From Minisyncoccota bacterium (GTDB taxonomy: Bacteria; Patescibacteriota; Minisyncoccia; Phycocordibacterales; CAJBRS01): a stretch of 64,000 nucleotides of DNA. Both the position numbers and the translations under genes were made by a program. How positions within the stretch are numbered: the stretch's first letter is position 1; each line of letters begins with the position of its first letter. Where the stretch lies: NCBI GenBank assembly GCA_017881075.1, contig JADGRH010000003.1, positions 64,682 to 128,681 of the forward strand, written 5' to 3'. The notes beneath the pieces were generated by a model, which had not been told where the DNA came from, did not search any database, and saw nothing but the letters and a program-made list of their open reading frames with translations. Below are positions 1 to 64,000 of this stretch, piece by piece.

Positions 1-94
1 TCCGGTCGATGGGGTCGAGAAACGACATGGTCACAGGCTCTGTTTCGTCAGTGAGGATACGGATACCTTCCGTCAGGATTTCAGATGTGTTCAT
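1..94 (-). CDS. hypothetical protein, N-terminal fragment (continues past left edge)
   Basis: ATG at 94-92 on the minus strand, preceded by a purine-rich stretch. Open to the window edge (MNTSEILTEGIRILTDETEPV...). Confidence 0.3.
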   Translation of the reverse strand, partial: MNTSEILTEGIRILTDETEPVTMSFLDPIDR

Positions 95-218
95 TGCTCT
101 GCCCCCATGTTTAACACAGGACAAAACAAATGTCGAATACTTTGGCGGAGAGAGTGGTGTGAAGTTGGAACCAATTTGTTGGGAAATAAGGGTATTTGAG
201 GATTTTGTTCTACTTACT

Positions 219-554
219 CTAAAAATGTATTAGTGGTTTAAATCCTAATTTATTTTGTAATATAAAACCAATTGTTATAAGCAGAATTGGTACAATAACT
301 CTGATGACGAATTTTGTCGTTTTAGAATTTAAATTAGGATAGATTTTTCTTAAATAATACCAAATAAAAGTTTCGTTTCTATCTTTACCCATTTCTATGT
401 GGGTTAAAATACATCCATCAATTATCCAATACTGAATTTGCAAAAGAATAACTCCCAAAATGATTATTTTCCAGCTAATAAGTAAAGGTGAAAGATATGC
501 TGGTATTAACAGTAGTACATGTATCCAAAACCATAATCCAAATTCTTTTTTCAT
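219..554 (-). CDS. small integral membrane protein (possibly DUF2784-like)
   Basis: ORF-track 219..653 overlaps the tRNA; the internal ATG at 554 (MKKEFGLWFWIHV...) removes the overlap. About 3 hydrophobic helices; 'DGCILTHIE' resembles the CPLT motif of DUF2784 (from memory). Confidence 0.5.
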   Translation of the reverse strand: MKKEFGLWFWIHVLLLIPAYLSPLLISWKIIILGVILLQIQYWIIDGCILTHIEMGKDRNETFIWYYLRKIYPNLNSKTTKFVIRVIVPILLITIGFILQNKLGFKPLIHF

Positions 555-569
555 AAATTTAAAATATAT

Positions 570-659
570 TGGCGGAGAGAGCGAGATTCGAACTCGCGGT
601 ACCCTTTCGAGCACACAGACTTTCCAGGTCTGCCCATTAAACCGCTCTGGCATCTCTCC
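570..659 (-). tRNA. tRNA-Ser (anticodon GGA), type II with long variable arm, CCA encoded
   Basis: The reverse complement folds as a cloverleaf: acceptor GGAGAGA/TCTCTCC, anticodon stem CAGAC/GTCTG with loop CTGGAAA, long variable arm, T-arm GCGAG-TTCGAAT-CTCGC, 3' GCCA. Confidence 0.9.
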
Positions 660-858
660 AAGATAATTAAAACTAACCTATTTTTGACACAAATTCAATT
701 CAGAGATGTCCGAAACGGGGTGTCGGACACCTCGTTTCGGACATTCAATTTGACTTGACAATAACTTCCATCAGGAGTAATTTCAAAAATAGATGATTGG
801 TCGAGTGATCAGCCAGTACTAAGACAAACCAAACAAGAACAAAAAAGAAAGGTTCATT

Positions 859-1455
859 GTGAACTTGAAGAAAAAAATAATGGTGTCCGTGGTAGCTGCC
901 GCGATAGTGGTGGCCACTATGGGGATTAGTGAGCATTTCCTTAACCAAGCAGAGATTCGCTTCAATCAACGACAGGAAGCAGAACTTGGCGCCAAACAGT
1001 TTCGTCAGGATGTCCAGCCGATGCTCGACAGCTTCTATTTTGAACACAACTTGCAGGCTGGAGACATGGCTCTTCATGCGGTGGCGTTGGAGAGGGCTCG
1101 TCTCGCAACCTACTACCATGGCGGCTTCGCCCATTACTTATGGGAATCGAATGACCCGATTGACCAAAAGAATGTTCCTCTCGTCGTTATGGCCCGGGAC
1201 AATCTACAACAGTATGTGATCGTCTCTGGAAAGATAACCTATCTGAAAGATGGTGATTGTCAGGAAGAACTCCGATTGGTTATCTATACCTTCCCGCACA
1301 AGAAAGGTGATCCACGACGTCGCGTTGACGAAAATGGGCAAGTGAGTGCCTTTATTAACGAAAAATGGCTCGTCGATCTGGATCAAACTCTTGCAGACAA
1401 AATCCGGGCCCAAGCTTATCTGGCACTTATTGATCGACCGCTTCATATACTCTGA
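859..1455 (+). CDS. hypothetical protein with N-terminal signal/anchor helix
   Basis: 198-aa ORF; N-terminus MNLKKKIMVSVVAAAIVVATMG is hydrophobic. GC visibly higher than neighbours; no motif recognised. Confidence 0.6.
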   Translation: MNLKKKIMVSVVAAAIVVATMGISEHFLNQAEIRFNQRQEAELGAKQFRQDVQPMLDSFYFEHNLQAGDMALHAVALERARLATYYHGGFAHYLWESNDPIDQKNVPLVVMARDNLQQYVIVSGKITYLKDGDCQEELRLVIYTFPHKKGDPRRRVDENGQVSAFINEKWLVDLDQTLADKIRAQAYLALIDRPLHIL

Positions 1456-1583
1456 TGGATGTAGTCGGCGCCCATACTTCAAGTCCTTCACAACGCGACG
1501 TTGTGGAGGCTTTTTATTTTCCTCATGAAATTTTTTTAAAGTTTTGGTTTGAATAATCCTCGGCGATAGGCGATACTCTATCC

Positions 1584-3242
1584 ATGACTCAAGCAGAAGC
1601 ACTGGATATCTTAAAGATGGGACACAATGTATTTATCACCGGCGCAGCTGGAAGTGGCAAAACTCACACTCTGCGTGCCTATATTGATTATTTGAACAAG
1701 AGCAATGCGAGCGTTGCCATTACCGCATCCACGGGAATTGCGGCTACGCACATTGGTGGTAGCACCATTCACTCATGGAGCGGCCTGGGAGTCCGCGATT
1801 CTCTTTCCGAGCAGGACTTAAGTGAAATGGAAGAGCGACAATATCTCTGGCGACGATATGATCAAGTAAGGATTTTAATAATTGATGAAGTTTCAATGCT
1901 CCATCATTTTCGATTTGATCTTTTGGATAAAATTTGCCGATTTTTCAAAAGAAACGATGCCCCCTTCGGGGGCATGCAAATAGTGCTTTGCGGTGACTTC
2001 TTCCAACTGCCGCCAGTCACCATAATGGGGGAGCCGGAGGCAAGCTTCATTCATAAATCAGATGTTTGGGAAGAGATGAATTTGAAGATCTGCTATCTCT
2101 CCGAACAGCATCGCCAAAATATTGAAGACGAATATTTTAAAATCCTAAATGAGATCCGCGGGAATGATGTCGGCACGGATACATACGAACTCCTACAATC
2201 CCGTCTTAACCAAGAATCCGAATCAAAAATTCCGCCGACTCGTCTCTACACTCACAACATTGATGTTGATGCCGTGAATAACCGCGAGCTCGGAAAGATT
2301 GCGGGGGAGGCAAAAATTTACGCCATGTCTTCCAAAGGAAGGGCCGCTATAGTGGAGACTTTGAAAAAGAGTTGTCTTTCACCGGAGAAACTTTCTCTTA
2401 AAATTGGAGCCAAAGTAATGTTCGTTAAAAATAATTTTGAGAAACATTATGTTAATGGAACATTGGGGATAGTTGTGGCTTATGATTCAGCCGGTTATCC
2501 TATTGTGGAAACTCTTTCTGGAAAGAGGATACTGGCCACACCGGAGAGCTGGATGATAGAAGAAGAGGGCAAGATTAAAGCCGAGATCAATCAAGTGCCG
2601 CTCCGGCTCGCCTGGGCTATTACTGTGCATAAAAGCCAAGGAATGAGCCTTGATGCGGCAGAAATGGACCTATCAAAATCTTTCATTAAAGGGATGGGAT
2701 ATGTGGCTCTTTCGCGAGTGCGTAGTTTAAAAGGCTTGAAGCTACTCGGTATCAATCAAATGGCTCTGCGAGTAGATGAAGGTGTTTTTGAATACGATCA
2801 AACTCTCCGATCACTTTCAAAACAAAGCCAAAGTGAGTTAAAGAAGATGACCGCAAGCGAAATGAAAAAAGAGCAGGGAGAATTTCTGGCGAAAGTTGCT
2901 GGCTCCAAAAAAATTAAGGAAGAAAAAATAGCCACTCATCACAAAACCAAAAATCTTTTGCTCCAGAAGCTCTCTTTGGAAGAAATGGCAGAGGCGCGTG
3001 GGATGACCACCGAGACTATTGTCAGTCATATTGAGAAATTACTAGAGGAAGATCCGTCGTTTGATGTTCAGTATCTTTTCAATGCTAATTTTACTGATGA
3101 GCGTTTTCAGAAAATTGAAAAAGCTTTTGAAAAATCTTTAGCCAAGAATGGCGACTATCGTTTGGCGCCGGTGCGAGGTCTGCTTGGGCCCGATTTTGAT
3201 TATTTGGAACTGCGCATAGCGAGGTTGTTTTTGGGAAAGTAG
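1584..3242 (+). CDS. PIF1/RecD-family SF1 DNA helicase
   Basis: Walker A GAAGSGKT, Walker B LIIDEVSM, CGDFFQLPPV, and AITVHKSQG near the C-terminus. C-terminal helical HTH-like tail as in bacterial Pif1-like helicases. Confidence 0.85.
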   Translation: MTQAEALDILKMGHNVFITGAAGSGKTHTLRAYIDYLNKSNASVAITASTGIAATHIGGSTIHSWSGLGVRDSLSEQDLSEMEERQYLWRRYDQVRILIIDEVSMLHHFRFDLLDKICRFFKRNDAPFGGMQIVLCGDFFQLPPVTIMGEPEASFIHKSDVWEEMNLKICYLSEQHRQNIEDEYFKILNEIRGNDVGTDTYELLQSRLNQESESKIPPTRLYTHNIDVDAVNNRELGKIAGEAKIYAMSSKGRAAIVETLKKSCLSPEKLSLKIGAKVMFVKNNFEKHYVNGTLGIVVAYDSAGYPIVETLSGKRILATPESWMIEEEGKIKAEINQVPLRLAWAITVHKSQGMSLDAAEMDLSKSFIKGMGYVALSRVRSLKGLKLLGINQMALRVDEGVFEYDQTLRSLSKQSQSELKKMTASEMKKEQGEFLAKVAGSKKIKEEKIATHHKTKNLLLQKLSLEEMAEARGMTTETIVSHIEKLLEEDPSFDVQYLFNANFTDERFQKIEKAFEKSLAKNGDYRLAPVRGLLGPDFDYLELRIARLFLGK

Positions 3243-3310
3243 TCTTGAAAGGAATTGAACAAAAACCAAAACTAAGTAATAATGGAATGGTTATATAATA
3301 AATCAAAACA

Positions 3311-3730
3311 ATGAGCGAAAAATTTGAACCAAATCCATTGACTCCTGAAACACCTCCTGAGAAATCGATTCAGAGACTTGCTGAAGAGATTTACAAGAAG
3401 AGACCAAAGGATGGCCCTATGATTATTATGGATGTGGACGAGACAAAAAGAGAAGCTCTTTTGACTGCAGTGTCAGTGCTCTGTAAGACTGGTGAAGTTG
3501 AGGAACCAATGCCTCCAATATTTTTTGTTAACGATAAAGAAGATCTTGCTTCATTAGCCCCGAAATTAGTGGATGACGAAAGCACAATAAGACAAGCAAT
3601 GGAAAAACTTCAGCTCGCCGATTTTCCCGAACCAATCTTAGTCGATGAGAAACCTCCAGAACCATGGCACCCAAAAGCTAAACATCCTCCCTGGGAAAAA
3701 CGTCCCAAGAAAAAAGGAAGGAGAAAATAA
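3311..3730 (+). CDS. hypothetical protein, Pro/Lys-rich C-terminus
   Basis: 139-aa ORF ending 8 nt before the next gene; no recognisable domain. Confidence 0.5.
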   Translation: MSEKFEPNPLTPETPPEKSIQRLAEEIYKKRPKDGPMIIMDVDETKREALLTAVSVLCKTGEVEEPMPPIFFVNDKEDLASLAPKLVDDESTIRQAMEKLQLADFPEPILVDEKPPEPWHPKAKHPPWEKRPKKKGRRK

Positions 3731-3737
3731 ATAAAAA

Positions 3738-4505
3738 ATGGCTCAAAATTTATATCAGTTTTTAAAAAACATAGGCATTTCTCAAAAAGAGGTAAATGTT
3801 TACATCTATCTTTTGTCGGTGGAATCAGCTCTGCCAATGGAAATTGCTAAGGAGACCAATCTTAAGAGGTCCACTGTATATGTAATCCTCGAACTCCTAA
3901 AAGAGAAAGGGTTAGTGCGCGAGGTAGAGCGAGGCAAACGCTCCGCCTATATCTCGGAAGACCCGGAAAGAATCAGATTTCTTTTGGAACAACTTCGACT
4001 TCAGACGGAAAATAGTATTAAGGGATTGAATATCATAATTCCTCAACTGAAAGCCACTCTTCGAAAAGAAGGGGAGCCGCCACTGATCAGATTCTTTGAA
4101 GGAGAAAAAGCGGTTCAGGTCTCAATGGAGGAATTGGCGGACAATCCTAAATTTAGAAAAGAGTTAAATTATGATGTTTTTCCACTTGAGCTAATCTATA
4201 AATTATTCCAGAGAAAGAATTTGCGAAAATATATTAATCTTCGCATTCATAACAATGAAAACTTCAAAATCCTCTATACATCAGATGAAGGAGGGTTAAC
4301 CAACGCGGAGACACACGGACAAGAAGCGATCAAGATTGACCAAAAAGAATTTCCTCTATCATGTGACATCGCCATCTTTGAAGATGAGGTTAGAATTCAT
4401 ATGTTGGGTAAACCTATTTACGGCATATTGATTAAAAACTTGGAATTGGCCCAGACTCTCACTAGTATTATCAAATTGGCAATAAAAGGAGCCAAGGTAA
4501 ATTAG
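3738..4505 (+). CDS. TrmB-family winged-helix transcriptional regulator
   Basis: N-terminal wHTH (LKNIGISQKEVNVYIYLL...MEIAKETNLKRSTVYVILELLKEKGLV) with a long C-terminal domain, the typical TrmB architecture. Confidence 0.7.
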   Translation: MAQNLYQFLKNIGISQKEVNVYIYLLSVESALPMEIAKETNLKRSTVYVILELLKEKGLVREVERGKRSAYISEDPERIRFLLEQLRLQTENSIKGLNIIIPQLKATLRKEGEPPLIRFFEGEKAVQVSMEELADNPKFRKELNYDVFPLELIYKLFQRKNLRKYINLRIHNNENFKILYTSDEGGLTNAETHGQEAIKIDQKEFPLSCDIAIFEDEVRIHMLGKPIYGILIKNLELAQTLTSIIKLAIKGAKVN

Positions 4506-4858
4506 GCAAATATTTCTCATACAGATTGTTTCAATTATCTAGTAAGAATTAGACAATTATTGTATTTAGTTTGTTAAAACAGGCCTGATTACCCAATTCT
4601 TTTGTTATATATAAACATTTTCTACTTAAAATGAGAGCAACAATTCTTACTCGTCTAATCATCATTGACACTTATTGTCACTTGCTCTAATTTTACATCA
4701 GAAACAGTTTTTTGACAGCCGGCACGGGCTTCCACTTACAGTTTCGCCGGCCTTCTTCACAGCTCGGAGGGGAATTCATTAATGCCCTCCAAGCTGTGAT
4801 CTGCGTTCAAATGGACGTGGAAGGCTAGCAAAACCAAGTAAATAAGGAGAAATAAGTT

Positions 4859-6139
4859 ATGAGTATACGTTTCGTTATCTCAGTTATGTTGGTTGGCCTT
4901 TACATGGCCATATCAATCCTGTATCCAGTAGCCCAAGGCCCGATCGAAGGAAAGATCGCGGCCAGTATGGTCCAAGATAGTGATGCGTCTTATGCAGCGG
5001 CTCACGCCCTGCTCACGACGCATTCGCCGATAACCATTATCGGTTGGGCAGTGTTCATAGCATTGCTCGTCATCTGGGTGCCAGTTTTACGGCGCGCCCT
5101 CAAGCGCCCCACTAAAACGGCAGCGACATTTCTCGGGTGTATCGCCTTTTTGGCGACCATTCTCACCACGGGATGTGTGGGACCTTATAAGGTAGAGAAG
5201 TTCGAGACCATCGAATCAAACGAGACGGCCTTCGTCGTTCCCTTGGAGGGTGCGACGCTCGCCAATCAAGCGAAGTTCATGTCTATCGACTATCTCAATT
5301 CGCCTGAAGTGAAAGTGGCGACCAAGCGGATCACTATTCCGCAACGGCAACGCGACACAGGACGGGTGGCCGGTAATTACGAATGGATTGACACCGTTCG
5401 CGTCATCAAGGTAAACCGGGCGCCTATCACCAGACAGTGGGTGAAGGCCTCAACACAAGGCACTTCTAAATCCGACGAGGCCATCGAGGTGGAGTCTAAA
5501 GAGTCAATCGACTTCTACACCGGAGCGGTCTGCAGCGGGTTTATCGCTGAAGAGGATGCGGCAAGGTTCCTCTATTATTTCGCCGGGAAACCTTTAAGCG
5601 AAGTGATGGACGAGAACGTACGCGGGTATGTTCAAAACCTGATGTGGGTGGAGTTTGGTACGCGGGACTTGACCGCTGCCAAAGAGGCCAAGAAAGAGAT
5701 CATGGATGCGGTTTCCAAATCGACGAAGGAGTTCTACTCCAAGCAAGGGATAACGATCTCTTACGTCGGTGGAGCTGAAGGTCTGACCTACAAGGATCCA
5801 AAGATCCAAGAATCCATCAACTCGGCCTTCATCGCCGAGAATGACCGCAAAGTGGCGGATCAGGAGAATCAGGCCCAAACGATTAGGAATACCAAATTGG
5901 TTTCCATCGCTACAGCACAGCGTCAGGCGGCTGAAGAGTTCGCCAAAGCGCAGAATGCCATGATTGCCAAGACCCAGCTCGAGATCCAAATGAAGCAGGC
6001 AGACGCCATGCTGGAGATCGCGCATAACTCGCACGGCATCAGCATCCAACCGGGTGCGATCTTGTCTGAAGGGTCGCCCTTCCTGTTTGGCCTGGATAAG
6101 GTCACGGGAGCTCGGCCGCCGGTCACTGCAAATAAGTAA
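4859..6139 (+). CDS. membrane protein with SPFH/band-7-like domain
   Basis: Good SD (aaggag) upstream. N-terminal TM helices, a central beta-rich region, and a C-terminal Ala/Gln/Glu-rich helix (QRQAAEEFAKAQNAMIAKTQLEIQMKQ) typical of SPFH proteins. GC-rich relative to flanks. Confidence 0.55.
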   Translation: MSIRFVISVMLVGLYMAISILYPVAQGPIEGKIAASMVQDSDASYAAAHALLTTHSPITIIGWAVFIALLVIWVPVLRRALKRPTKTAATFLGCIAFLATILTTGCVGPYKVEKFETIESNETAFVVPLEGATLANQAKFMSIDYLNSPEVKVATKRITIPQRQRDTGRVAGNYEWIDTVRVIKVNRAPITRQWVKASTQGTSKSDEAIEVESKESIDFYTGAVCSGFIAEEDAARFLYYFAGKPLSEVMDENVRGYVQNLMWVEFGTRDLTAAKEAKKEIMDAVSKSTKEFYSKQGITISYVGGAEGLTYKDPKIQESINSAFIAENDRKVADQENQAQTIRNTKLVSIATAQRQAAEEFAKAQNAMIAKTQLEIQMKQADAMLEIAHNSHGISIQPGAILSEGSPFLFGLDKVTGARPPVTANK

Positions 6140-6168
6140 CGACCTTTAAAACGTAGAGAGAAATCTCG

Positions 6169-6210
6169 GCGCGTGGTCCGGTTGAGCAATCAACCCCCAC
6201 GCGCTTTTTT
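6169..6210 (+). terminator. intrinsic terminator after the SPFH-like gene
   Basis: Stem gcgcgtgg (6169-6176) / ccacgcgc (6197-6204) followed by tttttt. Confidence 0.7.
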
Positions 6211-6312
6211 AATTTAACTTTTCTTTATGGGAGATTCATCACCCATTTATATATTTAAGTAATAGCAGAAAGATTTGCAAGGATTTGGGTATTCCTGAAG
6301 AAGATTAAAATT

Positions 6313-6346
6313 AAAAAATCCGGCCGAAGCATTTGTCGGCCGGATT
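6313..6346 (-). terminator. conserved hairpin terminator, copy 1 of 3
   Basis: aaaaaatccggcc-N12-ggccggatt. 9-bp stem, 12-nt loop, U-run on the minus strand; 15 nt after the receiver gene stop. Confidence 0.8.
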
Positions 6347-6361
6347 ATCAAAACCATTCGC

Positions 6362-6733
6362 TTAGCTCACGGATGATTGTGTGAGCTGGAGATCAAGAAG
6401 TCGGATTACTGTGTCGGGCACGTCGTCCTTGCGCGATGCATGACTACATCCGGCCGACATCATCAGTTGTTGGACCTTAAAGCATCCCGCCGCTGTTACT
6501 ATCGGCATGGCAGACTTCTGGCGCAATTCGCGAATGAAAGGTTCAGTATTATAGGTATAGCCCGGAACACAGCCATCAACGACTACCAGATCAAAAGGAT
6601 CCGAGCGGTCCAGGATTTTCTGGGCACCCTCCAAGTCAAACGCTTGGTTGATAACAACCTCGTATCTGCAAAGTTTCTTCTCCCAGTCGAGCTGGTACTG
6701 CGGGTTATCCTCTACAAGTAAGATTTTTTTCAT
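6362..6733 (-). CDS. single-domain response-regulator receiver protein (CheY-like)
   Basis: MKKILLVEDN..., putative phospho-acceptor in FDLVVVDG, T in PIVTAAG, K in ASRKDD. No output domain. Confidence 0.75.
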   Translation of the reverse strand: MKKILLVEDNPQYQLDWEKKLCRYEVVINQAFDLEGAQKILDRSDPFDLVVVDGCVPGYTYNTEPFIRELRQKSAMPIVTAAGCFKVQQLMMSAGCSHASRKDDVPDTVIRLLDLQLTQSSVS

Positions 6734-6793
6734 AATTCTAAATCGGATACTACATTAAATGCCAAAAAAATCAAAATCAGGTAGTATTAACCC

Positions 6794-7705
6794 ATGGATC
6801 AATCTCAAAACTCCACTAGAGAATATTCTGCCATTAGCCCAACATCTCGCAGCTCATTTTGGATGAAAACTTTCACCGACATTCCTTACGTGCGGGAAAT
6901 ATACGACGAGCTGGAAAAAGGGAAGCAGAGTGGAGCGGAAAGCAAAATCAGGGATTACGGAATCAATCATGTTGGTCTCTCAAGTATTGCTCCATATTTT
7001 GAGGCGAGATACTTAATCATTAATAGATTATTGAAAGAAGTTGGAGCGACACAGATTATTGAATTAGCTTCCGGCCTCACTCCTCGGGGTCTTGAGCTTA
7101 CCAAAGATCCAAATATCACTTTCATCGAATTAGACCTCCCTGATGTAATCGAAGAGAAAAAGAAAATAGTGGAAAATATTATAAGAGAGCATAAAATCGG
7201 CGATCGTAACAATTTGTATCTGGAAGCAGGAAGCGCCCTGGAAGAAGCGGATATCATGAAAGCCGCCTCTCATTTTGATGAAAAGAAAGAGATCGCTATT
7301 ATTAATGAAGGATTACTTCGCTATCTGAAAAGAGACGAACAGGCAAAAATGGCTCAGGCGATCTTACCCGTGCTTCAAAAATTCGGGGGAGTATGGATCA
7401 CCCCTGATATTGGCATCAGAGATAAAATGCTGGCAGGACAAGCGAAATTGTCGCCGATATTCATAGACAGAACTAAAAAGTTGGAAAAAATGACGGGCGC
7501 TGGAAATTTTTCCGACAACCTTTTCGCCGATGCTGCAGAAGCCAAGGCAATCTATGAAAAACTAGGATTTGAGATAGAGATGCATACTTACTCTGAAGTA
7601 TCCGATCAACTCGTTTCACCCACTAAACTCGGTCAACCAAAAGAGATTACAGACTCACTTATGGAATGGAGCAAGGTCTTTGTGATGCACCCAAAGACCA
7701 AATAA
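6794..7705 (+). CDS. class I SAM-dependent methyltransferase (LCMT/TcmP-like)
   Basis: Motif I-like IIELASGLTPRG and acidic post-I FIELDLPDV; length and layout match leucine-carboxyl/O-methyltransferase-like proteins. Confidence 0.65.
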   Translation: MDQSQNSTREYSAISPTSRSSFWMKTFTDIPYVREIYDELEKGKQSGAESKIRDYGINHVGLSSIAPYFEARYLIINRLLKEVGATQIIELASGLTPRGLELTKDPNITFIELDLPDVIEEKKKIVENIIREHKIGDRNNLYLEAGSALEEADIMKAASHFDEKKEIAIINEGLLRYLKRDEQAKMAQAILPVLQKFGGVWITPDIGIRDKMLAGQAKLSPIFIDRTKKLEKMTGAGNFSDNLFADAAEAKAIYEKLGFEIEMHTYSEVSDQLVSPTKLGQPKEITDSLMEWSKVFVMHPKTK

Positions 7706-7737
7706 AAAATCCGGCCAGAGAATTCACGGGCCGGATT
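7704..7737 (-). terminator. conserved hairpin terminator, copy 2 of 3
   Basis: aaaaaatccggcc-N12-ggccggatt. The stem overlaps the TAA stop of 7736..8089; also sits just after the convergent methyltransferase gene. Confidence 0.8.
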
Positions 7738-8089
7738 ACGAAAAACTTCTGAGTCCTAACAGCATGATGATGGTATTTACCAAATCGTCAGGATGAGCCT
7801 CATGGGTGCATCGAAAATAATTCAACATAATCTGTCGGATACCGGGACTTTTGTCCACAACCACAATGGGTCCATTGCAATGAGGAGGAAGACTCTTCAG
7901 AAGTGCTCCGGTGTTGAACGTTTTTGACCCAACACAAGTTTCGACGGCTACAAGGTCATAACGATCAGATTCCTCAATCGCGAATCTAACGTCGTAGGCG
8001 TAGCTTGCGCTGACGTCATATTCCTCCAACCTCCTTTGCCACTCGGTCGCCAGGTCATTGTCATTAGTCACAATTAAGATATTCTTCAT
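7736..8089 (-). CDS. receiver-like single-domain protein, degenerate (Glu at phospho-acceptor position)
   Basis: Paralog of 6362..6733 and 9503..9856. YDLVAVETCVG replaces DLVVVDG; conserved C-T-H motif near the C-terminus. Confidence 0.65.
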   Translation of the reverse strand: MKNILIVTNDNDLATEWQRRLEEYDVSASYAYDVRFAIEESDRYDLVAVETCVGSKTFNTGALLKSLPPHCNGPIVVVDKSPGIRQIMLNYFRCTHEAHPDDLVNTIIMLLGLRSFS

Positions 8090-8219
8090 TAGTCTTTCCT
8101 CATATTACACAGCCTTCCTTGGAAATCAAGGTAGAAATGGAAGTTATACCGAAAATAAAAAAGCGGCCACCCCTTTCGAAGTGCCGCTTGTTTGAACGCG
8201 ATGCGCGCTAAGATACCGC

Positions 8220-9350
8220 TTACTCTCTTAGCATCAGCGAGACCGTGTCGGGGAACGTTGTTGTGTAATCCCCGAAGATCTGCATGCCGAAACTTTTCGG
8301 CGTCACTTTGTCCCAAGTGATCTTCTCGTTGGCACCGGCGCCGGAATATGATCCGACACTCATTGGGGATGTGTGGTACTCGACGAAACCTCCCCATGGT
8401 CTGATGAGCTTGTCCTGTAGACGATGTGATTCGTCTGCGAGGAAGTCATGCTTGAGGTGGGGGACAACGCAAATGGCGAAGTCTCCAGCAATGCCGCCAC
8501 CAAGCTGGACGAAAGCCAGCGGAGTTTTGCGGGTCACGTCCATGTAGAATTCCGCGAGCGCATGCATGTACGAAATCCCCGGAAGGACCACGTTCATGTC
8601 GATCGGCGCCTCGATCTTGTAATTTTTCAAGAACCAATGGTCGCCCTTGTAGCACGCCTGAGCAAAAATATTGCCCATCGTAGAATCTTCGAATCCAGGA
8701 ACGAAGAGCGGAATGTCGAGTTTTGCAGCTTTGCGAAGCCAACATTCTTCCGCATTGGCCGTCGGATCTTTTCTGATCAGATCGTGCTTGAACAGGTGAT
8801 AGAAATACTGATGCCAGAGTTTCCGCTCCTTATTTACTCCGGCGATCCTCCATTGCTTCATGAGCTTGGGCAGGATGACTCTGACCGATTCGTCTTCCGG
8901 CAGGATCGTGTCTGTGATTCGGCGGAAACGAAGGCGGCGAAGCTCCTCTTCCTGTTTGGGCGTCAAGGATTGATAGTTGGGAATGTAGACATAATACTGA
9001 TTTGCTGAGAATCGGTAGGCGCTTTCTTCCATGTTCGCGCCGGTAACTGACATTCCGGCGATGTATCCGGCGTCCATCAGTCTGGTGATGGGTACACCGA
9101 GCTGGAATGATGATCCGGCTCCGGCCATTGATAAGAATATCTTGCCGCCCTCTTCGCAGAAATCTCGAAGCCAAAGGCCGGCATCGACAGTTCTTCCTCC
9201 GTTGCAATGGCGCTTGTTCTGGACCAGTGAATTTGAGACGGGGCTGTCTGCGCTGGGGGTATAACGTCGTTCTCCCACAGTGATCATCTTGCGAAGCCCA
9301 GGACTGAGCTGAGCCATTTTTTGTTTAAGGGACATGATTTGATTTGACAT
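8220..9350 (-). CDS. deoxyhypusine synthase-like family protein
   Basis: Layout and motifs parallel DHS: SMAGAGSS...VTGANMEE, QLGGGIAGDF (cf. ILGGGVVKHH), GSYSGAGANEKITWDKV (cf. GSDSGARPDEAVSWGKI). GC-rich: 31 G+C in 8221-8280. Confidence 0.65.
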   Translation of the reverse strand: MSNQIMSLKQKMAQLSPGLRKMITVGERRYTPSADSPVSNSLVQNKRHCNGGRTVDAGLWLRDFCEEGGKIFLSMAGAGSSFQLGVPITRLMDAGYIAGMSVTGANMEESAYRFSANQYYVYIPNYQSLTPKQEEELRRLRFRRITDTILPEDESVRVILPKLMKQWRIAGVNKERKLWHQYFYHLFKHDLIRKDPTANAEECWLRKAAKLDIPLFVPGFEDSTMGNIFAQACYKGDHWFLKNYKIEAPIDMNVVLPGISYMHALAEFYMDVTRKTPLAFVQLGGGIAGDFAICVVPHLKHDFLADESHRLQDKLIRPWGGFVEYHTSPMSVGSYSGAGANEKITWDKVTPKSFGMQIFGDYTTTFPDTVSLMLRE

Positions 9351-9470
9351 AGTGCTTTCCTCGGTTTGTGTTGTTCTTCTCTTCTGAAATCATATTACTT
9401 AAATAGGGGATTAGTTCAAGTTATGGGTTTTCCAAATTTTGAGCGGGTTTTTCACGAAATTGAAGAAAAT

Positions 9471-9504
9471 AAAAAATCCGGCCTGTGAATCGGTCGGCCG
9501 GATT
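9471..9504 (-). terminator. conserved hairpin terminator, copy 3 of 3
   Basis: aaaaaatccggcc-N12-ggccggatt; the stem overlaps the TAA stop of 9503..9856. Confidence 0.8.
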
Positions 9505-9856
9505 AAGAATAGCGCTTCAATTCAAGAAGAGTGACGATGAGAGACACCAACAAGTCCGGATGCGCGCCATGTGTGCATCCAAAATCTCTAATCATTGCCT
9601 GACGGATCTCCGAACTCTCGTCCACGATCACTATTGGTCCATTAGAATGGGCAGGGAGACTCTTGAGGAGTGGGCCCGTATTGAATGTCTTGGAGCCAAC
9701 GCAGGTCTCTACCGCCACGAGGTCATAACGGTCTTGATTGGAAACCGCATAACTTACGTCATAGGCGTAGCTTGCGTTGACTGCGTATTCATCCAGTCTA
9801 TTCCGCCAATCGGACAGATGGTCATTGTTAGTAGACACAATTAGGATAAACTTCAT
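9503..9856 (-). CDS. receiver-like single-domain protein, degenerate (Glu at phospho-acceptor position)
   Basis: Close paralog of 7736..8089 (shared YDLVAVETCVGSKTFNTG.LLKSLP, GCTH.AHPD). Confidence 0.65.
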   Translation of the reverse strand: MKFILIVSTNNDHLSDWRNRLDEYAVNASYAYDVSYAVSNQDRYDLVAVETCVGSKTFNTGPLLKSLPAHSNGPIVIVDESSEIRQAMIRDFGCTHGAHPDLLVSLIVTLLELKRYS

Positions 9857-9954
9857 ATTTCTATTTCCGATACTACATCAAATATCCCAAAAATCAATTT
9901 TTCCTGGACACCCCTTGAAATTGAAGAAAAAACAAAATCGGGTAGTATTACCTC

Positions 9955-10353
9955 ATGAACATACCAGCTTGGTATTCACAATTAATTAAACCTTCTTGGG
10001 CGCCACCATCGTGGCTCTTCGGGCCGGTATGGACATTTCTGTATGTCTTGATCGCCATTTCATTTGGCAAAGTATTTTTGATGGCATGGAAGAAAGAGAT
10101 TGCCCTCATGGTGGCCTTGCCGTTTTTACTCAATCTAATATTCAACTTCGCTTTCACACCCCTCCAATTTGTCCTCAAAAGCAACCTCCTCGCCGCCCTC
10201 GACATCCTTCTAGTTCTCGGCACTCTCATCTGGGCCATGCTGGCTATCTATCCCTATGCCAGATGGATCGCCTATATCCAAGTCCCATACCTCCTCTGGG
10301 TCCTCTTCGCCACCATTCTCCAATTAACGATTACGTATCTCAATCTAAATTAA
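9955..10353 (+). CDS. tspO: TspO/MBR family tryptophan-rich sensory protein
   Basis: WYSQLIKPSWAPPSWLFGPVWTFLY signature and multi-TM profile. Somewhat short at 132 aa. Confidence 0.85.
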   Translation: MNIPAWYSQLIKPSWAPPSWLFGPVWTFLYVLIAISFGKVFLMAWKKEIALMVALPFLLNLIFNFAFTPLQFVLKSNLLAALDILLVLGTLIWAMLAIYPYARWIAYIQVPYLLWVLFATILQLTITYLNLN

Positions 10354-10390
10354 ACCTGAACAAAAATTGAAGATTTAATGAATTTGTGGG

Positions 10391-10750
10391 ATGATTTTTA
10401 ATATGACTAAGATTGAGGATCTGATTACAAGAGTGACTGCATTTAGAGATGATAGAGACTGGAAACAGTTCCATAATCCCAAAGATAATGCTATCGGATT
10501 AGTTCTGGAAGCCTCGGAGGTTTTAGAGCTATTCCAGTGGAAAAATAAAGAAGAAATTGACAAGTATATAAAATCACATAGCGAAAATATTTCTGACGAA
10601 CTAGCGGATGTTATGTATTGGGTTTTATTAATGTCACATGACTTGAATATTGATATCGGAAAGGCTATAGAAAAGAAACTTAAGAAAACAGAAGAAAAAT
10701 ACCCTATAGAAAAATCCAAAGGTAATCATAAGAAGTACACAGAACTTTAA
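10391..10750 (+). CDS. MazG-like nucleotide pyrophosphohydrolase
   Basis: All-alpha MazG/dCTPase-like pattern: FRDDRDWKQFHNPKD, EASEVLELFQW (ExxE), ELADVMYWVL (ExxD), KKLKKTEEKYP. Confidence 0.8.
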   Translation: MIFNMTKIEDLITRVTAFRDDRDWKQFHNPKDNAIGLVLEASEVLELFQWKNKEEIDKYIKSHSENISDELADVMYWVLLMSHDLNIDIGKAIEKKLKKTEEKYPIEKSKGNHKKYTEL

Positions 10751-10754
10751 TCTT

Positions 10755-12608
10755 ATGATTCTATATAAAAATAATCTAAAGGATTTTAAAATTCACGTTG
10801 ATACTAATCAGATCGGGGATTTAATCGAGAAATCTTTTAGAGAAAAATTAGGGCACAAAGTTGCTCCAAATGAAAAAAGGTCATGGACTAATTCTATGTC
10901 GTTTATGGAGAAAATAGTCAGAAGGGCTGATCTTTCGGATACTTGCGGAGTTATGTTGGAATATATTATTCCAAACACTTCTAACAGAATCGACTTTTTA
11001 ATTTCCGGGGAAGACGAGAAAGGGAACAAGAATTTTATAATTATTGAATTGAAACAATGGGAAACATCAGAATCTACTGATAGAGATGGTGTAGTAAGGA
11101 CTTTTGTGGGAGGAGGAGTACGCGAAACTACGCACCCATCTTACCAGGCCCATTCCTATAAATTGTTTTTAAGTGACTACAATGAAAATATTGATTCTGG
11201 CATTCTTTCACCATACGCTTGCGCGTATCTGCATAATTATAAAGAGCGGAGTCCGGAGCCTCTAAAGGCTCAAATATATGAATCTGTTATTAAGGTAGCG
11301 CCAGTTTATTTTAAGGACGATTATGAAAAATTGGAGCAGTTTTTGCATAATTATGTTAGGTTCGGAAAAGGAGAAGAAATCTTGTATCAAATTGAAGCCG
11401 GCAGAATAAAACCTAGCAAAAAACTTATTGAGCATATTCAAAAAATGTATGAAGGAAACCAGGAATTTATATTACTGGATGAGCAAAAGGTGGCATATGA
11501 GACAGCTCGATCTGTAGCAAAGAAAGTTAAAGAAAAATCTGTCGTAATTATAAAAGGTGGTCCAGGGACGGGTAAATCTGTAATCTCAATGAATTTATTG
11601 GGAAGCCTATTAAAGGATGAACTTAATGTAAACTTTATTGCCCCTAACTCTGCCTTTAGAGAAGTAATGATTCATAGATTAGCAAGGAAGGAGACTAAAT
11701 TAAGGTTAAAAAACTTGTTTAAAGGCTCTGCTGGTTTTGTAAATGCCAAGAAAGACACATTTGATACTTTAATAGTGGATGAAGCACATAGATTAAAGAA
11801 AAAAGGTGCTTATCAATACAAGGGGATAAATCAGATAGAAGATATCGTTAATTCTGCTAGAACGTCTATCTTTTTTGTCGATGATAATCAGATGATTCGT
11901 CCAGACGATATAGGTTCAGTTCAGGAGATTAAAAGAGTGGCTGATAAAAATAAGGCAAGAATTTATGAAATAGAATTAGTCGCCCAATTTAGGTGTGCTG
12001 GGGCAGAAGGTTATCTTAATTGGCTCGACAATACATTACAGATTAAAGAGACAGCGAATTTTGATGGATGGGAGCAAAAAGATTTTGAGTTTAAGATTTT
12101 TAATGATCCTAACGACTTAAGGAAAATGATAAAAGAAAAGCATGATAAAGGATTTAATGCTCGAATTCTTGCTGGCTATGCTTGGAAGTGGACAAGTGTA
12201 GGGGAGGGCAATAAAAGTGGAGAAGTTGAAGATGTCTTAATCCCCGAATTCGATTTCAAAATGCCGTGGAATGCTCGACAAATTGGAACAACTTGGGCGG
12301 TTGATCCAAAAGGTATTGATCAGGCAGGATGCATTCATACTTCACAAGGTCTGGAATTTGACTACGTTGGAGTTTTGGTAGGCAATGATTTACGTTTTGA
12401 TTCCAAAAAACTTGACTACCATGCTCACTGGGTATCCTACAAAGATACGACGGGGAAAAAAGGGCTGAAAAATAACCCGGAAGAATTAACTAAATTAGTA
12501 AAAAATATCTACAAGGTTCTTATGAGCAGGGGTATGAAGGGATGCTATGTTTATTTTACTGACAAAGAAATGGAGAGATATTTTAAATCACGCTTAGGTA
12601 TCAAATAA
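10755..12608 (+). CDS. DUF2075-type ATPase/helicase-like protein with N-terminal PD-(D/E)xK-like nuclease motif
   Basis: Starts 4 nt after the MazG stop. N-terminus IDFLISG...FIIIELKQW (D...ExK). Walker A GGPGTGKSV, Walker B LIVDEAHRL. C-terminus HTSQGLEFDYVGVLVG and VLMSRGMKGCYVY as in DUF2075 proteins. Confidence 0.8.
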   Translation: MILYKNNLKDFKIHVDTNQIGDLIEKSFREKLGHKVAPNEKRSWTNSMSFMEKIVRRADLSDTCGVMLEYIIPNTSNRIDFLISGEDEKGNKNFIIIELKQWETSESTDRDGVVRTFVGGGVRETTHPSYQAHSYKLFLSDYNENIDSGILSPYACAYLHNYKERSPEPLKAQIYESVIKVAPVYFKDDYEKLEQFLHNYVRFGKGEEILYQIEAGRIKPSKKLIEHIQKMYEGNQEFILLDEQKVAYETARSVAKKVKEKSVVIIKGGPGTGKSVISMNLLGSLLKDELNVNFIAPNSAFREVMIHRLARKETKLRLKNLFKGSAGFVNAKKDTFDTLIVDEAHRLKKKGAYQYKGINQIEDIVNSARTSIFFVDDNQMIRPDDIGSVQEIKRVADKNKARIYEIELVAQFRCAGAEGYLNWLDNTLQIKETANFDGWEQKDFEFKIFNDPNDLRKMIKEKHDKGFNARILAGYAWKWTSVGEGNKSGEVEDVLIPEFDFKMPWNARQIGTTWAVDPKGIDQAGCIHTSQGLEFDYVGVLVGNDLRFDSKKLDYHAHWVSYKDTTGKKGLKNNPEELTKLVKNIYKVLMSRGMKGCYVYFTDKEMERYFKSRLGIK

Positions 12609-12658
12609 TTTATCTTTATTTTAGCGTTGCTTCATGATACACATGGTAGGTTGTCGTC

Positions 12659-12820
12659 ATGAAGAAACAAAAGATCAAAGATAGTGACAACGCCTATTTA
12701 ATAAGCAGTAACAACTATGAAGACGATAATTGCCCCATCTGCAATCTAATGAGGCGATGTGAAATAGAGGAAAGAGAACCCACCTCACAAGAGATTAAAG
12801 AGGTGATGAAATTTAAATGA
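12659..12820 (+). CDS. possible 53-aa small protein
   Basis: ATG..TGA ORF below the track cutoff (MKKQKIKDSDNAYLISSNNYEDDNCPICNLMRRCEIEE...). No SD and no homology recognised. Confidence 0.2.
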   Translation: MKKQKIKDSDNAYLISSNNYEDDNCPICNLMRRCEIEEREPTSQEIKEVMKFK

Positions 12821-12907
12821 TCCTATTTATGCACGGCCTTTATCTAAAAAATGGCCAATGGACCAAAGAGAGAGCAGTAAAAATATCTGCGTATCATTTC
12901 ACTTATG

Positions 12908-12935
12908 GATAATCCGGCCTGCTCTGCCACGCTTG
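12908..12935. repeat. left inverted repeat of candidate invertible segment
   Basis: gataatccggcctgctctgccAcgcttg; its reverse complement occurs at 13317-13344 with 1 mismatch (core 21 bp perfect). Confidence 0.85.
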
Positions 12936-13286
12936 TATTGCCCTCTACTTTTTTTATGGCATACTTAAAAAAGAAATCCATGACAGACCTAATCTGATCT
13001 TTAAATATAAACCCTATTTTGCAGGTATGAAGAGACAATAAAGCATCGATTAAAAAATAATATGACCAATAAATATAGCAATAATCTTGTTACATAGAAT
13101 TTCAAATTTACTTAAAATATGGCTCTAATCAAGAACTAATTAAGATATGCACAGCTTATCCACTGGTAAGCTATTTACAAAACTGCTAGATTATGATACA
13201 TTAAGAGAGGAATATTTCTTTTTCCCCTCTTGCTGATTATAATAAGCTTTTCTTTCATAATAGGAAAAATAATATTAGCTAAATAC

Positions 13287-13315
13287 TTGACTCCAAAAAT
13301 TTTGGAGAGTATTAT
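13287..13315 (+). promoter_or_regulatory. sigma70-type promoter facing the 13360 operon, inside the IR-bounded segment
   Basis: TTGACT (13287-13292), 17-nt spacer, TATTAT (13310-13315). The spacer contains the palindrome ccaaaaattttgg. The -10 ends 1 nt before the right IR. Confidence 0.55.
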
Positions 13316-13316
13316 G

Positions 13317-13344
13317 CAAGCGCGGCAGAGCAGGCCGGATTATC
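13317..13344. repeat. right inverted repeat of candidate invertible segment
   Basis: caagcgCggcagagcaggccggattatc, the reverse complement of 12908-12935. Confidence 0.85.
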
Positions 13345-13359
13345 AATAAATTAAATTAT

Positions 13360-13761
13360 ATGACCAACGACAAATCTTTTTTGGAGGATCTCTATACTGA
13401 CAGTGGGGGATTCGACCGCGAACGGGTAGTGCGGGTGCTCCAAACCATACTAACCATTCAGCGGGGCGACCATAAAGTCTTCTTTAAAAAAGAGGCAACA
13501 CTAGAAGCTGCGGACAAAATTTTGGCTTATGCGTTAGTAAAAAAGCTTTTAAAGACAGAGGGGGTAACTGAAACGAGTAGTGTCTCGGGAAAGGAACTGA
13601 AGAAGCAAACGGGTGTAAAGTCCGGGACGGTCGATTTTACAATTAAAAAACTTAAAGAGGAAGATGGTCTGCTTGTTGGCAGCGGTAGCAATTATGAAAT
13701 ACCAGCACACAAAGTTGAAGACATCTTAGAGCGTCTTGAAAAATGCGCTTCCAAAAAATAA
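13360..13761 (+). CDS. hypothetical protein, C-terminal winged-helix-like region (operon gene 1)
   Basis: 133-aa ORF. SGKELKKQTGVKSGTVDFTIKKLKEEDGLLVGSGSNYEI reads as helix-turn-helix plus wing (inference). Confidence 0.6.
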   Translation: MTNDKSFLEDLYTDSGGFDRERVVRVLQTILTIQRGDHKVFFKKEATLEAADKILAYALVKKLLKTEGVTETSSVSGKELKKQTGVKSGTVDFTIKKLKEEDGLLVGSGSNYEIPAHKVEDILERLEKCASKK

Positions 13762-13765
13762 ATCT

Positions 13766-14206
13766 ATGGAAAATAACATAAAAAAAATACTCGGAGAAAT
13801 ACTCACATCCATAAAGAGCCTTGAAAAACGAGTTACTCTCATAGAAAGCAAGACACCGAGCATGAGTACACCATCACATGATCTTCCCATTGCCTCGAAG
13901 AAGATGTCGATAAAGGAGTTCCTAATTGATCGCTCTCCAGCAAATGGAGTACAAACAACTCTCGCGGTCGCATATTATCTAGAAAAATATGACAAGATCT
14001 CGCCATTTAATGCCAGTGACATAGAGAAAGCATTTCGTTCCGCTAAGGAACCAGTGCCCAACAATATCAATGATAAAGCAAATATGTGTATTAAAAATGG
14101 TCATTTAATGGAAGGAGAGGATAAGAAAGACAATATGAAAGCGTGGGTAGTCACTCGAAGCGGAGAACAATACGTTCAGGAAAAATTTGATCGTTATAGT
14201 CATTAA
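13766..14206 (+). CDS. hypothetical protein (operon gene 2)
   Basis: ORF-track start 13736 overlaps gene 1. ATG at 13766 (MENNIKKILGE...) gives a 4-nt gap. N-terminal coiled coil; C-terminal ...CIKNGHLMEG...KAWVVTRSGEQYV is wHTH-like. Confidence 0.6.
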   Translation: MENNIKKILGEILTSIKSLEKRVTLIESKTPSMSTPSHDLPIASKKMSIKEFLIDRSPANGVQTTLAVAYYLEKYDKISPFNASDIEKAFRSAKEPVPNNINDKANMCIKNGHLMEGEDKKDNMKAWVVTRSGEQYVQEKFDRYSH

Positions 14207-14235
14207 AAATAAAATTATTCACTAATATAAATATT

Positions 14236-14784
14236 ATGTCTGAAGCAGAAATAGTAGAAATCGTAGGGAAAATTGTTACTGCACTCACTCCTCTTTCTCA
14301 TGAGGAACGACAGAGGGCGGTGCAAGCGTCTTTAAATGTATTTGGTGAATCCATGCTCAGGTCTACACAAAGAAAAGACGAACTCAATGAAATTCCCTCT
14401 GCATTTAGTGAACGCGCGCGGATATGGATTAAACAGAACGAGCTTTCTTTGGAAAATTTAGAACAAATTTTTCATATTACTGATACTGGAGCAGAATTGA
14501 TTATTCAAGAAGTGCCGGGAGGAAAGGATAACAAACCCAGGGTGCTAAATGTGTATGTTCTTTCTGGCGTAGCTTCCCTACTCACCTCAGAAAATTCTAA
14601 TTTCGACGACAAAGTTGCAAGAACCATATGTGAATCATTTGGATGTTACGATCCAACAAATCACACTAAATACCTAAAGAAAAGTAAATTCTTTACAGGA
14701 TCCAAAAAAACAGGATGGACCTTGACTGCTCAGGGTTTAAAACATGCAGCCATGTTAGTTAGAGAACTGAGTAAGCCCCAATAG
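14236..14784 (+). CDS. hypothetical protein (operon gene 3)
   Basis: 182-aa ORF. C-terminus ...KFFTGSKKTGWTLTAQGLKHAAMLVREL is wHTH-wing-like; no known family recognised. Confidence 0.6.
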   Translation: MSEAEIVEIVGKIVTALTPLSHEERQRAVQASLNVFGESMLRSTQRKDELNEIPSAFSERARIWIKQNELSLENLEQIFHITDTGAELIIQEVPGGKDNKPRVLNVYVLSGVASLLTSENSNFDDKVARTICESFGCYDPTNHTKYLKKSKFFTGSKKTGWTLTAQGLKHAAMLVRELSKPQ

Positions 14785-14786
14785 AT

Positions 14787-15527
14787 ATGATTTTCACATT
14801 TAAAAATATTCCGATCAATCTTTCTGAAAAATTGGTTGAGGAATACTTGGAAATAAAGAAACGCCATTCAATGAGTGATTGGGGCCCAAGTCAATTAAAA
14901 GGCGGTAGATTTGCAGAAGCTATGTTACGCATTTTCCAACATTTGCTCGGTATTTCTATTACACCATTTGGGACCAACATTCCAAACAAAGACCGTATTT
15001 TAAATGCTGTAAAAATTCACCCGTCATTGGATGACCACATTCGTCAAAAAGTAGCACCTCTTATAAGACTTCTTCTAGATTTTCGTAATAATCGAGATGT
15101 AGCACACCTCGGAGGATTCAATGCAAATAGCATGGATACTCTTTTTGTGATGACAACAGCGACATGGATTTTGTGTGAACTGATCCGTGTTTATGGAGGG
15201 CAAAGTATGGACACCGCTCAAAAACTAGTAGACTCACTTTCCGTTAAAGAGTATCCAGTGCTAATGGAGTTCGAAGGAGAGCTCTTTATTACTCGACACA
15301 ATCTCAACGCAGAACAAGAAGTGCTAATATTTTTGTATAAAAATCGTAAAGCAGGCTACAATTTTTTGTCTTCAAAGACAAAGGACAGCAATTCTTCACG
15401 TTTTAAGAAAATTTTAGAGAAAATGGTTGCGGTAAAGTTCATTGGCAGCAAGGCAAATCAGTACTTTATCATGCCTCGTGGAATCGAGCGTGTAGAAAAA
15501 GAACGCTTATTGATCTATTCAAACTAG
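14787..15527 (+). CDS. hypothetical protein with HEPN-like Rx6H motif and C-terminal wHTH-like region (operon gene 4)
   Basis: Starts 2 nt after the gene 3 stop. LLLDFRNNRDVAHLGG (R100..H107, nt 15084-15107) lies in an all-helical N-terminal half and resembles the HEPN RNxxxxAH motif. C-terminus KFIGSKANQYFIMPRGIERV. Confidence 0.6.
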   Translation: MIFTFKNIPINLSEKLVEEYLEIKKRHSMSDWGPSQLKGGRFAEAMLRIFQHLLGISITPFGTNIPNKDRILNAVKIHPSLDDHIRQKVAPLIRLLLDFRNNRDVAHLGGFNANSMDTLFVMTTATWILCELIRVYGGQSMDTAQKLVDSLSVKEYPVLMEFEGELFITRHNLNAEQEVLIFLYKNRKAGYNFLSSKTKDSNSSRFKKILEKMVAVKFIGSKANQYFIMPRGIERVEKERLLIYSN

Positions 15528-15612
15528 GAATCAACAAGGCCAAGGCTGTTTTTTATATCTATTTCATCTTTTCTTCATAAATTTTTCATATTTAAAATGT
15601 TATGATGTGTGA

Positions 15613-16083
15613 ATGCAAAAGGACTTTACCTTTCAATTAATAAAGGGAAAAATCAGCGAAACTATATTTGATCAGATGTTTCGAGAAGCAGGGGAGTTTA
15701 CAGTTATCCCCTTTGGTTATGAAGCTTTAGTCCCGGAAATTGCTCAGCTTGCTCGTTCATTAGAACGCAAGGAAGTTCTGGACTCAATTAGGAATAGTCC
15801 TGATTTTGCACTGGTCTCTCATAGTCAGAAAAAGGTATTTCTAGTTGAAGTGAAATATAGGTCGCATTTACACGAAGATGACGTGTTAAATATTGCTCAG
15901 ATGGTTCACGACAGATGGAAACTAGCGTGGTTGTTCATTGCTACTCCGGAAGGATTCTATTTTGATAGTTGCTCGGATGTCTTAAATACTAAGACCATTA
16001 ATAAACTTAAACCAACATGGATCAATGCCGAACTCCAGGAAAAGTATTTAGCAGTAATGAATAAGTTTCAAGTTAACCATTAA
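15613..16083 (+). CDS. PD-(D/E)xK restriction-endonuclease-fold protein (putative)
   Basis: SPDFALVSHSQKKVFLVEVKYRS matches D-x(n)-E-x-K core spacing. Extended -10 (tgttatgat) upstream. Confidence 0.55.
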   Translation: MQKDFTFQLIKGKISETIFDQMFREAGEFTVIPFGYEALVPEIAQLARSLERKEVLDSIRNSPDFALVSHSQKKVFLVEVKYRSHLHEDDVLNIAQMVHDRWKLAWLFIATPEGFYFDSCSDVLNTKTINKLKPTWINAELQEKYLAVMNKFQVNH

Positions 16084-16102
16084 GTAGAGGTAAGAATTTC
16101 TT

Positions 16103-16861
16103 ATGTTCTCAGATCCAATCATTGAAAATTTAAAGTATTACGTTTATATACTTGTTGATCCGAGCAATAATAAGCCTTTTTATATTGGAAAAGGAATAGG
16201 AAATAGGGTTTTTTCCCATCTAAAAAATGAAATTGAAGACGAGTCTAAGATTTCATTAAAACAAGCGCTTATTAAAAATATTCAGGATCAAGGGAAAGAT
16301 GTTGAGATATACATAGTACGACACGGTTTAAATGAGAAGGAGGCATTTGAGATTGAGGCGACACTTATTGATTTTATCCAACTTAGAAATCTTACTAATG
16401 AAATAGTAGAGCACGACTATAAGGAAGAAATACCAGCTAAAAATCTGGCTAATATTGTTTTAGGACATCATGCGGGAGAAAGGGGGCTTATGACGCTAAA
16501 TGAAATACTCCAGTTGTATGGTGCAGAAGAGGCTAATATTACCGACCCAGTAATAATAATTAATATAAATCGAAAATATAAACGGGGCATGAGTCCGAAT
16601 GAAATATATGAAGCAACTCGAGCATCTTGGGTCATAAGCAAAGATAGGTCACAGAAAGCTAAATTTGTTCTCGCATCATTTCGTGGAATAGTAAAAGAAG
16701 TTTTCTATGTTAATCATTGGCAACAATCTAAGAATTCAAACCGCTTAGAATTTGAAGGAGGTGTTGCTCAGTTAGAGATTGCTGAAAAATATAGAAACAA
16801 AGCTATAACTAATTATTTGAAGACGGGGGCACAAAACCCAATTAGATACGTAAATTGTTAG
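16103..16861 (+). CDS. GIY-YIG nuclease-domain protein with uncharacterised C-terminal domain
   Basis: N-terminus YYVYILVD...KPFYIGKGIGNRVFSHL...EIEATLI fits GIY..YIG..R..H..E. Confidence 0.7.
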   Translation: MFSDPIIENLKYYVYILVDPSNNKPFYIGKGIGNRVFSHLKNEIEDESKISLKQALIKNIQDQGKDVEIYIVRHGLNEKEAFEIEATLIDFIQLRNLTNEIVEHDYKEEIPAKNLANIVLGHHAGERGLMTLNEILQLYGAEEANITDPVIIININRKYKRGMSPNEIYEATRASWVISKDRSQKAKFVLASFRGIVKEVFYVNHWQQSKNSNRLEFEGGVAQLEIAEKYRNKAITNYLKTGAQNPIRYVNC

Positions 16862-16963
16862 ATTAAATTGTACTATTCTCATGCCAGATGAATTGGAAAA
16901 TCAGGAATTAAAGGGGTCAGAAGTCATTTTTATATTAAATTTTATCTTTCTGTTGTATTAATC

Positions 16964-17107
16964 ATGGACTCCGATGAAATCTTAGAATTAGTTAAAGATG
17001 GCGTGATAGAGCCGGATCAGGTGGAAGATTTTCAGAATTTGGATGAGGAGATCCAGCAAATGGTGGCGGATGGGGATTTGGATGCAGATGAGGCGTTGAG
17101 TTTATAA
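16964..17107 (+). CDS. possible 47-aa strongly acidic small protein
   Basis: ATG..TAA ORF below the track cutoff (MDSDEILELVKDGVIEPDQVEDFQNLDEEIQQMVADGDLDADEALSL). Ends 50 nt before the NYN gene. Confidence 0.3.
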   Translation: MDSDEILELVKDGVIEPDQVEDFQNLDEEIQQMVADGDLDADEALSL

Positions 17108-17157
17108 ATTTATCTTTTCTTGACGGGGAATTCATCTGCAAGTTCTATTCTATATGA

Positions 17158-17661
17158 GTGGAAAATGAGTTTAAGAATCTTGCTTTTATAGATGGACAGA
17201 ATCTGTATATGGGTACGTCAAAGCGAGAGATCGATCCGTGGGAAATTAACCTTACCCGATTCTGTGTATATCTGGATGAAAAATACAATGTCGGTAATGC
17301 CTATTATTTTTTAGGATATGTGCAGGAGGCAAATCAAGAACTCTACGAAGAAATACAAAAGGCTGGTTTCTTGCTAGTATTTCGAGAACATAATCCAGCG
17401 ATGATTGGGAAGAAAAAAGGAAATGTGGATTCAGATATTGTCTTTCATGTCATGAAAAATCTATACAAGAAAGAGAATTTTAAAAAGATAATCCTTGTTT
17501 CTGGAGATGGTGACTATAAATTACTGGTTGATTTTTTGATAGCAGAGAACCGATTCGAGAAGATATTGTTTCCGAATAGAGAATTTGCGTCTTCTTTGTA
17601 CAAGAAACTCGGTTCGGAATATTTTGATTACTTAGAAAATATAAAGACATATATCACATAA
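17158..17661 (+). CDS. NYN-domain (LabA/PIN-like) ribonuclease
   Basis: AFIDGQNLY, GNVDSDIVFHVM and ILVSGDGDY are the NYN acidic motifs. GTG start as in the ORF track. Confidence 0.8.
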   Translation: MENEFKNLAFIDGQNLYMGTSKREIDPWEINLTRFCVYLDEKYNVGNAYYFLGYVQEANQELYEEIQKAGFLLVFREHNPAMIGKKKGNVDSDIVFHVMKNLYKKENFKKIILVSGDGDYKLLVDFLIAENRFEKILFPNREFASSLYKKLGSEYFDYLENIKTYIT

Positions 17662-17823
17662 AAAGAAAAGGGCTCCTAAGGCACTTACACCTTTCGGATC
17701 CCTTTTCGTCTGAATATTTAAATAATATCGAAATCTGCGAATCTGTCAAACCAAAACTTCATAAATTCTTTATATGAAAGCACCTTTTATGTTAATATGG
17801 AATAAATAATCATCTTTAAACCT

Positions 17824-18138
17824 ATGCAAAATAAATACCCAATTTGGCACAGTTTGGGGCATGCGATATTGGTCTTTCTATATGTATCGGGAGTATCGTG
17901 GCTTATGTTCAATAGCCAAAATCTTTTCGGCCAAGTCAAAGATAGTTTTCTCGATCCGCTTGCCGTACTTCTTCTTTTTGTGCTCTCGGCCACTATTGTC
18001 GGCACACTCGTCCTCGGCCGGCCGATTCTCCTTTATTGGGATGGTAAGAAGAAAGAAGGTCTAGAGTTTTTTGGCCTGACCGTTCTATGGATGATCATTA
18101 TCACCACTATTGTCTTTATTTATCTTTTGGCTAGGTAG
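17824..18138 (+). CDS. small integral membrane protein
   Basis: 104 aa with 3 hydrophobic helices. Confidence 0.5.
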   Translation: MQNKYPIWHSLGHAILVFLYVSGVSWLMFNSQNLFGQVKDSFLDPLAVLLLFVLSATIVGTLVLGRPILLYWDGKKKEGLEFFGLTVLWMIIITTIVFIYLLAR

Positions 18139-18379
18139 AAATAAAAGGGTCAGGAGACATTTTTATGGATTGATTGATCCCAATAATCGAAAGGACCACA
18201 ATAAGGAGGACCAATATTCCTATACAGATGAACAGTTTCTTTTCTTCGAGCAAAATCCGTAAGATCTTCATAAAGATTTTATCACGGAATAAAAAGGGCC
18301 AGTTTTTTGACAATATAAGGATTCTGGATCCTAAGGGGATATAAAAAATAAAAAGCGCCTGATTGGGTAATGAATCCAA
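18131..18379 (-). CDS. possible small membrane protein
   Basis: Abuts the stop of 18380..18877. One clear TM (ICIGILVLLIVVLSIIG); the true start may be the internal MKILRILL. Confidence 0.3.
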   Translation of the reverse strand: MDSLPNQALFIFYIPLGSRILILSKNWPFLFRDKIFMKILRILLEEKKLFICIGILVLLIVVLSIIGINQSIKMSPDPFIST

Positions 18380-18877
18380 TCAAGCAACTTTGAATGTACG
18401 AGTCAGGAGCTCACAAGCAGCTGGCTTGCCGAAGTCAACGATTCGGATTGTTCCGTCGGAGTATCGACAATACTGCCTAGCTTCCTGCAGATCGGCGAGA
18501 GATGTGTCCACCCCTCCAATATTGTCCCATCCGTTCGGAAAACGCTCACGCACTTCCTCCAGAGTAACGGCTGTTCCTCGATCTTGGGTGGCGATCAGGC
18601 CGCCCCACATCAGACGGCGCATTGGCATCAGCCTGTCATCATGGGTTCTGAGGTACTGGCTATATTCCAACCGATTCCCCAGAATTCCATCCATGAAGCT
18701 GTGTTTAATGGAGGAACGGTAGCTGCCGAAACGTTGGATGTGTCGCCGACGTCTGTCTGCCGAAACTGCTAACCCGAGCAGCCTCTCAATGAGCCGAAGA
18801 GGGCGGAAAAAACCGATTCTTATAGCGCGATCTTCCAAAAGAATGACCACGCGGGTAGAGCCTTTCAGGATTTTCAT
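18380..18877 (-). CDS. hypothetical protein (GC-rich)
   Basis: 165-aa ORF. The opposite-strand ORFs are Arg/Ser-rich shadows. 'IRIVDFG' is reminiscent of a kinase DFG, but no other kinase motifs were seen. Confidence 0.5.
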   Translation of the reverse strand: MKILKGSTRVVILLEDRAIRIGFFRPLRLIERLLGLAVSADRRRRHIQRFGSYRSSIKHSFMDGILGNRLEYSQYLRTHDDRLMPMRRLMWGGLIATQDRGTAVTLEEVRERFPNGWDNIGGVDTSLADLQEARQYCRYSDGTIRIVDFGKPAACELLTRTFKVA

Positions 18878-18988
18878 CTGTAAAAATACTACAACTCTTA
18901 TTAGAAACAGTCAAATATGGGAAAAGGTGTAATGGTGTATGATGAAGGATCGTCACCTAAGGTAATTATTCTTTAATCATTTATTTAT

Positions 18989-19438
18989 ATGAACAAAGAC
19001 ATTAACGCCAAGGATCTAAAAAAAGAATCACCCCGAAGCGCTTACGAGACCATGGGAGGCTACGCCATTTTACCAAGAGCGATCGATAAAGGCCGTGCCA
19101 CCATTGCAGGAACGCAGTGGGAATATAATTTTGACTGCCCGGTGGATAATAAATTTTTAAGTTTTAGCGGTCTGAAAGGGGAAGATATGAAAGCGGTGCT
19201 CGCGAGCGGAGCGAGCGACGAAGAAGTGCTTGAATGGGTGAAGAAGAGTGCCACATCGCACACAGATGAAGAGATCAAAGAATGGTCCGATCATTTTCAC
19301 AGCGACTACTCCTATACCACCGATCCGGATAAAAGCGGCTGGTTTAGGGGAGAATGCGCTAAGTATGGTCTTGATCCCGACAAAACCACTCTGTTTGATT
19401 TTCTTGATGTAGATGACCGTGAGTCTCATAAGAGCTAA
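18989..19438 (+). CDS. DUF5069-like protein
   Basis: SPRSAYETMGGYAILPRAIDKGRA pattern recalled from DUF5069; assignment from memory only. Confidence 0.45.
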   Translation: MNKDINAKDLKKESPRSAYETMGGYAILPRAIDKGRATIAGTQWEYNFDCPVDNKFLSFSGLKGEDMKAVLASGASDEEVLEWVKKSATSHTDEEIKEWSDHFHSDYSYTTDPDKSGWFRGECAKYGLDPDKTTLFDFLDVDDRESHKS

Positions 19439-19474
19439 AGTTATATAATAAACGGCAAGATGAATAAATTAAAT

Positions 19475-19523
19475 GGACAGGTGCATTATTCATACATTAT
19501 TTAAAATACACCTGTCCCTTTTT
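19475..19523 (+). terminator. intrinsic terminator
   Basis: ggacaggtg / cacctgtcc stem followed by cttttt. Confidence 0.7.
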
Positions 19524-19527
19524 ACCC

Positions 19528-19791
19528 ATGAAAATCATCGTCAAGGCAAAACCAAAGGCGAAGGAGGAGAAAGTAGAGAGGGTGACCCCTCACCAAATTT
19601 CTTTGAATTTGAAATTTGGTGAGGGGGCTGAAATGGATGTCTATAAAGTTTCGGTCAAAGAGCCGCCGGTAGATGGACGGGCAAATGAGGCCATAACGAA
19701 AGCTTTGGCCAAGCATTTCGGCGTTTCTTTGTCTCAAGTCCGTCTGGTGTCTGGGGCGAGAGGAAAGAAGAAGATTTTTGAAATTAAGTAA
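19528..19791 (+). CDS. DUF167 (YggU-like) protein
   Basis: VKAKPKAK...V.V..PPVDGRANEAI...LAKHFGVSLSQVRLVSGARGKKK matches the DUF167 signature. Confidence 0.8.
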   Translation: MKIIVKAKPKAKEEKVERVTPHQISLNLKFGEGAEMDVYKVSVKEPPVDGRANEAITKALAKHFGVSLSQVRLVSGARGKKKIFEIK

Positions 19792-19811
19792 TAGGGATTA
19801 TCATTTAGAAG

Positions 19812-20462
19812 ATGAAAAACCTATTTTACAAATTGCCAGAGAATGTTGCCGCCTGTTTTAAGGGCCGTAATTTGCTGTGGCAAATTGCGGCAATTGTTTT
19901 GACTTATCTTTTAGTGGTGACGGGGGCGGATTGGGCTTACTTTCAACTTTTTCAGGGGAAGGGGATCTATCAATATCTTTTCTTGGCCGGACTTGTAGGG
20001 TTTCTGGTGCCGGTGATCTTACCGATAATCTTTTTACTGATTGGGGTAATGAAGAAGAACGGGAGATTATTGAATGCCGGATGGGGAATTGCTCAAGCGG
20101 AAATTCTGGCCTGGTGTTTATCCGCTTTTTATAAATTTTTCACCGGTCGGGCACATCCGAGCATGTCGGGAGTCAATACAGACATCACCCATGTTTTTAA
20201 TTTTGGTCTTGATCGCGGCGGCATCTTCTGGGGTTGGCCGTCATCGCACACCATCGTCGCCTTTGCCATGGCCAGCGCCATCGCCGCTCTATTTCCCGAG
20301 AAAATGGCCACGAAAGTCTTGGTTTTTATCTACGCTTTCTATATAGGCCTCAGTGTCGCCGGCAGCTTCCACTGGTTCTCCGATTTCATTGCTGGTGCCA
20401 TCATCGGTGCCATCGTGGGTACGGTGGTGGGCAGGAGTTTTCGAATAAAGCCGTTTTCATAA
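19812..20462 (+). CDS. PAP2-family membrane phosphatase
   Basis: The three PAP2 motifs: KFFTGRAHP, PSSHT, SFHWFSDFIAG. Confidence 0.8.
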   Translation: MKNLFYKLPENVAACFKGRNLLWQIAAIVLTYLLVVTGADWAYFQLFQGKGIYQYLFLAGLVGFLVPVILPIIFLLIGVMKKNGRLLNAGWGIAQAEILAWCLSAFYKFFTGRAHPSMSGVNTDITHVFNFGLDRGGIFWGWPSSHTIVAFAMASAIAALFPEKMATKVLVFIYAFYIGLSVAGSFHWFSDFIAGAIIGAIVGTVVGRSFRIKPFS

Positions 20463-20533
20463 TTCTTTTGTACCCTTTACAAAATCTTATTTTGTGTTAA
20501 TATGTAGGAAGACTTGAAAACTACATATTAAGA

Positions 20534-21133
20534 ATGAAAACTAACTCAACGAACCTTTTCCTGATTATTGTCGGTCTCGGTATTATGACCATCGGTCTAT
20601 TTCGAGAAGTTCCTCTAAAATTTGATCAACGTTTTTGGTGGAACACCGTTCCGCTAGCCGTGGTCTTTCTCGCCGTTATTACACTGGCTATTTATGTTGG
20701 AGGGATTAAATATTTCCTTGTCGGCATTGATGGAGCGGTGTCTACCTCGGCGACCTTCCTTCTGACTCTCGTTCTACTCATGCCACTCATTGGCTTTAGC
20801 GCTCCGGTCGCCCATCACTTTGAAGCGACTATTGGTCAGGCATTGAGCGGACCTTTCGGCTATGGATGGGGAATCATCAGCGCCTTTCTTACACCAGGCG
20901 GTAATGCTCTCTCCGGTGTGGTCAGCCGATTGTGGGCGGTTAATCACCACTTACGACCACTTCTTCTTTACTTTCTGACCACTGTGCCTCTTACTAGTTT
21001 GACGATCTACTATATTCGTCAGCTGGGACTTGGTCCGGAGATTGCCAAGGAGATGTACAAAGTCAACTGGATGGTAGCCATCTGGCTCATGCCGTTCTTT
21101 TGGGTCTGGGGCAGATACTTCTACAAGGTTTAA
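20534..21133 (+). CDS. integral membrane protein, unknown function
   Basis: 199 aa with about 6 hydrophobic helices. Confidence 0.55.
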   Translation: MKTNSTNLFLIIVGLGIMTIGLFREVPLKFDQRFWWNTVPLAVVFLAVITLAIYVGGIKYFLVGIDGAVSTSATFLLTLVLLMPLIGFSAPVAHHFEATIGQALSGPFGYGWGIISAFLTPGGNALSGVVSRLWAVNHHLRPLLLYFLTTVPLTSLTIYYIRQLGLGPEIAKEMYKVNWMVAIWLMPFFWVWGRYFYKV

Positions 21134-21253
21134 ATCCTTTTGCATCCGACTGTTCATAGGAACTATCGGATGTTTTTATTTAATATCGTTCGGAGTGTTA
21201 TAATTACACCTAAGACGAACTCTTGCCAGATAAAATATGCTAGACTTCTTTTT

Positions 21254-21715
21254 ATGATAATGAATCTGTCGGAAAACATGAAAGATGATAAGGAACGCCA
21301 AAAAGACGTCGGTTCTATAGATATTACTCGGGAGAAAGTTCTCGGTCTAATTAAAGACACTCCCAATTTTCAGAAAAATCTAGAGAGCATATTGGACTTG
21401 TTGGATAATCTAACTACGGGGATTAAAACTTTTGAAGCAGATGGATTTCCAGAAACAGATGATTATGTGGCCTTCCTTGACCAGACGTATGATGCGGCGA
21501 GCGATGTTTTTGAGGCATTAAAAAAACAATTTATGGAATTGCCTTGGGCGCCGGAATCGATGGAGAAATTAAAGACGATTATTGCTACCGCCCGTGAGGC
21601 CTTTCAAGGGGTAAAAGAAGAAATGCCGGAGGAATATGAAGAATTTGATATGACTCTTATCGATCTTGAGGTGATGGTAAGTGATCAGCTGGAGATGGCC
21701 GGGGAGCATGTCTAA
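21254..21715 (+). CDS. hypothetical acidic cytoplasmic protein
   Basis: The ORF-track start 21140 region is implausible; ATG at 21254 (MIMNLSENMKDD...). The stop overlaps the next gene's start. Confidence 0.45.
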   Translation: MIMNLSENMKDDKERQKDVGSIDITREKVLGLIKDTPNFQKNLESILDLLDNLTTGIKTFEADGFPETDDYVAFLDQTYDAASDVFEALKKQFMELPWAPESMEKLKTIIATAREAFQGVKEEMPEEYEEFDMTLIDLEVMVSDQLEMAGEHV

Positions 21716-22811
21716 TTCTTGGAAAAAACTATCTGATTGGTATTGGCGATATGAGCGACATCTCTCCTCGCTCGGTCTTATTGGTGGTTTCCTTTTTGAT
21801 ATTTTTACTTTGACCAGAATAGATCACGCTCTGGAAAATATTTGGGTGGGATTCCATCTATTGGTGGCGGCCTTCGGAATCTTAATGCTTAATCTTTATG
21901 AAGAAGGGAAGTTAAAAGCGAAAGTGCCGGGGCGTGCACATTTTTGGTGGACTTTTGTCATTCAATTTGCTTTCGGAGGATTATTCAGTGTCTTTTTAGT
22001 TTTTTATTCCCGAAGTACTTCCTTTTTCGCCAGCTGGCCATTTCTTTTACTACTGGCTCTGAATTTCCTGGCCAATGAACGCCTGCGCAAGCATTATGTT
22101 CGCACCGGTTTTCAAATGGCAATGCTTTTTCTCGGCATCTTCTTTTACGATATCTACATTGTGCCTATCATCTTCAAATCAATCTCGTCGGGAATCTTTA
22201 TTATCAGCGGCGTGGTCAGCTTGATGATAATGGGAATTTTTATTTTTATTCTTTCTCTGCTTACACCCAATCGGATCTGGAAAGAAAAATGGATATTGGT
22301 CTGGAGTATCGGCGGATCCTTCCTTCTGATCAATCTTTTATATTTCACCCATCTTATTCCACCCATCCCGCTCTCGCTAAAAGAGGCGGGGGTTTATCAT
22401 TTAGTTTCTAAGGATGCTAGCGGAACGGGCTACAATGTTTTAGAAGAATATCAGAACGGCCAGTCTTGGTTCCACTATTTTCTGCCGGCGGACACTATTC
22501 ATTTAGTGGTAGGCCAGCCAGCTTATGTCTATAGCGCCGTCTTTGCTCCTACCAATTTTGCTACTTCCATTGTGCACCGATGGCAATATTACTCCGATAC
22601 GGAAAAGAAATGGCAGACGGTAAGCCTTATTCCGCTCACAATTATCGGAGGCCGTGACGGGGGTTTCCGAACCTTTTCGTTAAAGACTAATCTCGCTCCA
22701 GGCAAATGGAGGGTGAGTGTGGAAACTACGACGGGGCAGGTGATAGGCCGGCTCGACTTTTTGGTCGAGCCGGCCGAATTTACCCCGCTCTTGAGGGAAG
22801 TGGCTAGATAG
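21708..22811 (+). CDS. membrane protein with C-terminal DUF2914-like domain
   Basis: ATG at 21708 overlaps the upstream stop (ATGTCTAA). Multi-TM N-terminal part; C-terminus ...GKWRVSVETTTGQVIGRLDFLV is typical of DUF2914. Confidence 0.6.
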   Translation: MSNSWKKLSDWYWRYERHLSSLGLIGGFLFDIFTLTRIDHALENIWVGFHLLVAAFGILMLNLYEEGKLKAKVPGRAHFWWTFVIQFAFGGLFSVFLVFYSRSTSFFASWPFLLLLALNFLANERLRKHYVRTGFQMAMLFLGIFFYDIYIVPIIFKSISSGIFIISGVVSLMIMGIFIFILSLLTPNRIWKEKWILVWSIGGSFLLINLLYFTHLIPPIPLSLKEAGVYHLVSKDASGTGYNVLEEYQNGQSWFHYFLPADTIHLVVGQPAYVYSAVFAPTNFATSIVHRWQYYSDTEKKWQTVSLIPLTIIGGRDGGFRTFSLKTNLAPGKWRVSVETTTGQVIGRLDFLVEPAEFTPLLREVAR

Positions 22812-22828
22812 GGTATGTTATAGATAAG

Positions 22829-23020
22829 ATGAAAAAAAGATACGAATTCCTAATCATATTAATTATCCTCGTTCTTATTATCGGCCTCGGTCTGTGGCGA
22901 GCCATCTCCCTCTCTCTTCCTCCCCCGAGTCTTCACCCCCTATCTTCCAAAACTTTTGTGCCACTAAGTCCACCGATTTATTCTACTTCTTCTACTCCAA
23001 ATGCCACCTCCACTATTTAA
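22829..23020 (+). CDS. small secreted/anchored Ser/Pro-rich protein
   Basis: 63 aa; N-terminal TM then a low-complexity tail. Confidence 0.35.
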   Translation: MKKRYEFLIILIILVLIIGLGLWRAISLSLPPPSLHPLSSKTFVPLSPPIYSTSSTPNATSTI

Positions 23021-23027
23021 TTTTTTA

Positions 23028-23414
23028 ATGAAAATTGACGAAGAATTAAAAAAAGAAAATCCGGAGCTCTATCATGTGGCCAGAGAGAAGGGAACCGAGA
23101 TGCCTTTCACCGGCAAATATGTTCACGCTACGGAAAAGGGAACATACAACTGTGCCGTCTGTGGCCAGCCGCTTTTCAATTCTGATGTCAAATTTGATTC
23201 CGGAAGTGGTTGGCCGAGTTTTTATGATGCTATTTCGGGAAGTATTAAAAAAGAAGAAGACAATAGTGGTGGGATGAGAAGAATGGAGGTGACTTGCTCT
23301 CGTTGTGGCGCCCACTTAGGGCATCTTTTTGACGACGCGCCGCAGACTCCCACTGGCGCCAGATACTGTATTAACGGAGTCTGTTTGGATTTGGAAAAAA
23401 ATGAAAATAAATAA
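23028..23414 (+). CDS. msrB: peptide-methionine (R)-S-oxide reductase MsrB
   Basis: CAVCGQPLF, GWPSF, CSRCGAHLGHLFDD, RYCING. Internal ATG at 23028 chosen. Confidence 0.9.
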   Translation: MKIDEELKKENPELYHVAREKGTEMPFTGKYVHATEKGTYNCAVCGQPLFNSDVKFDSGSGWPSFYDAISGSIKKEEDNSGGMRRMEVTCSRCGAHLGHLFDDAPQTPTGARYCINGVCLDLEKNENK

Positions 23415-24039
23415 ACTCGGACATTGCTGTCTAATAATAGAAGAAAACGGACTACGGATTTTAACTGATCCGGGCAATTACACTGAAAAACAAAATGAAG
23501 TGACCGGTATTGATATTGTACTCATTAGTCATGAACATAGTGATCACTATCATGTTGAATCGGTGAGAGCGGTAATGAAGAATAATCCGCAGGCGAAGAT
23601 TATTACCAATAGCGCCGTCGGTAAGATTCTGGATACAGAAGGTTTTATCTACACTATTATCGGTGATGGTCAGAGCATAACCGAAAAAGGAGTTTTGATC
23701 GAAGGTTTTGGAAAAGAACACGCTCCGATCTATAAAGATTTAATGATGGTGGAGAACACCGGATACTTAATCGCCTCACGACTTTATATTCCTGGTGACG
23801 CATTCCATAATCCGGCAAAGCCCGTGGAGCTTCTGGCTTTGCCGGTTGCCGGACCGTGGGTCAAAATTTCCGATTCAATAGATTATGCAATTGCCGTAAA
23901 TCCTAAAATTGTTTTTCCGGTTCACGATTCTAATTTACGAGTACTTGGCGGGGCGCCATACTATATTACTGAAGGAGTACTGGCAAAACACAGCATCAAA
24001 TTCTTACCCCTTGAAATTGAGAAGGAAACAGAGATATAA
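23401..24039 (+). CDS. MBL-fold metallo-hydrolase
   Basis: MKINKLGHCCLIIEE...ILTDPG and an intact ISHEHSDHY motif. ATG at 23401 overlaps the msrB end. Confidence 0.75.
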   Translation: MKINKLGHCCLIIEENGLRILTDPGNYTEKQNEVTGIDIVLISHEHSDHYHVESVRAVMKNNPQAKIITNSAVGKILDTEGFIYTIIGDGQSITEKGVLIEGFGKEHAPIYKDLMMVENTGYLIASRLYIPGDAFHNPAKPVELLALPVAGPWVKISDSIDYAIAVNPKIVFPVHDSNLRVLGGAPYYITEGVLAKHSIKFLPLEIEKETEI

Positions 24040-24046
24040 TTAATCC

Positions 24047-24349
24047 ATGGAAACCATCTTTGCTTACGGCACTCTGAAGGATCCCAAGGTCCAGCAGGAG
24101 GTGATAGGTAGAAAAGTTGTCGGCATGCCGGATCATTTGGACGGCTGTATTAAATCTCATTTTCAACACGGCACCCGCAAGACCTACCCGGTCATTCTTT
24201 GTTCTATTGAAGGGCATGGAGTGGATGGTCTGCTCTTTTCTGTGACGCCGGAGGAACTTACAAAAATTGACGAATATGAAAACGACATCTATCGACGGGA
24301 AAAAGTGACATTGAAGAGCGGCACTCCCGCCTGGGCATACGTTAAATGA
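24047..24349 (+). CDS. gamma-glutamylcyclotransferase (AIG2/GGCT-like) family protein
   Basis: N-terminal FAYGTL motif; about 100 aa. Confidence 0.7.
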   Translation: METIFAYGTLKDPKVQQEVIGRKVVGMPDHLDGCIKSHFQHGTRKTYPVILCSIEGHGVDGLLFSVTPEELTKIDEYENDIYRREKVTLKSGTPAWAYVK

Positions 24350-24434
24350 GAACATAGAAGGTTTTTTATTATATTTTTAATTTCTTTTCATCAGTCACCA
24401 GTTAAAATGGTGAATTATTATTTAATAATTCGCC

Positions 24435-25556
24435 ATGAATACAATCAAAGCAGGGGTTTTTCTTCTCGGTCTAATTCTTCTCGGGCTACCTCTTCCCTCG
24501 CTTGCTAGTTCCAAGATTACTGATTTCAAAGCTCGGCCGCCGGTGCATGTGCTCGGCGCACCGGCGGCCTTCCCCAAAGGTCTTTCTCCAGATCAGGTTA
24601 AAGGTGTTTACCATCTGCCGAAAACTGGCGGTCATGGAACCATTGCCATCATTGTAGCCTATGACGATCCGACTATTGAAAACGATCTAAATGTTTTTAG
24701 TCGAGCATTTAATTTACCGACCTGTACATATCAGAATAATTGTTTAGAGAAACATCCGATGGGCGAAAATCTTTCTTCCAATAAGAATTGGTCGCTCGAG
24801 ACCTCGCTTGATGTTGAGTGGGCACATGCCATAGCTCCAAGAGCAAAGATTCTTTTAATTGAATCAAAAACATCCGGCGGTAATAATCTTCTTGGAGCTA
24901 TTGATTATGCAAGAAGTCGTAGAGATGTGGTAGCTGTATCAATGAGTTGGGGAGGGGCGGAGTTTCCGAGTGAAGTTAATTTGGATTCTCAATTCCAAAG
25001 TTCATCTGGCGCCACTTTCTTTGCTTCTTCTGGCGACAACGGCGCCGGTGTAAGTTGGCCATCTGTTTCTTCAAATGTAGTATCTGTCGGTGGTACTTCT
25101 CTCGGGTTTTCTTTAAACGGGAATTTTCTTAAAGAAATGGCCTGGAGTGGAAGCGGTGGTGGGGTAAGTAAATATGAGAAAGAACCGACATACCAACTCT
25201 CTTACAATATCCCAAGATCAAATAGTATGAGATCTATTCCGGATGTTTCTTATAATGCCGATCCGGCTTCAGGCTTTTCGGTCTATCGAAGTGTTCCGCA
25301 TTCATTACAGTCAACTAAAAATTGGTACGTCATTGGTGGCACCAGTGCTGGCGCTCCACAATGGGCCGCCATAAAATCTCTTGGCCTCTCAGCGTCCAAT
25401 GAAAAGTTTTACACTGATAAAGCAGCGGATAACAATGCCTCATATTTTCGTGATATAACCAGCGGCACGAATGGCGATTGCACCTATTATTGTCAGGCCA
25501 GAAAACATTATGATTATGTTACCGGTCTCGGCAGTCCACAAACTATCTCTTTCTGA
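24435..25556 (+). CDS. secreted S53/S8-family serine peptidase (sedolisin-like)
   Basis: Signal peptide; IAIIVAYDDP...DLNVFSRAFNLP; serine motif GGTSAGAPQWAA. Confidence 0.7.
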   Translation: MNTIKAGVFLLGLILLGLPLPSLASSKITDFKARPPVHVLGAPAAFPKGLSPDQVKGVYHLPKTGGHGTIAIIVAYDDPTIENDLNVFSRAFNLPTCTYQNNCLEKHPMGENLSSNKNWSLETSLDVEWAHAIAPRAKILLIESKTSGGNNLLGAIDYARSRRDVVAVSMSWGGAEFPSEVNLDSQFQSSSGATFFASSGDNGAGVSWPSVSSNVVSVGGTSLGFSLNGNFLKEMAWSGSGGGVSKYEKEPTYQLSYNIPRSNSMRSIPDVSYNADPASGFSVYRSVPHSLQSTKNWYVIGGTSAGAPQWAAIKSLGLSASNEKFYTDKAADNNASYFRDITSGTNGDCTYYCQARKHYDYVTGLGSPQTISF

Positions 25557-25568
25557 TATAATCGCCAG

Positions 25569-26024
25569 ATGAAATTCAAGTCCATTTTGATCATTATTGT
25601 CGTTGTTTTGATTGTGGTGACGTTATCTTTTTTATATTTCTCTCATTCTCCCTCGCAACAAAAAAACTACGGATTTGAGCCACTTTCTATCGGACAGAGC
25701 ACTGTTAATGTAGAAATCGCCAACACCGAAGCTAAAAGAACTTTAGGCTTGGGTAATCGTTCCACTCTGTTAGAAAATAATGGCATGCTCTTTGTATTTG
25801 ATAAACCGGGTACCTATGGTTTTTGGATGAAGGATACGAATTTTCCGCTAGATTTTATCTGGATTGATGAAAATAAAAAAATTATTGACATCACCAATGA
25901 TGTTTTACCAGAAACGTACCCGAAAGTTTTCTATTCGTCCAGTCCGGTGCTCTATGTCTTGGAGGTAGGGGGTGGATGGGCCGAATCTCACGGAATCAAA
26001 ATTGGGGCAGAGGTTGGTTTCTAA
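25569..26024 (+). CDS. DUF192 domain protein
   Basis: N-terminal TM; MLFVFDKPGTYGFWMKDTNFPLDFIWID matches DUF192. Confidence 0.8.
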   Translation: MKFKSILIIIVVVLIVVTLSFLYFSHSPSQQKNYGFEPLSIGQSTVNVEIANTEAKRTLGLGNRSTLLENNGMLFVFDKPGTYGFWMKDTNFPLDFIWIDENKKIIDITNDVLPETYPKVFYSSSPVLYVLEVGGGWAESHGIKIGAEVGF

Positions 26025-26167
26025 AAATTGACGGCAAAAGAGCCCTATTTCCTAGGCTCTTTTGCCGTCGCCGTTTACATTTAAAAATTTTCATTTCCGT
26101 CTGAGGAATTTCCTTGCTTCGGTATAGAAATTCAGCTTTCATTGATGTAGAATGGTGGAATAAAGTC

Positions 26168-28828
26168 ATGGCAATCTCAATCACCAAACACGACGGCACC
26201 AAAGAAACTTTCAATGCCGATCAAATCAATCGATCAATTGAAAGAGCCTGTCGTGGATTGATGGATCCTATCGCCATGGTTACTCAAATCGCCACTGAAA
26301 CTCGATTAACTCTTTATGATGGCATCACAACCGAAGAAATGGACAAGGCCACCATCAATGCGGCCCTTCAAAACGTCAAAGATGATCCTGCCTATGACAA
26401 AGTAGCCACCCGCATTCTATTAAAAACTATTTACAGACAGGTTTTAGGTGATTACGACAAAGATAACAACCTCGCTTTAACTAAGAAGCATCGCGAAGGG
26501 TTCACTAAATATATTAAAGAGGGAATTGCCGATAATAAACTTAGTCCGCGCATGGCGGAGAAATTTAATCTGAAAGAATTAACAAACACTCTTGATCTTG
26601 AGCGTGATGATCTATTTCAATATGCCGGTCTCTCCACTTTTCTCAATCGCTACTCCTTAAAAAATATGGATCAGACTCCGCGCGAGACTCCGCAATATTT
26701 TTTCATGCGAGTGGCCATGGGACTTTCTTTCAATGAAAAGAAACCAACGGAGTGGGCTAAAAAGTTTTACAACAAAATGTCTCGGTTTGAATATATTCCC
26801 GGCGGCTCTACTAATCTCGGGGCCGGCACTGTGAAGTCGGCACTCTCAAATTGTTTTTTAATGGAAGTGCATGACGACATGGGACACATTGCTAAGACCG
26901 TCGCTGACGTCATGATGCTTTCAAAAGATTCCGGTGGTCTTGGCGTATCGGTGACCAAGCTTCGCGCCGCAGGATCTCCGCTGAAATCAAATAATGGAAT
27001 TTCCACCGGCCCGACTCCTTTTGCCAAGATTATGGATACTGCCATCAGAGCCATTCAGAGAGGAGGAAAGAAAAAAGGAGCACTTTGCTTCTACATGGAG
27101 AACTGGCACGTTGACTTCATTGAATTTATTGATTGGAAGAACAGTAGTGGAGATGACTATATGAGAATGAGAACGGCCAATACAGCGGCCTTTATCTCCG
27201 ATGAATTCATGAAAAGGGTTAAAAATAAGGATATTTGGTATATGTTTGATCCTGCGGAGACCGCCGATCTCAATGAACTTTACGGAAAGGCCTTTAGTAA
27301 ACGATATGCCGAATACGTAAAGATGGCAGATGAAGGAAAACTGCGCATGTTCAAGAAAATTCCGGCAGCCGAGCTCTATCGCAAGATGCTTGTTTCCCTT
27401 CAGACCACTTCTCATCCATGGCAGATTTGGAAGGACGCTGTTAATATTCGGGCCCTTAATAACAATACCGGCACCATTCATATGTCTAATCTCTGCACCG
27501 AAATTTGTTTGCCACAAGATAAAGAAAATATTGCAGTCTGCAACCTCGCCTCCCTTAACTTGGCGGCCCATGTCATTAATAAGGAAGTCAGCTGGGGAAA
27601 ATTGGAAGAATCTGTACGGCTGGCCATTCATCAACTTGATAATTTGATTGATATTAATATTTTGTCGGTAAAAGAAGCGGAGAAAGCAGACAAAGAGAAT
27701 CGGGCCGTGGGCTTAGGTGTCATGGGCTTCGCCGATGCATTGGAAAAAATGGGCCTTGCTTACGACAGTCAGCCAGCATATGACTTTGCCGACAGAATTT
27801 TTGAATTCATTAGTTACATGGCTATTGATGAAAGCACAAACTTAGCGGCAAGCCGCGGCAGTTACAAAAACTTTAAAGGATCGGAATGGTCAAAAGGAAA
27901 AGTACCGTTCGATACCATCGCGAAATTACAGGAAGAAAGAGATCTGCCGGTAACTGTTACTATGGAAAGCAAGCACAAGGGACTGAACTGGGATATTTTA
28001 CGAGAGAAAGTAAAGAGAGGAATGAGAAATGCTACCTTACTCGCCGTTGCCCCGAATGCCAACATTGGTCTCCTTGCCGCTACCACTCCCGGAGTGGACC
28101 CTCGATTTGCCCAAGTATTCTCGCGCAATAAAATTTCCGGAAAATATTTGGATATCAATCATAATTTAGTAAAAGATTTAAAAAATCACGGCATCTGGGA
28201 AAAAGTAAAAGAGAGAATCATTGAATACCAAGGAGACATTTCAAATATCGAAGAGATTCCGGAATACATTAAAGCTGTTTATAAAACCTCGTTTACCACT
28301 TCACCCTATGGTTTTATTGAGGTGGCGGCCAGAGCCCAAAAATGGGTTGATCAGGCACTTTCACGCAACATATATCTTAGGACTCGGGATATTGACGAAA
28401 CGATGGATATTTATACTAGCGCTTGGGAAAAAGGACTGAAGAGCACTTATTATCTACACATGGAACCACGCCACACGGCCGAGCAGAGCACTGTTGCTGT
28501 CAATAAATCTCAGAAAATGGGACGAGCGGGCTTTGGCTCTTTGCGAAAACATACAGCGGTGGAAAAAGCAGATGAATCGGAGCTTTTGGCTGATAGCGCA
28601 CCAGAGACGATGATAGTGGAGCCGATGGTCAGCCCGATTACGGAAGCGGAAATGCCACAGCCGGTGCCGGTAGTAAAGGTGGCACCGGCCCTAGAGGCAA
28701 TGGAAAAAGAGATGCCGGATAATAACCCAGCACCTAAATCAGAATCTAAACCTAACGTTCGTTTTATCGGCGCCAAGACCTGCCCGACCGACCCCGCCGA
28801 ATTCAATCAGTGTGATAGCTGTCAGTAG
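26168..28828 (+). CDS. nrdA: ribonucleoside-diphosphate reductase alpha subunit (class I) with ATP-cone
   Basis: ATP-cone ITKHDGTKETFNADQINRSIERA, active-site SNLCTEI, C-terminal CDSC pair. ATG at 26168 preferred over the track's TTG at 26114. Confidence 0.9.
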   Translation: MAISITKHDGTKETFNADQINRSIERACRGLMDPIAMVTQIATETRLTLYDGITTEEMDKATINAALQNVKDDPAYDKVATRILLKTIYRQVLGDYDKDNNLALTKKHREGFTKYIKEGIADNKLSPRMAEKFNLKELTNTLDLERDDLFQYAGLSTFLNRYSLKNMDQTPRETPQYFFMRVAMGLSFNEKKPTEWAKKFYNKMSRFEYIPGGSTNLGAGTVKSALSNCFLMEVHDDMGHIAKTVADVMMLSKDSGGLGVSVTKLRAAGSPLKSNNGISTGPTPFAKIMDTAIRAIQRGGKKKGALCFYMENWHVDFIEFIDWKNSSGDDYMRMRTANTAAFISDEFMKRVKNKDIWYMFDPAETADLNELYGKAFSKRYAEYVKMADEGKLRMFKKIPAAELYRKMLVSLQTTSHPWQIWKDAVNIRALNNNTGTIHMSNLCTEICLPQDKENIAVCNLASLNLAAHVINKEVSWGKLEESVRLAIHQLDNLIDINILSVKEAEKADKENRAVGLGVMGFADALEKMGLAYDSQPAYDFADRIFEFISYMAIDESTNLAASRGSYKNFKGSEWSKGKVPFDTIAKLQEERDLPVTVTMESKHKGLNWDILREKVKRGMRNATLLAVAPNANIGLLAATTPGVDPRFAQVFSRNKISGKYLDINHNLVKDLKNHGIWEKVKERIIEYQGDISNIEEIPEYIKAVYKTSFTTSPYGFIEVAARAQKWVDQALSRNIYLRTRDIDETMDIYTSAWEKGLKSTYYLHMEPRHTAEQSTVAVNKSQKMGRAGFGSLRKHTAVEKADESELLADSAPETMIVEPMVSPITEAEMPQPVPVVKVAPALEAMEKEMPDNNPAPKSESKPNVRFIGAKTCPTDPAEFNQCDSCQ

Positions 28829-28921
28829 GATAGAGTGAAACCATTTTGCCTTTTTTAGCCTAGCGCCAGGTACATTTTTTGTCTACAATATAAAAACTAT
28901 TAATTTAACTTTTAACTACCC

Positions 28922-29932
28922 ATGCCACTAATCGGAAAAGCGTCGCCGGAGGATATGAATTTACACCCAATGAAGTATCAGTGGGCCTATGATCTTTATA
29001 ATCAAGCAGTTCGAAATACATGGTTTCCTCATGAGATTGCTTTGAAGGAAGACTTGGAAGATTGGGAAAAGATGACGGAGGACGAAAGACACGCAGTGAA
29101 ATTCCTGATGGCCTTTTTTAATCCGGCCGAGCTGATCGTAAATCGCTCCATCGCTCTCGGCATTTATCCGTATCTGAAGTCGCCGGAGTGCCATCTCTAT
29201 CTAGCCAAGGTGATGTGGGAGGAGGCTAATCATTGCGTTGCTTTTGAGTATGTTCTAGAGACCTTTCCGCTCGATCGCGAAAAAGTTTTCGGCATTCATC
29301 TGGAAGTGCCCTCAATGAAGGCTAAGGAGGATTATATTTTTCGCTACATGAAACGCATGACCGAAAACACCTTGGATATTGAAACAGTAGAAGGGAAGAA
29401 GGATTTCATCCGCAACCTTGTGGCAACTAACATTGTCATGGAAGGCATCTGGTTTTATTCCGGTTTCATGGTGGCTCTTTCCTTTCGTCAGCGCAATCAG
29501 CTTCGCAATTTTGGCTCCATGATCAACTGGGTTTTGCGAGACGAGTCACTTCACTTAAAATTTGGCATCAATCTCATTCATACCATCCTGGAAGAGAACG
29601 CCGAGTTAATTACCGAAGAATTTGCCGCCGAGATTCGCAATATCGTTATTGAAGGAGTGGACAAAGAAGTGGCCTATAACAAGGATCTCTTTCCAAATGG
29701 TATTCTTGGTTTAAATGCCGACTATGTTAATCAGTATGTGCAGTATGTGGCTGACAGGCGACTGGAAGAGTTGGGAATGGAGAAACATTACAATGCTACT
29801 AATCCGGCCAAGTGGATGAGCACTGCAACTGATGTTTTTGAATTGGTTAATTTCTTTGAGGCGCAAAACACTAGCTACGAAGTGGATGCGAGAGCGCATT
29901 CGGAGAAAAAGAAAGATGAACCAGCCGTTTAA
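28922..29932 (+). CDS. nrdB: ribonucleoside-diphosphate reductase beta subunit
   Basis: Di-iron ligand motifs WEEANHCVAFEY and LRDESLH; about 336 aa. Confidence 0.9.
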   Translation: MPLIGKASPEDMNLHPMKYQWAYDLYNQAVRNTWFPHEIALKEDLEDWEKMTEDERHAVKFLMAFFNPAELIVNRSIALGIYPYLKSPECHLYLAKVMWEEANHCVAFEYVLETFPLDREKVFGIHLEVPSMKAKEDYIFRYMKRMTENTLDIETVEGKKDFIRNLVATNIVMEGIWFYSGFMVALSFRQRNQLRNFGSMINWVLRDESLHLKFGINLIHTILEENAELITEEFAAEIRNIVIEGVDKEVAYNKDLFPNGILGLNADYVNQYVQYVADRRLEELGMEKHYNATNPAKWMSTATDVFELVNFFEAQNTSYEVDARAHSEKKKDEPAV

Positions 29933-29940
29933 GGACGAAA

Positions 29941-30008
29941 CCTACAACTTTTTTAGAGACTAAGACTTGGGCAAACGCCCCGGAGTGGTCTCTAAAAAAG
30001 TTCGTAGG
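29941..30008. repeat. 68-nt conserved hairpin element, copy A
   Basis: ~20-bp stem with one bulged G closing a ~27-nt loop. The reverse complement matches 55728-55795, with all differences compensatory. Confidence 0.8.
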
Positions 30009-30057
30009 TGAGTCATTAAACGGACTTGTCTTATTTAAAAAATTTTATATAATAGAC

Positions 30058-30457
30058 TCTTCTTGAATCGGGTAATTGCTCCGCCACCTAAAAAGGGCGG
30101 GGAGGAAAGTCCGAACACAGGCCCTTCACCAAAATTGGTGAAGGGAAGAGTAGCGGGTAATACCCGTCTGGAGCAATCCACGAGGTGCGAACAGAGACGA
30201 ACCGGTTAAGTCCGGGTGAAACGGCTAAATCCTTACTTCTGTGCAAGGCCGCGCGCCAATTTTGTCCGCTAGAGGCGGTTACAAAATTGAGCGTCCCGAG
30301 ATTTTCGAGGGATTGATCCTTCGACAAGCTCAGGGCACTCAATCTTGCAGCCACCTGCAGTGGGCAAGATTGGTGAGTGCCGCTTGACTCCGAGAGTAAT
30401 CGAGGAGCTAGATAAATAATTATCGATAACAGAATTCGGCTTATAGATTCAAGAAGA
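30058..30457 (+). ncRNA. rnpB: RNase P RNA (bacterial type A)
   Basis: GAGGAAAGTCCGAACAC (CR-I) and ACAGAATTCGGCTTATAG (CR-V). P1 pairing tcttcttgaatc (30058-) / gattcaagaaga (-30457). Promoter TTGTCT-16-TATAAT at 30026-30053. Confidence 0.9.
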
Positions 30458-30463
30458 CAAATC

Positions 30464-30494
30464 AAAAGCCTCCGCCTAACGGCGGAGGCTTTTG
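30464..30494 (+). terminator. intrinsic terminator after rnpB
   Basis: aaaagcctccgcc-taac-ggcggaggctttt. Confidence 0.85.
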
Positions 30495-30496
30495 CT

Positions 30497-30596
30497 ATTT
30501 GCATCGTCTTTTCAAGATGTTATAATAAATGAAAGCTAATGAAAGAATTTGCATCGTCTTTTCAAAATGTTATAATAAATGAAAGCTAATGGAAAA
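30497..30596 (+). repeat. 2 x 50-bp tandem duplication of promoter/start region
   Basis: atttgcatcgtcttttcaaRatgttataataaatgaaagctaatgRaaRa twice; includes an extended -10 tgttataat. Only copy 2 opens into the long ORF. Confidence 0.85.
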
Positions 30597-32985
30597 AATT
30601 GAAATCAAAACAGAAGAAGTTGTTCCGGAGAGAAATATTTTAACTACCATCCCTCATGTTCTGGTCGGAGCCTTATTGTTTCTGTTGCCAATATTTTTTA
30701 TCCCATCACCTCTTATTGCTTTTGGTTACGGTAAAATGATAATTGTGGCGGTGGTTGTTCTAATCTCACTTTTTAGCTGGATCGTCATTGTTTTTAAAGT
30801 TGGTAAGCTAACCTTGCCGATCAATTGGCTCTCTCTTTCTATTGTAGCTATTCCAATAATTTTTTTATTGGCCGCCATCTTTTCCCCTAATAGAGCAACT
30901 TCACTTATAGCCTCCGGTCTTGAACCTGGCACCTTCAGTTTCATCTTACTACTCTTTCTCTTAATGTTTCTGGTTTCCGTCTTTGTTCGAAACAAAAAAA
31001 ATATTTTTTCTTGCTACCTTTGGTTTGGAGTCGGGTTTATTGTTCTGGCCATTTATCAGATACTTCATTTGTTTTTAGGACCAAACTTTTTATCCTTTAA
31101 TTATTTTACCGATGTTGCCTCCAGTCCTTTGGGCAAATGGAATGATTTAGCCATCTTTGCGGGTGCTGCTGTTTTACTGACGCTTGTCAGTCTGGAGCTT
31201 TTGGTTTTAAGTCGTTTGGCGAAAAGTTTACTTTACACCCTTTTAATTATCGAATTATTTCTTTTAGCCATAACAAACTTTACCATCATTTGGGCTACTC
31301 CCGTCAGTATCATTACTCTCATCGGTTTTTTTGCCCTGCTCTTTTTTGTATATTTCATTTCATCAAATCACCTTTCCACAAATCAGGCTCCGGAGATGGG
31401 AAATTATTACCAGGCGACGACCCCACAAGGACTGGGGCACCGCCGTCTACCCTGGCCTTCATTAATAGTGTTGGTTTTTGCGGTGATCTTTACCCTGGGG
31501 GCCGGCCCGATTGGATCTTCCATCACTTCATTTTTTAAAATTAATGTTCTGGACGTCTCACCCACCTGGCAGTCCACTTTCACGGTGGCCAAGGCTAGTA
31601 TTTCTCGAAGCCCGATTTTGGGAATTGGACCCAACCGTTTTAGTAGTGAATGGAATCTTTCAAAACCGGACGGAGTCAATGCCACCGACTTCTGGAGCAC
31701 CGATTTTGACTCTGGAGTAGGAACGATTCCGACATTCTTAGTCACTACCGGCTCTTTGGGAATCTTAGCCTGGCTTATCTTTTTAGGCTTTCTTCTTTAC
31801 TTGGGTGGAAAAGCGATCTTTTCTGGGGTTAAAGATCAGCTCTCTCTTTATTTGATTATTTCCTCTTTCTTTGTGGCTATCTATCTATGGATTGTCCATA
31901 TTATGTATGTGTCGGGTGTTGTGATGTTTATCTTTGCCTTTATTTTTACCGGTCTCTTTTTAGCTTCTCTTTTTCGGGAGGGTATGCTTAAGGAGAGGAC
32001 CATTTTTTATGTTCAAGACTCTCGGAAAGGGTTTGTGACAATCTTGCTTTTAGTACTAATTTTAATCGGAGTGATTAGCGGAGGGTATTTATTATCAGAA
32101 AAAGTTTTGGCCTCGGTTTATGCCAACAGAGGAGTTACAACTCTCAATTCGGCAGATGTTCAAGGGGCCGAAAATTACACCCTTCAGGCAATTAACGCTG
32201 ATAAAAATCCGGCATATTATCGTTTACTTTCCCAGATTGAATTAGTCAAAATTAGTAATATTCTTCAGCAAGGCAGTCTCACTGCCGATATTGTCAAAAC
32301 CCAATTTCAGAATGGTCTGACTAACGCTGTTTCTGCCGCTTCTACCGCTACCAGTCTAGACCCAACCGATTATCAGAATTGGCTCTCTCTCGGGGCTGTT
32401 TATGAAAATGTCATTCCCCTCGGTGTAGCGGGGGCTTCAGGACAAGCGGCAAGTGCTTATCTGGAAGCCTTGAAGAGAAGTCCACAGAATCCATCTATAT
32501 ATCTAATGTTGGCTCGAGCAGAGTTAGCAAATAAGAATTATGATAAATCCAAGGAATATATTCTGGATGCTCTTCGGTTAAAAAATAATTATCTTGATGC
32601 CATTTATCTTTTGACACAACTTGATCTTTCTCAAGGTAACGGAGCGGCCGCTCTGGCTGATTTAGGTGTAGCGGTCACAGTAGCTCCAAATGATGCAGGA
32701 CCCTATTTCCAGATCGGCGTTTTAAATTATAATTTAGGTAATTATGAACCGGCCGCCACCGCCCTCACTCAATCTCTACGTTTAGTACCCAATTATGCGG
32801 ATGCAAAATACTATCTCGCTCTTAGCGACTATAAACTGAACCAAAAAGATGAAGCCACCAGACTTTTTCAGGAGCTTGTTGATGCTAACCCTATTAATAC
32901 CACTCTTACCGCCATTTTGGACAACATTAAGGGTGGTCGCGACCCTCTTTCAACTTCCACCGCGGCTACCAGTAGTAAAAAATAA
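30589..32985 (+). CDS. polytopic membrane protein (O-antigen-ligase/Wzy-like) with C-terminal TPR repeats
   Basis: More than 10 TM helices over ~500 aa, then TPR-like repeats (AYLEALKRSPQNPSIYLMLARAEL..., YFQIGVLNYNLGNYEPAA...). Confidence 0.65.
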   Translation: MEKIEIKTEEVVPERNILTTIPHVLVGALLFLLPIFFIPSPLIAFGYGKMIIVAVVVLISLFSWIVIVFKVGKLTLPINWLSLSIVAIPIIFLLAAIFSPNRATSLIASGLEPGTFSFILLLFLLMFLVSVFVRNKKNIFSCYLWFGVGFIVLAIYQILHLFLGPNFLSFNYFTDVASSPLGKWNDLAIFAGAAVLLTLVSLELLVLSRLAKSLLYTLLIIELFLLAITNFTIIWATPVSIITLIGFFALLFFVYFISSNHLSTNQAPEMGNYYQATTPQGLGHRRLPWPSLIVLVFAVIFTLGAGPIGSSITSFFKINVLDVSPTWQSTFTVAKASISRSPILGIGPNRFSSEWNLSKPDGVNATDFWSTDFDSGVGTIPTFLVTTGSLGILAWLIFLGFLLYLGGKAIFSGVKDQLSLYLIISSFFVAIYLWIVHIMYVSGVVMFIFAFIFTGLFLASLFREGMLKERTIFYVQDSRKGFVTILLLVLILIGVISGGYLLSEKVLASVYANRGVTTLNSADVQGAENYTLQAINADKNPAYYRLLSQIELVKISNILQQGSLTADIVKTQFQNGLTNAVSAASTATSLDPTDYQNWLSLGAVYENVIPLGVAGASGQAASAYLEALKRSPQNPSIYLMLARAELANKNYDKSKEYILDALRLKNNYLDAIYLLTQLDLSQGNGAAALADLGVAVTVAPNDAGPYFQIGVLNYNLGNYEPAATALTQSLRLVPNYADAKYYLALSDYKLNQKDEATRLFQELVDANPINTTLTAILDNIKGGRDPLSTSTAATSSKK

Positions 32986-33009
32986 AAAGAAAAAGAAAAT
33001 CCTCCCCCT

Positions 33010-34698
33010 ATGGTTAGAAGGATTCTCAATATTTTCAATAAAGAGATAGGCGGCGTTCATGAGGCCGCCTATCTTCTTGGCTCCTTTGCCATAATCTCCC
33101 AAATTCTAGCCCTTATTCGGGACCGGCTTTTGGCTCATTACTTCGGCGCCGGTCAAACCTTAGATATCTATTACGGCGCTTTCAGAATTCCCGATTTTTT
33201 ATTTGCTTCCATTGCTTCGTTAGTCTCTATTTCAGTACTTATTCCGTTTCTGGTGGAGAGGTTGGATCGCGACAAGGAGGAATCAAAGATATTTCTCAAT
33301 AATATATTTACCGCTTTTTCAATTGTGATGGGACTGGGTTGTCTGATTGCCTTCTTTTTAATCCCTCATCTTTTGAAATTCATTCTGCCGGGCCTCGCGG
33401 TCGGGCCCCAACAGACCGAATTAATAACCTTATCAAGACTTTTGCTTCTTTCTCCGATTTTTCTTGGTATTTCAAATTTTCTTGGATCCATCACTCAGAC
33501 TTTCCGCCGTTTTTTTATTTATGCCTTGAGCCCGATTGTTTATAACGCCTCCATTATCTTCGGCATCATTTTTCTCTACCCTCATTTCGGCATCAAGGGA
33601 GTGGTTTTTGGAGTAATCATTGGAGCCTTTCTTCATTTTTCCATTCAGGTTCCTTTTGTCAAAAGTCAGAAAATGATTCCACGTCTTGTTTCCAATCTTG
33701 ACTGGCAAAAGGTTAAACAAGTTATTTTTCTTTCTTTGCCCCGTACCCTGGCCCTTTCGGCGGACAGCCTTTCTCTTTTAGTAGTCACGGCATTTGCCTC
33801 GCTGATGATTGGTGGCTCTATTTCCATTTTTAATTTCGCTCTTAATCTTCAGTCGGTGCCACTGGCCATTATCGGAGTCAGTTATACCCTGGCTGCTTTT
33901 CCGACCTTAGCCAGGCTCTATTCGCGTGGAGAGAAGAGTCAATTTGTGGAGCAGGTCATTACGGCTGCCAGGCACATTATTTTTCTCTCCATTCCCATCA
34001 CCGTTCTTTTTATCGTTCTGCGAGCCCAAATTGTTCGATCAATTCTGGGGTCCGGTAATTTCAGTTGGGCCAATACTCGGCTAACAGCGGCGGCACTTTC
34101 AATGTTTACCATATCGCTCTTTGCCCAGGGGCTAACACTTCTTTTTGTCCGAGGGTATTACGCCGCCGGCAATACTAAAAAACCCTTAATCATTAACGCT
34201 ATTACTACTGTTGGGGACATTCTTTTTCCGTTTTTACTCTGGAAAGCTTTCTTGCATTATCCGATGTTTCAATATTTCATTGAAAGTCTTTTCAAGGTTA
34301 GTGATGTACCGGGAACGGTGGTGTTGATGTTGCCTCTCGGTTATTCTCTCGGTGTTCTATTGAATGTTTTAATATTTTTCATTTGCTTCGAGCGCGACTT
34401 TCAAAATGTGTCGCGCTCGCTTCTCCGCACCTTTCGGGAAAGCTTCTCGGCCGGTATTTTAATGGGATTTGTTTCATATCTCTGTCTTAATATTTTTGAC
34501 AAAGTTTTTGACTTGACCACACTCCCCGGTATTTTCTTCCAAGGACTCTGTTCCGGCCTTATCGGTATTTTCTTCGGTGTGTTGATCCTGAAGCTCCTGA
34601 AAAATCGGGAGATAGAGGAGGTGTGGCAGACGCTTCATACCAAGATCTGGAAGACCAACGAAGTGGTCATCGCCGAGCAGGAGAAGTTGGAGGTGTGA
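33010..34698 (+). CDS. murJ: lipid II flippase MurJ
   Basis: N-terminus ...SQILALIRDRLLAHYFGAGQTLDIYYGAFRIPDFLF and a 14-TM MOP profile. Confidence 0.85.
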   Translation: MVRRILNIFNKEIGGVHEAAYLLGSFAIISQILALIRDRLLAHYFGAGQTLDIYYGAFRIPDFLFASIASLVSISVLIPFLVERLDRDKEESKIFLNNIFTAFSIVMGLGCLIAFFLIPHLLKFILPGLAVGPQQTELITLSRLLLLSPIFLGISNFLGSITQTFRRFFIYALSPIVYNASIIFGIIFLYPHFGIKGVVFGVIIGAFLHFSIQVPFVKSQKMIPRLVSNLDWQKVKQVIFLSLPRTLALSADSLSLLVVTAFASLMIGGSISIFNFALNLQSVPLAIIGVSYTLAAFPTLARLYSRGEKSQFVEQVITAARHIIFLSIPITVLFIVLRAQIVRSILGSGNFSWANTRLTAAALSMFTISLFAQGLTLLFVRGYYAAGNTKKPLIINAITTVGDILFPFLLWKAFLHYPMFQYFIESLFKVSDVPGTVVLMLPLGYSLGVLLNVLIFFICFERDFQNVSRSLLRTFRESFSAGILMGFVSYLCLNIFDKVFDLTTLPGIFFQGLCSGLIGIFFGVLILKLLKNREIEEVWQTLHTKIWKTNEVVIAEQEKLEV

Positions 34699-34757
34699 AG
34701 TTTTTTATTTTCACAAAAGCTGAAATTTAGGCCGTTTCCTGCTAAGATAGACAAACT

Positions 34758-36584
34758 ATGGACTTGGAAAGAATCAGAAATTTCAGTATCATTGCTCATA
34801 TTGACCACGGAAAATCGACGCTGGCGGACCGTATGCTGGAGATCACTCATACTATAGAAAAGCGCAAAATGATGGATCAGGTGCTGGATAATATGGAGCT
34901 TGAGCGGGAGAAGGGAATCACCATCAAGATGCGGCCGGTGAGGATGATTTACACCACCTCCAACCCCCTCCTTGATCAAAGAGGGGGCACATCCTACATC
35001 TTAAATCTTATTGACACCCCCGGCCACATCGATTTCTCCTACGAAGTGTCGCGGGCCCTGAAAGCCGTGGAGGGCTCTATTTTGCTCGTAGATGCCACAC
35101 AGGGCGTCCAGGCGCAGACCCTTACAACCTTAGGCATGGCTCGCGACCTTGGCCTTACCATCATCCCAGTGCTCTCAAAAGTGGATTCACCACTGGCTCG
35201 AATTAAGGAGGTAAAAGAGGAAGTGTCGCGACTATTAGATTGTCTACAGGAAAGCATTTTAGAGACTTCCGGTAAAACAGGTCAAGGGGTTGACAACTTA
35301 CTTCAGGAAATCATTCGAAGAGTGCCGCCACCTCACGAATTATTGAAGTCAGACTTCGATAAATCTAATTTTCGTGCTCTAGTTTTCGATTTCCAGTACT
35401 CAAATCATAAGGGGGTAATTGTTTACGTGCGAGTTTTGGATGGACAGGTGGCTAAGAATGCCGAGCTTTTATTTACTGTGGCGAAAGAAAAGTTTTTTGC
35501 ACTAGAAGTGGGGATTTTTAAGCCGGAAGAGTCGCCGGCGGCGGTCTTAGCCGCCGGCGAGATTGGCTATATTGTCACCGGCATTAAAAAGCCAGGCATT
35601 GCTTCGGTTGGAGACACTGTCACTCTTCTGAAAAAACCACTGCCGGCTCTTTCTGGTTACGAGCGACCAGCTCCGGTGGTTTGGGCATCAATTTATCCAG
35701 AAGATGCTGATGATTTTGATTTGCTTCGACAGGCGCTTGGGCGTCTTCGCCTGTCGGACTCCTCCTTTTCATATGAAGAGGAATCATCAGGCTCGCTGGG
35801 CCGCGGCTTTAGATGCGGTTTTCTTGGACTGTTGCATCTTGAAATTATCACGGAGCGATTGAAGCGAGAATTTCGTTTGCAACTAATTATCGCTACCCCT
35901 TCTATTACCTATGAGGTGACGTATAAGAATGGGAAGAAGGCGATTGTTTATTCACCATCATTATTTCCCGAACAGAACGAAGTGGAAAGCGTCTTGGAAC
36001 CGTGGATGAAGCTACAAATCCTTACCCCATCATTATATTTAGGGAAACTATCCCAGCTTCTCTATGACCACGAAGGAGAAATGGATCATTCAGAAACATT
36101 TGGTGATGGCAGAACTTCGCTCTCTGTTAAGATTCCGCTTCGGGAACTGATGCGGAACTTTTTCGATGAGTTAAAAAGCGTTTCTTCCGGCTTCGCCTCA
36201 CTCTCATACGAATTTGAAAGTATGCGTCCGGCCGAAGTGGTGCGGCTGGATATTTTGGTAGCAGATGAGCCGGTGGAGGCTTTTACCAGAGTGGTATCGG
36301 TGAGGAGAGTACAGGAAGAGGCGGAGAAAGCGGTGGAAAAACTCCACTCCATTTTGCCTCGACAAATGTTTGTAACTAAGATTCAAGGAAAGGCCCTTGG
36401 CAGAATTCTCTCATCTGCAACCCTATCAGCTATGAAGAAAGATGTTACCCAGCACATGTATGGAGGAGATATCACTCGAAAGATGAAGCTGCGGGAAAAA
36501 CAAAAAAAAGGAAAGAAAAAAATGAAGGCGCGCGGCAAGGTCAATATTCCGCACGAGACGTTTTTGAAGATGATGAAAAGCTAG
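34758..36584 (+). CDS. lepA: translation elongation factor 4 (LepA)
   Basis: IRNFSIIAHIDHGKSTLADR, DTPGHIDF; LepA-specific C-terminal domain and Lys-rich tail. Confidence 0.95.
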   Translation: MDLERIRNFSIIAHIDHGKSTLADRMLEITHTIEKRKMMDQVLDNMELEREKGITIKMRPVRMIYTTSNPLLDQRGGTSYILNLIDTPGHIDFSYEVSRALKAVEGSILLVDATQGVQAQTLTTLGMARDLGLTIIPVLSKVDSPLARIKEVKEEVSRLLDCLQESILETSGKTGQGVDNLLQEIIRRVPPPHELLKSDFDKSNFRALVFDFQYSNHKGVIVYVRVLDGQVAKNAELLFTVAKEKFFALEVGIFKPEESPAAVLAAGEIGYIVTGIKKPGIASVGDTVTLLKKPLPALSGYERPAPVVWASIYPEDADDFDLLRQALGRLRLSDSSFSYEEESSGSLGRGFRCGFLGLLHLEIITERLKREFRLQLIIATPSITYEVTYKNGKKAIVYSPSLFPEQNEVESVLEPWMKLQILTPSLYLGKLSQLLYDHEGEMDHSETFGDGRTSLSVKIPLRELMRNFFDELKSVSSGFASLSYEFESMRPAEVVRLDILVADEPVEAFTRVVSVRRVQEEAEKAVEKLHSILPRQMFVTKIQGKALGRILSSATLSAMKKDVTQHMYGGDITRKMKLREKQKKGKKKMKARGKVNIPHETFLKMMKS

Positions 36585-36624
36585 GTTTGCCTCGCTTGAA
36601 ATTGTACGTTTGTCCGGCCCTACG

Positions 36625-36666
36625 CCAAAAACTCTTCGTTGCGTCTGACGCAAGTCGAGTTTTTGG
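36625..36666. terminator. bidirectional intrinsic terminator between convergent genes
   Basis: ccaaaaactc...gagtttttgg with inner stem ttgcg/cgcaa; A-run and T-run flank the stem. Confidence 0.7.
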
Positions 36667-36709
36667 TCTGCGGGCACTCTGCCACCCTTCAGCGTAGCGC
36701 GAGGCAATC

Positions 36710-36817
36710 TTATCGAAATGCCGGGAAGTAGAGCAAGATCATACTAATAATGATCAAGACGCAGACTACGCTCCAGACGATTTTAATGATTTTTTGGTTC
36801 TTTTTGTGGAATAACAT
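36710..36817 (-). CDS. possible 35-aa single-TM small protein
   Basis: MLFHKKNQKIIKIVWSVVCVLIIISMILLYFPAFR; below the track cutoff. Confidence 0.3.
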   Translation of the reverse strand: MLFHKKNQKIIKIVWSVVCVLIIISMILLYFPAFR

Positions 36818-36843
36818 AGAGAATTATTATATCATAGACACTG

Positions 36844-37230
36844 ATGAGAGAATTTCAAGAAAGAAAAAGACTAAAAAGGCTCATCTACTCTAAACCAGTC
36901 CTAATTTTCCTATTTATCTTACTGGTCTTAGTGATTGACGGGACATGGAAAATCTACCAGAAAGAAAGGGAGAGCCGAGCCAATCTGGCGCGAGTGGAAA
37001 ATCAGCTAACGACTTTAAAAGAAAGAAGCGGCAATCTTTCGTCTGACGTGACTAGGTTAAAAACGGAGCAGGGAATGGAAGAGGAGATTCGCAGTAAATA
37101 TGAGGTTTCAAAACCTGGGGAACAGCTCCTAGTCATTGTGGATAAAGATGCGGCGGCGACTACGTCGCCGCCGCAGAACCTCTGGGAGCACTGGTGGTCC
37201 AGTTTTACCAATCTTTTTAAGCGGAATTAG
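36844..37230 (+). CDS. septum formation initiator family protein (FtsB/DivIC-like)
   Basis: N-terminal TM, then a coiled coil and EEEIRSKYEVSKPGEQLLVIVD, typical of the family. Confidence 0.65.
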   Translation: MREFQERKRLKRLIYSKPVLIFLFILLVLVIDGTWKIYQKERESRANLARVENQLTTLKERSGNLSSDVTRLKTEQGMEEEIRSKYEVSKPGEQLLVIVDKDAAATTSPPQNLWEHWWSSFTNLFKRN

Positions 37231-37291
37231 TTTAGTGGTAGAACTAGTGCTTCCCAAGCATTGGGCGGGAGTTCGATTCTCCCATTCCGCA
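37221..37291 (+). tRNA. tRNA-Gly (anticodon CCC)
   Basis: Acceptor GCGGAAT/ATTCCGC, anticodon loop TTCCCAA, T-arm GGGAG-TTCGATT-CTCCC; no encoded CCA. The 5' end overlaps the last 10 nt of the preceding CDS. Confidence 0.9.
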
Positions 37292-37344
37292 CATTTTATC
37301 TTTCTTTTAAGGATCCTTCATCAGTCATTGTTTATGATTGATGG

Positions 37345-37815
37345 ATGAAAAACATACAAAAACAAAAGCCTAACGGCTTTACATTAATAGAAATTTTGGT
37401 CGTAATTGGTATCATTGCTATTTTGGCCGCAGTGGTTCTGATCGCTATTAATCCAACAAGACAATTCAAACTCGCTCGTGATTCACAACGACAAAGCAAT
37501 ATCACTGCCATTTTAAATGCAGTGGGGCAGGACATGGCGGAAAATAGAGGAGTCTTTACTTGTGGGGCAGCTTCTACTTCGCTTCCTACTACGGCGACCA
37601 TAATGAAAAGTCCGGGAGGATTTGATATTGGGACGTGTGTAGTGCCCATCTATATTTCTTCTCTTCCGTTTGACCCGAGCGCGACAGGTGCTCACTACAC
37701 CAGCACTACTGATTACGACACTGAATACACTATCATTTCAGACGCTAATGGTCGTGTTACTGTCAGTGCGCCGGCGACAGAGTTGGCCACTCCGGTAATT
37801 TCTGTCACAAGATAA
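37345..37815 (+). CDS. type IV pilin-like protein (prepilin N-terminal cleavage/methylation domain)
   Basis: KPNGFTLIEILVVIGIIAILAAVVL class III signal sequence. Confidence 0.8.
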   Translation: MKNIQKQKPNGFTLIEILVVIGIIAILAAVVLIAINPTRQFKLARDSQRQSNITAILNAVGQDMAENRGVFTCGAASTSLPTTATIMKSPGGFDIGTCVVPIYISSLPFDPSATGAHYTSTTDYDTEYTIISDANGRVTVSAPATELATPVISVTR

Positions 37816-37823
37816 AGATAAAT

Positions 37824-37858
37824 AAAAACGGCGGCCATTTTTTAAAGGCCGCCGTTTT
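37824..37858. terminator. bidirectional intrinsic terminator
   Basis: aaaacggcggcc-attttttaaa-ggccgccgtttt. Confidence 0.85.
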
Positions 37859-37861
37859 CTA

Positions 37862-37924
37862 TTACTTCTTGTTTTTCTTAGGCTTCTTCTTTTCCTTCTT
37901 TTGTCTATTTGCTCCTTTGGCCAT
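37862..37924 (-). CDS. possible 20-aa highly basic peptide
   Basis: MAKGANRQKKEKKKPKKNKK; the stop lies 3 nt from the bidirectional terminator. No SD; speculative. Confidence 0.25.
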   Translation of the reverse strand: MAKGANRQKKEKKKPKKNKK

Positions 37925-38154
37925 TTTTAGTCAGCTTATAGGTATTTAGCTGATAGCTTATAGTCTTTATTTTTTCTATAAGTTAATTTCCTATAAGCTA
38001 TAAGCTATTTAATAAAGTCGACCTATTTAATTCACATCGAAATTGTCGTCACCCTCATTATACATAAAAAGTATCTGTAATAGGAGTGAAATTCAATACG
38101 TCATATACTGTATACAGAAGGTCGCTACTTATTAATCCAATAACTCGTTTCTCT

Positions 38155-38340
38155 ATGAATATAAATTATAAAGGCGGAAATAGCACCGGAATTATCATTG
38201 GCATCGTCGTGATAATTCTTCTGGTCGCTTTCTTTGTCTATGTTCTTCCTGCCATTCGGGGCAATAACAATGGGGGCAGTGCTACTGTCACCCTTCCAAA
38301 CACTACGTCGAATGGCAATAGCGGCGGGCCAGCATACTAA
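38155..38340 (+). CDS. small single-TM protein with Asn/Gly/Ser-rich tail
   Basis: Internal ATG (MNINYKGGNSTGIIIGIVVIILLVAFFVYVL...) followed by a strong terminator at 38361-38397. Confidence 0.4.
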   Translation: MNINYKGGNSTGIIIGIVVIILLVAFFVYVLPAIRGNNNGGSATVTLPNTTSNGNSGGPAY

Positions 38341-38447
38341 AAAGGTCTCTTAATCTAGGGAAAAACACCCGCCGACCCAAGGGTTCGGCGGGTGTTTGCG
38401 TTGATTATTGGGGGTGATATACTATTGGCACATTAAATAATAACCAT

Positions 38448-38681
38448 ATGAAAAAAGTCTCAATTTACACCACGGATACCTGTACCTATTGCAAGATGGC
38501 TAAGGAGCTATTCAACGAATACAAAGTAAAATACGACGAATATAATGTCGGCAATGACCTGGAAAGGCGCAAGGAGATGATTGAAAAAAGCGGCCAAATG
38601 GGAGTGCCAGTCATTGTGGTGGATAATGAAGTAATGGTTGGATTTGATCGAGACACTCTGAAAGAAAGCCTCGGAGTCTAA
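38448..38681 (+). CDS. glutaredoxin-family protein
   Basis: 77 aa, CTYC redox motif at the N-terminus, GVPVIVVDNEVMVGFD. Confidence 0.8.
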   Translation: MKKVSIYTTDTCTYCKMAKELFNEYKVKYDEYNVGNDLERRKEMIEKSGQMGVPVIVVDNEVMVGFDRDTLKESLGV

Positions 38682-38697
38682 TTTTTCAACCCTCTCC

Positions 38698-38769
38698 GCC
38701 CTCGTAGTTCAACGGATAGAACGGATCCGTCCTAAGGATTTGATGTCAGTTCGATTCTGGCCGGGGGCA
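38698..38769 (+). tRNA. tRNA-Arg (anticodon CCT)
   Basis: Acceptor GCCCTCG/CGGGGGC (one G-U), anticodon stem GATCC/GGATT with loop GTCCTAA, T-arm GTCAG-TTCGATT-CTGGC. Confidence 0.85.
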
Positions 38770-38778
38770 CTTTAAGTC

Positions 38779-39678
38779 ATGAATGAAATTCTTATAACTA
38801 AAGCTTCTAAAGATTACGAGCTTATTGATAGTGGAAAAGGGGAGAAACTGGAACGATACGGTCAGTTTGTTTTGCGTCGGCCGGATCCGCAGGCTCTTTG
38901 GCCTAGATTTTTAAATAAGGAAGTTTGGGAAAAGGCCGACGCCATTTTCGCCCCGCCTCGGGCGGGACAGGGTGGCGTCGGCAAACCGAGTTGGACATTA
39001 AAATCCGGCATTCCTAATAGCTGGCAGATTAATTTTGGCGGATTGAAATTTGTAATTAAACTGACAGCTTTCAAGCATACCGGTCTTTTTCCGGAGCAAC
39101 TGTCTAATTGGGAATGGATTGAGGAAAGAGTAAGGGCGGCCGCCGGAGGCACAGGCGGCCGCCAGTTGTCTATTCTCAATCTCTTCGGTTACACAGGCGG
39201 TGCAAGCCTCGCTGTCGCCAAAGCTGGTGCCTCTGTCACCCACGTGGATGGCTCTAAAAGCGCCATAACTTGGGCTAAAGGGAACGCCGAGGCCTCCGGC
39301 CTCGGCTCCGCCCCCATCCGCTGGATTCTCGACGATTGCCGCAAATTTCTAGAACGAGAGATAAAAAGAGGTAATCACTACGACGGCGTTATCATGGATC
39401 CGCCCGCCTTCGGCCATGGGCCAAATAAGGAGCTGTGGAAGATAGAGGACCATTTTTTAAAACTTTTAGAACTATCTTTTCAAGTTCTTTCGCTGAATCC
39501 CGCTTTCTTTTTGATTAACGGTTATGCTTCTGGATACTCGGCAGTAGCTTATGAAAATAATTTGAAAGTACTCGTAGATAAATTCGGCGGCAAAATTGAA
39601 AAAGGGGAACTCACCATCATGGAATCCACTGGTAAGCGCCTCTTACCTTGTGGCATTTTTGCCAGATGGGCTGATTAA
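38779..39678 (+). CDS. class I SAM-dependent methyltransferase (RlmI/RlmK-like)
   Basis: LNLFGYTGGASLAVAKAGA (motif I), VTHVDGSK, VIMDPPAFG (motif IV DPP). Confidence 0.7.
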   Translation: MNEILITKASKDYELIDSGKGEKLERYGQFVLRRPDPQALWPRFLNKEVWEKADAIFAPPRAGQGGVGKPSWTLKSGIPNSWQINFGGLKFVIKLTAFKHTGLFPEQLSNWEWIEERVRAAAGGTGGRQLSILNLFGYTGGASLAVAKAGASVTHVDGSKSAITWAKGNAEASGLGSAPIRWILDDCRKFLEREIKRGNHYDGVIMDPPAFGHGPNKELWKIEDHFLKLLELSFQVLSLNPAFFLINGYASGYSAVAYENNLKVLVDKFGGKIEKGELTIMESTGKRLLPCGIFARWAD

Positions 39679-39707
39679 TATTGCAAAATATGATATAAAA
39701 ATAGAAT

Positions 39708-39783
39708 GCCGGGGTAGCTCAGTTGGTAGAGCATGTGCCTGAAGAGCATGGGGTCGGCGGTTCAAGTCCGCCCCCCGGCACCA
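39708..39783 (+). tRNA. tRNA-Phe (anticodon GAA), CCA encoded
   Basis: GCCGGGGTAGCTCAGTTGGTAGAGC..., anticodon loop CTGAAGA, T-arm GGCGG-TTCAAGT-CCGCC, ...CCCCGGCACCA. Confidence 0.9.
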
Positions 39784-39792
39784 ATGTCGTTA

Positions 39793-40068
39793 TTATTTAC
39801 TTATAAAAAAACTGGAAAAGTTGGGCATCTGGTGCCCGGTTATAGTTTGATAGGAAGTGGCCAAAGAATCAATAACGGGCTTTAAATAGTAGAATAGGCC
39901 TATGGTGGCGGCCACGATCACTATCCACTTAACTACAGAAAAGACAGAAGACCATTTAGTGGAGCGATAGATATATCGAATCATCCGATTGTTCTCATTT
40001 TCCAATCGAGCATTCTCTCTCAAGAGATTTTTTAGTTCCGGATCTTCTATCCCGTTAGGAGTAGTCAT
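39793..40068 (-). CDS. hypothetical membrane-anchored protein
   Basis: 91 aa; coiled-coil N-terminus and one TM. Confidence 0.5.
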   Translation of the reverse strand: MTTPNGIEDPELKNLLRENARLENENNRMIRYIYRSTKWSSVFSVVKWIVIVAATIGLFYYLKPVIDSLATSYQTITGHQMPNFSSFFISK

Positions 40069-40070
40069 TT

Positions 40071-40562
40071 TTACGATGCTCGCACTTTCAATTTTGTCTG
40101 TTTTTCCTTATCAATTTTGGGTAGTTTGATGGAGAGAAGCCCCTGGTTCTCAACCGCCTCCGCTCCTTCAATTTCTATCTCATGCGGTAAAAGAATAGTT
40201 CTGGAAAATCCTCCCCAATAAAGCTCCTTATGGAAATAATCCTGCTCTGAAATACCACCCTCTTCTTCTCGTCGCCCTTTAATGGTAACCATATCGCGGG
40301 TGATGGAAATATCCAGATCTTCTCTTCGGACCCCGGCTACCATTGTTTTAATAACAATTTCTTGAGGTGTCTGATAGACATCCACATTTAACTCTCCTTC
40401 GCCGGTATCTTCCTCAAGCCAGTTGCTAGTGGTAGATTTTTCTTTAGCAATACCCGCAATACCTACAGGACTCTTAGCTACCGCCGTCTCCTCATCCTCC
40501 TCATACTCATTCGCATTGACACTACCCGTCAGTCTCTCAAAAAATGATTTTTTTTCTTTCAT
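40071..40562 (-). CDS. Hsp20/alpha-crystallin small heat-shock protein
   Basis: VDVYQTPQEIVIKTMVAGVRREDLDISI...FSRTILLPHEIE...GLLSIKLPK. Confidence 0.85.
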   Translation of the reverse strand: MKEKKSFFERLTGSVNANEYEEDEETAVAKSPVGIAGIAKEKSTTSNWLEEDTGEGELNVDVYQTPQEIVIKTMVAGVRREDLDISITRDMVTIKGRREEEGGISEQDYFHKELYWGGFSRTILLPHEIEIEGAEAVENQGLLSIKLPKIDKEKQTKLKVRAS

Positions 40563-40573
40563 ATAAATTAAAT

Positions 40574-41296
40574 TTAAGAATTAGTTTTTTTGATACCTTT
40601 AATTTTTTCAAACACCAGAATCAATATAATGATAGAAAGCCAAACTAAGCCAAAAATGATTATCAGACTGTGTCCACTATCGTTTATTATAGAAAAATTA
40701 AAGAGAGCATGCAAGATGATTGCTAGGGCAATACCACATAGAAGGAAAAGCCTTTTCTGCCACTTATTTTTATAAAAAGCAAAGGCAATAAAGACTCCTA
40801 TGATGGCTGAAGAAATAACATGGAGAAGATTGGCTCCGACAAAACGAAGATTACCGGTAATAATTCCTCTTAGATCATCATTGGACAAGAAAGGTTGAAT
40901 AAGGAAGAAAATGTTTTCAAGAGCGGCGAATCCTAGGGCGCTTGTAATAAGGTAAATAACGCAATCAATAGGCTCGTCGTCATGTTTTGTTTTTAAAGCG
41001 CTCCAAGAAGCCGCCCAGTATTTCAAAAGTTCCTCAACAACAGCAAATAAAAGGAAGGCGATAATAGCTGTTTCTTCAAAGTGAACGCTAATGAAGTGCT
41101 CAAAAGGAAGAGCTATTACCACCGCAATCATACCGGCGATGAAGGACCGGATGATTATCCGTTTCGGTTCAGGATGAAGCTTGTCTTCCTGGAGCCAGAA
41201 CCAAAGCCAAATGATGGAGGGAAGAATACCGGCGCCGACAGCGTAAATTAAAGCCCTGAAGATCATATAATTAAGTCGAAACTGGCCATTTTGCAA
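40574..41296 (-). CDS. PrsW-family intramembrane protease
   Basis: VVEELLKY, FAALENIFF, HALFN motifs in a multi-TM protein. Confidence 0.8.
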   Translation of the reverse strand: MQNGQFRLNYMIFRALIYAVGAGILPSIIWLWFWLQEDKLHPEPKRIIIRSFIAGMIAVVIALPFEHFISVHFEETAIIAFLLFAVVEELLKYWAASWSALKTKHDDEPIDCVIYLITSALGFAALENIFFLIQPFLSNDDLRGIITGNLRFVGANLLHVISSAIIGVFIAFAFYKNKWQKRLFLLCGIALAIILHALFNFSIINDSGHSLIIIFGLVWLSIIILILVFEKIKGIKKTNS

Positions 41297-43325
41297 CCAT
41301 TAATAAACCCGACTCCTGATTCGGAACGAGTGACCAAATCTCTTCGGTGATGAATGGCATGAAGGGGTGAAGCAGTTTCAGAATGATATTTAAAGTATAA
41401 CCCAAAACTTGAGCAGTCGTTTCGGTGTCTTGTGTCTTAGAATACTCAATATATTTATCAGCGAAATCATGCCAAATAAAATCATACAGGTCGTGAGAGG
41501 CTTTACCGAACTGGTAAGTTTCAATATTCTGACTAACGAAAGCCCCGACCTCGTCCAATCGGGTCAAAAGTTCATGATCTTCGTCACTACTAATATTACC
41601 GGGTAATTTGACACCGATTTTGTCACCAGTCTTTTCTAAAACATAGCGACTGATATTCCAAAGCTTGTTGCTGAACTTCTTTCCCATAGCAATATTATCT
41701 TCGCTGAATCGGATCTCTTGTCCACCGAATTCCTGGTAGATCAGTCCAAAACGAACGGCGTCGGCCCCATACTTATCAATGAAAGTTACTGGATCAAGCC
41801 CAGTGCCGAGAGATTTACTCATTCTTTTACCGTCCTTAGTCAGAATGGTGGCGTGGATAAGCGCATCTTTAAAAGGTTTCTCGTTCATGAATTCCAGACC
41901 GGAGAAAATCATTCGAGACATCCACAAATGCATGATATCTCGAGCTGAAGTAACAAAGGCCGTTGGATAAAAAGTGTCTAAATCCTTTGTTTTCTCTGGC
42001 CAACCTAAAGCGGCAAAAGGCCAGAGAGCGGCGGAAAACCAGGTATCAAAAGTATCCTCACTCCCTTCAATTGGAATTTTATGACCCCACCAAATCTGTC
42101 GGGAAATACACCAGTCTCTAACGTTTCCAAGCCAATCAAGCGCTACTCCTTTCCATCTATCGGGATAATAATTAACCTCGCTGGATTCAATGGCCTTAAT
42201 GGCTTTTTCGGCGAGTGGTTTCATTTTCAAAAACCATTGTTTGGAGAGCAGGGGTTCGATAGTGGATCTGCAGCGGTAACATTTTGCCACGTTGTGAGTG
42301 AAATCTTCCTCTTTCTCTATCAGATTTAATCTTCTTAATTCATCTAGGATTTTTTCTCGAGCGGCGGCGATTTTAAGCCCATCGAAATCGCCGCCGATAT
42401 TTATAATCTTTCCGATCTCGTCAACGACTTTGTGATAGGGAAGTTTATTTTGATCAGCCACCTGACTGTCAAAATAATCGTGAGCCGGAGTGATTTTCAC
42501 CGCGCCGGTGCCGAATTCTTTATCAATCAATCTGTCGGTAATAATTGGAATCTTTCTATTAAGGATCGGCAAAACTGCCGTTTTGCCGATCATTTTTTTA
42601 TATCGTTCGTCATTCGGATTGACTGCGACAGCGCTGTCACCAAGCATTGTTTCCGGCCGAGTAGTGGCGACGGTAATAAATTCAACGGAATCTTCAATCG
42701 GATATTTAATATAGTAAAGTTTTGATTTCTCCTCCTGATATTCCAATTCCAGATCAGATAGGGCCGTTTGGTCTTTAATACACCAATTAATCACACGCTC
42801 TCCTTGATATATTAAACCCTTCTCGTGATAATGATTGAAAGCGGTTTTAACCGCCTGCTGATATTTCTCGTCCATGGTAAATCGGAGCCGTGACCAATCA
42901 AGAGAACAGCCCAATGATTTTAGTTGTTCTAGAATAGTACTGCCGTATTTTTCTCTCCATTCCCAAATTTTCTCAATAAATTTTTCTTTACCGAGATCAT
43001 GACGAGTCAGCCCCTGTTTTTTCAGATCTTTTTCCACAACATTTTGAGTGGCAATGCCAGCGTGGTCGGTGCCAGGGACCCACAATGTTTTGAAACCGCG
43101 CATGCGGTGATATCGTATTAAGACGTCAGAGACGGTATTCTCCAGCGCGTGACCCATGTGGAGCGAGCCGGTAATGTTGGGGGGAGCGATCATGATGGTG
43201 TAGGGCTTCTTTCGCTCGCCCGGCAGGTTATCCGGATTAAAAAAACCGCTCTTTTCCCAGAGCGAATAGATGCGGGACTCAGTGTCCTTTGGATCGTAAG
43301 GTTTAAGCAGTTTTTCGGGAGTCAT
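41271..43325 (-). CDS. valS: valine--tRNA ligase (short form)
   Basis: PPNITGSLHMGHA (HIGH), WVPGTDHAGIATQ, RMSKSLG (KMSKS). ATG at 43325 (MTPEKLLKPYDP...). Lacks the long C-terminal coiled coil. Confidence 0.9.
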   Translation of the reverse strand: MTPEKLLKPYDPKDTESRIYSLWEKSGFFNPDNLPGERKKPYTIMIAPPNITGSLHMGHALENTVSDVLIRYHRMRGFKTLWVPGTDHAGIATQNVVEKDLKKQGLTRHDLGKEKFIEKIWEWREKYGSTILEQLKSLGCSLDWSRLRFTMDEKYQQAVKTAFNHYHEKGLIYQGERVINWCIKDQTALSDLELEYQEEKSKLYYIKYPIEDSVEFITVATTRPETMLGDSAVAVNPNDERYKKMIGKTAVLPILNRKIPIITDRLIDKEFGTGAVKITPAHDYFDSQVADQNKLPYHKVVDEIGKIINIGGDFDGLKIAAAREKILDELRRLNLIEKEEDFTHNVAKCYRCRSTIEPLLSKQWFLKMKPLAEKAIKAIESSEVNYYPDRWKGVALDWLGNVRDWCISRQIWWGHKIPIEGSEDTFDTWFSAALWPFAALGWPEKTKDLDTFYPTAFVTSARDIMHLWMSRMIFSGLEFMNEKPFKDALIHATILTKDGKRMSKSLGTGLDPVTFIDKYGADAVRFGLIYQEFGGQEIRFSEDNIAMGKKFSNKLWNISRYVLEKTGDKIGVKLPGNISSDEDHELLTRLDEVGAFVSQNIETYQFGKASHDLYDFIWHDFADKYIEYSKTQDTETTAQVLGYTLNIILKLLHPFMPFITEEIWSLVPNQESGLLMVAKWPVST

Positions 43326-43352
43326 TGGGATAAATATTAACATAAAAGCAAA

Positions 43353-43387
43353 CGACCCCCGAACACAATATGCGCTCTAGGGGGTCG
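43353..43387 (-). terminator. terminator hairpin inside the valS 5' leader (possible attenuator)
   Basis: On the minus strand cgaccccc-N17-gggggtcg followed by tttgctttt, ~25 nt before the valS ATG. Promoter TTGACT-16-TATAAT at 43525-43498. Confidence 0.6.
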
Positions 43388-43539
43388 AAAAAGGAGAAGG
43401 TTCTAACGTCCGGACCTAAGACCCAAAGGTGCTCAATGGGAAAATGATTCGTCCCTTTGCGGCTGGCCATAACTCTCAATCAACTTTTCTATTTAGAATT
43501 ATAGCATATCGGTGAAAAAAGTCAAGGTTAGAATAGGTC

Positions 43540-44793
43540 TTATTTTAAGGCTAGATTTCCATTAGCTCCGAAATCGGATTTCGGGTTTTTGTCACTTAAA
43601 TAATTGAAATAACCAGCCATGGCGATCATAATGGCGTTGTCGGTGGAGAGGTGGGAGTCGGGAATTAGGAGTTGGGTGTCAGGAGAAGCAGCGATTAAAT
43701 CTTGAAAGGAGCGGCGGAGGTGGGTATTGGCGATTACACCTCCGCCGACTATTAGAGTTTTAATATCAAATTCTTCAATGGCTCGTTTGGTTTTGGTAAT
43801 CAATACTTCAGTGACCGAATCTTCAAATTCTCTGGCCATTTTTGCTTTCCATTCTGGATCTGATTTTTCTTTGTCGGTCATTTTTTTAATTGTGTAAAGG
43901 ACGGCAGTTTTCAATCCGGAAAAAGAGAAATCGTAATCGTTTGATTTGATCATTGGTCTGGGCAAAACAAAGTTGCAGAGGTTTGACCTCTGCAAGTGAT
44001 CTGCAGAGGTCAGACCTCTGCAACGCTCTAAATCGGCCAATTTTGAGATTTCAGGCCCGCCAGGGTAGGGAAGATCCAGCATTCTAGCCACCTTATCAAA
44101 AGCTTCTCCAACCGCGTCATCACGAGTTTGACCAATGATTTTGTATTTTTTCCATGCTTCAATTAAGACTAGCTCAGTATGGCCACCGCTAATGAGAAGT
44201 GCTAAAGCTGGAAAAGAAAAGCTGACAGTTGGTAACTGATAGCTTTCAGCTTTAGATTTTTTTGGTAATAAAGCTGACATAATGTGTCCTTCCATGTGAT
44301 TAGTAGGAATGACAGGCAGATCCCAAACGAATCCCAACGCCTTGGCAAAATTAATACCGACCCAAAGTGCTGGCTCAAGACCGGGGCCGGTGGTGACGGC
44401 AATGGCTTCAATATCCGGCTTAGGAATTGTCGGAATAAATTTAAGAAATTGTTCGAGTAATTCAGGCTCGCGTTCTAGGATCTTTTTCAAACCCCCTCCA
44501 ACTCCCCCTTGTCTAAGGGGGAGAGGAAGCCCCCCCTCCTCAAACGAGGAGGGGGTAGGGGGTGGTGTTGAACCCAATTTATCTAATAACTCTTTTAACA
44601 ACGGAATCAGATTTCTAGAATGCTCTCTCTTCGCCATCATCGGATACACTCCGCCATATTTTTCATGAATTTTAGTCTGGGAATTAAGCGCTTCAGCAAT
44701 CACTTTAAATTGAGGTCGCTCAAAACCGCCATTGGATTCCACGATAGCGAGCGCTGTTTCATCACAGCTAGTTTCAATACCTAGGATTTTCAT
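43540..44793 (-). CDS. tsaD: tRNA N6-adenosine threonylcarbamoyltransferase TsaD, with two insertions
   Basis: MKILGIETSCDETALAIV, NHMEGHI, GGVIAN. 417 aa vs a typical ~340. Confidence 0.9.
   Translation of the reverse strand: MKILGIETSCDETALAIVESNGGFERPQFKVIAEALNSQTKIHEKYGGVYPMMAKREHSRNLIPLLKELLDKLGSTPPPTPSSFEEGGLPLPLRQGGVGGGLKKILEREPELLEQFLKFIPTIPKPDIEAIAVTTGPGLEPALWVGINFAKALGFVWDLPVIPTNHMEGHIMSALLPKKSKAESYQLPTVSFSFPALALLISGGHTELVLIEAWKKYKIIGQTRDDAVGEAFDKVARMLDLPYPGGPEISKLADLERCRGLTSADHLQRSNLCNFVLPRPMIKSNDYDFSFSGLKTAVLYTIKKMTDKEKSDPEWKAKMAREFEDSVTEVLITKTKRAIEEFDIKTLIVGGGVIANTHLRRSFQDLIAASPDTQLLIPDSHLSTDNAIMIAMAGYFNYLSDKNPKSDFGANGNLALK
43973..44022. repeat. two tandem palindromes inside the tsaD CDS
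   Basis: ttgcagaggtttgacctctgcaa (43973-43995) and tgcagaggtcagacctctgca (44002-44022); they encode part of ...CRGLTSADHLQRSNLCN. Confidence 0.8.
44502..44554. repeat. two GC-rich perfect hairpins inside the tsaD CDS
   Basis: ctccccctt-gtct-aagggggag (44502-44523) and ccccctcctc-aaac-gaggaggggg (44531-44554); they encode PSSFEEGGLPLPLRQGG. Confidence 0.8.
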
Positions 44794-44816
44794 TTGCTTG
44801 CCATGAGTTTATCGAA

Positions 44817-44892
44817 TGGTGGGCGATAGAGGACTCGAACCTCTGGCATCAACAACGTCAATGTTGCGCTCTACCAGCTGAGCTAATCGCCC
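44817..44892 (-). tRNA. tRNA-Val (anticodon GAC), CCA encoded
   Basis: Reverse complement GGGCGATTAGCTCAGCTGGTAGAGCGCAACATTGACGTTGTTG...GGTTCGAGTCC...ATCGCCCACCA. Confidence 0.9.
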
Positions 44893-44931
44893 GTTCGTTT
44901 AATCTATCATTTTAACAATTTGTAAACAATG

Positions 44932-45018
44932 CGGAGGAGAGAGGATTTGAACCTCTGATGCGGTTTCCCACATGCCGGTTTTCGAAACCGGTGCCTTCAA
45001 CCACTCAGCCACTCCTCC
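44932..45018 (-). tRNA. tRNA-Ser (anticodon CGA), type II
   Basis: Reverse complement GGAGGAGTGGCTGAGTGGTTGAAGGCA-CCGGT-TTCGAAA-ACCGG, long variable arm, GGTTCAAATCC T-loop. Confidence 0.9.
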
Positions 45019-45046
45019 GTGAGAATTTATGGTAGCATATTTTGGA

Positions 45047-45118
45047 GGCCCTATCGTCTAACGGTTAGGACATCGCCTTTTCAAGGCGGTAATCCGGGTT
45101 CGATTCCCGGTAGGGTCA
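45047..45118 (+). tRNA. tRNA-Glu (anticodon TTC)
   Basis: GGCCCTATCGTCTAACGGTTAGGAC, anticodon loop TTTTCAA, T-arm CCGGG-TTCGATT-CCCGG, TAGGGTCA. Confidence 0.9.
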
Positions 45119-45239
45119 CAGATTTTGTAACTATATTTTGCAACGTATTTTGACTTACCCGATAGGATGTTCAGAACTTTTGTTGTGTTCTATTGATCAT
45201 CCTTTCGTGAGCCGAGTAAAATTTGATATAATTGAAACA

Positions 45240-45515
45240 ATGAATAACATTACCAAAAGTTTTTTACTTTTTATTTTCTCCTATATTCCCATATTAATTC
45301 CTTATTACTTATCTCTGAACATTCAGGGTGATTATTTTTCTTATATAACTTATGGATTATGGCTTTTATTGTCTGGAATATCTGCCTATTTCGCTTATAA
45401 AACATTTAAAAAAGATGAGCATCGTGTTGGAGGAGTTCTTCTTTTTATGGTTGACTTACTCCCTTTTATCTTGACCTTATATCTTTGGTATTTAAACGAA
45501 AATCTTTATGGTTGA
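45240..45515 (+). CDS. small membrane protein
   Basis: Internal ATG (MNNITKSFLLFIFSYIPILIPYYL...); 3 TM helices. Confidence 0.4.
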   Translation: MNNITKSFLLFIFSYIPILIPYYLSLNIQGDYFSYITYGLWLLLSGISAYFAYKTFKKDEHRVGGVLLFMVDLLPFILTLYLWYLNENLYG

Positions 45516-45525
45516 TAAGTTTTAA

Positions 45526-45667
45526 CATCCTCTACTAGACTGATCAAGCGTGAACTTGTGAACGTCGTGAACCTTATCTAACCACCAACTCCAACTCTTG
45601 AATACTACTTTTTATACAATACTTATAACTCACCAGTTCTGAAAGCCACCCTATAGGGTCATATCAT
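45526..45667 (+). repeat. direct repeat DR1 (~142 bp) flanking the PAS-sigma-PAS cassette
   Basis: Aligns end to end with 47845-47987. Shared blocks: catcctctact, cttgtgaacNNcgtgaac, ttcNgaaagccaccctatRgggtcat. Roughly 70% identity by eye. Confidence 0.7.
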
Positions 45668-45831
45668 TAATGAGGAGAGGCGTCTGATACAACGCCAACA
45701 TAGTGTTGACGAGCGTGCGGAGACATTACATTCATTCCATATAAAAAAGCATTGATCAATATTAGTAAAACAATAGTGGTTATAGCCCCTTTTAATGCTT
45801 TAGATGAAAATATGGAATGTGCTTCGGGCAT
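45667..45831 (-). CDS. possible 54-aa single-TM protein downstream of the PAS gene
   Basis: ATG 5 nt after the stop of 45836..46432 (MPEAHSIFSSKALKGAITTIVLLILINAFLYG...); below the track cutoff. Confidence 0.3.
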   Translation of the reverse strand: MPEAHSIFSSKALKGAITTIVLLILINAFLYGMNVMSPHARQHYVGVVSDASPH

Positions 45832-45835
45832 AGAA

Positions 45836-46432
45836 TTATACGTATTGTGGGTTCTTTTTGAGCTTGTTAATTTCTTTCACTAATTCTCCGATATGGATCT
45901 CCAAGTTCTGTGTTCGCTCCGCCAGTTTTATTTCCAGTTGATTTGAATGTTTGGCCATTGTTTCGGCGATCTTCATCATTTCAGTTACATCTTCTATGGC
46001 CAAAAGAATAATTGGTGGAAATATTTTTGAGGCACTTTCTTCTTGAAAATGTATTTGCCGAGCATTTAAGATCATTACCTTACGGCCGATGGAAGGAAAT
46101 TCATGGGCCACTTCAAAACCTTTGAGGAAAGTATTTTTAGGTAGAATGTCTTCCAATAGATCACGCAGTGATGGGATATTCCATTGACCATTACCGAGTT
46201 CATAAACATGCGTATGAGTAGTATCTTTTTCTTCCACTTGAAACATCTTGTAGAAGGACTCGTTGGCCGCCATGACACAGAGATCTTTATTAAGGATTAA
46301 GACTGGTTCCCGTACTACATCCACTACCGTTTTAATGTATGTCCATCCTTCTGCCGATAAGCGCTCGAAAAAACTAGCCCCAAATGGCTTAGAAGACTCG
46401 GCTATCTCATTTTTAGGTGCTTTCATATTCAT
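45836..46432 (-). CDS. PAS (PAS_10-like) domain protein with C-terminal coiled coil
   Basis: REPVLILNKDLCVMAANESFYKMFQV...YELGNGQWNIPSLRDLLEDILP...ILNARQI matches the PAS domain seen in CheB/CheR-fusion sensor proteins. Confidence 0.65.
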   Translation of the reverse strand: MNMKAPKNEIAESSKPFGASFFERLSAEGWTYIKTVVDVVREPVLILNKDLCVMAANESFYKMFQVEEKDTTHTHVYELGNGQWNIPSLRDLLEDILPKNTFLKGFEVAHEFPSIGRKVMILNARQIHFQEESASKIFPPIILLAIEDVTEMMKIAETMAKHSNQLEIKLAERTQNLEIHIGELVKEINKLKKNPQYV

Positions 46433-46570
46433 ATAGCCGAGAGCGTGCCTAAAGCATTACAGCTTGCTATAAGTAGCATAATGTGATAGGCTTAAAGTCT
46501 AGTTACAGTCTCCTTGGTGGCAACACTGAAATACTCTTGTAATAGAAGCTCGCCGCGTGCGGCATATCTT

Positions 46571-47104
46571 ATGATTAGTCCAAAACAACTGACAAAGATG
46601 CAGGGGGTATTAACGAGCGCCCACCTCGACTTTGAAAGGGCGCTTAATAAACATGCCTTTTTCAAGGTAAATGACCATAATATCGGTGAAGATTTGGTAC
46701 AAGACACTTTCCTAAAAACATGGGCCTACCTTGTAAAAGGTGGGGAGATTGTTTTGATGAGAGCTTTTTTATATCACATCCTCAACAATCTCATTATTGA
46801 TCAATATCGAAAACCAAAAACAACCTCTCTTGACGTTTTGCTTGAAAAAAACTTTGAGCCGAGCACCGATATTACCGATAGCCTTTTTAATATCATTGAT
46901 GGCAAAGCAGCCGCTTTACTCATTGAACGTCTGCCTGAAAAATACCAAAAGGTCATGAAGATGCGACACATAGAGCTTCTGTCACTTAAAGAAATATCCG
47001 CCATCACCGGACAATCCCAAAATACCATTGCCGTTCAAACCCATCGCGGATTAATGAAACTGAAGGTGTTGTATGATAATCCTCTACCGGGTGGAGCAGA
47101 TTAG
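46571..47104 (+). CDS. RNA polymerase sigma-70 family factor (ECF-like)
   Basis: Region 2 EDLVQDTFLKTWAY...YHILNNLIIDQYRK. Region 4 LPEKYQKVMKMRHIELLSLKEISAITGQSQNTIAVQTHRGLMKLK. Start uncertain (46514/46571/46598). Confidence 0.8.
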   Translation: MISPKQLTKMQGVLTSAHLDFERALNKHAFFKVNDHNIGEDLVQDTFLKTWAYLVKGGEIVLMRAFLYHILNNLIIDQYRKPKTTSLDVLLEKNFEPSTDITDSLFNIIDGKAAALLIERLPEKYQKVMKMRHIELLSLKEISAITGQSQNTIAVQTHRGLMKLKVLYDNPLPGGAD

Positions 47105-47209
47105 ATTTTATTAATTGGAGGCATGGTAAGATACTGGAACCCCTATTAGAAAACCCTGATACTGAAACTTGTCTTGTAATAGGCTAGCCTATCCAATGGC
47201 TTCATTGTT

Positions 47210-47791
47210 ATGAAAAAATACAAAAAGGACCTTGGCCGAGAATTTAATCAAGCGGAGATAGATTTTATCGAGCGTATAGATAAAGAAAGTAGGTTATATA
47301 TTAAGACCTTGGTGGATATTGTCCGGGAGCCAATTTTAATACTTGATGAAGATCTTCGGGTGAAGATGGCCAACGAGTCCTTCTACAAGATGTTTCAAGT
47401 GGAAGAAAAAGATACTACTCATATGCATGTTTATGAACTCGGTAATGGTCAGTGGAATATTCCTGCTCTCCGAAAACTTCTTGAAGAGATTCTGCCTAAA
47501 AATACCTTCTTCAAAGGTTTTAATGTTACTCATGAGTTTCCTATAATCGGCCAGAAATCAATGGTCTTAAATGCCCGCAAGATTTATTTCGCGGATAACA
47601 CTACTCCACAAATATTTCCGTCTATTATCTTTCTTGCTATAGAAGACAACACCGCAATGATGGCTGTTGCTGAAACTCTGGCTATTCACGTAAAAGAACT
47701 TGCATCTAAAAATGCAGAACGAACCTGGAAACTAGAAATGTATATCTCTAAATTAGAAAAAGAAATTAATGAAATCAAGGAGAATATTTAG
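47210..47791 (+). CDS. PAS (PAS_10-like) domain protein with C-terminal coiled coil, paralog of 45836..46432
   Basis: About 75% identical to the paralog over the PAS core (ESFYKMFQVEEKDTTHMHVYELGNGQWNIPALRKLLEEILPKNTFFKGF...). Confidence 0.65.
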   Translation: MKKYKKDLGREFNQAEIDFIERIDKESRLYIKTLVDIVREPILILDEDLRVKMANESFYKMFQVEEKDTTHMHVYELGNGQWNIPALRKLLEEILPKNTFFKGFNVTHEFPIIGQKSMVLNARKIYFADNTTPQIFPSIIFLAIEDNTAMMAVAETLAIHVKELASKNAERTWKLEMYISKLEKEINEIKENI

Positions 47792-47844
47792 ATCCCGACA
47801 CTAGACAAACATTCTGTAGAAATCATTGGATGGTCTGGTTCTAG

Positions 47845-47987
47845 CATCCTCTACTGGGCGGGGCAAAGGTATACTTGTGAACACCGTGAACGTTATTTCA
47901 TTACTAAACTCAATTCTTGTATGCTAGATTTGATATAATCACTCTGACCTTCAAGTTCGGAAAGCCACCCTATGGGGGTCATGCCAT
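47845..47987 (+). repeat. direct repeat DR2 (~143 bp); also promoter/5' UTR of the 47988 gene
   Basis: Homologous to 45526-45667. Contains an extended -10 tgatataat (47931-47939) and ends at the ATG of 47988. Confidence 0.7.
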
Positions 47988-48608
47988 ATGAACGCTCACA
48001 TGCAGTCCAAATCAGTTATAGCAATTGATGTCGATGATGTTATTGCTGCAAACGCAAAGGCTTTTATAGAATATAGCAATCAGAAATTTGACACTAATTT
48101 AACGATTGATGATTACCAAGAACATTGGGGTGAAGTTTGGAAGGTAGAGTATAACGAGGGAGAAGAGCGTGCGGTTGAATATATTGATTCTGGTCACATA
48201 GCAACATATGGGATGATTGAAGGTGCTAGAGAGGCTCTTCTGCAACTAAAAAAACATTTTGAACTCATAGTATTAACTACAAGGCGAAATTCTGTAAAAC
48301 AGCTGACGAAAGACTGGCTTGAAAAATATTATCCCGACGTTTTTGACGACTTCATTTTTACCGGATTTTTCGATTCTCCAACTAAAGATAGTATTAATAT
48401 GACTAAAGCAGAATTGGCCAAAAGTATTAGGGCGGATTATCTTATCGATGATCAACTAAAACACATTATGGCTGCATCAGAGATCGGCATAAAAGGTCTT
48501 CTCTTTGGTAATTATTCATGGAATAAGACTGATAATCTTCCGAAAAATGTTACTCGAGTTACGGATTGGCAACAGATACTTATTTATTTTGAGAATCATA
48601 TAAGCTGA
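47988..48608 (+). CDS. HAD-superfamily 5'(3')-deoxyribonucleotidase-like hydrolase
   Basis: IAIDVDDVIA (DxDxV motif I), LTTR (motif II), ...DYLIDDQ (motif IV). Confidence 0.65.
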   Translation: MNAHMQSKSVIAIDVDDVIAANAKAFIEYSNQKFDTNLTIDDYQEHWGEVWKVEYNEGEERAVEYIDSGHIATYGMIEGAREALLQLKKHFELIVLTTRRNSVKQLTKDWLEKYYPDVFDDFIFTGFFDSPTKDSINMTKAELAKSIRADYLIDDQLKHIMAASEIGIKGLLFGNYSWNKTDNLPKNVTRVTDWQQILIYFENHIS

Positions 48609-48693
48609 TTCCAATTCTCTCCCACTCGGGTCACGTCATTCGTTACTTTTTGTCTATTCACGAAGCGGTTGTTCCCTGTTAAAATAGGAGATT

Positions 48694-49476
48694 ATGAAAT
48701 ATTTTTCAATCCTCGAACAGTCAAGCAAAGAAGCTATTCGAGAATTTGCAGAAAAGAGAAATCTTACTGATTATATTAAAGGAAATTATCAGCACTCCCA
48801 AGAAGACTACTTAATCGCTTCGAATACTCCTCCAATTTTTGTCGTTTCAGACGGCGTTACTTTGAATTTTATGAAATTAGTCGAAAGTAATACTAAATAC
48901 CCGAATCCTTCGCCTGCCGGTGCAGTTGCGAAGATATTTTGTGAAGCGGTGATAAAAAGCGTTAAAGAAAAATATGAGAAATTTAATGAGAAAGATCTTG
49001 CGGCTGTTTTCAAAGAAGCCAATAATGAAGTCGCTGAATATAATAGAAGGGTCGGAAAGAGTGATATTTCAGGAAATAAAACAGGATTTTATTCGGCGAC
49101 AGGCTCATTTGTAATCATTCGTGATAATAAAGCATATTGGGTATCTATCTGTGATTCCTTCGTTGCCCTTTTTGATAATGAAATGAATCTAAAATTTATG
49201 TCTACCGGAGTATGTAGTCCTTATGCCGTCATCAATGGCGAGAAATATATGGTTGATTATTTAGAAAAAGGGATTTTTAATCTAGAAAGAGGAGATCGTA
49301 TTTTTGTCTTTACCGACGGCTTCGAACAATACGTTAGAAATCCTGATTTTCAGAAACTCTTTTTAGAATGGAATGGAAACATAAAGGAACGCATTGCGAT
49401 ATTTTCTGAAAAAATGAACCTCGAAGACCCTACAAAATATGGGCAAGAGCGTTCTATCATAGCAATATCTAGTTAA
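48694..49476 (+). CDS. hypothetical protein, weak PP2C/SpoIIE-like phosphatase motifs
   Basis: FVVSDGVT and IFVFTDGFEQ resemble PP2C metal-binding motifs; otherwise unrecognised. Confidence 0.4.
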   Translation: MKYFSILEQSSKEAIREFAEKRNLTDYIKGNYQHSQEDYLIASNTPPIFVVSDGVTLNFMKLVESNTKYPNPSPAGAVAKIFCEAVIKSVKEKYEKFNEKDLAAVFKEANNEVAEYNRRVGKSDISGNKTGFYSATGSFVIIRDNKAYWVSICDSFVALFDNEMNLKFMSTGVCSPYAVINGEKYMVDYLEKGIFNLERGDRIFVFTDGFEQYVRNPDFQKLFLEWNGNIKERIAIFSEKMNLEDPTKYGQERSIIAISS

Positions 49477-49575
49477 ATATTTTGAAGTGAAAAATGGCTC
49501 CTGACCCCATTTTTCTACTCAGTGATGTGGTAGAATCTGAAGACGGAATTTTTATTCGTTAATTAATATAAAATC

Positions 49576-49845
49576 ATGGTTGACCCAACAAAAATAGACA
49601 TGAATCAGTTGCCGAAGAAATTTTGTGACGGTGCCATTGGGGCGTTCGGTAAGGAACTTTTTTCTTTTGCTCTTACTTCTGGCAATAACCTAGATTCTTT
49701 TGCCACCACACCCCAGACAATGAAAAGTATTGCTGTCTGGATGGGAGCTCAAATAGAGAATTACGAAAAACAATTCGGAGTTATTGATATGACCCCGCCA
49801 CAAATCCAGAGCCCAATCCAGGCAGCTGATTTGGATAATAAATAG
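49576..49845 (+). CDS. DUF3467-like small protein
   Basis: 89 aa; ...ELFSFALTSG...TPQTMKSIAVWMGAQIENYEKQFGVI pattern recalled from DUF3467. Confidence 0.45.
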   Translation: MVDPTKIDMNQLPKKFCDGAIGAFGKELFSFALTSGNNLDSFATTPQTMKSIAVWMGAQIENYEKQFGVIDMTPPQIQSPIQAADLDNK

Positions 49846-49847
49846 CC

Positions 49848-50771
49848 CTATTTTGTATGTAGATGGACATAAATGTCCTCGAGAGCCTTGACGGCGTCGC
49901 CGGCGGCGATGTTGTTTTGGTGATAGAGACCATCGGTGCAGTCACCGGCGGCCCAGATGCCAGGCGAGCTAGTCTGCTGGGTGCGAGGGTCCACAATGAT
50001 TTGGCCGTAAGTATTTTGAGCTACCAGACCCTTGGTAAAATCAGTTGAGGGAATAAGGCCAATTTCTACGAAAACGCCGGTGACCGAAAGCTCGGTATTT
50101 TCTTTCGTCTCTCTATTTTGATAGACAATTGATTTAACAAATTTTTCACCTTTTACTTCCACCAGATCGGCATTTAAAACGGCATGCATTTTTGGATTGG
50201 AGAGTACTTTTTTAACAGTGACGGGATCAGCTCGAAACTCCTCGCTTCGATTGAGAAGGGTGACGCTTTTGCAATAAGCTAAAAGTTGAGCGGCTGTCTC
50301 AAATGCGGCATTGCCGCCGCCTATCACCACCACGTCCTGATCGGAAAAGAGTGGGCCGTCGCAGGAGGCGCAATAAGTAATGCCTTTATTCTCAAACTCC
50401 ACAGCGCCGGGAACAATCAATTTTCGGCGAGTACTGCCGGCAGTAAGAAGAACGGTCTTGCCTTCAAAATCACCCTCGGAAGTTTTAACCATGAAACCGT
50501 CAGAAGTTTTTTTAATAGAATTAACATATCCACCTTCTTTAATATCCACTGTGTCGCCGGCGTAAGCTTTTAGGTGCTGGCGAAAATTATCAGCCAGCGC
50601 CAATCCTTTAATTGAAATGGTCCCTATCCAATTTTGGATGTCTTCAGAAACATTACTCTGTCCGCCGATCTCTTTAGCCACTAGAACAGTCTTCAGGCGC
50701 TTGCGCGCCGCATATACTCCGGCGGCGACCCCTCCGGGGCCGCCGCCAATAATTATTAAATCGTAAATCAC
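49848..50771 (-). CDS. trxB: thioredoxin-disulfide reductase
   Basis: IIIGGGPGG, redox CASCDG, second GGGNAA NADPH site, AAGDCTD. Confidence 0.9.
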   Translation of the reverse strand: MIYDLIIIGGGPGGVAAGVYAARKRLKTVLVAKEIGGQSNVSEDIQNWIGTISIKGLALADNFRQHLKAYAGDTVDIKEGGYVNSIKKTSDGFMVKTSEGDFEGKTVLLTAGSTRRKLIVPGAVEFENKGITYCASCDGPLFSDQDVVVIGGGNAAFETAAQLLAYCKSVTLLNRSEEFRADPVTVKKVLSNPKMHAVLNADLVEVKGEKFVKSIVYQNRETKENTELSVTGVFVEIGLIPSTDFTKGLVAQNTYGQIIVDPRTQQTSSPGIWAAGDCTDGLYHQNNIAAGDAVKALEDIYVHLHTK

Positions 50772-50774
50772 AAT

Positions 50775-51914
50775 TTATTTTAACTTTGATCTTCGAAGAA
50801 AGGCCGGAACGGCACCCCAGTCGTTGTCATCATCGCCGACGGTCTCCAGTTTTTTTTCTTCCACTGCCGTTTTGGTTGGTTCTTTAGGAACAGAATTGTA
50901 TATTTTGCCTTTTTCGGCTTTTAGATCAAACTCGCTTTGAGGGCTGTTGCGCCGGGCACTTTCAGGGAAGCCAGAAGCAATAACTGTTACTCGCACTTCG
51001 CCTTTCTTAAGCCGATCGTCTTTAATAGTACCGAAGATAACCTTTGCTCCTGCATCAATTGATTCAGTAATGACCTTGGCGGCATCCTGGATTTCATGAA
51101 GAGTGAGGTCATCACCGCCGGCCACGGAAAAGAGAACCCCTTTGGCGCCATGTATGGAAGTATCAAGAAGGGGAGAGTTAATAGCCATTTTGGCAGCCTC
51201 TACAGCACGACTTTCACCACTCGCCGTGCCGATGCCCATAAGGGCCGATCCGGCATTGGCCATTACAGATCTAATATCGGCGAAGTCTATATTAATAAAC
51301 CCCGGAGTAGTAATTAGATCGGAAATGCCTTCCACAGCCTGTCTTAGAACCTCATCGCACATAGCGAAGGCGTTTTTAGCCGTAGTTTCCTTAGTAACGG
51401 TACTAAGCAGACGATCATTCGGGATAACAATCAGAGCGTCCACTTCCTTTGATAGCTCATCCAATCCTGCTTCAGCGATTTTCATCCTCTGCATACCCTC
51501 AAAGAAAAAAGGTTTAGTGACTACTCCGACAGTTAAAGCCCCTAGCTCTTTGGCTACCCGAGCCAAGATTGGTGAAGCGCCGGTGCCGGTGCCTCCACCT
51601 AATCCGCAAGTGATAAAAACCATATCCGCTCCCTTAATCGCTTCCTGAATTTCTTCCTTGTTTTCTTCAATGGCACGCTTTCCAAGATCAGGACTCATGC
51701 CAGTGCCCAAACCTTTGGTCAGGTTTTTGCCGATGTGAATTTTTTTCTTCGCTAATGCATGATGAAGATCTTGAGCATCAGTATTGACGGCAATAAAATC
51801 AACACCTTTCACTTTACTACTAACCATATGATCTAGAGCGTTATTACCGGAGCCTCCGACGCCGATCACTTTTATTCTGGCAAATGTTTCAACTTCTGGT
51901 TTTATTTGTGGCAT
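50775..51914 (-). CDS. ftsZ: cell division protein FtsZ
   Basis: IKVIGVGGSGNNA, GLGGGTGTGASP tubulin signature. ATG at 51914 (MPQIKPEVE...). Confidence 0.95.
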   Translation of the reverse strand: MPQIKPEVETFARIKVIGVGGSGNNALDHMVSSKVKGVDFIAVNTDAQDLHHALAKKKIHIGKNLTKGLGTGMSPDLGKRAIEENKEEIQEAIKGADMVFITCGLGGGTGTGASPILARVAKELGALTVGVVTKPFFFEGMQRMKIAEAGLDELSKEVDALIVIPNDRLLSTVTKETTAKNAFAMCDEVLRQAVEGISDLITTPGFINIDFADIRSVMANAGSALMGIGTASGESRAVEAAKMAINSPLLDTSIHGAKGVLFSVAGGDDLTLHEIQDAAKVITESIDAGAKVIFGTIKDDRLKKGEVRVTVIASGFPESARRNSPQSEFDLKAEKGKIYNSVPKEPTKTAVEEKKLETVGDDDNDWGAVPAFLRRSKLK

Positions 51915-51964
51915 ATAGAGTAGAATACAAAAGAAATAGAAAAAAGACAAATGGCCAAAAAGGA

Positions 51965-53152
51965 TTATGGTAATAACTTCTTGATCCAGCGCCAAAAGTT
52001 GCTGGGCGCCTTATCTATAGCCCTAATTCCTAGGCGGGTTAAAGAATCATCCTCACTTGCAGAAAGGCCGAAAATACAAAGGCCGTAGGCCACAGCCCAC
52101 TCTGCTCCTTTAATAATGCTTCGGACATTACCCTCCAATCGGAGGTCCGATTTCTTAGAAGGCAGTTTTAAAGCGGCCTTAGCTAAGTCTTCAATGGTGG
52201 CAATGCCGGAGCCGCCGCCACTGATAATAACTCCGGCCGGCAACAAACCGTTTCGGCCTATTTTTTTTAGATGAGCCTCAATTAATTCAAAGATGTCAGA
52301 CATTCGAGCGACCACTATCTCATCTAATTTTTTCTTGGAATAATTTTCCGCTCGGCTGCTGCCAAGTTTAACCAACTCCGCTTCTTCAATCGGAATCTTC
52401 AATCCGAGAGCAATGTCATTAGTAATATCATTTGAACCGATAGGAAAGACTTCCAGCGAAATGGGAATATCATTTTCAAACACCACTATGGATACTGTTT
52501 CCGATCCAATATTAGCCAAGACACAGCCAGCGATTTTTTGAGTTTTAGTAAGAGAGACTAAACTGGCGGCAATGGGTGCGGCCATGACGTCTTCTACTTG
52601 GATACCGGCTTCTTCTACGGCACTAATAATGTCGTTAAGGTGATTGGAGAGGGAATTAATGAACAGGGTCCTTACCTCGAGCCTGGTGCCCTTCATCCCT
52701 TGAGGCCTTCCAAGAACCGCTTTGCCGTCTATCTTGAACTGGAGGGGTATGCTGTGAAGTATGGTGCGGTTTAGCGAAAACGATGGCGGTATTTCGCTTT
52801 CGCTGGCTTCAATAACCTTTTTAATATCAGATTCACCGATCTCCGAATCGGCTCGACTAATGACTAGCGAGCCGATAGAGATAAAGGCCGAGAGCCCGGT
52901 GCCTCCGATGGGTAGATAGGCCTTGGAGATTTTTAGGCCGCTGGCGGCTTGAGCTTGGCGGACAGCCGATCTTATACTTTTAGTGGCTTCAGGAAGGTTA
53001 ATAACATAACCGTGCCGTAAACCCTTGGTCTCGGCGGATCCGGTGCCAATGATCCGCACAGTTTCCTTGCCATTTTCGATCACTGCTTCAGCCACCACCA
53101 CCTTTATTTGGTAGCTGCCGATATCTATTCCAGCTGCGATGTGACGGGCCAT
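51965..53152 (-). CDS. ftsA: cell division protein FtsA
   Basis: Actin-fold GIDIGSYQIKVVVAE, ...GGGSGIATIEDLA; directly upstream of ftsZ. Confidence 0.9.
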   Translation of the reverse strand: MARHIAAGIDIGSYQIKVVVAEAVIENGKETVRIIGTGSAETKGLRHGYVINLPEATKSIRSAVRQAQAASGLKISKAYLPIGGTGLSAFISIGSLVISRADSEIGESDIKKVIEASESEIPPSFSLNRTILHSIPLQFKIDGKAVLGRPQGMKGTRLEVRTLFINSLSNHLNDIISAVEEAGIQVEDVMAAPIAASLVSLTKTQKIAGCVLANIGSETVSIVVFENDIPISLEVFPIGSNDITNDIALGLKIPIEEAELVKLGSSRAENYSKKKLDEIVVARMSDIFELIEAHLKKIGRNGLLPAGVIISGGGSGIATIEDLAKAALKLPSKKSDLRLEGNVRSIIKGAEWAVAYGLCIFGLSASEDDSLTRLGIRAIDKAPSNFWRWIKKLLP

Positions 53153-53524
53153 TTAAATATTAAAAAATTTGTGATAGGTTTTCTCCTTACTCTCCATTCT
53201 ACTACCATGACTAAAGCCTTTCAAATGACAGAGGCCGTGGATAAAGAGAGAAATTACTTCTTCTTTTAATTTGTTCGAGAGAAAAATCTCGCCCTGGGAA
53301 GGAGTGATCGAGAAGCTTAAAATATTTGCCGGCTGGTTTTTCTTCCGATAAAGTCGATTGAGTTTTTTAGAATGAGAGGTAGTAGTGAAGACCAGACTCA
53401 ATGTATATTTCCTCCCCAAGACCTTATTTTTTATTTTACTTAAAAACACCCCGCTTATTTTCGGAGTGTTCTTGACTAGAAAGGTGATGGTGAAATTGTT
53501 CTGGTATTGGCGAGTTCTCTGCAT
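53153..53524 (-). CDS. ybeY: rRNA maturation RNase YbeY (short)
   Basis: HGLCHLKGFSHGS corresponds to the HGxLHLxGYDH zinc motif. Confidence 0.75.
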   Translation of the reverse strand: MQRTRQYQNNFTITFLVKNTPKISGVFLSKIKNKVLGRKYTLSLVFTTTSHSKKLNRLYRKKNQPANILSFSITPSQGEIFLSNKLKEEVISLFIHGLCHLKGFSHGSRMESKEKTYHKFFNI

Positions 53525-53527
53525 GTC

Positions 53528-53779
53528 TTATCCGCGCTTGCCCATATTATTTTCTCTGGGTCGCATTTTGCCCAACTTAATCAGTTTCTCAACCTCTTCT
53601 TTTCGACGCAGAGATTTTAAAGTCTTTTTCTTGCGAACATAGGGTGATGCGGCGCGCTTGGCATATCTTAATGAGCGCACTCGATTTAAAACTCCCGATT
53701 CCTGAACCCGCCGGGTGAATTTCCGAATCATACTGACATTATTTTCGTTGCGGGTTTTATTTATTTCTACGTTAATCAT
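53528..53779 (-). CDS. rpsU: 30S ribosomal protein bS21
   Basis: ...ENNVSMIRKFTRRVQESGVL..VRSLRYAKRAS...RKKK. Confidence 0.9.
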   Translation of the reverse strand: MINVEINKTRNENNVSMIRKFTRRVQESGVLNRVRSLRYAKRAASPYVRKKKTLKSLRRKEEVEKLIKLGKMRPRENNMGKRG

Positions 53780-53798
53780 GGGCTAATAGAATAGCATA

Positions 53799-55025
53799 CT
53801 ATTTCAACTTCTTCAAATATTTCACCAAATTTTCTATTTTGATGGTTTCTTGGGAGCGACTGTTCATGTGGCGGACCACCACGCTATTTTCCAGAGCCTC
53901 TTTTTGACCCATGATAATGATGTAAGGGATATTCATTTTTTCAGCGCTGGCAATTTGAGCGGTTAATTTATCTTTAGAAAGTGATTGATGAACGGGAATT
54001 TTAGCCTGTCGAAGCATCTCAATGATCTTCAAACTTTTCAATTTAGCTTCAAAAGCGAATTGAATAAAATAAAATTTCGGTCTGACTTCCGCTTTGTTGG
54101 CCGTTCGTTTTAAGTGATCTGGCTGGATAAGAATGGCTACACCTATGGCCGGCACATCTTTTTTGTTCCAGATTTTTTTAGCCAGGCCATTATATCGTTC
54201 ACCGATAGCCAAAGTCTTTACCTCAGTGCCTTTTTGGTTAGTGCCGCGAATCTCAAAGAGAGTACCGGTGCAGAAGCTGCGACTACCCACCAATGAATGC
54301 TCGATATCATAAGAGATGGAAAGAGACTCTAGATACTCCAAGATCTCCTTGAAATGAATCCGGCTTGGCTCGGAGAGAAAACTCATTGGTTTAGGAGCGC
54401 CTTCCAGCAACTCCAGGCACTTTCCTTCCTTGCAATGGAAAAGACCAAATACATCCTTTTTAAAAGTCTGTCGGCAATGGACCGGCAAAACATTCCAATT
54501 TTTTCTATAATAAAGAGTTAGCTCTCGGACGAATTTAGCCAACGACTCTTTGTCGCCCAGACTATTGATGTGCAGGTAAAGATTCTGGTGCGGGTATTGC
54601 TCTTTTAAAATAACGTAAGCCGTTTCAATAATCATGACATCGGCGATACTTTTTGAATTCCCGATGATTTCCAGATTAAAAGTCTTTTCTCTTTTGATCT
54701 TGCGGATGTGGGGGTTGCCTTCAATAGGACCCTCGTAATAGATCATTATGGGCGAGGAAAGATGGACCATTCTCTTTTCCATATAGGTTCGTAAGATGGA
54801 AATTTTTTCTTCCAGATATCCGGAGAATTTAAATTCGTCCTCTCTAAATGGGTGGACTTCCTTAGTGTGAGATTCTTTGAAGGCTCTGGCTCGAGAGAAG
54901 TCTTCCTTTTCTATTTTAAATTTAGGCGCTTCAAAATAACCATAGAATTTGGCGGTTTGAGTGGCTTTTTCATATTCTCGACTGCTGTTTTTAGAGCGCA
55001 CTCTCTTTTTGATCTTTGTTTTCAT
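53799..55025 (-). CDS. HisRS/HisZ-family class II aaRS-like protein with divergent catalytic motifs
   Basis: IGERYNGLAKKI...PAIGVAI (cf. GGRYDxL...PAVGFA) and a C-terminal anticodon-binding-like domain (PYIIIMGQKEALENSVVVRHM). The motif-2 region reads IYYEGP...FNLEIIG instead of FRYE...FHQ. Confidence 0.55.
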   Translation of the reverse strand: MKTKIKKRVRSKNSSREYEKATQTAKFYGYFEAPKFKIEKEDFSRARAFKESHTKEVHPFREDEFKFSGYLEEKISILRTYMEKRMVHLSSPIMIYYEGPIEGNPHIRKIKREKTFNLEIIGNSKSIADVMIIETAYVILKEQYPHQNLYLHINSLGDKESLAKFVRELTLYYRKNWNVLPVHCRQTFKKDVFGLFHCKEGKCLELLEGAPKPMSFLSEPSRIHFKEILEYLESLSISYDIEHSLVGSRSFCTGTLFEIRGTNQKGTEVKTLAIGERYNGLAKKIWNKKDVPAIGVAILIQPDHLKRTANKAEVRPKFYFIQFAFEAKLKSLKIIEMLRQAKIPVHQSLSKDKLTAQIASAEKMNIPYIIIMGQKEALENSVVVRHMNSRSQETIKIENLVKYLKKLK

Positions 55026-55027
55026 GA

Positions 55028-55705
55028 TTATTTAACTGCAGTTTCTGAAACACTACCGGGGAGAATAGCAATTCTGTCAGGTGGCAGTAATCTCAAGAAA
55101 GCTCTTCCAACAATCTCATTTCGCGAGACTGGTCCCCATGAACGGGAATCATAACTTACCGGTCGATTATCACCCATAACAAAATATTGGTCGGGACCGA
55201 GGGTAACAGTCATATTTTTTTCACCTTGGTATTTGATGTATGACTCGTCCAACTGAAATCCTTCGAGATTAGAAGCATTTTTTATGATTATTTTGTCATT
55301 GCGAATTTCCAAAGTCTCATTAGGCAGACCAATAACTCTTTTAATATAAAAAACCTTTTGATCAAGTGGCGGACGGAAGATTACCACATCGCCACGGTTC
55401 GGATTATGTAGGTGATACGACAATTCATCCACAATCAAATATTCTCCCCCGGAAAAGTTTGGTTCCATGGAAGTGCCGACAACAATAAATGGTTGAGCAA
55501 CGAAGAAGCGCAGAGGTACAAGCACTACCAAGATGAAAAAAACAAATTTCAGAAGCTCTTTGAAAAAACTGGCACTCTTAAATGTTTTATTAGTTGGAAT
55601 TTCTACTGATCTTGCCATTTTTTCACTCTCAATCTCTTCATTCATGGCCACATAATATAGGCAAAGAGTGCTTGACACAAGGATATAAGCCGTGTTATGG
55701 CTCAT
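55028..55705 (-). CDS. lepB: signal peptidase I
   Basis: VVGTSMEPNF (Ser box), IKRVIGLP, GDNRPVSYDSRSWG. The alternative start at 55645 (MNEEIES) is equally plausible. Confidence 0.85.
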   Translation of the reverse strand: MSHNTAYILVSSTLCLYYVAMNEEIESEKMARSVEIPTNKTFKSASFFKELLKFVFFILVVLVPLRFFVAQPFIVVGTSMEPNFSGGEYLIVDELSYHLHNPNRGDVVIFRPPLDQKVFYIKRVIGLPNETLEIRNDKIIIKNASNLEGFQLDESYIKYQGEKNMTVTLGPDQYFVMGDNRPVSYDSRSWGPVSRNEIVGRAFLRLLPPDRIAILPGSVSETAVK

Positions 55706-55727
55706 TTTGTCCTACTTCGAAATCTCG

Positions 55728-55795
55728 TCTACGAACTTTTAAACAGACCACTCCGGGGCGTTTGCCCAAGTCTTAGTCTGTTTAAAAGTTGTAGA
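55728..55795. repeat. 68-nt conserved hairpin element, copy B
   Basis: tctacgaacttttaaacagac-[loop cactccggggcgtttgcccaagtctta]-gtctgtttaaaagttgtaga. Lies between the divergent lepB and pth genes. Confidence 0.8.
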
Positions 55796-55824
55796 CTTCG
55801 CTTCCGAAGTAGTAAGATACAAAG

Positions 55825-56415
55825 ATGTTTTATATTATTGGCCTAGGAAATCCTGGAGAAGAGTACGACAACACTCGACACAATGTCGGCAGAATGAGCG
55901 TGGAAATTTTCAGCAAGAATCATAAGCTTCCTGAATTTTCCATAAATAAAAAATTAAGAGCGCTGGTGTCCGAGGGGAAGGTCGGCCGCGATAAAGTGAC
56001 GCTTGTCTTGCCGGAAACTTTTATGAATAAGTCCGGTGAATCGGTGAAGCCGATAATTACCAGTAAGAAAAAAGCGGCCAGTCTTGTTGTTGTTTCCGAC
56101 GACCTGGACTTGCCGCTCGGCCGTTTCAAGATTGCTTTCAATCGCGGCTCCGGCGGACACAAGGGCGTGGAGTCCATTATTCGAGCGGTGAAGACAGAAG
56201 AATTTATCAGAGTGAAAGTGGGTATCTCACCCTCGACCGCCTCCGGTAAATTAAGAAAGCCCGACAGCAAAGAAATTCTAGATTTCATCATTGGTAAATT
56301 TAAAAAGCCAGAATTGGAAAAAATGAAGAAAGTTTTTAAAAAAGTCTCCGAAGCACTCGAGATGATTGTTGTTGAAGGAAAAGATAGAGCCATGGGAGAA
56401 TTCAATAGCCGATAA
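55825..56415 (+). CDS. pth: peptidyl-tRNA hydrolase
   Basis: IIGLGNPGEEYDNTRHNVG, ...VVSDDLDLPLGRFKI...GGHKG. Confidence 0.9.
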   Translation: MFYIIGLGNPGEEYDNTRHNVGRMSVEIFSKNHKLPEFSINKKLRALVSEGKVGRDKVTLVLPETFMNKSGESVKPIITSKKKAASLVVVSDDLDLPLGRFKIAFNRGSGGHKGVESIIRAVKTEEFIRVKVGISPSTASGKLRKPDSKEILDFIIGKFKKPELEKMKKVFKKVSEALEMIVVEGKDRAMGEFNSR

Positions 56416-56419
56416 AATT

Positions 56420-56662
56420 ATGGATTCCAATTGGAAAGAAGAAAATAATTTTTTAAAAGCCACCTTTAAATTTAAAGATTTTAAAGAAGCACTTATTTTT
56501 GTAAATAAGGTGGGGGAGTTGGCCGAGCGACAGAATCATCATCCTGATATATGCATCAAGGATTATAACACCGTCACCATCGCCACCACTTCTCACGACG
56601 CCGGAAAGACTGTCACTCAAAAAGACCATGATCTTGCTAAAGCGATTGATGACTTGAGCTGA
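56420..56662 (+). CDS. 4a-hydroxytetrahydrobiopterin dehydratase (PCD/DCoH)
   Basis: FKDFKEALIFVNKVGELAERQNHHPD...TTSHDAGKTVTQKD; ATG at 56420. Confidence 0.85.
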   Translation: MDSNWKEENNFLKATFKFKDFKEALIFVNKVGELAERQNHHPDICIKDYNTVTIATTSHDAGKTVTQKDHDLAKAIDDLS

Positions 56663-56778
56663 AACAGACCCACCTTTACTTTTGCCCTCCTTTTGAGTAA
56701 TTTGAGACTAGAGTTTCGTTGAAAACTACACAAATTTTCGGTTCAAACACAAACAAAAAAAGGAGAAAGTAGCAGCTT

Positions 56779-59700
56779 ATGATAACAACTCTCTACCAGA
56801 GTAACGGCGATAATCGTCGTGAATTTTGTTTCTGCGTGGAGACTAGTGCTCCGCTCACAGAAACAGAAATGCAGTTATTGCACGGGCTTCTGGCTGAGAC
56901 TTCTCAACCAGAGCTTACCAGAACAAATTCATTTTTGTCTGGCGGTGTAATGCAAGTAGGTCCGCGGCCGGCAGTTGAAACTGCGGCGTCATCAAACGCT
57001 GTGGCCATCTGTCGCTCTTTGGGAATTAACAAGGTGACGCGCATTGAAACTTTGCGCCGATACCTCCTTCCTATGGAAGGTCCATTCGATCGGATGACGG
57101 AGTGTGTCTACAACGTCATTCCTGAATCGTTCACCAATAACACAACTCCCGAGCCAGTCAGCATCATTCCGCTCATCGAGGATGGGCCGAAGGCGCTTCA
57201 AGTCATTAATCGTGACTGGGGTTTGGGCATGGATGACTTCGACATCGAGTTCAATTACGATCTCTTCGCGAACGTCTTCAAACGGAATCCGACAATCGTC
57301 GAGTGTTTCGGTTTGGCTAATGCGAACAGTGAACATTCTCGGCACTGGTTCTTCAAAGGGAAGATGATTATTGATGGCATTCCGATGCCACGCTCGCTGA
57401 TGCAGTTGGTAAAAGAATCACTTCGTCTGCTGGGCCAACATTCAAACAGTGTCATCGCCTTTGCCGATAACTCAAGTGCCATTCAAGGGCGCGAGATCAA
57501 GGTTCTCGTTCCGGCTCAAGTCGGTCCGAGGGCATTCAGTCTGCGACATCGCTTGTACGACATTATCTTCACTGCGGAAACCCACAATCATCCAACGATG
57601 GTTGAAGAGTTTCGCGGGGCTGAGACGGGTACCGGTGGTCGCATTCGCGATATTCAAGCCACCGGTCGCGGTGGTTTAGTGGTTGCGGGAACTGCCGGCT
57701 ACTGTGTCGGCAATCTCTTGATTCCGGGATTCAGTATTTCGGGTGAAAATCTAGATTTCAAATATCCCGAGAAATATCGGCGACCGCTCCAAATTCTCAT
57801 CGGCGCCTCTAACGGTGCTTCCGATTACGGAAATAAATTCGGCGAGCCGCTTATCAACGGCTTTGTTCGAAGTTTCGGTCTCTCTTTACCTAACGGCGAG
57901 CGGCGTGAGTGGATCAAACCAATTATGTTCACCGGAGGCATTGGCCAAATGGAGAGGAGTCATGTAAAGAAACGCAACCCCCAGAAGGGGATGTTCATCA
58001 TTCAGATCGGCGGTCCAGCATATCGGATTGGTCTCGGCGGCGGTGCAGCTTCAAGCATGACTCAAGGACAAAACACCGAGAATCTCGACTTTAATTCCGT
58101 CCAACGCGGCAACGCGGAGATGGGACAAAAAGTGAATCGTGTTGTTCGTGCCTGCGTGGAACTTCGAGAGAAGAATCCCATTCTCTCTATTCACGATCAG
58201 GGTGCGGGCGGACCATGCAATGTGCTTACAGAGCTGGTTCATCCGGCAGGTGGCAAGGTGAATATCCGCGCCATCAATGTTGGTGATACCAGTATGTCGG
58301 TTTTGGAAATCTGGGGGGCGGAGTATCAAGAGAGACTAGCCATTCTTCTTAAGCCGGAGGACCTGGAAATGTTTCAGGAAATCTGTGCGAGGGAAGTGGT
58401 GCCGTGTGAAGTCTTGGGAGAGGTGACGGGCGATGGCAACATCACTGTTTATGACTCTAATGACGGAACAACTCCTGTTAACCTGGTCTTGGATAAAATC
58501 CTTGGCTCGGTTCCGCAGAAAACTTTTCGGTCAGATTATCCGAACATGAAGCTTCAACCACTAGCAATTCCTTCAGAGGAGTCGGTGGGAGAGCTTCTCA
58601 AGAAAGTTCTTCGTCTCCCTTCAGTGGGATCGAAGGGTTACCTCATTCGGAAAGTCGATCGGAGCGTTACGGGTTTGGTTGCGCAGCAGCAGTGCTGTGG
58701 GCCGCTGCATCTTCCTGTTAGTGATTTCGCAGTCTGTGCTCAAAGTCATTCCGATCTCTTCGGTATGGCGACGGCGAACGGCGAACAGCCGATTAAGATG
58801 CTTGTGAATGCGGGGGCGGGCGCTCGGATGGCGATCGGCGAAATGTTGACCAACATCGTCTGGGTCAAGTCGGAAGGATTGGTGACTATTAAGTCGTCAG
58901 GTAATTGGATGTGGCCGGCAAAACTTCCCGGCGAAGGAGCTCTCATTTACGATGCGGCGGCCGCAGCTAGCGACTTGCTCGTCGCACTTGGAGGAGCGGA
59001 AATTGATGGAGGTAAGGACAGTCTTTCCATGGCGGCCAGTTTTGATGGAGAGACGGTCAAAGCACCGGGGCAATTTGTGGTGTCGGGGTACGTCGCCGTG
59101 CCGGATATCACGAAGAAAGTTACGCCCGATCTGAAAAAATGGGGGAAAAGCAAACTTGCTCTCATCGATATATCCGCGGGACAGTCTCGTCTCGGCGGAT
59201 CGGCGCTTGCACAAGCATTTGGACAGATCGGAAACGAAAGTCCTGATGTCGATGGTCCGATACGCCTTCGCCGCGGGTTTGAGGCAGTGCAGGAAATGAT
59301 TGATCAAGGTTTAATTTTGTCAGGGCATGATCGGAGTGACGGTGGCCTCATCGTAGCTTTGGTCGAAATGGCTCTGGCAGGAAATATCGGGATCGATGTG
59401 ATTCTAAAGGGTCAATACGACGAGGTGGCGAGACTGTTTGCCGAAGAGCTTGGTCTCTTGATTGAGTATTTGCCGGAGAAGGAAGAAGAAATTCTCTCTG
59501 TGCTGGATAAACATTTTCAGCATTTACCTCTGGACGAGTGCTTCCATGAGCTCGGCTCTACAACAGTGGACAGCAGAGTGAAGATTGGTTTCGACGGTCT
59601 CGATTCGACAGATGTCGTATTAAATGAAGACCTAGAAACAATTCGCTCCTGGTGGGAAGCGACGAGTGATAAACTCGAGGAGTTCCAGATGAATCCCGAG

Positions 59701-60615
59701 TGTGCGAAAGCAGCTGCGTCTGCTAGACGTCAGCATGTGCCTTGCTCGCATCTCTCATTTACTCCGTCGACAACACCGAAAGAGTGGATGAAGAGGGATG
59801 GTAGGCCAAGAGTGGCAATCGTTCGTGAGGAGGGATCAAACGGCGATCGGGAAATGGCGGCAGCTTTCTACGCTGCTGGCTTTGAGCCCTGTGATGTGCC
59901 AATGGCAGACCTTCTGAAAGGAAAAATTAATCTCAACGATCCTCGCGTGGGGTTCCGAGGAGTCGCCTTTGTTGGAGGATTCTCCTATGCCGACGTCTTT
60001 GGCAGTGCCAAGGGCTGGGCGGCAATCATTCGTTCAAACGAGCGACTGAAAGAGATGTTCGAGACGTTTAAACGACGTTCCGACACTTTCTCTCTGGGAG
60101 TCTGTAACGGCTGTCAGCTGATGGCCATTCTCGGATGGGTTCCGGGAATCGTCGAAGATGAGCGCGACCAATTACGGTTTGTGCACAACACGTCGGGGAG
60201 ATTTGAATCAAACTGGCTGCGTGTGCGAATCGAAAAAAGTCCTGCAATCATGCTTCGGGAAATGGAAGGGTCCGTTCTCGGAGTATGGGTTGCTCATGGC
60301 GAAGGGAGACTCTTTGCTCCAAAGGAAGAGATTCTCCTCGACGTCATTGAAAGGAGGCTAGCGCCGATGGTTTATGTGGATCAAGGGGAAATTTCTACGG
60401 AGTCTTATCCCTTAAATCCGAATGGCTCGCCAAGAGGAATCACTTCACTGTGTTCACCTTGCGGCAGACATTTGGCAATGATGCCTCATCCGGAACGCAG
60501 TTTTCTGAAATGGCAATGGCCGTGGTTGCCCAAAGAAGTGGCCGAAGCCGAAGTCTCGCCATGGCTCCGACTATTCCAAAATGCCCGTGAGTGGTGCGAG
60601 TTAAGAGAAGTGTAG
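56779..60615 (+). CDS. purL: phosphoribosylformylglycinamidine synthase, single-chain large form
   Basis: 1278 aa. FGAM synthetase core (TAETHNHPT, GGRIRD...), C-terminal glutaminase with GVCNGCQ nucleophile and MPHPER. Strong SD aaaggag. GC-richer than flanks. Confidence 0.9.
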   Translation: MITTLYQSNGDNRREFCFCVETSAPLTETEMQLLHGLLAETSQPELTRTNSFLSGGVMQVGPRPAVETAASSNAVAICRSLGINKVTRIETLRRYLLPMEGPFDRMTECVYNVIPESFTNNTTPEPVSIIPLIEDGPKALQVINRDWGLGMDDFDIEFNYDLFANVFKRNPTIVECFGLANANSEHSRHWFFKGKMIIDGIPMPRSLMQLVKESLRLLGQHSNSVIAFADNSSAIQGREIKVLVPAQVGPRAFSLRHRLYDIIFTAETHNHPTMVEEFRGAETGTGGRIRDIQATGRGGLVVAGTAGYCVGNLLIPGFSISGENLDFKYPEKYRRPLQILIGASNGASDYGNKFGEPLINGFVRSFGLSLPNGERREWIKPIMFTGGIGQMERSHVKKRNPQKGMFIIQIGGPAYRIGLGGGAASSMTQGQNTENLDFNSVQRGNAEMGQKVNRVVRACVELREKNPILSIHDQGAGGPCNVLTELVHPAGGKVNIRAINVGDTSMSVLEIWGAEYQERLAILLKPEDLEMFQEICAREVVPCEVLGEVTGDGNITVYDSNDGTTPVNLVLDKILGSVPQKTFRSDYPNMKLQPLAIPSEESVGELLKKVLRLPSVGSKGYLIRKVDRSVTGLVAQQQCCGPLHLPVSDFAVCAQSHSDLFGMATANGEQPIKMLVNAGAGARMAIGEMLTNIVWVKSEGLVTIKSSGNWMWPAKLPGEGALIYDAAAAASDLLVALGGAEIDGGKDSLSMAASFDGETVKAPGQFVVSGYVAVPDITKKVTPDLKKWGKSKLALIDISAGQSRLGGSALAQAFGQIGNESPDVDGPIRLRRGFEAVQEMIDQGLILSGHDRSDGGLIVALVEMALAGNIGIDVILKGQYDEVARLFAEELGLLIEYLPEKEEEILSVLDKHFQHLPLDECFHELGSTTVDSRVKIGFDGLDSTDVVLNEDLETIRSWWEATSDKLEEFQMNPECAKAAASARRQHVPCSHLSFTPSTTPKEWMKRDGRPRVAIVREEGSNGDREMAAAFYAAGFEPCDVPMADLLKGKINLNDPRVGFRGVAFVGGFSYADVFGSAKGWAAIIRSNERLKEMFETFKRRSDTFSLGVCNGCQLMAILGWVPGIVEDERDQLRFVHNTSGRFESNWLRVRIEKSPAIMLREMEGSVLGVWVAHGEGRLFAPKEEILLDVIERRLAPMVYVDQGEISTESYPLNPNGSPRGITSLCSPCGRHLAMMPHPERSFLKWQWPWLPKEVAEAEVSPWLRLFQNAREWCELREV

Positions 60616-60728
60616 TGTAGGTTGCCCTGTCCGTTCGTACGCGAATGGCCGGGGCACTTTTATTTTTAATTTAGACCAATTTGTTTTTGTTTATATTTCT
60701 GCTAATCTGAATCGAGAAGAATTTCATT

Positions 60729-61400
60729 ATGAGTAGAATAAAAACAGCAAAGTTTGTTGAACCGAACGATCCGGTTCTCACTAGGGTCGCCGAAGAAGTG
60801 TACTTGCCGGAACTTTTTTCTGAGGAGATTTCCGACTATATAGACACCATGTTCTATATGGCGAGGGAGAATCAGTCGAACAGGGGTGAGCGAGTGTTAG
60901 TCGGCCTTGCCGCGCCACAGATTGGCATTTCCAAACGAATCATTCTAGTGGATGTCATTGCCGACGGAGAAGGAGAAGTGGGAGACCTACGTCTCTACAT
61001 CAATCCGAAGATCACTTGGCGCTCGGAAGAGGAGAGCGAGTGGTATGAAGGGTGTTTTTCTACGAGTTGTGTTTGCGGTGTATTTTTACGACCAACCACA
61101 ATAAGGGTTAAGGCTCTGAAAATCGATTGGAAGAAAAAGACCATGGAGACGTCAGAAGAAGAGGAGTATTCCGGTTACGTCGCCCGCATCTTCCAACACA
61201 AAATTGATCACTTAGATCGAAAGGAATTCACCACTCATGTGACGGATCCTGAAAAACTTCACTGGGTAGAGAAGGACGAATTCTTTGAGTATCGTGATAA
61301 GCAGGGCTGGAAAAACTGGCCAAATAAATGCTCTCTCGATGATTGGGAGAAAATCAAACTTTTTGGGCTCCTCGCCCGGAAAGTGATCGCTCGGGAATAG
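60729..61400 (+). CDS. peptide deformylase-like protein with Glu-to-Lys change in the HExxH motif
   Basis: Motif 1 GLAAPQIG, motif 2 EGCFS, motif 3 reads QHKIDH (cac aaa att gat cac at 61196-61210) instead of QHExDH. Extra insertions. Confidence 0.7.
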   Translation: MSRIKTAKFVEPNDPVLTRVAEEVYLPELFSEEISDYIDTMFYMARENQSNRGERVLVGLAAPQIGISKRIILVDVIADGEGEVGDLRLYINPKITWRSEEESEWYEGCFSTSCVCGVFLRPTTIRVKALKIDWKKKTMETSEEEEYSGYVARIFQHKIDHLDRKEFTTHVTDPEKLHWVEKDEFFEYRDKQGWKNWPNKCSLDDWEKIKLFGLLARKVIARE

Positions 61401-61431
61401 GTATTCCGAGCGATTTTTATTTAACAGCTAT

Positions 61432-62556
61432 CTACGCGTGCTCTACAAACGAGAGAGCCATCTTTTGCTCTTTGGCATCAAAGAGAGTGATGCGGAAGGT
61501 GTAGCTTTTGCCGAGCTCCAGTTTTTGTCGGAGTTTTTCTTCACTACCGAATTCGGAGATATGAACGAGGCCGGCGACACCCTCTTCAATGGAAGCAAGA
61601 GCACCATGCTTATTGAACTTAATAATAACAGCTTGAACAACGTCATCTTTTTTATATTTTTTCTCCGCCTCTTTCCATGGATTTTCTTTCAAAGCCTTAA
61701 TGGAGAGAGAAATCTTGCCGTCCTTAATCTCAATAATCTTTACCTTCACTTTATCACCAACGCTGAAAAGGGTTCGCGGATCGTCTATCAACGACCAGTC
61801 AATTTCAGAGATGTGAACCAATCCTTCCAATCCTTCCTCAACTCTGACGAAGACGCCGAAGTCCACCATACCTGTTACTTCGCCTTCCATTTCATCACCG
61901 ACGGTATATTTGCCGATGATTTTTTCTTTATCTTTCAATTCCGGATTCTTTTCGGAGAAAATAAGTTTGCCCTCTTTTGGCAGAGCGGAGATAACGGCAA
62001 CGGAAATTTTCTGGCCAATTAATTTTTTTAGCTCTTCTAAAATCTTGTCCTTGTCGCCATCCATTACCCGAGGGTAATGCTCAGTCTTTAATTGTGAAGC
62101 TGGCAAGAATCCCTGGAGGCCCTGCCAGGTCAAAATAAGCCCACCTTTGTTTGCTTCAATTACAAGAAGATCCAAAATGCGTTTATCGCGAATAGCTGAT
62201 TCCGCCTCGCTCCAAATGAGGGCCTGTTTTGCTTCCTTCAGAGAGAGTTCCAGATATCCTTCAACATTTTCCAAGTCAACAACCTTGGCCGCCACTCGGT
62301 CGCCAATGTTTATTCTCTTAATGATGTCTCGGGCGTTGATGTATTCCTTGCCGTAGATGATACCGGTACCATATGGAGGCAGATCAACAAAAACACCGCT
62401 TTTATCAATAGCGATAACAGGACCTTCCACAAGGTCTCCGACACTTGGAGGAGTGACGGAATCATTGAGGAATTTCCCCATAGCGTTTTCTTTTTTTGGT
62501 TTAGCCTCTTTTTCCTGTTTTTCTACTTCAGCTTGGGCTGTAATTGTTTTTGGCAT
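61432..62556 (-). CDS. rpsA: 30S ribosomal protein bS1 (four S1 domains)
   Basis: Repeated S1 OB-fold motifs (G..V.G.V......G.FV.L....EG..H.SE.). Confidence 0.85.
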   Translation of the reverse strand: MPKTITAQAEVEKQEKEAKPKKENAMGKFLNDSVTPPSVGDLVEGPVIAIDKSGVFVDLPPYGTGIIYGKEYINARDIIKRINIGDRVAAKVVDLENVEGYLELSLKEAKQALIWSEAESAIRDKRILDLLVIEANKGGLILTWQGLQGFLPASQLKTEHYPRVMDGDKDKILEELKKLIGQKISVAVISALPKEGKLIFSEKNPELKDKEKIIGKYTVGDEMEGEVTGMVDFGVFVRVEEGLEGLVHISEIDWSLIDDPRTLFSVGDKVKVKIIEIKDGKISLSIKALKENPWKEAEKKYKKDDVVQAVIIKFNKHGALASIEEGVAGLVHISEFGSEEKLRQKLELGKSYTFRITLFDAKEQKMALSFVEHA

Positions 62557-62807
62557 ATTAATTTTTGTACAAAAAATATCCCCGCGTTTCGCCTGAAAAT
62601 CTATCGTGACAAGGGCGAGATTACGCTACAGGGGTTTGGTTGGTAATAAGATGAGTATATAGGAGAAAAGGGATTTGTAAACACACATAGGCCGCAACAT
62701 ACTCGATATCAGCCTAACTATGGTTCCAATCCTTGACCCCCAGCTAGACAATTTTCCTTTCTATGATAGTAGAAAATACCCGACATCGGATATCGGGTTC
62801 GAGCGAA

Positions 62808-62999
62808 GCCAAAAGACTCTTGCGAAACCCACGCAGGAGCTTAGAAAATTAAGAGGCAAAAAGCTTCAGAACGGAGGAGACTGTTTGAGCGAAGCGAGTT
62901 TGACGGAGTAGGAGCTTTTTGACTCTATAATTTTCTTGAGCGACGAGTTAAGCAAAAACTCACCAGAGTTTTATGCGGGTTCCGCAAGAGTCTTTTGGC
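62808..62999. other. ~192-nt nested imperfect palindrome (candidate structured RNA or MITE-like element)
   Basis: Outer arms 62808-62830 / 62977-62999 (23 bp, 1 mismatch). Inner arms ~62837-62867 / 62912-62941 (about 24 of 29). 44-nt centre; asymmetric 6/35-nt internal loop. Confidence 0.6.
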
Positions 63000-63021
63000 A
63001 GAGCTATGTTATAATCCCGCC

Positions 63022-63627
63022 ATGGTAATCACATATCACGGACTGGAATTTTTTAAATTACAGCTAGGGGACTTAACAATTGCCCTAAATCCTCCATCAA
63101 AGGAGTCTAAATTCAAGGCGCCAAGATTCGGTGCTGATATTGTTCTTATTTCAATGAATAATCCCGATATGAACGGAGCCGAGCAGATGTCTCATGGCGA
63201 CCGCCAACCTTTTGTCATCTCCGGCCCGGGCGAATACGAAGTAAAAGAAATATTTATTAAAGGTTTCCCCGATTCTGCAAATACTATTTACACCCTATCT
63301 CTTGATGGAATGAATCTCTGTTTTCTCGGAGCGTTGTCGTCAAAAGAATTACCAAAAGAAACCGTGGAATCTTTAGACGACATCGATATATTATTTGTGC
63401 CGATCGGTGGCCACGGAGTGCTTGCCCCACCTGAGGCCTATAAACTGGCAGTCAGTTTGGAACCGAAAATTGTCATCCCTATGCATTATGTAGATGCCGA
63501 CAAAGCCCCACTGAAAGCCTTTCTCAAAGAGTCAGGGGAAGAAGTCAAAGCAATTGACAAGCTGACCATTAAGAAGAAAGATTTGGAAGGTAAGGAAGGA
63601 GATGTAATTATATTAAGTGCTGTCTAA
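63022..63627 (+). CDS. MBL-fold (UPF0173-like) protein with degenerate metal-binding motif
   Basis: MVITYHGLEFFKLQLGD..IALNP resembles the family N-terminus. The HxHxDH position reads ISMNNPDMNG. ATG at 63022; extended -10 tgttataat upstream. Confidence 0.6.
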   Translation: MVITYHGLEFFKLQLGDLTIALNPPSKESKFKAPRFGADIVLISMNNPDMNGAEQMSHGDRQPFVISGPGEYEVKEIFIKGFPDSANTIYTLSLDGMNLCFLGALSSKELPKETVESLDDIDILFVPIGGHGVLAPPEAYKLAVSLEPKIVIPMHYVDADKAPLKAFLKESGEEVKAIDKLTIKKKDLEGKEGDVIILSAV

Positions 63628-63629
63628 TC

Positions 63630-63917
63630 ATGTGGAATTTTATAGGTAAATTACAGAAGAAGCCCAAAGGCGAACGAAAGCGAATTGTATTTATGACTGC
63701 CAGTGGAATTACCTTAATAATTGCCGGCATCTGGTTTGTGTCATTTTATTTTAATGTACTTACCGTTAGGCAAACAAAAAAGACGGCCGAGACAAGTCCA
63801 ATTATGATTTTGAAAGCAAACCTCTCAAACGTCTATCAAAGCTTTTCTCAAACTGCTCCGACTACGACGAATTCAACCACCACCCTCACAAATTCCAGCA
63901 CCACCACTTCCCAATGA
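63630..63917 (+). CDS. small membrane-anchored protein with Thr/Ser-rich tail
   Basis: 95 aa; one TM (ITLIIAGIWFVSFYF); starts 2 nt after the upstream stop. Confidence 0.45.
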   Translation: MWNFIGKLQKKPKGERKRIVFMTASGITLIIAGIWFVSFYFNVLTVRQTKKTAETSPIMILKANLSNVYQSFSQTAPTTTNSTTTLTNSSTTTSQ

Positions 63918-64000
63918 AGCCTTTAAAACTGGCTGATTTTGTGTTAAAATTGCTAAATAATGGCTTCCAAACCTGATAAAAAAGACGGCTCGGCCGCATC

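What the first reader, a model, noticed from the sequence alone, without database searches (positions are those of the whole stretch)
13360..15527. Uncharacterised four-gene operon (three small wHTH-like proteins + HEPN-like effector) under the candidate switch - possible new abortive-infection/defence system
Four co-directional genes have gaps of 4, 29 and 2 nt (13360..13761, 13766..14206, 14236..14784, 14787..15527). None matches a family I recognise. Each protein ends in a segment that reads like a winged helix: helix-turn-helix, then ...G.L..G... and a Y/W-x-hydrophobic-T/P-x-x-G wing (SNYEIPAHK, KAWVVTRSGEQ, GWTLTAQGLKH, QYFIMPRGIER). The fourth, largest protein has LLLDFRNNRDVAHLGG inside an all-helical N-terminal half. 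That is an R-x6-H arrangement resembling the HEPN RNase catalytic motif (RNxxxxAH), as found in Abi and toxin effectors. The operon lacks SD sequences and is AT-rich apart from a GC-rich patch at its 5' end. It lies between a MazG/DUF2075 pair and three stand-alone nucleases, and appears to be driven by a phase-variable promoter. Phase-variable expression of a toxic HEPN effector together with DNA-binding sensor or antitoxin partners would be a coherent new immune module.
Basis: inference. Interest (0 to 1): 0.8.

Follow-up and report, generated by a model that had tools for sequence, protein, structure and literature searches.

The report
Unannotated HEPN RNase operon with winged-helix partners
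The four genes are real and belong to a widespread, so far unnamed operon family in which a predicted HEPN RNase fused to a DNA-binding winged helix always comes last, behind one to four interchangeable small winged-helix proteins; it is most likely a new toxin/abortive-infection-type module, but this has not been tested experimentally.

Summary
There are four co-directional ORFs (A 13360-13761, B 13766-14206, C 14236-14784, D 14787-15527) with gaps of 4, 29 and 2 nt. None has a significant Pfam, NCBIfam, PADLOC or PHROG hit.

B is a coiled coil plus winged helix (from a structure model). A resembles D's C-terminal module. C is unresolved.

The strict four-gene order is not conserved, but the module is. 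In 40 of 41 non-redundant loci, mostly Alphaproteobacteria and CPR, D is last and is preceded by 1-4 small genes from families A, A', B, C, E, G and H. The D superfamily has 878 clusters at 50% identity, and none is annotated.

Location in defence islands is only partial, and there are no phage hits.

Most likely D is a HEPN toxin gated by winged-helix partners (confidence 0.5). The inverted-repeat "switch" recurs in one relative but is unproven.

The parts
13360..13761 (+). Gene A (133 aa): a small partner protein made of a beta-hairpin plus a winged-helix-like module. It is a likely paralogue of D's C-terminal module.
   Evidence: ORF. The family profile hits only wHTH proteins in the PDB (PscE E 0.002, MJ223 0.016, MarR 0.023), all over residues 70-125. 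hhalign of A against D residues 135-240 gives probability 68%, E 4.9e-5 over 105 columns. Family A lies upstream of D in 16 of 41 non-redundant loci and in the distant locus L081 (E 4e-12).
13766..14206 (+). Gene B (146 aa): N-terminal coiled-coil helix (residues 2-28, nt 13769-13849), disordered linker (29-43), and C-terminal winged helix (49-138, nt 13910-14179).
14236..14784 (+). Gene C (182 aa): a partner protein of unknown fold with the conserved block F123-D125-x2-A128-R129-x2-C132...N142-H143 and a wing-like end, G160-W161-x2-T164-x2-G167.
   Evidence: ORF. The family has 237 homologues, all unannotated 'hypothetical protein' with no Pfam hit. The only signal is a weak Mrr_N match (E 0.12), and there is no PDB profile hit. 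C-like domains precede D-like genes in the distant loci L078 and L079.
14787..15527 (+). Gene D (246 aa): the constant component of the module, a HEPN-like domain plus a beta-hairpin and winged helix.
   Evidence: AF2 model with pLDDT 85. 257 close homologues and 878 clusters at 50% identity. D is the last family gene in 40 of 41 non-redundant loci; in L026 an E-like gene lies after a decayed D.
14787..15236 (+). HEPN-like domain of D (residues 1-150): helices 10-28, 35-54, an insert at 55-82, then helices 83-101 and 113-137.
15084..15107 (+). Predicted catalytic motif R100-N101-N-R103-D-V-A-H107 (an Rx6H arrangement).
   Evidence: Invariant in close homologues and at least 90% conserved in 113 diverse relatives. 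[quoted passage not shown]
14916..14930 (+). E44-x3-R48 in helix 2: the second HEPN signature, an acidic residue within an Ex3[KR] motif.
   Evidence: E44 is invariant in both alignments. R48 is invariant in the close set, and R is the majority residue at that column in the 113-member alignment (consensus GGRFxExxxRIL).
15255..15506 (+). C-terminal beta-hairpin plus winged helix of D (residues 157-240).
13287..13315 (+). Best sigma-70-like promoter match of the region (TTGACT-17-TATTAT), 45 nt upstream of the ATG of gene A.
   Evidence: 10 of 12 matches. The equivalent TTGACA-17-TACAAT is at the same position in L029. This is a consensus match only.
13293..13360 (.). Right arm of the inverted repeat. 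It covers the -10 element, the leader and the ATG of gene A. Its core is 13317-13342.
12892..12959 (.). Left arm of the inverted repeat, with core 12910-12935. A terminator-like hairpin on the minus strand lies just beyond it, at 12865-12852.

Best explanation
The locus is a member of an unannotated family of conflict-type (toxin-antitoxin / abortive-infection-like) operons.

The constant gene, D, encodes a metal-independent HEPN RNase. Its catalytic residues are predicted to be R100, N101 and H107, assisted by E44. The HEPN domain is fused to a beta-hairpin plus winged-helix module.

A, B and C are fast-evolving, interchangeable small winged-helix partners. Each has a short N-terminal 'head' (a coiled coil in B), a flexible linker and a winged-helix body. 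They are co-translated with D.

Inferred steps:
- The partners bind D and/or the same nucleic acid and keep the HEPN dimer's composite active site closed. [quoted passage not shown]
- The partners probably also autoregulate the operon.
- A perturbation such as phage infection, or loss or titration of the partners, frees D. D then cleaves cellular RNA and arrests growth.

What is shown: the fold, the motif, conservation of the motif, the partners' folds (B by structure model, A at profile level), and co-occurrence and gene order across phyla. What is inferred: RNase activity, toxicity, neutralisation by the partners, and the trigger.
For: HEPN assignment:
- The AF2 model has pLDDT 85.
- Of these residues, E44, R100, N101 and H107 are at least 90% conserved in 113 relatives at 21-40% identity; R48 is invariant in the 40 close homologues and R is the majority residue at that column in the wider set.

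Partners:
- B is a coiled coil plus wHTH.
- A gives wHTH profile hits and is homologous to D's C-terminal module.

Module conservation:
- 40 of 41 non-redundant loci have small family genes directly upstream of D, usually with a 3-nt gap or an overlap.
- A-like and B-like genes precede a D at about 25% identity in L081. C-like and E-like genes precede D-like genes in L078, L079 and L086.
- D is much more conserved (59-66% identity) than B (36-49%), C (33-47%) or A (28-39%) between the same loci.

Distribution and context:
- The distribution is patchy, spanning Alphaproteobacteria, CPR phyla, Acidobacteria and an archaeal plasmid.
- Decayed copies exist in L019, L025 and L026.
- Methyltransferases or type IIG enzymes flank a few further loci.

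Precedent: a WH protein neutralises a HEPN toxin in Retron-Kva2.
Against: - No sequence-level link to any HEPN family exists in Pfam, NCBIfam or PDB profile searches.
- Foldseek against the PDB found only winged-helix hits, none significant.
- Most alphaproteobacterial cassettes sit among housekeeping genes rather than in recognisable defence islands.
- There are no hits in IMG/VR or GenBank phages, and only one distant plasmid hit.
- Four winged helices in one operon would also fit a purely regulatory module.
- Nothing here shows toxicity, RNA cleavage or phage resistance.
Confidence: 0.5

Rival explanations
1. It is a plain addiction or stabilisation toxin-antitoxin module with no antiviral role. 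D is a HEPN toxin, and one or more of the winged-helix proteins act as labile antitoxins and autorepressors. The module persists because it is selfish and mobile.
For: The molecular evidence is the same as for the best explanation. Many cassettes are isolated inserts among housekeeping genes. In three CPR loci a large serine recombinase lies directly upstream, and an IS110 transposase lies near the Bradyrhizobium copy. Decayed copies exist.
Against: Classic type II TA loci have two genes. Here up to five co-evolving genes with combinatorial partner sets are maintained, which suggests diversifying sensing. Some copies lie in clear defence islands. The two readings are not mutually exclusive.
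Confidence: 0.2
2. It is a purely regulatory module: a set of winged-helix transcription factors in which D's helical domain is a non-catalytic ligand- or nucleotide-binding HEPN-like sensor. The set would control neighbouring genes or its own mobile element.
For: All proteins whose fold could be assessed contain MarR/PadR-like winged helices. Non-catalytic HEPN domains are known (PMC3710099). There is no sequence match to a catalytic HEPN family.
Against: Non-catalytic HEPN domains characteristically lose the Rx4-6H motif. Here R100, N101, H107 and E44 are the best-conserved positions over 113 distant relatives. The neighbouring genes differ completely between loci, so there is no conserved regulatory target other than the cassette itself.
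Confidence: 0.15
3. It is an accessory module of an integrative or mobile element, for example a recombination-directionality, partition or centromere-binding set like AspA/TubR, rather than a toxin system.
Against: No partition NTPase, replication gene or recombinase accompanies the cassette in the window or in most loci. The AspA and TubR similarity is generic for the winged-helix fold. This reading does not explain the conserved HEPN catalytic motif.
Confidence: 0.05

Closest known systems
HEPN superfamily RNase toxins (Anantharaman et al. 2013, PMC3710099), e.g. the AF0298-type HEPN-T of HEPN-MNT modules and the Abi-type HEPNs (AbiD/F/J/V)
   Same: Four-helix HEPN bundle with an insert between helices 2 and 3. 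An Rx6H motif with N after the R at the end of helix 3. Ex3R in helix 2. Small mobile operons with a patchy distribution, and location in a defence island in the window.
   Different: No profile match to any Pfam or NCBIfam HEPN family. There is no MNT nucleotidyltransferase partner. The HEPN domain is fused to a C-terminal beta-hairpin plus winged helix, and it is accompanied by 1-4 winged-helix partner genes. The 2013 survey lists wHTH-HEPN fusions only in giant multi-domain or REase-containing proteins.
Type IX retron (Retron-Kva2) HEPN + WH dual effector (bioRxiv 10.64898/2026.07.14.738597)
   Same: A HEPN toxin encoded next to a winged-helix protein. In the retron that WH protein alone mitigates HEPN toxicity by shielding the dimer's active site. 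The whole system acts by RNA cleavage and abortive infection.
   Different: There is no reverse transcriptase and no ncRNA here (Pfam and Rfam negative). The retron HEPN lacks Rx4-6H and uses H64/R122 instead, whereas D has the canonical motif. D carries its own winged helix, and it has several partner families instead of one 245-aa WH protein. No sequence similarity was tested or claimed.
Csx1/Csm6 and Csa3-type CRISPR ancillary proteins (CARF-wHTH-HEPN / CARF-wHTH)
   Same: They combine a HEPN RNase domain with a winged helix in one polypeptide. Weak PADLOC hits to CARF and WH_III-A models appear in a few members, and there is a Foldseek hit to Csa3 (E 0.41).
   Different: D has no CARF domain and no CRISPR-cas context. 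The domain order is HEPN then wHTH, and the hits are far below significance.
Invertible-promoter phase-variation switches (fimS, Hin/hix, Bacteroides invertons); relevant to the upstream element only
   Same: Inverted repeats with a 26-nt near-perfect core flank a roughly 380-bp segment. That segment carries the best promoter match, pointing into the operon, with a terminator-like hairpin on the far side. The same geometry occurs in L029.
   Different: The arms are much longer (68-73 nt) than classical recombinase sites. There is no recombinase gene in the 64-kb window. No flipped copy was observed.

Membership tests
HEPN superfamily | [quoted passage not shown] | tested here: met
HEPN superfamily | Rx4-6H motif at the end of helix 3 or the start of the loop to helix 4, with a polar residue (N/D/H) after the R. 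| tested here: met
   R100-N101-x5-H107. R100 and N101 end helix 83-101, and H107 is in the loop. The motif is at least 90% conserved in 113 relatives.
HEPN superfamily | Conserved acidic residue in helix 2, typically within Ex3[KR]. | tested here: met
   E44-A-M-L-R48 lies in helix 35-54. E44 is invariant, and the consensus is GGRFxExxxRIL.
HEPN superfamily | Significant profile match to a curated HEPN family. | tested here: not met
   No HEPN family appeared for D or for any of 113 relatives in Pfam-A or NCBIfam. The PDB profile search gave only weak winged-helix hits.
HEPN superfamily | Metal-independent RNase activity from a composite active site in a dimer. | not testable with these tools
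   This needs biochemistry or a multimer model.
Winged helix-turn-helix (MarR/PadR-like) fold | Three-helix bundle plus a beta-hairpin wing. Tested separately for A, B, C and the C-terminus of D. | tested here: inconclusive
Known anti-phage systems in PADLOC-DB v2 | HMM match of any component. | tested here: not met
   No hit for B, C or D. A gives only a 12-bit match to CARF_TM. The 113 D relatives give only scattered hits at E above 1e-3.
HEPN-MNT type II/VII toxin-antitoxin | An adjacent minimal nucleotidyltransferase antitoxin. | tested here: not met
   No NTP_transf_2/MNT domain occurs in A-C or in the cassettes of other loci.
Type IX retron | Reverse transcriptase plus msr/msd ncRNA next to the HEPN and WH genes. 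| tested here: not met
   There is no RVT domain in the island, and Rfam finds only RNase P RNA and tRNAs in the window.
Invertible-promoter phase switch (upstream element) | Inverted repeats flanking a promoter-bearing segment. | tested here: met
   The arms are 12892-12959 and 13293-13360, with core copies that are unique in the window. The promoter match at 13287-13315 sits at the inner edge. The same layout occurs in L029.
Invertible-promoter phase switch (upstream element) | A cognate site-specific recombinase, and both orientations present in a population. | tested here: inconclusive
   No Hin, FimB, XerD or large-serine-recombinase homologue was found among window ORFs of 80 aa or more. 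The window and the Logan assembly, and the three assemblies of L029, all show one orientation. Read-level data could not be examined.

The most novel reading that the evidence does not exclude
The locus represents a previously unrecognised, widespread multi-component immune system. In it, a nucleic-acid-bound array of interchangeable winged-helix 'adaptor' proteins (families A, A', B, C, E, G, H and others) senses infection and gates a conserved HEPN-winged-helix RNase. In some lineages, including this one, expression is switched ON and OFF by inversion of a promoter cassette flanked by roughly 70-nt inverted repeats.
Probability: 0.2. Interest if true: 0.8.

Novelty: new variant of a known kind. 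Interest (0 to 1): 0.55.

Why it matters
The D superfamily is large: 878 clusters at 50% identity, with 506 at E below 1e-10. Yet Pfam-A (2025), NCBIfam (June 2026), PADLOC v2 and PHROGs all lack a model for it, so automated annotation and defence-system finders do not see it.

Its operons are frequent in Candidate Phyla Radiation bacteria and soil Alphaproteobacteria, groups whose immune repertoires are poorly charted.

If D is an active HEPN RNase controlled by swappable winged-helix partners, this would add a new architecture to HEPN-based toxin and abortive-infection systems. It would also offer a simple model for how small DNA-binding proteins gate an RNase. The possible promoter-inversion control would be an example of phase-variable expression of a toxic immune effector.

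Tried and rejected
- Profile searches of A-D and neighbours against Pfam, PADLOC, NCBIfam and PHROGs found nothing significant for A-D.
- Pfam, PADLOC and NCBIfam scans of 113 diverse D relatives gave only scattered winged-helix or noise hits.
- PDB sequence-profile searches with D gave no HEPN hit.
- The PDB sequence-profile search with C gave nothing significant.
- Foldseek against the PDB with the D model returned only non-significant winged-helix hits.
- A prophage or phage origin is rejected: there are no relatives in IMG/VR or GenBank phages, and only one distant archaeal plasmid hit.
- A fixed four-gene system is rejected, because the architectures are combinatorial.
- The inverted repeat is not a dispersed MITE. 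The core occurs only twice in the window and in no other fetched locus apart from L001, which is the same genome.
- The inverted repeat is not a general feature of the family. It was absent from the upstream regions of 15 other cassettes.
- By eye, the left arm seemed to encode a TetR-type HTH fragment (ORF 12844-13038, minus strand), but Pfam gives no hit, so this was dropped.
- hhalign found no detectable relation of C to A, B, D or the other partner families.
- The downstream 156-aa ORF (15613-16083) is not part of the module: family genes end with D in 40 of 41 related loci, none of the 76 scanned loci (L001-L076) carries this ORF after D, and a T-rich stretch follows D's stop codon.
Full report
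**Observation**

The window holds four co-directional + strand ORFs at exactly the stated coordinates: A 13360-13761 (133 aa), B 13766-14206 (146 aa), C 14236-14784 (182 aa) and D 14787-15527 (246 aa). The gaps are 4, 29 and 2 nt.
- None has a significant match in Pfam-A, PADLOC-DB v2, NCBIfam r20 or PHROGs.
- No Shine-Dalgarno-like sequence precedes any start.
- They lie in a low-GC island at about 10.3-17.8 kb.
- Upstream are a MazG-like gene and a DUF2075/SLFN-g3 helicase (72 bits to PDC-S41).
- Downstream are a weak TnsA/YraN-like ORF, a GIY-YIG protein matching PD-T4-3 (1e-53) and an NYN protein.

**What D is**

An AlphaFold2 model built on 40 homologues has mean pLDDT 85. It shows two parts.
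- An N-terminal helical domain, with helices at 10-28, 35-54, a short insert helix at 68-77, then 83-101, 113-137 and 141-150.
- A C-terminal beta-hairpin plus winged helix, spanning residues 159-238.

The reference survey of HEPN domains (PMC3710099) sets out four defining features:
- the residue after the R is polar;
- an acidic residue in helix 2 often forms Ex3[KR];
- inserts between helices 2 and 3 are typical.

D meets all four. R100-N101 end helix 83-101 and H107 is in the loop. E44-x3-R48 lies in helix 35-54. Residues 55-82 form the insert.

Conservation supports this.
- In 40 close homologues, R100, N101, R103, D104, H107, E44 and R48 are invariant.
- A full scan of 1.84 billion cluster representatives found 878 clusters with E up to 1e-3 and 506 with E up to 1e-10, nearly all about 255 aa and matching end to end.
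- In 113 of these, at 21-40% identity to D apart from one close representative at 61%, F42, E44, R86, R100, N101, R103, H107, D117, W127, E131 and R134 are invariant or at least 90% conserved.

There are weaknesses.
- No curated HEPN model and no PDB sequence profile matches D or any of the 113 relatives.
- Foldseek against the PDB returns only non-significant winged-helix hits.
- The loop segment 104-108, which holds H107, has pLDDT below 50.

I accept the HEPN assignment at fold and motif level, but not membership of any named HEPN family.

**The small proteins**

- A: the family profile hits only winged-helix proteins in the PDB, at E 0.002-0.02 over residues 70-125. Nearly the whole of A aligns to D's C-terminal module (hhalign 68%, E 4.9e-5, 105 columns). 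A therefore looks like a free-standing copy of D's beta-hairpin plus wHTH.
- C: the family has 237 unannotated homologues. It has a conserved F-D-D..AR..C..G.YD..NH block and a G-W-x-L-T-x-x-G end.

**Conservation of the module**

D homologues were fetched with their flanks from GTDB genomes (20 loci), from metagenomes (46 loci) and by exact look-ups. I classified the upstream ORFs with family HMMs.

The results for 41 non-redundant loci with at least 1.3 kb of upstream sequence:
- 40 have family genes directly upstream of D, and 39 have a B-type gene.
- The junction to D is usually a 3-nt gap or an overlap.
- The architectures are combinatorial: A'-C-B-D (7), A-A'-G-D (7), B-D (6), H-B-D (4), A-B-D (3), C-B-D (3), A-B-G-D (2), B-C-D (2). 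Six other arrangements occur once each: A-B-C-D (this window only), B-C-E-D, A-B-E-D, A-B-G-G-D, A-A'-D and A'-C-C-B-D. One locus has D alone.
- Several loci have further unclassified partners of the same build.
- B, E and H share a roughly 100-aa domain (hhalign 94-96%), and G is linked through E at 80%.

The association survives deep divergence of D.
- In L081-83, with D at about 25% identity, the upstream genes are A-like (E 4e-12) and B-like (E 8e-25).
- In L078 and L079 the upstream genes are C-like.
- In L086 there are two E-like genes.

Against the window, D is 59-66% identical, B 36-49%, C 33-47% and A 28-39% in the same loci. So D is a conserved core and the partners evolve fast. Decayed D genes occur in L019, L025 and L026.

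**Context**

The hosts are mostly Alphaproteobacteria (Bradyrhizobium, Afipia, Hyphomicrobiales) and CPR phyla (Saccharibacteria, Parcubacteria, Paceibacteria, Campbellbacteria). There are also an Acidobacteria C homologue and one distant archaeal plasmid hit.

There are no relatives in IMG/VR or GenBank phages.

A scan of the two nearest neighbours on each side in 35 loci shows a mixed picture.
- C5 methyltransferases occur in 3 loci, and MmeI/Eco57I-type enzymes in 1-2.
- LexA, NUDIX and resolvase/large serine recombinase genes also occur.
- A UvrA paralogue appears in 4 loci, which reflects a shared alphaproteobacterial insertion site next to Ku/LigD.
- The remaining neighbours are many housekeeping genes.

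**The upstream 'switch'**

- Arms 12892-12959 and 13293-13360 are 76% complementary, with 333 nt between them.
- They share a 26-nt core with one mismatch. The core occurs nowhere else in the window.
- The best sigma-70-like match of the region, TTGACT-17-TATTAT at 13287-13315, lies at the inner edge of the right arm and points into gene A. The right arm ends at A's ATG.
- A terminator-like hairpin lies beyond the left arm on the minus strand.
- L029, a cassette whose D is about 65% identical, has the same geometry: 73-nt arms, 89% complementary, a 329-nt spacer and TTGACA-17-TACAAT at the same place. Its arm sequence is different.
- Fifteen other cassettes lack such repeats.
- No recombinase homologue is encoded in the window.
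- All available assemblies show one orientation.

The layout fits a promoter-inversion switch, but it could equally be a pair of operators. This remains undecided.

**Mechanism**

The most likely reading (confidence 0.5) is that D is a HEPN RNase toxin or effector and that A, B and C are cognate winged-helix partners. The partners would bind D and/or the same nucleic acid, keep the active site closed and autoregulate the operon. Release would lead to RNA cleavage and growth arrest.

A direct precedent exists in the type IX retron. There the WH protein encircles the HEPN active site, and WH alone mitigates toxicity (bioRxiv 10.64898/2026.07.14.738597).

The rivals are:
- a selfish TA module without an antiviral role (0.2), which is compatible with the same biochemistry;
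- a purely regulatory set with a non-catalytic HEPN-like sensor (0.15), disfavoured because non-catalytic HEPNs lose Rx4-6H;
- a mobile-element accessory or partition module (0.05).

**Comparison and novelty**

The locus works like a HEPN toxin system. It is not a member of HEPN-MNT because it has no nucleotidyltransferase. It is not a type IX retron because it has no RT or ncRNA, and that retron's HEPN lacks the canonical motif. It is not Csx1/Csm6 because it has no CARF domain. It matches no PADLOC system.

The HEPN then wHTH fusion with multiple swappable wHTH partners was not found in the HEPN survey or in a full-text search. I rate it a new variant of a known kind, with interest 0.55. It is a large, unannotated and coherent operon family with a clear, testable catalytic prediction, but HEPN-based conflict modules as a class are well known and nothing functional has been shown here.

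Noticed in passing
window 12892-13360; L029 8147-8621: The inverted-repeat plus promoter geometry recurs in L029: arms of about 70 nt, a spacer of about 330 nt, a promoter match at the inner edge of the right arm, and the right arm ending at the ATG of gene A. The arm sequence in L029 is different. L029's arm contains its own dyad (ACTGG..CGGTGA / TCACCG..CCAGT). No flipped copy was seen and no recombinase is encoded in the window.
   Followed up: partly
window 13055-13069 vs 13353-13367: There is a direct repeat of the start of gene A (AAAT[A/T]ATATGACCAA) inside the spacer between the inverted-repeat arms. It could be a recombination scar or a second start site.
   Followed up: no
window 10755-12608; L085 9416-11443: A DUF2075/SLFN-g3-type helicase lies next to the cassette in the window. 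One also lies next to a distant D-like operon in L085. This may reflect shared defence-island membership or a functional link.
   Followed up: no
L021 4849-6165, L022 5054-6385, L024 5235-6524: A large serine recombinase gene sits directly upstream of, and co-directional with, the A-A'-G-D cassettes in three CPR genomes. This suggests carriage on a small integrative element, or a cognate invertase.
   Followed up: partly
L081 2656-4047 (also L082, L083): In a distant branch, the A-like, B-like, D-like operon continues into an overlapping DUF87/HerA-like ATPase. The C-terminus of that ATPase matches the D profile (E 1e-8).
   Followed up: no
L025 8001-8748; L026 1653-2366; L019 8034-8630: Some D genes are frameshifted or truncated, while the partner genes in the same loci remain intact. 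Loss of D is therefore tolerated.
   Followed up: no
window 15613-16083, 16103-16861, 17158-17661: Three stand-alone predicted nucleases lie downstream: a weak TnsA/YraN-like PD-(D/E)xK ORF (E 0.001), a GIY-YIG protein matching PD-T4-3 (1e-53) and an NYN protein (2e-13). They are not conserved next to D in other loci.
   Followed up: partly
L029 2894-3955: A reverse-transcriptase gene (RVT_1, 353 aa) lies about 5 kb upstream of the L029 cassette, separated from it by housekeeping genes. It is probably unrelated.
   Followed up: no
window 12844-13038 (minus strand): A 64-aa ORF overlaps the left inverted-repeat arm. By eye it reads like a TetR-type HTH (VAEQAGLSISEMIRRYF), and the right arm encodes AAEQAGLS in one frame. 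Pfam gives no hit.
   Followed up: yes
window 30060-30459 and seven tRNA genes at 573-45118: Bacterial RNase P RNA class A (113 bits) and seven tRNA genes are present. The window is chromosomal bacterial DNA, and the closest D homologues (62-66%) are in Saccharibacteria MAGs.
   Followed up: no

Follow-up and report, generated by a model that had tools for sequence, protein, structure and literature searches.

Two hairpins beside rnpB and pth in a Minisyncoccota genome probably belong to a selfish palindromic element present in many copies across CPR/Patescibacteria

Why would the compact genome of a Minisyncoccota bacterium carry the same long hairpin twice, once between nrdB and rnpB and once between lepB and pth? 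The question concerns a stretch of 64,000 nucleotides, which was analyzed as a whole and is called here the window. The preliminary description of this DNA left three possibilities, namely a small RNA motif with a defined structure, a cruciform to which a protein binds, or hairpin repeats of a mobile family. The last of these fits the evidence reported below, whereas an RNA motif is disfavored: the hairpins belong to a large multi-copy family, with filled and empty orthologous sites and with in-frame copies in unrelated essential genes, in both orientations. We propose that they are probably copies of a small, non-autonomous and selfish palindromic insertion element, of which many copies exist across the CPR/Patescibacteria, and not regulators of the genes next to them.

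As first described, two 68-nt hairpins are present, at positions 29941-30008 (copy A) and 55728-55795 (copy B), the second being the reverse complement of the first. If the strand is taken as the one reading the family consensus CTCCGGGGC..GCCCAAGTC, copy A lies on the minus strand and copy B on the plus strand. The 68-nt unit of copy A, whose termini are CCTACGAAC and GTTGTAGG, has its arms at 29941-29960 and 29988-30008, with one unpaired base, around a conserved 27-nt center at 29961-29987 (minus strand). The arms of copy B span 55728-55748 and 55776-55795 and its center 55749-55775 (plus strand). Within the center of copy A sits a mini-hairpin which, in plus-strand letters, reads GGGC at 29969-29972, a loop at 29973-29976 and GCCC at 29977-29980. 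The reported identity of the two centers stood up, CACTCCGGGGCGTTTGCCCAAGTCTTA being found exactly twice in the window, also when three mismatches are allowed, for an expectation of zero in 100 shuffles with the same tolerance. Re-reading both copies likewise confirmed that their eight differences all fall in the 20-bp stem, where they amount to four compensated pairs. The bulged G said to be common to both copies needs a qualification: the unpaired base is indeed retained, but whether it is a G depends on the strand. It is a G where CTAC-G-AAC is read, on the minus strand of the window for copy A and on the plus strand for copy B, and the opposite strand has a C in its place.

Nor is 68 nt the whole length of the structure. 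On both copies, unpaired spacers of 8-9 nt on each side separate the hairpin from an outer inverted repeat of 8 bp. Copy A thereby extends over 29925-30023 on the minus strand, with its outer arms CCGTTTAA at 29925-29932 and TTAAACGG at 30016-30023 and two spacers of 8 nt. Copy B covers 55712-55812 on the plus strand and is composed of the outer arm CTACTTCG (55712-55719), a spacer, the 68-nt hairpin, the spacer CTTCGCTTC and the outer arm CGAAGTAG (55805-55812). The outer repeats of the two copies are unrelated to each other in sequence. When both strands of both copies were folded as RNA and compared with shuffled sequence, the z-scores ranged from -6.2 to -7.7; DNA folding over a longer span gave -7.7 to -8.7. 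A covariance model of the element scores copy A at 73.3 bits (E = 1.5e-20) and copy B at 71.2 bits (E = 6.7e-20). An unfiltered search of the whole window with this model returned only these two copies, the next-best match being an ordinary hairpin at 17.9 bits.

Both copies stand close to neighboring genes. The stop codon of nrdB (29930-29932) lies inside the left outer arm CCGTTTAA of copy A, whose 68-nt hairpin begins 8 nt past it, and the plus-strand promoter of rnpB (30026-30053; TTGTCT, a 16-nt spacer and TATAAT) comes directly after the copy, outside the element, ahead of rnpB itself (30060-30459). Copy B is located between divergent genes and is flanked by the conserved divergent lepB/pth promoter block (55646-55702, assigned to neither strand; CATGG..ATATAGGCAAAG..TTGACACAAG), which is again outside the element. 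This copy had been placed just upstream of lepB, with a start at 55705; comparison with relatives places the start codon at 55646-55648, so that the distance is about 80 nt, and copy B lies downstream of the conserved TTGACA box facing pth. No T-run follows either copy and neither has a terminator-like site; no promoter was found within the element in these two copies. A separate assembly of the same organism breaks within copy B, L199 starting inside the center.

The proximity to rnpB, nrdB, lepB and pth is incidental, since in relatives these genes stand in the same order although the element is missing. For copy A we compared 80 relatives with 83-92% identical NrdB, and the 405 kb of DNA surrounding their nrdB genes contain no copy at all. 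Five of them, in which rnpB comes directly after nrdB, have an empty site, where a short spacer leads from the stop codon straight into the aligned -35 and -10 boxes. At the other site, the order aaRS-lepB | pth and the divergent promoter block are kept in L200 and L201 without the element, and compared with the empty L200 site the window holds 84 extra nucleotides. They comprise the hairpin, the spacer to its right and a duplicate of the native left flank, inserted in inverted form, which makes up the right outer arm of copy B. L200 nevertheless has a copy of its own directly after pth (2142-2210). It has the same termini CCTACGAACTTTT ... AAAAGTTGTAGG and the same bulge as the window copies, together with a different but compensated inner stem, a C-G swap in the mini-hairpin, spacers of 8 nt and an outer repeat of 7 bp.

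The preliminary description had advised looking for the loop beyond the window. We scanned one genome per prokaryotic species with CTCCGGGGCNNNNGCCCAAGTC, a degenerate 22-nt pattern derived from the center, and obtained at least 111 matching stretches of genome DNA, for about 17 expected by chance according to our own estimate from the size of the collection. Among the matches listed, about 106 are true copies with arms, from some 70 species-level CPR genomes, and all of the armed ones come from CPR lineages: Saccharibacteria including Nanosyncoccus, Paceibacterota, Minisyncoccia, Kaiser-, Jorgensen-, Nomura-, Adler- and Peregrinibacteria and the Parcubacteria group. The five listed matches devoid of arms look like chance matches; four are from non-CPR bacteria (Pseudomonadota, Acidoferrales, Hymenobacter and Actinomycetes) and one is from a CPR Peribacteria genome (L082). 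The sources of the carrier genomes go from goat and sheep gut through to groundwater. Judging by its Pth homologs, the window organism is itself a CPR bacterium of Paceibacterota-like affinity. A single genome can harbor several copies (six loci from I-1_bin-176, five from OY970216.1), with up to three of them within 1.3 kb (L001), and the covariance model detected 14 further copies with variant centers in the same loci.

The consensus common to the copies is C-R-CTCCGGGGC-RYTN-GCCCAAGTC-TTA. Nineteen of the 22 pattern positions are invariant in 105 copies, although these positions are fixed by the search pattern; conservation of the center being in part built in by this seed, we judged it from about 15 copies found independently, by the model or by the LigA comparison described below. 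Four loop positions were left free in the pattern and yet are limited to R-Y-T-N. Vectors of the phage type were considered and rejected, the center pattern giving no match in 2.9 million viral contigs. Rfam returned no match on the element at gathering thresholds and, at permissive E-values, only generic long-hairpin microRNA models with 8-18 bits against thresholds of 50-249. We found no description of such an element from CPR in the literature, also when searching by the center sequence, and the family is apparently undescribed.

Inverted arms flank the center in every one of the about 106 copies, with a median of 25 paired bases (range 9-50). The ten or so nucleotides nearest the center fall into a few subfamilies, GAGAC/GTCTC in the window and CTCGGGCC/GGCCCTTCG or AAAAAGTGTG/CCCACTTTTT elsewhere, while the distal arm sequence is specific to each copy and yet complementary. 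A gapless alignment of 59 columns and 105 copies revealed covariation in all 16 arm pairs tested: 79% of the cells are paired, as against 57% in shuffles, none of 500 shuffles reaching 79%, and the proportion falls to 37-54% when the register is slid. The covariation argument made from copies A and B in the preliminary description is correct and is strongly reinforced by this result, but covariation is no proof of an RNA. One pair of the mini-hairpin covaries as well; as the search pattern fixes this motif, the test was possible only on independently found copies. Its third pair is swapped from G-C to C-G (GGGCC-N4-GGCC) in L017, L062, L064, L081, L200 and L197. On the strand reading TAAGACTTGGGC..GCCCCGGAG, additional pairing of CUU to GAG over a 2-nt bulge is available to the center, and in the L197 variant the U.G of this helix has become C-G.

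Three layers can be distinguished in the element. The 27-nt center is nearly constant across the superphylum and forms, on one strand, an irregular hairpin (UAAG / CUU:GAG / 2-nt bulge / GGGC-N4-GCCC). The inner arms and the termini are conserved within a lineage; in that of the window they read CCTACGAACTTTT / AAAAGTTGTAGG with one bulged base, termini and bulge being common to three copies (A, B and that of L200). The outer arms are unique to each copy.

The folding is not symmetrical between strands. Mismatches of the distal arms, read on the pattern strand, are A.C in 89 cases and G.T in 32, an A.C on that strand being a G.T on the opposite one; these counts include orthologous copies that share some mismatches and are not fully independent. 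The better-folding strand, plus for copy A and minus for copy B in the window, has an advantage of 3-6 kcal/mol. The A.C:G.T ratio is 26:7 in copies lying sense in an ORF, 53:21 in intergenic copies and 4:2 in copies antisense to an ORF. The same mismatch bias being present in every class, it follows the center and not transcription. This suggests that what folds back is one particular strand of the DNA, or else an RNA distinct from the host mRNA.

In Saccharibacteria, the 120 closest LigA proteins (77-99% identical) differ in length at one and the same site and can be sorted into classes: empty alleles (663-671 aa; PLRI-NADEVEVRGE), alleles with this element and 24 more residues, short footprints, and larger inserts with other GC-rich centers. 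L027 has in this place an 80-nt palindrome where homologs with 94% and 90% identical proteins have 8 nt, a net insert of 72 nt or 24 aa relative to the empty allele. The whole palindrome being extra, both inner arms belong to the insert. We therefore rejected the idea that the inner arms are inverted copies of the local target, and kept it for the outermost arms. Copies are gained and lost at orthologous sites. The same sites in LigA, UvrB and Tgt are occupied again and again. Instead of repeated insertion, the cause could be an old copy inherited vertically and lost many times, or alleles exchanged through transformation.

Orthologous sites also differ in the orientation and in the extent of the palindrome. 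Between L027 and L107 at the LigA site, and between L005 and L064 at the Tgt site, the distal arms are homologous and the center is reversed. The flipped block consists of the center, the proximal stem and its asymmetric internal loop, which is what recombination between the arms would produce. The footprint in L198 (VSDERIPSE) retains only the outer arms of an insert of the L195/L197 type. The palindrome can also grow outward. In L197, its arms end in 16 bp that come from the native right flank (S-E-I-E-V), which recurs on the left as an inserted inverted copy (ISIS), and the right outer arm of copy B is a similar case. From what is known of quasi-palindrome mutagenesis, such flips, deletions and growth would be expected if the template were switched in a fold-back at a strong hairpin. 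This would offer a DNA-level route to changes that look compensatory.

About a quarter of the copies are not intergenic. Under a strict test, in which an ORF had to extend without a stop for 280 nt or more to either side, 24 of the 98 copies that could be tested lie within genes; 14 have one orientation to the gene and 9 the opposite one. The genes concerned are essential ones (LigA, UvrB, ValRS, Tgt, TrmD and TsaD), and in each of them the reading frame continues through the element. The center is read in four frames (RSGALAQVL, ALRGASPSLT, KTWASAPER and LRLGRAPRSG), whereas its two stop-containing frames are never used by in-gene copies. Since four frames are used, in both orientations, the conservation is at the nucleotide and not at the protein level. 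Only in-frame, stop-free copies persist in essential genes, which argues that these copies are translated. An AlphaFold2 model of a filled LigA is poor overall (mean pLDDT of 57) and shows the insert (about residues 158-187) as coil with a pLDDT of 24-31, so that it is uninformative on a surface position of the insert. As for the intergenic copies, each of the four possible arrangements of the genes on either side is represented, 8 of the 53 classified, copy B included, being between divergent genes.

How could such an element be maintained? We propose that it is selfish DNA that would act as a fold-back on one DNA strand, the one reading TAAGACTTGGGC..GCCCCGGAG, and whose center would be recognized by a conserved host activity acting in trans. 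Taken together, the near-invariant center, the conserved bulge and the strand bias suggest that a conserved activity of the host recognizes the fold-back of a single strand. Complementarity of the arms may be kept by intrastrand template switching or repair within the palindrome, by selection for a stable hairpin, or by both, and such upkeep would account for the four compensatory pairs between copies A and B. These two copies would have no dedicated role for nrdB, rnpB, lepB or pth and would simply fill two of the few tolerant intergenic gaps of a compact genome.

A linked transposase or nuclease was looked for within the 8-kb loci around the copies and rejected at that distance; a partner gene farther away may exist. 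We clustered 761 ORFs from these loci, and the ten most recurrent families are all housekeeping according to Pfam: class I aaRS, PBP1, FtsA, PNPase, ComEC, RecG, RecJ, RecA, TruB and a cell-surface repeat protein. Neither a transposase near the copies nor a donor-recipient pair with identical arms was found in these loci. A k-mer scan for a terminal motif or target site gave a modest enrichment of CTCCGC/CTCGC in a subset of copies only, and a same-sense CTYCGC motif flanks a subset of copies. A link between orientation and replication was also discarded: the GC skew of the window does not switch between the two copies, and on the closed 805-kb chromosome OY970216.1 the five copies are oriented minus, plus, plus, minus and minus along the map, with no simple replichore rule.

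The main competitor of a selfish element is a DNA signal useful to its host, in which a hairpin or cruciform would present the center to a conserved CPR DNA-binding protein involved, for instance, in chromosome organization, in replication or repair, or in the processing of DNA taken up by competence, the copies being kept for their service. One can put to its credit a center that is nearly invariant across the superphylum while the arms are free to vary, a bias toward folding of one strand that is independent of transcription, a bulged base retained in three copies with differing inner stems, and the lack of a nearby transposase; ComEC, RecA, RecJ and RecG are among the recurrent neighbors, though this probably just reflects common gene order. 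Such a signal would not be expected, however, to be as patchy as no copy in the 405 kb from 80 relatives against two in our 64-kb window, nor to be either present or absent in close LigA alleles. The density is far too low and too uneven for a signal of the uptake type, and the insertions in essential genes, the central deletions and the alternative centers at one site resemble tolerated parasitism. We thus hold a host-serving signal to be unlikely. A structured RNA, cis-regulatory or small and non-coding, that acts on adjacent genes was the idea named first in the preliminary description, and the very stable fold, the extensive covariation and a wobble bias indicating one folding strand are all consistent with it, as are the positions of copy A in the likely 3' region of nrdB and of copy B between a conserved promoter and pth. 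On the other hand, the wobble-tolerant strand is antisense to the mRNA in 14 of the 24 in-gene copies, with the same bias (26:7), copies take either orientation to the flanking genes, those of the window would be transcribed in opposite senses, and orthologous sites flip orientation. Relatives with the same gene order do without the element, which has no Rfam match and no promoter of its own. An RNA with such a role is accordingly very improbable in our opinion.

Two further explanations were weighed. Transcription terminators, or hairpins stabilizing mRNA 3' ends, would explain why many intergenic copies start at or within a few bases of an upstream stop codon, why 26 of 45 stop codons are 23-45 nt before the center, at the foot of the arm, and why copy A begins 8 nt after that of nrdB. 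This closeness is nevertheless expected anyway for an element of 70-100 nt in very short intergenic gaps, and termination would be harmful to the quarter of copies that are inside essential ORFs. Neither window copy is followed by a T-run, and 8 of the 53 classified intergenic copies, copy B among them, are between divergent genes. We hold this proposal to be still less credible than an RNA acting on its neighbors. Finally, copies A and B are inverted and 25.7 kb apart, and one would wonder whether they are the inverted terminal repeats of a single mobile or invertible segment of about 26 kb, a possibility already raised in the preliminary description. The interval is made of housekeeping DNA with rnpB, six tRNA genes and housekeeping ORFs, each site is independently empty in relatives whose gene order is kept on each flank, and other genomes have single copies, some of them within genes. 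The evidence contradicts such a segment, to which we attach practically no credence.

If a selfish element is retained as the best explanation, one feature is still surprising. Purely selfish DNA seldom keeps a 27-nt center nearly invariant between lineages as distant as phyla, and this could mean that the element renders some service to its host. A more speculative hypothesis, which we consider rather doubtful, is that of a new kind of mobile or self-maintaining DNA without its own transposase: the CPR-wide 27-nt center would recruit a core host enzyme to a fold-back on one strand, and the palindrome would insert, flip, grow and shrink by template switching during replication. The center could otherwise be a superphylum-wide cis-signal for a CPR-specific DNA transaction, the in-gene copies then being by-products.

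The CPR/Patescibacteria make up a large share of bacterial diversity and their mobile DNA is little known. If our reading holds, one hairpin with a near-invariant center has spread through many of their lineages, and has time and again lengthened essential proteins, among them DNA ligase, UvrB and ValRS, by about 25 residues. In that case it would contribute to variation in protein length in CPR genomes and would be a cause of assembly breaks in metagenome bins, as the one at copy B, and a source of spurious structured RNA calls, besides a convenient lineage marker. A constant center implies a conserved partner molecule, and finding this partner could expose a CPR-specific DNA transaction. As for the annotation of the window, no regulatory role toward rnpB, nrdB, lepB or pth should be assigned to the hairpins.

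Parallels can be drawn with several known systems. Intrinsic terminators differ from the element by their T-run, lacking here, and by their position, since copy B lies between divergent genes and other copies inside ORFs. The GC-rich palindromic clusters of yeast mitochondria and the byp elements are short, mobile, GC-rich hairpins of AT-rich compact genomes that invade coding sequence, a description that also applies to the CPR element. However, ribosomes bypass byp elements, whose reading frame is therefore free, whereas every in-gene copy in CPR is in frame and free of stops, which argues for translation. The attC sites of integrons are recombination sites recognized in the form of folded single-strand hairpins; like the CPR element, they have stems of variable sequence and extrahelical bases, and they favor one strand. 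Their layout is the opposite, however, with conserved boxes where the stem begins and a variable middle, and attC sites are found in cassette arrays beside intI, whereas the CPR copies are single, among or inside housekeeping genes.

The REP/BIME-RAYT and IS200/IS605 systems share with the CPR element imperfect palindromes, hairpins formed on one strand and bulged bases as recognition features. REP elements carry a GTAG motif, which the CTAC...GTAG termini of the window lineage recall, but these termini are not general across the CPR family. REPs are extragenic with stems conserved within a genome, whereas CPR copies enter genes and their arms vary between copies of one genome (L001, L022, L041, L050 and L080). 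No RAYT and no TnpA/Y1 transposase is present among the ten most recurrent neighbor families of about 105 8-kb loci. Like MITEs, the CPR element is small, multi-copy and non-coding, with inverted ends and presence/absence between related genomes. It differs from them in that the same ten neighbor families contain no parent insertion sequence with matching ends, and in that its constant part is the middle and not the ends. Comparison of three filled sites with their empty counterparts brought to light no direct target-site duplication, but rather the addition of one flank in inverted form, while the CTYCGC motif noted above flanks a subset of copies in the same sense.

The closest parallel is with the Rickettsia palindromic elements (RPEs), short palindromic repeats found in frame in many unrelated genes of a reduced genome (PMC10969869). 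Like them, the CPR element is a short palindromic repeat that lacks a transposase of its own and recurs many times in one genome, the bacteria concerned being host-dependent and their genomes reduced. It too is found both between genes and in frame within unrelated housekeeping genes, to which it adds an extra peptide, its translation in CPR being predicted. The differences are nonetheless clear. RPEs are about 150 bp long and, within a family, conserved from end to end, the encoded peptide included, whereas only the 27-nt center is conserved in the CPR element, whose arms are copy-specific and whose peptide, read in four frames, is not conserved. Flipping of the center and growth of the arms are seen in CPR, and neither is mentioned for RPEs in PMC10969869. 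The hosts are CPR bacteria in one case and Rickettsiales in the other; we set the two apart by description, with no claim on a sequence relationship. The best-supported placement is thus that of an element which behaves most like the RPEs without being a member of them.

Seven element copies from other genomes, at loci L007, L009, L014, L020, L060, L086 and L104, have in common the outer arms GC(A/C)AA(A/C)C / G(T/G)TTGC, and they come from different phyla. Each of them also has the motif CT(C/T)CGC on both sides and in the same sense, which is similar to the 5' part of the element's centre (CGCTCCGG). The motif flanking the copies may be a target or cleavage motif, its k-mer enrichment being only modest. 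At L014, the protein encoded by positions 260-3766 is 1169 aa long and belongs to the class I aminoacyl-tRNA synthetases; its catalytic domain is split in two halves by a histidine-phosphatase domain (PF00300).

We also analyzed the start of lepB in the window (55646-55705). The longest lepB open reading frame starts at 55705; the real start is at 55646-55648, as indicated by conservation with the relatives (205, 203 and 211 aa) and by an aligned CATGG block. Therefore, on the basis of sequence comparison, the first 19 codons of the called frame are probably not translated.

Other hairpins and repeats are found in the window. A perfect hairpin of 16 bp, TGACGGCAAAAGAGCC-(10 nt)-GGCTCTTTTGCCGTCG, occupies positions 26029-26070, between the ORF 25569-26024 and nrdA, and its arm AAAAGAGCC is similar to the inner arm of the element, AAAAGAGAC. 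This hairpin may be an ordinary terminator, or else a remnant of the element that is devoid of its centre. A different hairpin repeat, AAAAAATCCGGCC-N12-GGCCGGATT, is present in three copies (6309-6353, 7700-7744 and 9467-9511) that display 78% identity among themselves, those at 7700 and 9467 being included within a longer repeat of 267 nt. A tandem duplication at 30497-30596, made up of two 50-nt units with 94% identity, begins immediately past the 3' end of rnpB and extends into the start of the ORF 30589-32985. Finally, a near-perfect palindrome of 23 bp, GTTGCAGAGGTTTGACCTCTGCA / TGCAGAGGTCAGACCTCTGCAAC, with a 7-nt centre, lies at 43972-44024 within the ORF 43540-44793 (minus strand).

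Nested and tandem forms were observed in other genomes. In a family member from JAKAHD010000002.1 (L075, 6699-6790), an extra hairpin, CCCACACCTATGGCATAGGTGTGGGG, is nested in the centre, 3' of AAGTC, and is followed by a second ACAAGTCTTA. This centre looks like a hairpin within a hairpin, produced by the insertion of one into the other. At one locus of Peribacteria (L057, CAZROM010000021.1, 5557-5718), a 75-nt unit that starts with the element's centre is repeated in tandem (2.2 copies) and adjoins a run of N. As for the LigA site of Saccharibacteria, where the L027 locus carries an element copy, two homologous loci (L195 and L196) display larger, two-hairpin centres between the same outer arms: hairpin 1 is GC-rich with the loop GTCGCCAC, and a mini-hairpin has the loop TGCC. 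These two centres suggest that the hairpin modules nested at the LigA hotspot form a wider superfamily.

Follow-up and report, generated by a model that had tools for sequence, protein, structure and literature searches.

The tsaD gene and its hairpins

The window (the whole 64-kb stretch of DNA analyzed) contains a tsaD gene in which four in-frame hairpins had been predicted. All four are present, and the 417-aa open reading frame (ORF) that holds them is kept across each. The features are listed below, with F1 denoting the repeat family to which the AT-richer pair belongs.

43540 to 44793, reverse strand: tsaD host gene, 417 aa, tRNA N6-adenosine threonylcarbamoyltransferase
43972 to 44024: F1 inverted doublet (REPIN-like), palindrome TGCAGAGGT-NNN-ACCTCTGCA, encodes aa 258 to 274
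43973 to 43995: F1 copy 1, TTGCAGAGGT-ttg-ACCTCTGCAA, stem of 10, loop TTG
44002 to 44022: F1 copy 2, TGCAGAGGTC-a-GACCTCTGCA, stem of 10, loop A (CAG center)
44491 to 44563: GC-rich composite, outer C-tract/G-tract stem around two tetraloop hairpins
44502 to 44523: GC hairpin, CTCCCCCTT-gtct-AAGGGGGAG, stem of 9
44532 to 44555: GC hairpin, CCCCCTCCTC-aaac-GAGGAGGGGG, stem of 10
34964 to 34987: related GC hairpin CCCCCTCCTTGATCAAAGAGGGGG, in frame in lepA (34758 to 36584, forward strand), peptide NPLLDQRGG

ORF 43540 to 44793 is a bona fide tsaD gene: it matched Pfam TsaD with an E value of 4.3e-75 and TsaD structures in the PDB with E values as low as 1e-66, and in the ortholog alignment H166, H170, and D385, the invariant residues of the metal site, were retained. 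The F1 doublet is translated as CRGLTSADHLQRSNLCN (aa 258 to 274) and the two GC hairpins as TPSSFEEGGLPLPLRQGGV (aa 80 to 98), the GC composite running a few residues further on both sides. The four hairpins were confirmed to lie far beyond chance. Dinucleotide shuffles of the window gave an expectation of 0.00 to 0.02 for each hairpin pattern, and 11 perfect hairpins with a stem of at least 10 were counted in the whole window versus 0.7 expected; 5 of the 11, some of them overlapping, are in tsaD. The predicted contrast in base composition was also observed for the GC-rich pair, with 64 to 71% GC versus 44% for the gene. The arms of the F1 doublet (43972 to 43994 and 44002 to 44024) are 23 nt long and 96% complementary, and as RNA they are predicted to fold into one long hairpin of −43.5 kcal/mol (z score of −9.2). 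A three-way structure of −55.4 kcal/mol (z score of −3.2) was predicted for the GC composite.

The protein had been described as about 75 aa longer than usual, with the extra residues coinciding with the hairpins. The window TsaD indeed exceeds E. coli TsaD by about 80 aa, but its length is ordinary among its Patescibacteria relatives, which usually measure 380 to 430 aa. Among the 120 best TsaD homologs listed, each source name that bears a lineage is Candidatus or Patescibacteria, and the Patescibacteria relatives have a conserved extra helix segment (ILEREPELLEQFLxxIPTIEKP) in common. Because the relatives have this length and this conserved helix, only about 36 of the roughly 80 surplus residues are encoded by hairpins, the remainder being a Patescibacteria-typical extension. 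The equation of the extra residues with the hairpins was therefore mostly not borne out.

Both insert sites fall in alignment columns of hypervariable length among TsaD orthologs, and the closest relatives (65 to 66% identity) lack the hairpin segments, in agreement with the proposed insertions. The nearest ortholog is only 66% identical, the loops do not permit base-by-base alignment, and none of the orthologs offers a clean empty site. The expected surface-loop location was supported by an AF2 model of the window TsaD (mean pLDDT of 87), in which the inserts are predicted to form low-confidence loops on a confident TsaD core. The pLDDT was 51 for residues 261 to 270 (F1 insert) and below 50 for residues 80 to 96 (GC insert). 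The sole other low-confidence segment (aa 181 to 188) is a third variable loop without a hairpin.

A search for further G/C-rich hairpins had been proposed, and a single copy of the same kind was found in lepA of this window, where it constitutes a 7-aa insertion relative to Thermus thermophilus EF4 (5imq). The architecture of the GC composite recurs in the tsaD gene of locus L004 and in murB of locus L203. The class is of low complexity, so that resemblance among its copies provides weak evidence that they are homologous; in a MAFFT alignment of the three composites, the low-complexity hairpins were out of register. No transposase association was found for the GC-rich class. The GC composite (about 73 nt) is most likely a small nonautonomous (MITE/RPE-like) element.

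The F1 family and neighboring transposase genes

The F1 unit is a 21-nt palindrome, TGCAGAGGT-YNR-ACCTCTGCA, and the AT-richer tsaD pair is its inverted doublet. As a search string, F1 was written TGCAGAGGTNNNACCTCTGCA. The original prediction called for further copies of the TGCAGAGG hairpin; the 64-kb window holds none beyond the tsaD pair, but copies are numerous in the genomes of other Patescibacteria, whether within genes or outside them. Across GTDB species genomes, a scan detected F1 in at least 115 stretches. The exact 21-mer was recovered 80 times, with about 75 of these copies in Patescibacteria or in multicopy unlabeled metagenome-assembled genomes (MAGs), and an identical 21-mer was found across several CPR classes. 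One genome (MAG117) contains more than 40 copies over 14 contigs, and several copies each were present in a Kaiserbacteria MAG and in several Saccharibacteria MAGs. Elsewhere than in tsaD, F1 is mostly intergenic or in tandem arrays, with singlets and inverted doublets also occurring (clear 22-bp inverted doublets at L058), and in-frame copies were seen in other housekeeping genes, namely, those for UvrC, a Mur ligase, and a U5-methyltransferase. Viral contigs yielded only one F1 match, and a phage vector is thus not indicated.

Because the flanks of the 80 exact 21-mers are unrelated to each other, the element was taken to be the palindrome alone. Around the copies, no target-site motif or duplication was evident beyond a Y at position −1 and an R at position +21, both of which extend the stem, and an A-rich 5′ side; arrays of one genome may drive this A-richness. 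Some copies elsewhere, e.g., at L040, have flanks with A or T runs. F1 starts with TGCAG (GCAG head), and the variant that flanks the RAYT-like gene at L040 reads GTAGAGGTC and is the only one with GTAG.

In three genomes (L058, L040, and L074), F1 or a one-base variant flanks a gene for a Y1/HUH (IS200-like) transposase. The L058 gene (ORF 794 to 1504) matched Pfam Y1_Tnp above the curated cutoff, has the HUH and Tyr motifs, and is accompanied by seven F1 copies upstream, five downstream, and one inside; at L040 and L074, the hairpins lie 1 to 96 nt from the homologous genes. The transposase genes of L050, L153, L201, L203, L204, and L205 likewise lie between perfect hairpins, each with its own cognate type. 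F1 and its close variants have the core GAGGT-loop-ACCTC in common. A RAYT is characteristically a single-copy gene of its genome; one Kaiserbacteria MAG (MFD04540) carries at least two divergent transposase copies with different hairpins (L050 and L074).

All six aligned transposase proteins matched Y1_Tnp (best E value, 4e-10). Their clade comprises at least 6,287 members, and all lineage-named members are Patescibacteria. Searched against PDB sequences, one RAYT-like protein gave no match, and a profile search with such proteins gave ISDra2 TnpA as a weak best match (E value of 0.09). Many of the RAYT contigs are just 1 to 2 kb long. Neither tblastn nor a six-frame hmmsearch, with a profile built from six CPR RAYT-like proteins, detected a Y1/RAYT homolog in the 64-kb window.

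Hairpin density and probable origin of the tsaD hairpins

Perfect hairpins with stems of at least 10 occurred at 26 per 100 kb in CPR loci versus 8.5 in non-CPR loci. The tsaD genes held 35 hairpins in 48 kb for CPR and 4 in 41 kb for non-CPR loci. Perfect hairpins within genes are concentrated five-fold in CPR tsaD, a hotspot with 45 per 100 kb versus 9 in other ORFs (P = 1.5e-7). Some perfect hairpins in CPR genes were also found in conserved, noninserted columns, for example, in the ValRS sequence IGKTAVLPI (window and L136) and in the tsaD gene of L155. Such hairpins in conserved CPR columns indicate an additional process that forms palindromes in situ.

Other hairpins of the window were considered and rejected as further insertions into protein genes. 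Those at 35532, 37149, 39286, and 50721 encode Gly/Ala/Pro-rich peptides, e.g., the FAD-binding GGGPGG motif, that were judged native from their peptide context and from E. coli sequences, with only lepA residues 1 to 181 aligned to a reference. The hairpin at 30122 lies inside the RNase P RNA and that at 30463 begins 4 nt past its end, so that neither is in a protein gene. The tsaD hairpins do not qualify as intrinsic terminators, being internal to the ORF and without a T run.

We favor, with a probability of roughly 0.7, the explanation that the tsaD hairpins are two short palindromic repeat insertions in tolerant loops, F1 being of the REP type and the GC composite representing a second class. 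Positions 43972 to 44024 would then be a REP-type element in inverted-doublet form, whose hairpin, by analogy with REP/REPIN-RAYT systems, may be recognized by the transposase on single-stranded DNA at replication forks, cut, and rejoined at new sites without target duplication. Copies would have reached this genome in such a manner, and those landing in genes would survive in tolerant loops only. The inserts may persist in TsaD, with little or no effect on the protein, because they preserve the frame, contain no stop codon, and do no structural harm in length-permissive surface loops predicted to be disordered. Positions 44491 to 44563 would belong to the GC-rich class that recurs in CPR tsaD loops and in murB and of which lepA carries one hairpin.

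The process that forms palindromes in situ could in principle account for the tsaD hairpins as well, through intramolecular template switching or snap-back synthesis on native lineage-specific loops and with no mobile element. Many CPR tsaD hairpins have unique sequences, some sit in columns of conserved length, hairpin density is high across CPR loci, and the conserved ValRS IGK..LPI is encoded by a perfect 10- to 12-bp palindrome in two genomes. We nevertheless consider such an origin unlikely: it cannot account for the sharing of identical 21-mers by many genomes and genes that are unrelated or for the flanking of Y1 transposase genes by hairpins, and the GC composite architecture is repeated in different genes. 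Selection for a function has a still lower probability. The hairpins might serve as mRNA structures that tune or pause tsaD translation or affect its stability, or as operator-like sites for a dimeric DNA-binding protein, and the very stable predicted folds, the Shine-Dalgarno-like GGAGG in the G-rich arms (masked by pairing), and the excess over neighboring genes are consistent with such roles. However, the sequence, number, and position of the hairpins vary among tsaD orthologs, many of which have none, and F1 is also present in unrelated genes and intergenic arrays. Rfam gave no family match at the hairpins, either at gathering thresholds (window and four F1 loci) or at permissive E values (positions 43400 to 44900). 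The permissive run returned only subthreshold chance matches to miRNAs and snoRNAs.

The resemblance to Rickettsia palindromic elements (RPEs) that had been proposed holds for behavior, i.e., in-frame insertion of palindromes in surface loops of essential genes, but does not extend to family membership, to which we give almost no weight: the units measure 21 to 24 nt and the composites 53 to 73 nt, the host belongs to Patescibacteria, and F1 is tied to a Y1 transposase. An assembly or sequencing artifact is equally improbable. The sequence does come from a metagenome assembly, and chimeric reads can yield palindromes; however, an independent Logan assembly of SRR10489828 and the NCBI assembly contain an identical TsaD protein, the frame is open with intact catalytic residues, and the same hairpin families occur in dozens of independent MAG projects.

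Beyond the favored reading of repeat insertions in tsaD, a broader proposal can be put forward only tentatively, as it seems to us rather doubtful. Patescibacteria might possess a phylum-wide REP/RAYT-type system, with thousands of Y1 transposases of about 230 aa and GAGGT-loop-ACCTC hairpins, which together with the GC double hairpins would be routinely inserted and translated in housekeeping genes and would form a major source of CPR loop insertions. In this scheme, the insertions would accumulate preferentially in tsaD, perhaps for a functional reason, e.g., the tuning of t6A synthesis at the level of translation. The literature searched yielded no description of REP/RAYT in Patescibacteria or CPR, no occurrence of six F1 sequence variants as text, and nothing on CPR in combination with inverted repeats or insertions. 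The sole match for Patescibacteria palindromes or hairpins, TIGR-Tas, consists of arrays with variable spacers and does not fit. If correct, the proposed origin would explain, by a concrete mechanism at the level of DNA, some of the so far unexplained insertions in CPR/Patescibacteria proteins and would extend REP/RAYT biology to a huge uncultivated lineage. It would also mean that "extragenic" palindromes can be translated within essential genes, like RPEs in Rickettsia. Hairpins and arrays break assemblies, as seen in the short RAYT contigs, and the spurious-looking residues that they contribute to core proteins such as TsaD and LepA matter for MAG annotation and marker-gene phylogenomics.

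Comparison with known palindromic repeats

REP/REPIN-RAYT systems consist of extragenic palindromes mobilized by tyrosine transposases (Nunvar 2010, Bertels & Rainey 2011, Ton-Hoang 2012; PMC5581495, PMC3116915), and one end of most REPs bears a conserved tetranucleotide, GTAG or CGTC (PMC3733652). F1 resembles them in its short palindromic unit of about 21 nt (21 to 23 nt, stem of 10), within the range of roughly 20 to 40 nt for REPs, and in its inverted doublets that form long hairpins, although the REPIN orientation of the tsaD doublet rests on loop bases only and is hence weak. Among related MAGs, moreover, individual genomes contain many dispersed and mostly extragenic copies (the window has the two tsaD copies only), and in related genomes a Y1/HUH transposase gene of about 220 to 240 aa has copies on either side; no target duplication is evident, which is a further likeness. 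F1 differs in its host phylum, Patescibacteria, in its perfect stems (REP stems are imperfect), in its GCAG head instead of a GTAG or CGTC tag, and in its frequent tandem arrays. A substantial fraction of F1 copies is intragenic, in frame, and translated, even inside the transposase gene; the same 21-mer is found across several CPR classes; and the 64-kb window has no RAYT. The IS200/IS605 family shares the transposase superfamily (Pfam Y1_Tnp) and the use of hairpins as DNA signals, but these insertion sequences move with their tnpA, whereas the hairpins here occur alone and far from tnpA, as REPs do.

Yeast mitochondrial GC clusters and the double-hairpin elements of Allomyces and chytrid mitochondrial DNA are GC-rich palindromes in an AT-richer genome; some are nested or paired, and they can lie in frame within coding sequence. 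They may be a likeness from organelles, to which no sequence relationship is expected. RPEs are about 100 to 150 bp long and restricted to Rickettsia, and no transposase is known for them. Like RPEs, the tsaD hairpins are selfish-looking palindromic DNA that lies in frame in an essential gene and is apparently tolerated at the protein surface, but their units are shorter, their lineage is another, and one of their families has a transposase partner. The AT-richer tsaD hairpins are best filed as a new REP/RAYT-type family that behaves like RPEs.

Hairpins within the variable loops of TsaD

The tsaD gene of the window carries two hairpin pairs, an AT-richer one made of two copies of a 21-nt palindrome (F1) and a GC-rich one, precisely where the original prediction had placed them.

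43540-44793, minus strand: tsaD, 417 aa (Pfam TsaD, E 4e-75; solved bacterial TsaD structures, E 1e-66)
43973-43995, in tsaD: F1 copy, TTGCAGAGGT-ttg-ACCTCTGCAA
44002-44022, in tsaD: F1 copy, TGCAGAGGTC-a-GACCTCTGCA
44502-44523, in tsaD: GC hairpin, CTCCCCCTT-gtct-AAGGGGGAG
44532-44555, in tsaD: GC hairpin, CCCCCTCCTC-aaac-GAGGAGGGGG

Dinucleotide shuffles of the window yielded 0.00 to 0.02 expected matches for each pattern, and perfect hairpins with stems of ≥10 bp number 11 in the window, compared to 0.7 expected. The hairpins were confirmed to be in frame, being translated as CRGLTSADHLQRSNLCN (aa 258 to 274) and TPSSFEEGGLPLPLRQGGV (aa 80 to 98). An artefact is unlikely, because the TsaD protein found in an independent Logan assembly of run SRR10489828 is identical. 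Rfam returned nothing at these sites.

The protein had been described as about 75 aa longer than usual, with the extra residues coinciding with the hairpins. About 36 residues are indeed hairpin encoded; homologue lengths and the alignment showed the remainder to be typical of the lineage. The best 120 homologues measure 379 to 474 aa (mostly 380 to 430) and belong to Candidatus or Patescibacteria lineages wherever the source names one. In a 31-sequence alignment, all TsaD proteins share an extra segment (ILEREPELLEQFLxxIPTIEKP) preceded by a linker that is hypervariable in length. Two more loops are hypervariable, the second of the three preceding LPRPM and the third following HMEGH. The hairpin pairs occupy the first and second of these loops, and the closest relatives (P0002 and P0003, 65 to 66% identity) are shorter there and contain unrelated residues. 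No variation was seen in the catalytic residues H166, H170, and D385. The same alignment served to build an AlphaFold2 model, which was confident (mean pLDDT, 87; pTM, 0.86) except for aa 80 to 96 and 181 to 188 (pLDDT of <50 each) and aa 261 to 270 (pLDDT, 51); aa 181 to 188 correspond to the remaining variable loop and the other two segments to the hairpin peptides. As the hairpin peptides have low pLDDT next to a confident core, the inserts behave like disordered loops and leave the fold intact.

F1 as a dispersed repeat and its association with Y1 transposases

One genome per GTDB species was scanned with the pattern TGCAGAGGT-N(1-7)-ACCTCTGCA, and at least 115 stretches matched, the chance level being about 9 sites per loop length (simple odds). 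The fetched stretches contained 80 exact F1 21-mers with a 3-nt loop. Five were single matches in non-CPR genomes, i.e., at chance level, and the others were located in Patescibacteria (CPR) MAGs or in unlabelled multicopy MAGs. More than 40 copies were spread across 14 contigs of MAG117, and further named MAGs with F1 belong to Saccharibacteria, Taylorbacteria, Kaiserbacteria, and Paceibacterota; F1 was essentially absent from the viral contigs searched. The flanks are unrelated between copies, and thus the element is the palindrome alone. Its loops obey a Y-N-R rule (CTA/TAG, CTG/CAG, CGG/CCG, and TTA). Most copies are not spanned by a long reading frame, many form tandem arrays (period of 28 to 51 nt) or perfect 22-bp inverted doublets, and some resemble bidirectional terminators. 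A minority lies in frame within real genes, confirmed by Pfam in the following cases:

tRNA/rRNA U5-methyltransferase: peptide IAEVRPLQ
Mur ligase: peptide GAEVKPLQ, with a degenerate copy adjoining
UvrC: peptide HAEVRPLQ

The coding capacity of F1 comprises three peptides, CRG[LQ]TSA, LQRS[DN]LC, and AEV[RK]PLQ. The first two both occur in the window tsaD because its copies are 28 nt apart and therefore read in different frames. An inverted doublet is the best reading of these two copies: their 23-nt arms are 96% complementary, and the minimum-energy RNA fold is a single long hairpin (-43.5 kcal/mol; z, -9.2).

In Saccharibacteria MAGs, (A)AAACTGGGGATAA repeatedly follows F1 (L056 6047 and 5241, L081 3220, L091 3777, L103 990), which may represent a longer element or a neighbouring functional motif. 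The F1 arms also form the centre of longer multicopy palindromes in two further phyla, for example, GCTGAAGTGCGCGATT-TGCAGAGGTCAAGACCTCTGCA-AATCGCGCACTTCAGC, reflecting either convergence or a common recognition motif:

L020-L105: Rubrobacteraceae MFD04850
L068/L080/L084: Actinomycetota
L065/L086/L088/L096/L114: Myxococcales MAG-87

In MAG117 (L058), a 236-aa ORF was found between two F1 clusters, with 7 copies 60 to 304 nt upstream and 5 copies 30 to 141 nt downstream. This ORF matched Pfam Y1_Tnp (IS200-like) at 25.5 bits (curated cutoff, 23) and, weakly, the NCBIfam REP-associated tyrosine transposase (RAYT), and it contains HUH (NHFHLLL) and Tyr (YVQVFNP) motifs. The layout was repeated at homologues found by tblastn (L040, L074, L050, and L153). 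All six aligned transposase proteins matched Y1_Tnp (best E, 4e-10); against the PDB, their profile hit ISDra2 TnpA weakly (E, 0.09), with the HUH and Tyr motifs aligned. The profile retrieved at least 6287 proteins at an E of ≤1e-10. Among the matches listed, clade members are mostly 217 to 260 aa long, belong to Patescibacteria wherever the source names a lineage, and are annotated merely as "transposase." Five further loci were fetched via profile-matched proteins, and four of them displayed flanking hairpins.

Hairpins at Y1 transposase genes
L040 (Taylorbacteria): upstream, AATGTAGAGGTCAGACCTCTACATT at 1 nt and an exact F1 at 327 nt; downstream, GTAGAGGTCTGACCTCTAC at 7 nt
L074 (Kaiserbacteria): upstream, F1 at 96 nt and a variant at 69 nt; downstream, a variant at 218 nt
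L050, L153: own cognate perfect hairpins on either side
L201: TGAGCAAGG..CCTTGCTCA, flanking
L204: CTCGAGGT-tcg-ACCTCGAG, upstream at 26 nt, within the gene, and downstream at 9 nt and at 48 nt
L205: TACGGAGGTT-t-AACCTCCGTA, flanking
L203: TGACGAGG-ttgag-CCTCGTCA, flanking

The core GAGGT-loop-ACCTC is common to F1 and most of these cognate hairpins. No RAYT homologue was found in the 64-kb window. In four genomes, a cognate hairpin is also located in frame within the transposase gene (L058 963-983, L050 853-875, L204 10164-10182, and L205 10656-10674).

GC-rich hairpins, the tsaD hotspot, and probable in situ palindrome formation

On the mRNA strand, positions 44491 to 44563 adopt a three-way fold (-55.4 kcal/mol; z, -3.2) in which an outer C-tract/G-tract stem surrounds the two tetraloop hairpins. 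The same architecture was observed in the tsaD gene of L004 (protein P0012), with CCCCCTCTT-gaaa-AAGAGGGGG and CCCCCCTT-atgc-AAGGGGGG within a AUCUUCCCC/GGGGAGAU stem (-46 kcal/mol), and in murB of L203, with two hairpins within AAUCUUCC/GGAAGA (-60 kcal/mol); single GC-type hairpins occur in the tsaD loops of L003, L143, and L150. Another lies in lepA of the window:

34964-34987, in lepA (34758-36584, plus strand): GC hairpin CCCCCTCCTTGATCAAAGAGGGGG, peptide NPLLDQRGG

Alignment with Thermus thermophilus EF4 identified it as a 7-residue insertion; compared with solved EF4 structures, the extra residues fall between GITIK and DTPGH. Four of the six GC-type hairpins in about 568 kb of tsaD-centred CPR sequence (window plus L120-L160) lie within tsaD. 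One side of the arms lacks both A and G and the other lacks T; no reading frame can therefore contain a stop codon in the arms, and this accounts for their tolerance in genes.

That this class may be mobile we infer solely from its recurrence across different genes and genomes. Its sequences are of low complexity, and no transposase adjoining GC-class hairpins was found. The main rival reading is template switching in situ, and some CPR hairpins do fall in conserved alignment columns. A perfect palindrome with a 12-bp stem, GATCGGCAAAAC-tgcc-GTTTTGCCGATC (42564-42591), encodes IGKTAVLPI, a peptide that looks like the conserved ValRS motif (E. coli sequence), in a class I aminoacyl-tRNA synthetase gene (41271-43343, minus strand). 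A 10-bp version is located at L136 4835-4860, about 0.8 kb downstream of the L136 tsaD, in an ORF assumed to be the orthologous synthetase gene. The palindromes in these two genomes suggest quasi-palindromes perfected in situ. Since hairpins are present in conserved columns such as the ValRS motif, a second, in situ process is probably also at work in CPR.

Hairpin density was compared between 41 CPR-type tsaD loci (L120-L160) and 39 loci with shorter tsaD genes, treated as non-CPR controls (L161-L199). The loci came from metagenomes and were picked by protein similarity, hairpins playing no part; we made the split ourselves, by identity rank and the length of tsaD, and not by taxonomy.

Hairpins in CPR-type and control loci (groups as defined above)
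Perfect hairpins, stem ≥10, per 100 kb of locus: CPR 26.2 (about 1.4 expected), non-CPR 8.5
Portion of these within long open frames: CPR 39%, non-CPR 24%
Hairpins, stem ≥9, in tsaD genes: CPR 35 in 48 kb, non-CPR 4 in 41 kb

The CPR tsaD hairpins were concentrated at the three variable loops. With 45 hairpin sites per 100 kb in tsaD, compared to 9.0 in other ORFs and 77 in non-ORF DNA (binomial p, 1.5e-7), tsaD is an intragenic hairpin hotspot in CPR loci; its long disordered loops are the simplest reason.

Further palindromes were noted in these sequences. ATTCCCGC-NNNN-GCGGGAAT, another dispersed palindrome family, occurs in two different loops of the L145 tsaD (221-240 and 455-474) and once in an intergenic region of another CPR genome (L203 13204-13223). 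One ORF adjoining the L128 tsaD harbours two perfect palindromes with 20- to 21-bp stems (2121-2163 and 2284-2324), one of which is an F1-like inverted doublet, TGCGCAGGTCAGACCTGCG..CGCAGGTCTGACCTGCGCA. The window itself contains the following features:

706-744: 39-nt near-perfect palindrome ATGTCCGAAACGGGGTGTC-g-GACACCTCGTTTCGGACAT, just past a tRNA gene; its GTC-N-GAC centre and ATGTCCGA motif are common to hairpins in the L127, L128, and L004 tsaD genes
35532-35560, 37149-37175, 39286-39306, 22746-22775, 50721-50747: perfect GC-rich hairpins (stems of 9 to 12) in LepA, DivIC-like, methyltransferase, DUF2914, and thioredoxin-reductase-like genes, the Gly/Ala/Pro-rich peptides looking native and not inserted (e.g., FAD motif GGGPGGVAA)
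30060-30459: bacterial class A RNase P RNA (113 bits); the mechanical ORF overlapping it (30088-30504, minus strand) is probably not a gene
573-659, 37221-37291, 38698-38769, 39708-39780, 44820-44892, 44932-45018, 45047-45118: tRNA genes, three of the seven directly upstream of tsaD

Relation to known palindromic elements

Neither TIGR nor CRISPR arrays fit, as the spacers here are either identical or missing. REP/REPIN-RAYT systems (PMC5581495; PMC3116915) are defined by a Y1 transposase with short palindromes on its flanks, the same palindromes also occurring singly elsewhere in the genome. In related genomes, F1 displays both the structure and the context of such systems, and its position flanking a Y1 transposase therefore led us to file it as a REP-type element. 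However, most REPs bear a GTAG/CGTC tag (PMC3733652), whereas F1 has GCAG, and its perfect stems and the lack of a RAYT homologue in the 64-kb window count as further caveats. The literature searched contained no description of REP/RAYT in Patescibacteria and neither the transposase-hairpin association nor the tsaD hotspot, both of which are directly testable. We rate Patescibacteria as possessing a REP/RAYT-type family and a GC double-hairpin class, with translated intragenic copies unusually frequent. The resemblance to Rickettsia palindromic elements originally proposed for the tsaD hairpins holds functionally, both being palindromic, in frame, and tolerated in loops of essential proteins, but does not extend to size, lineage, or the link to a transposase.
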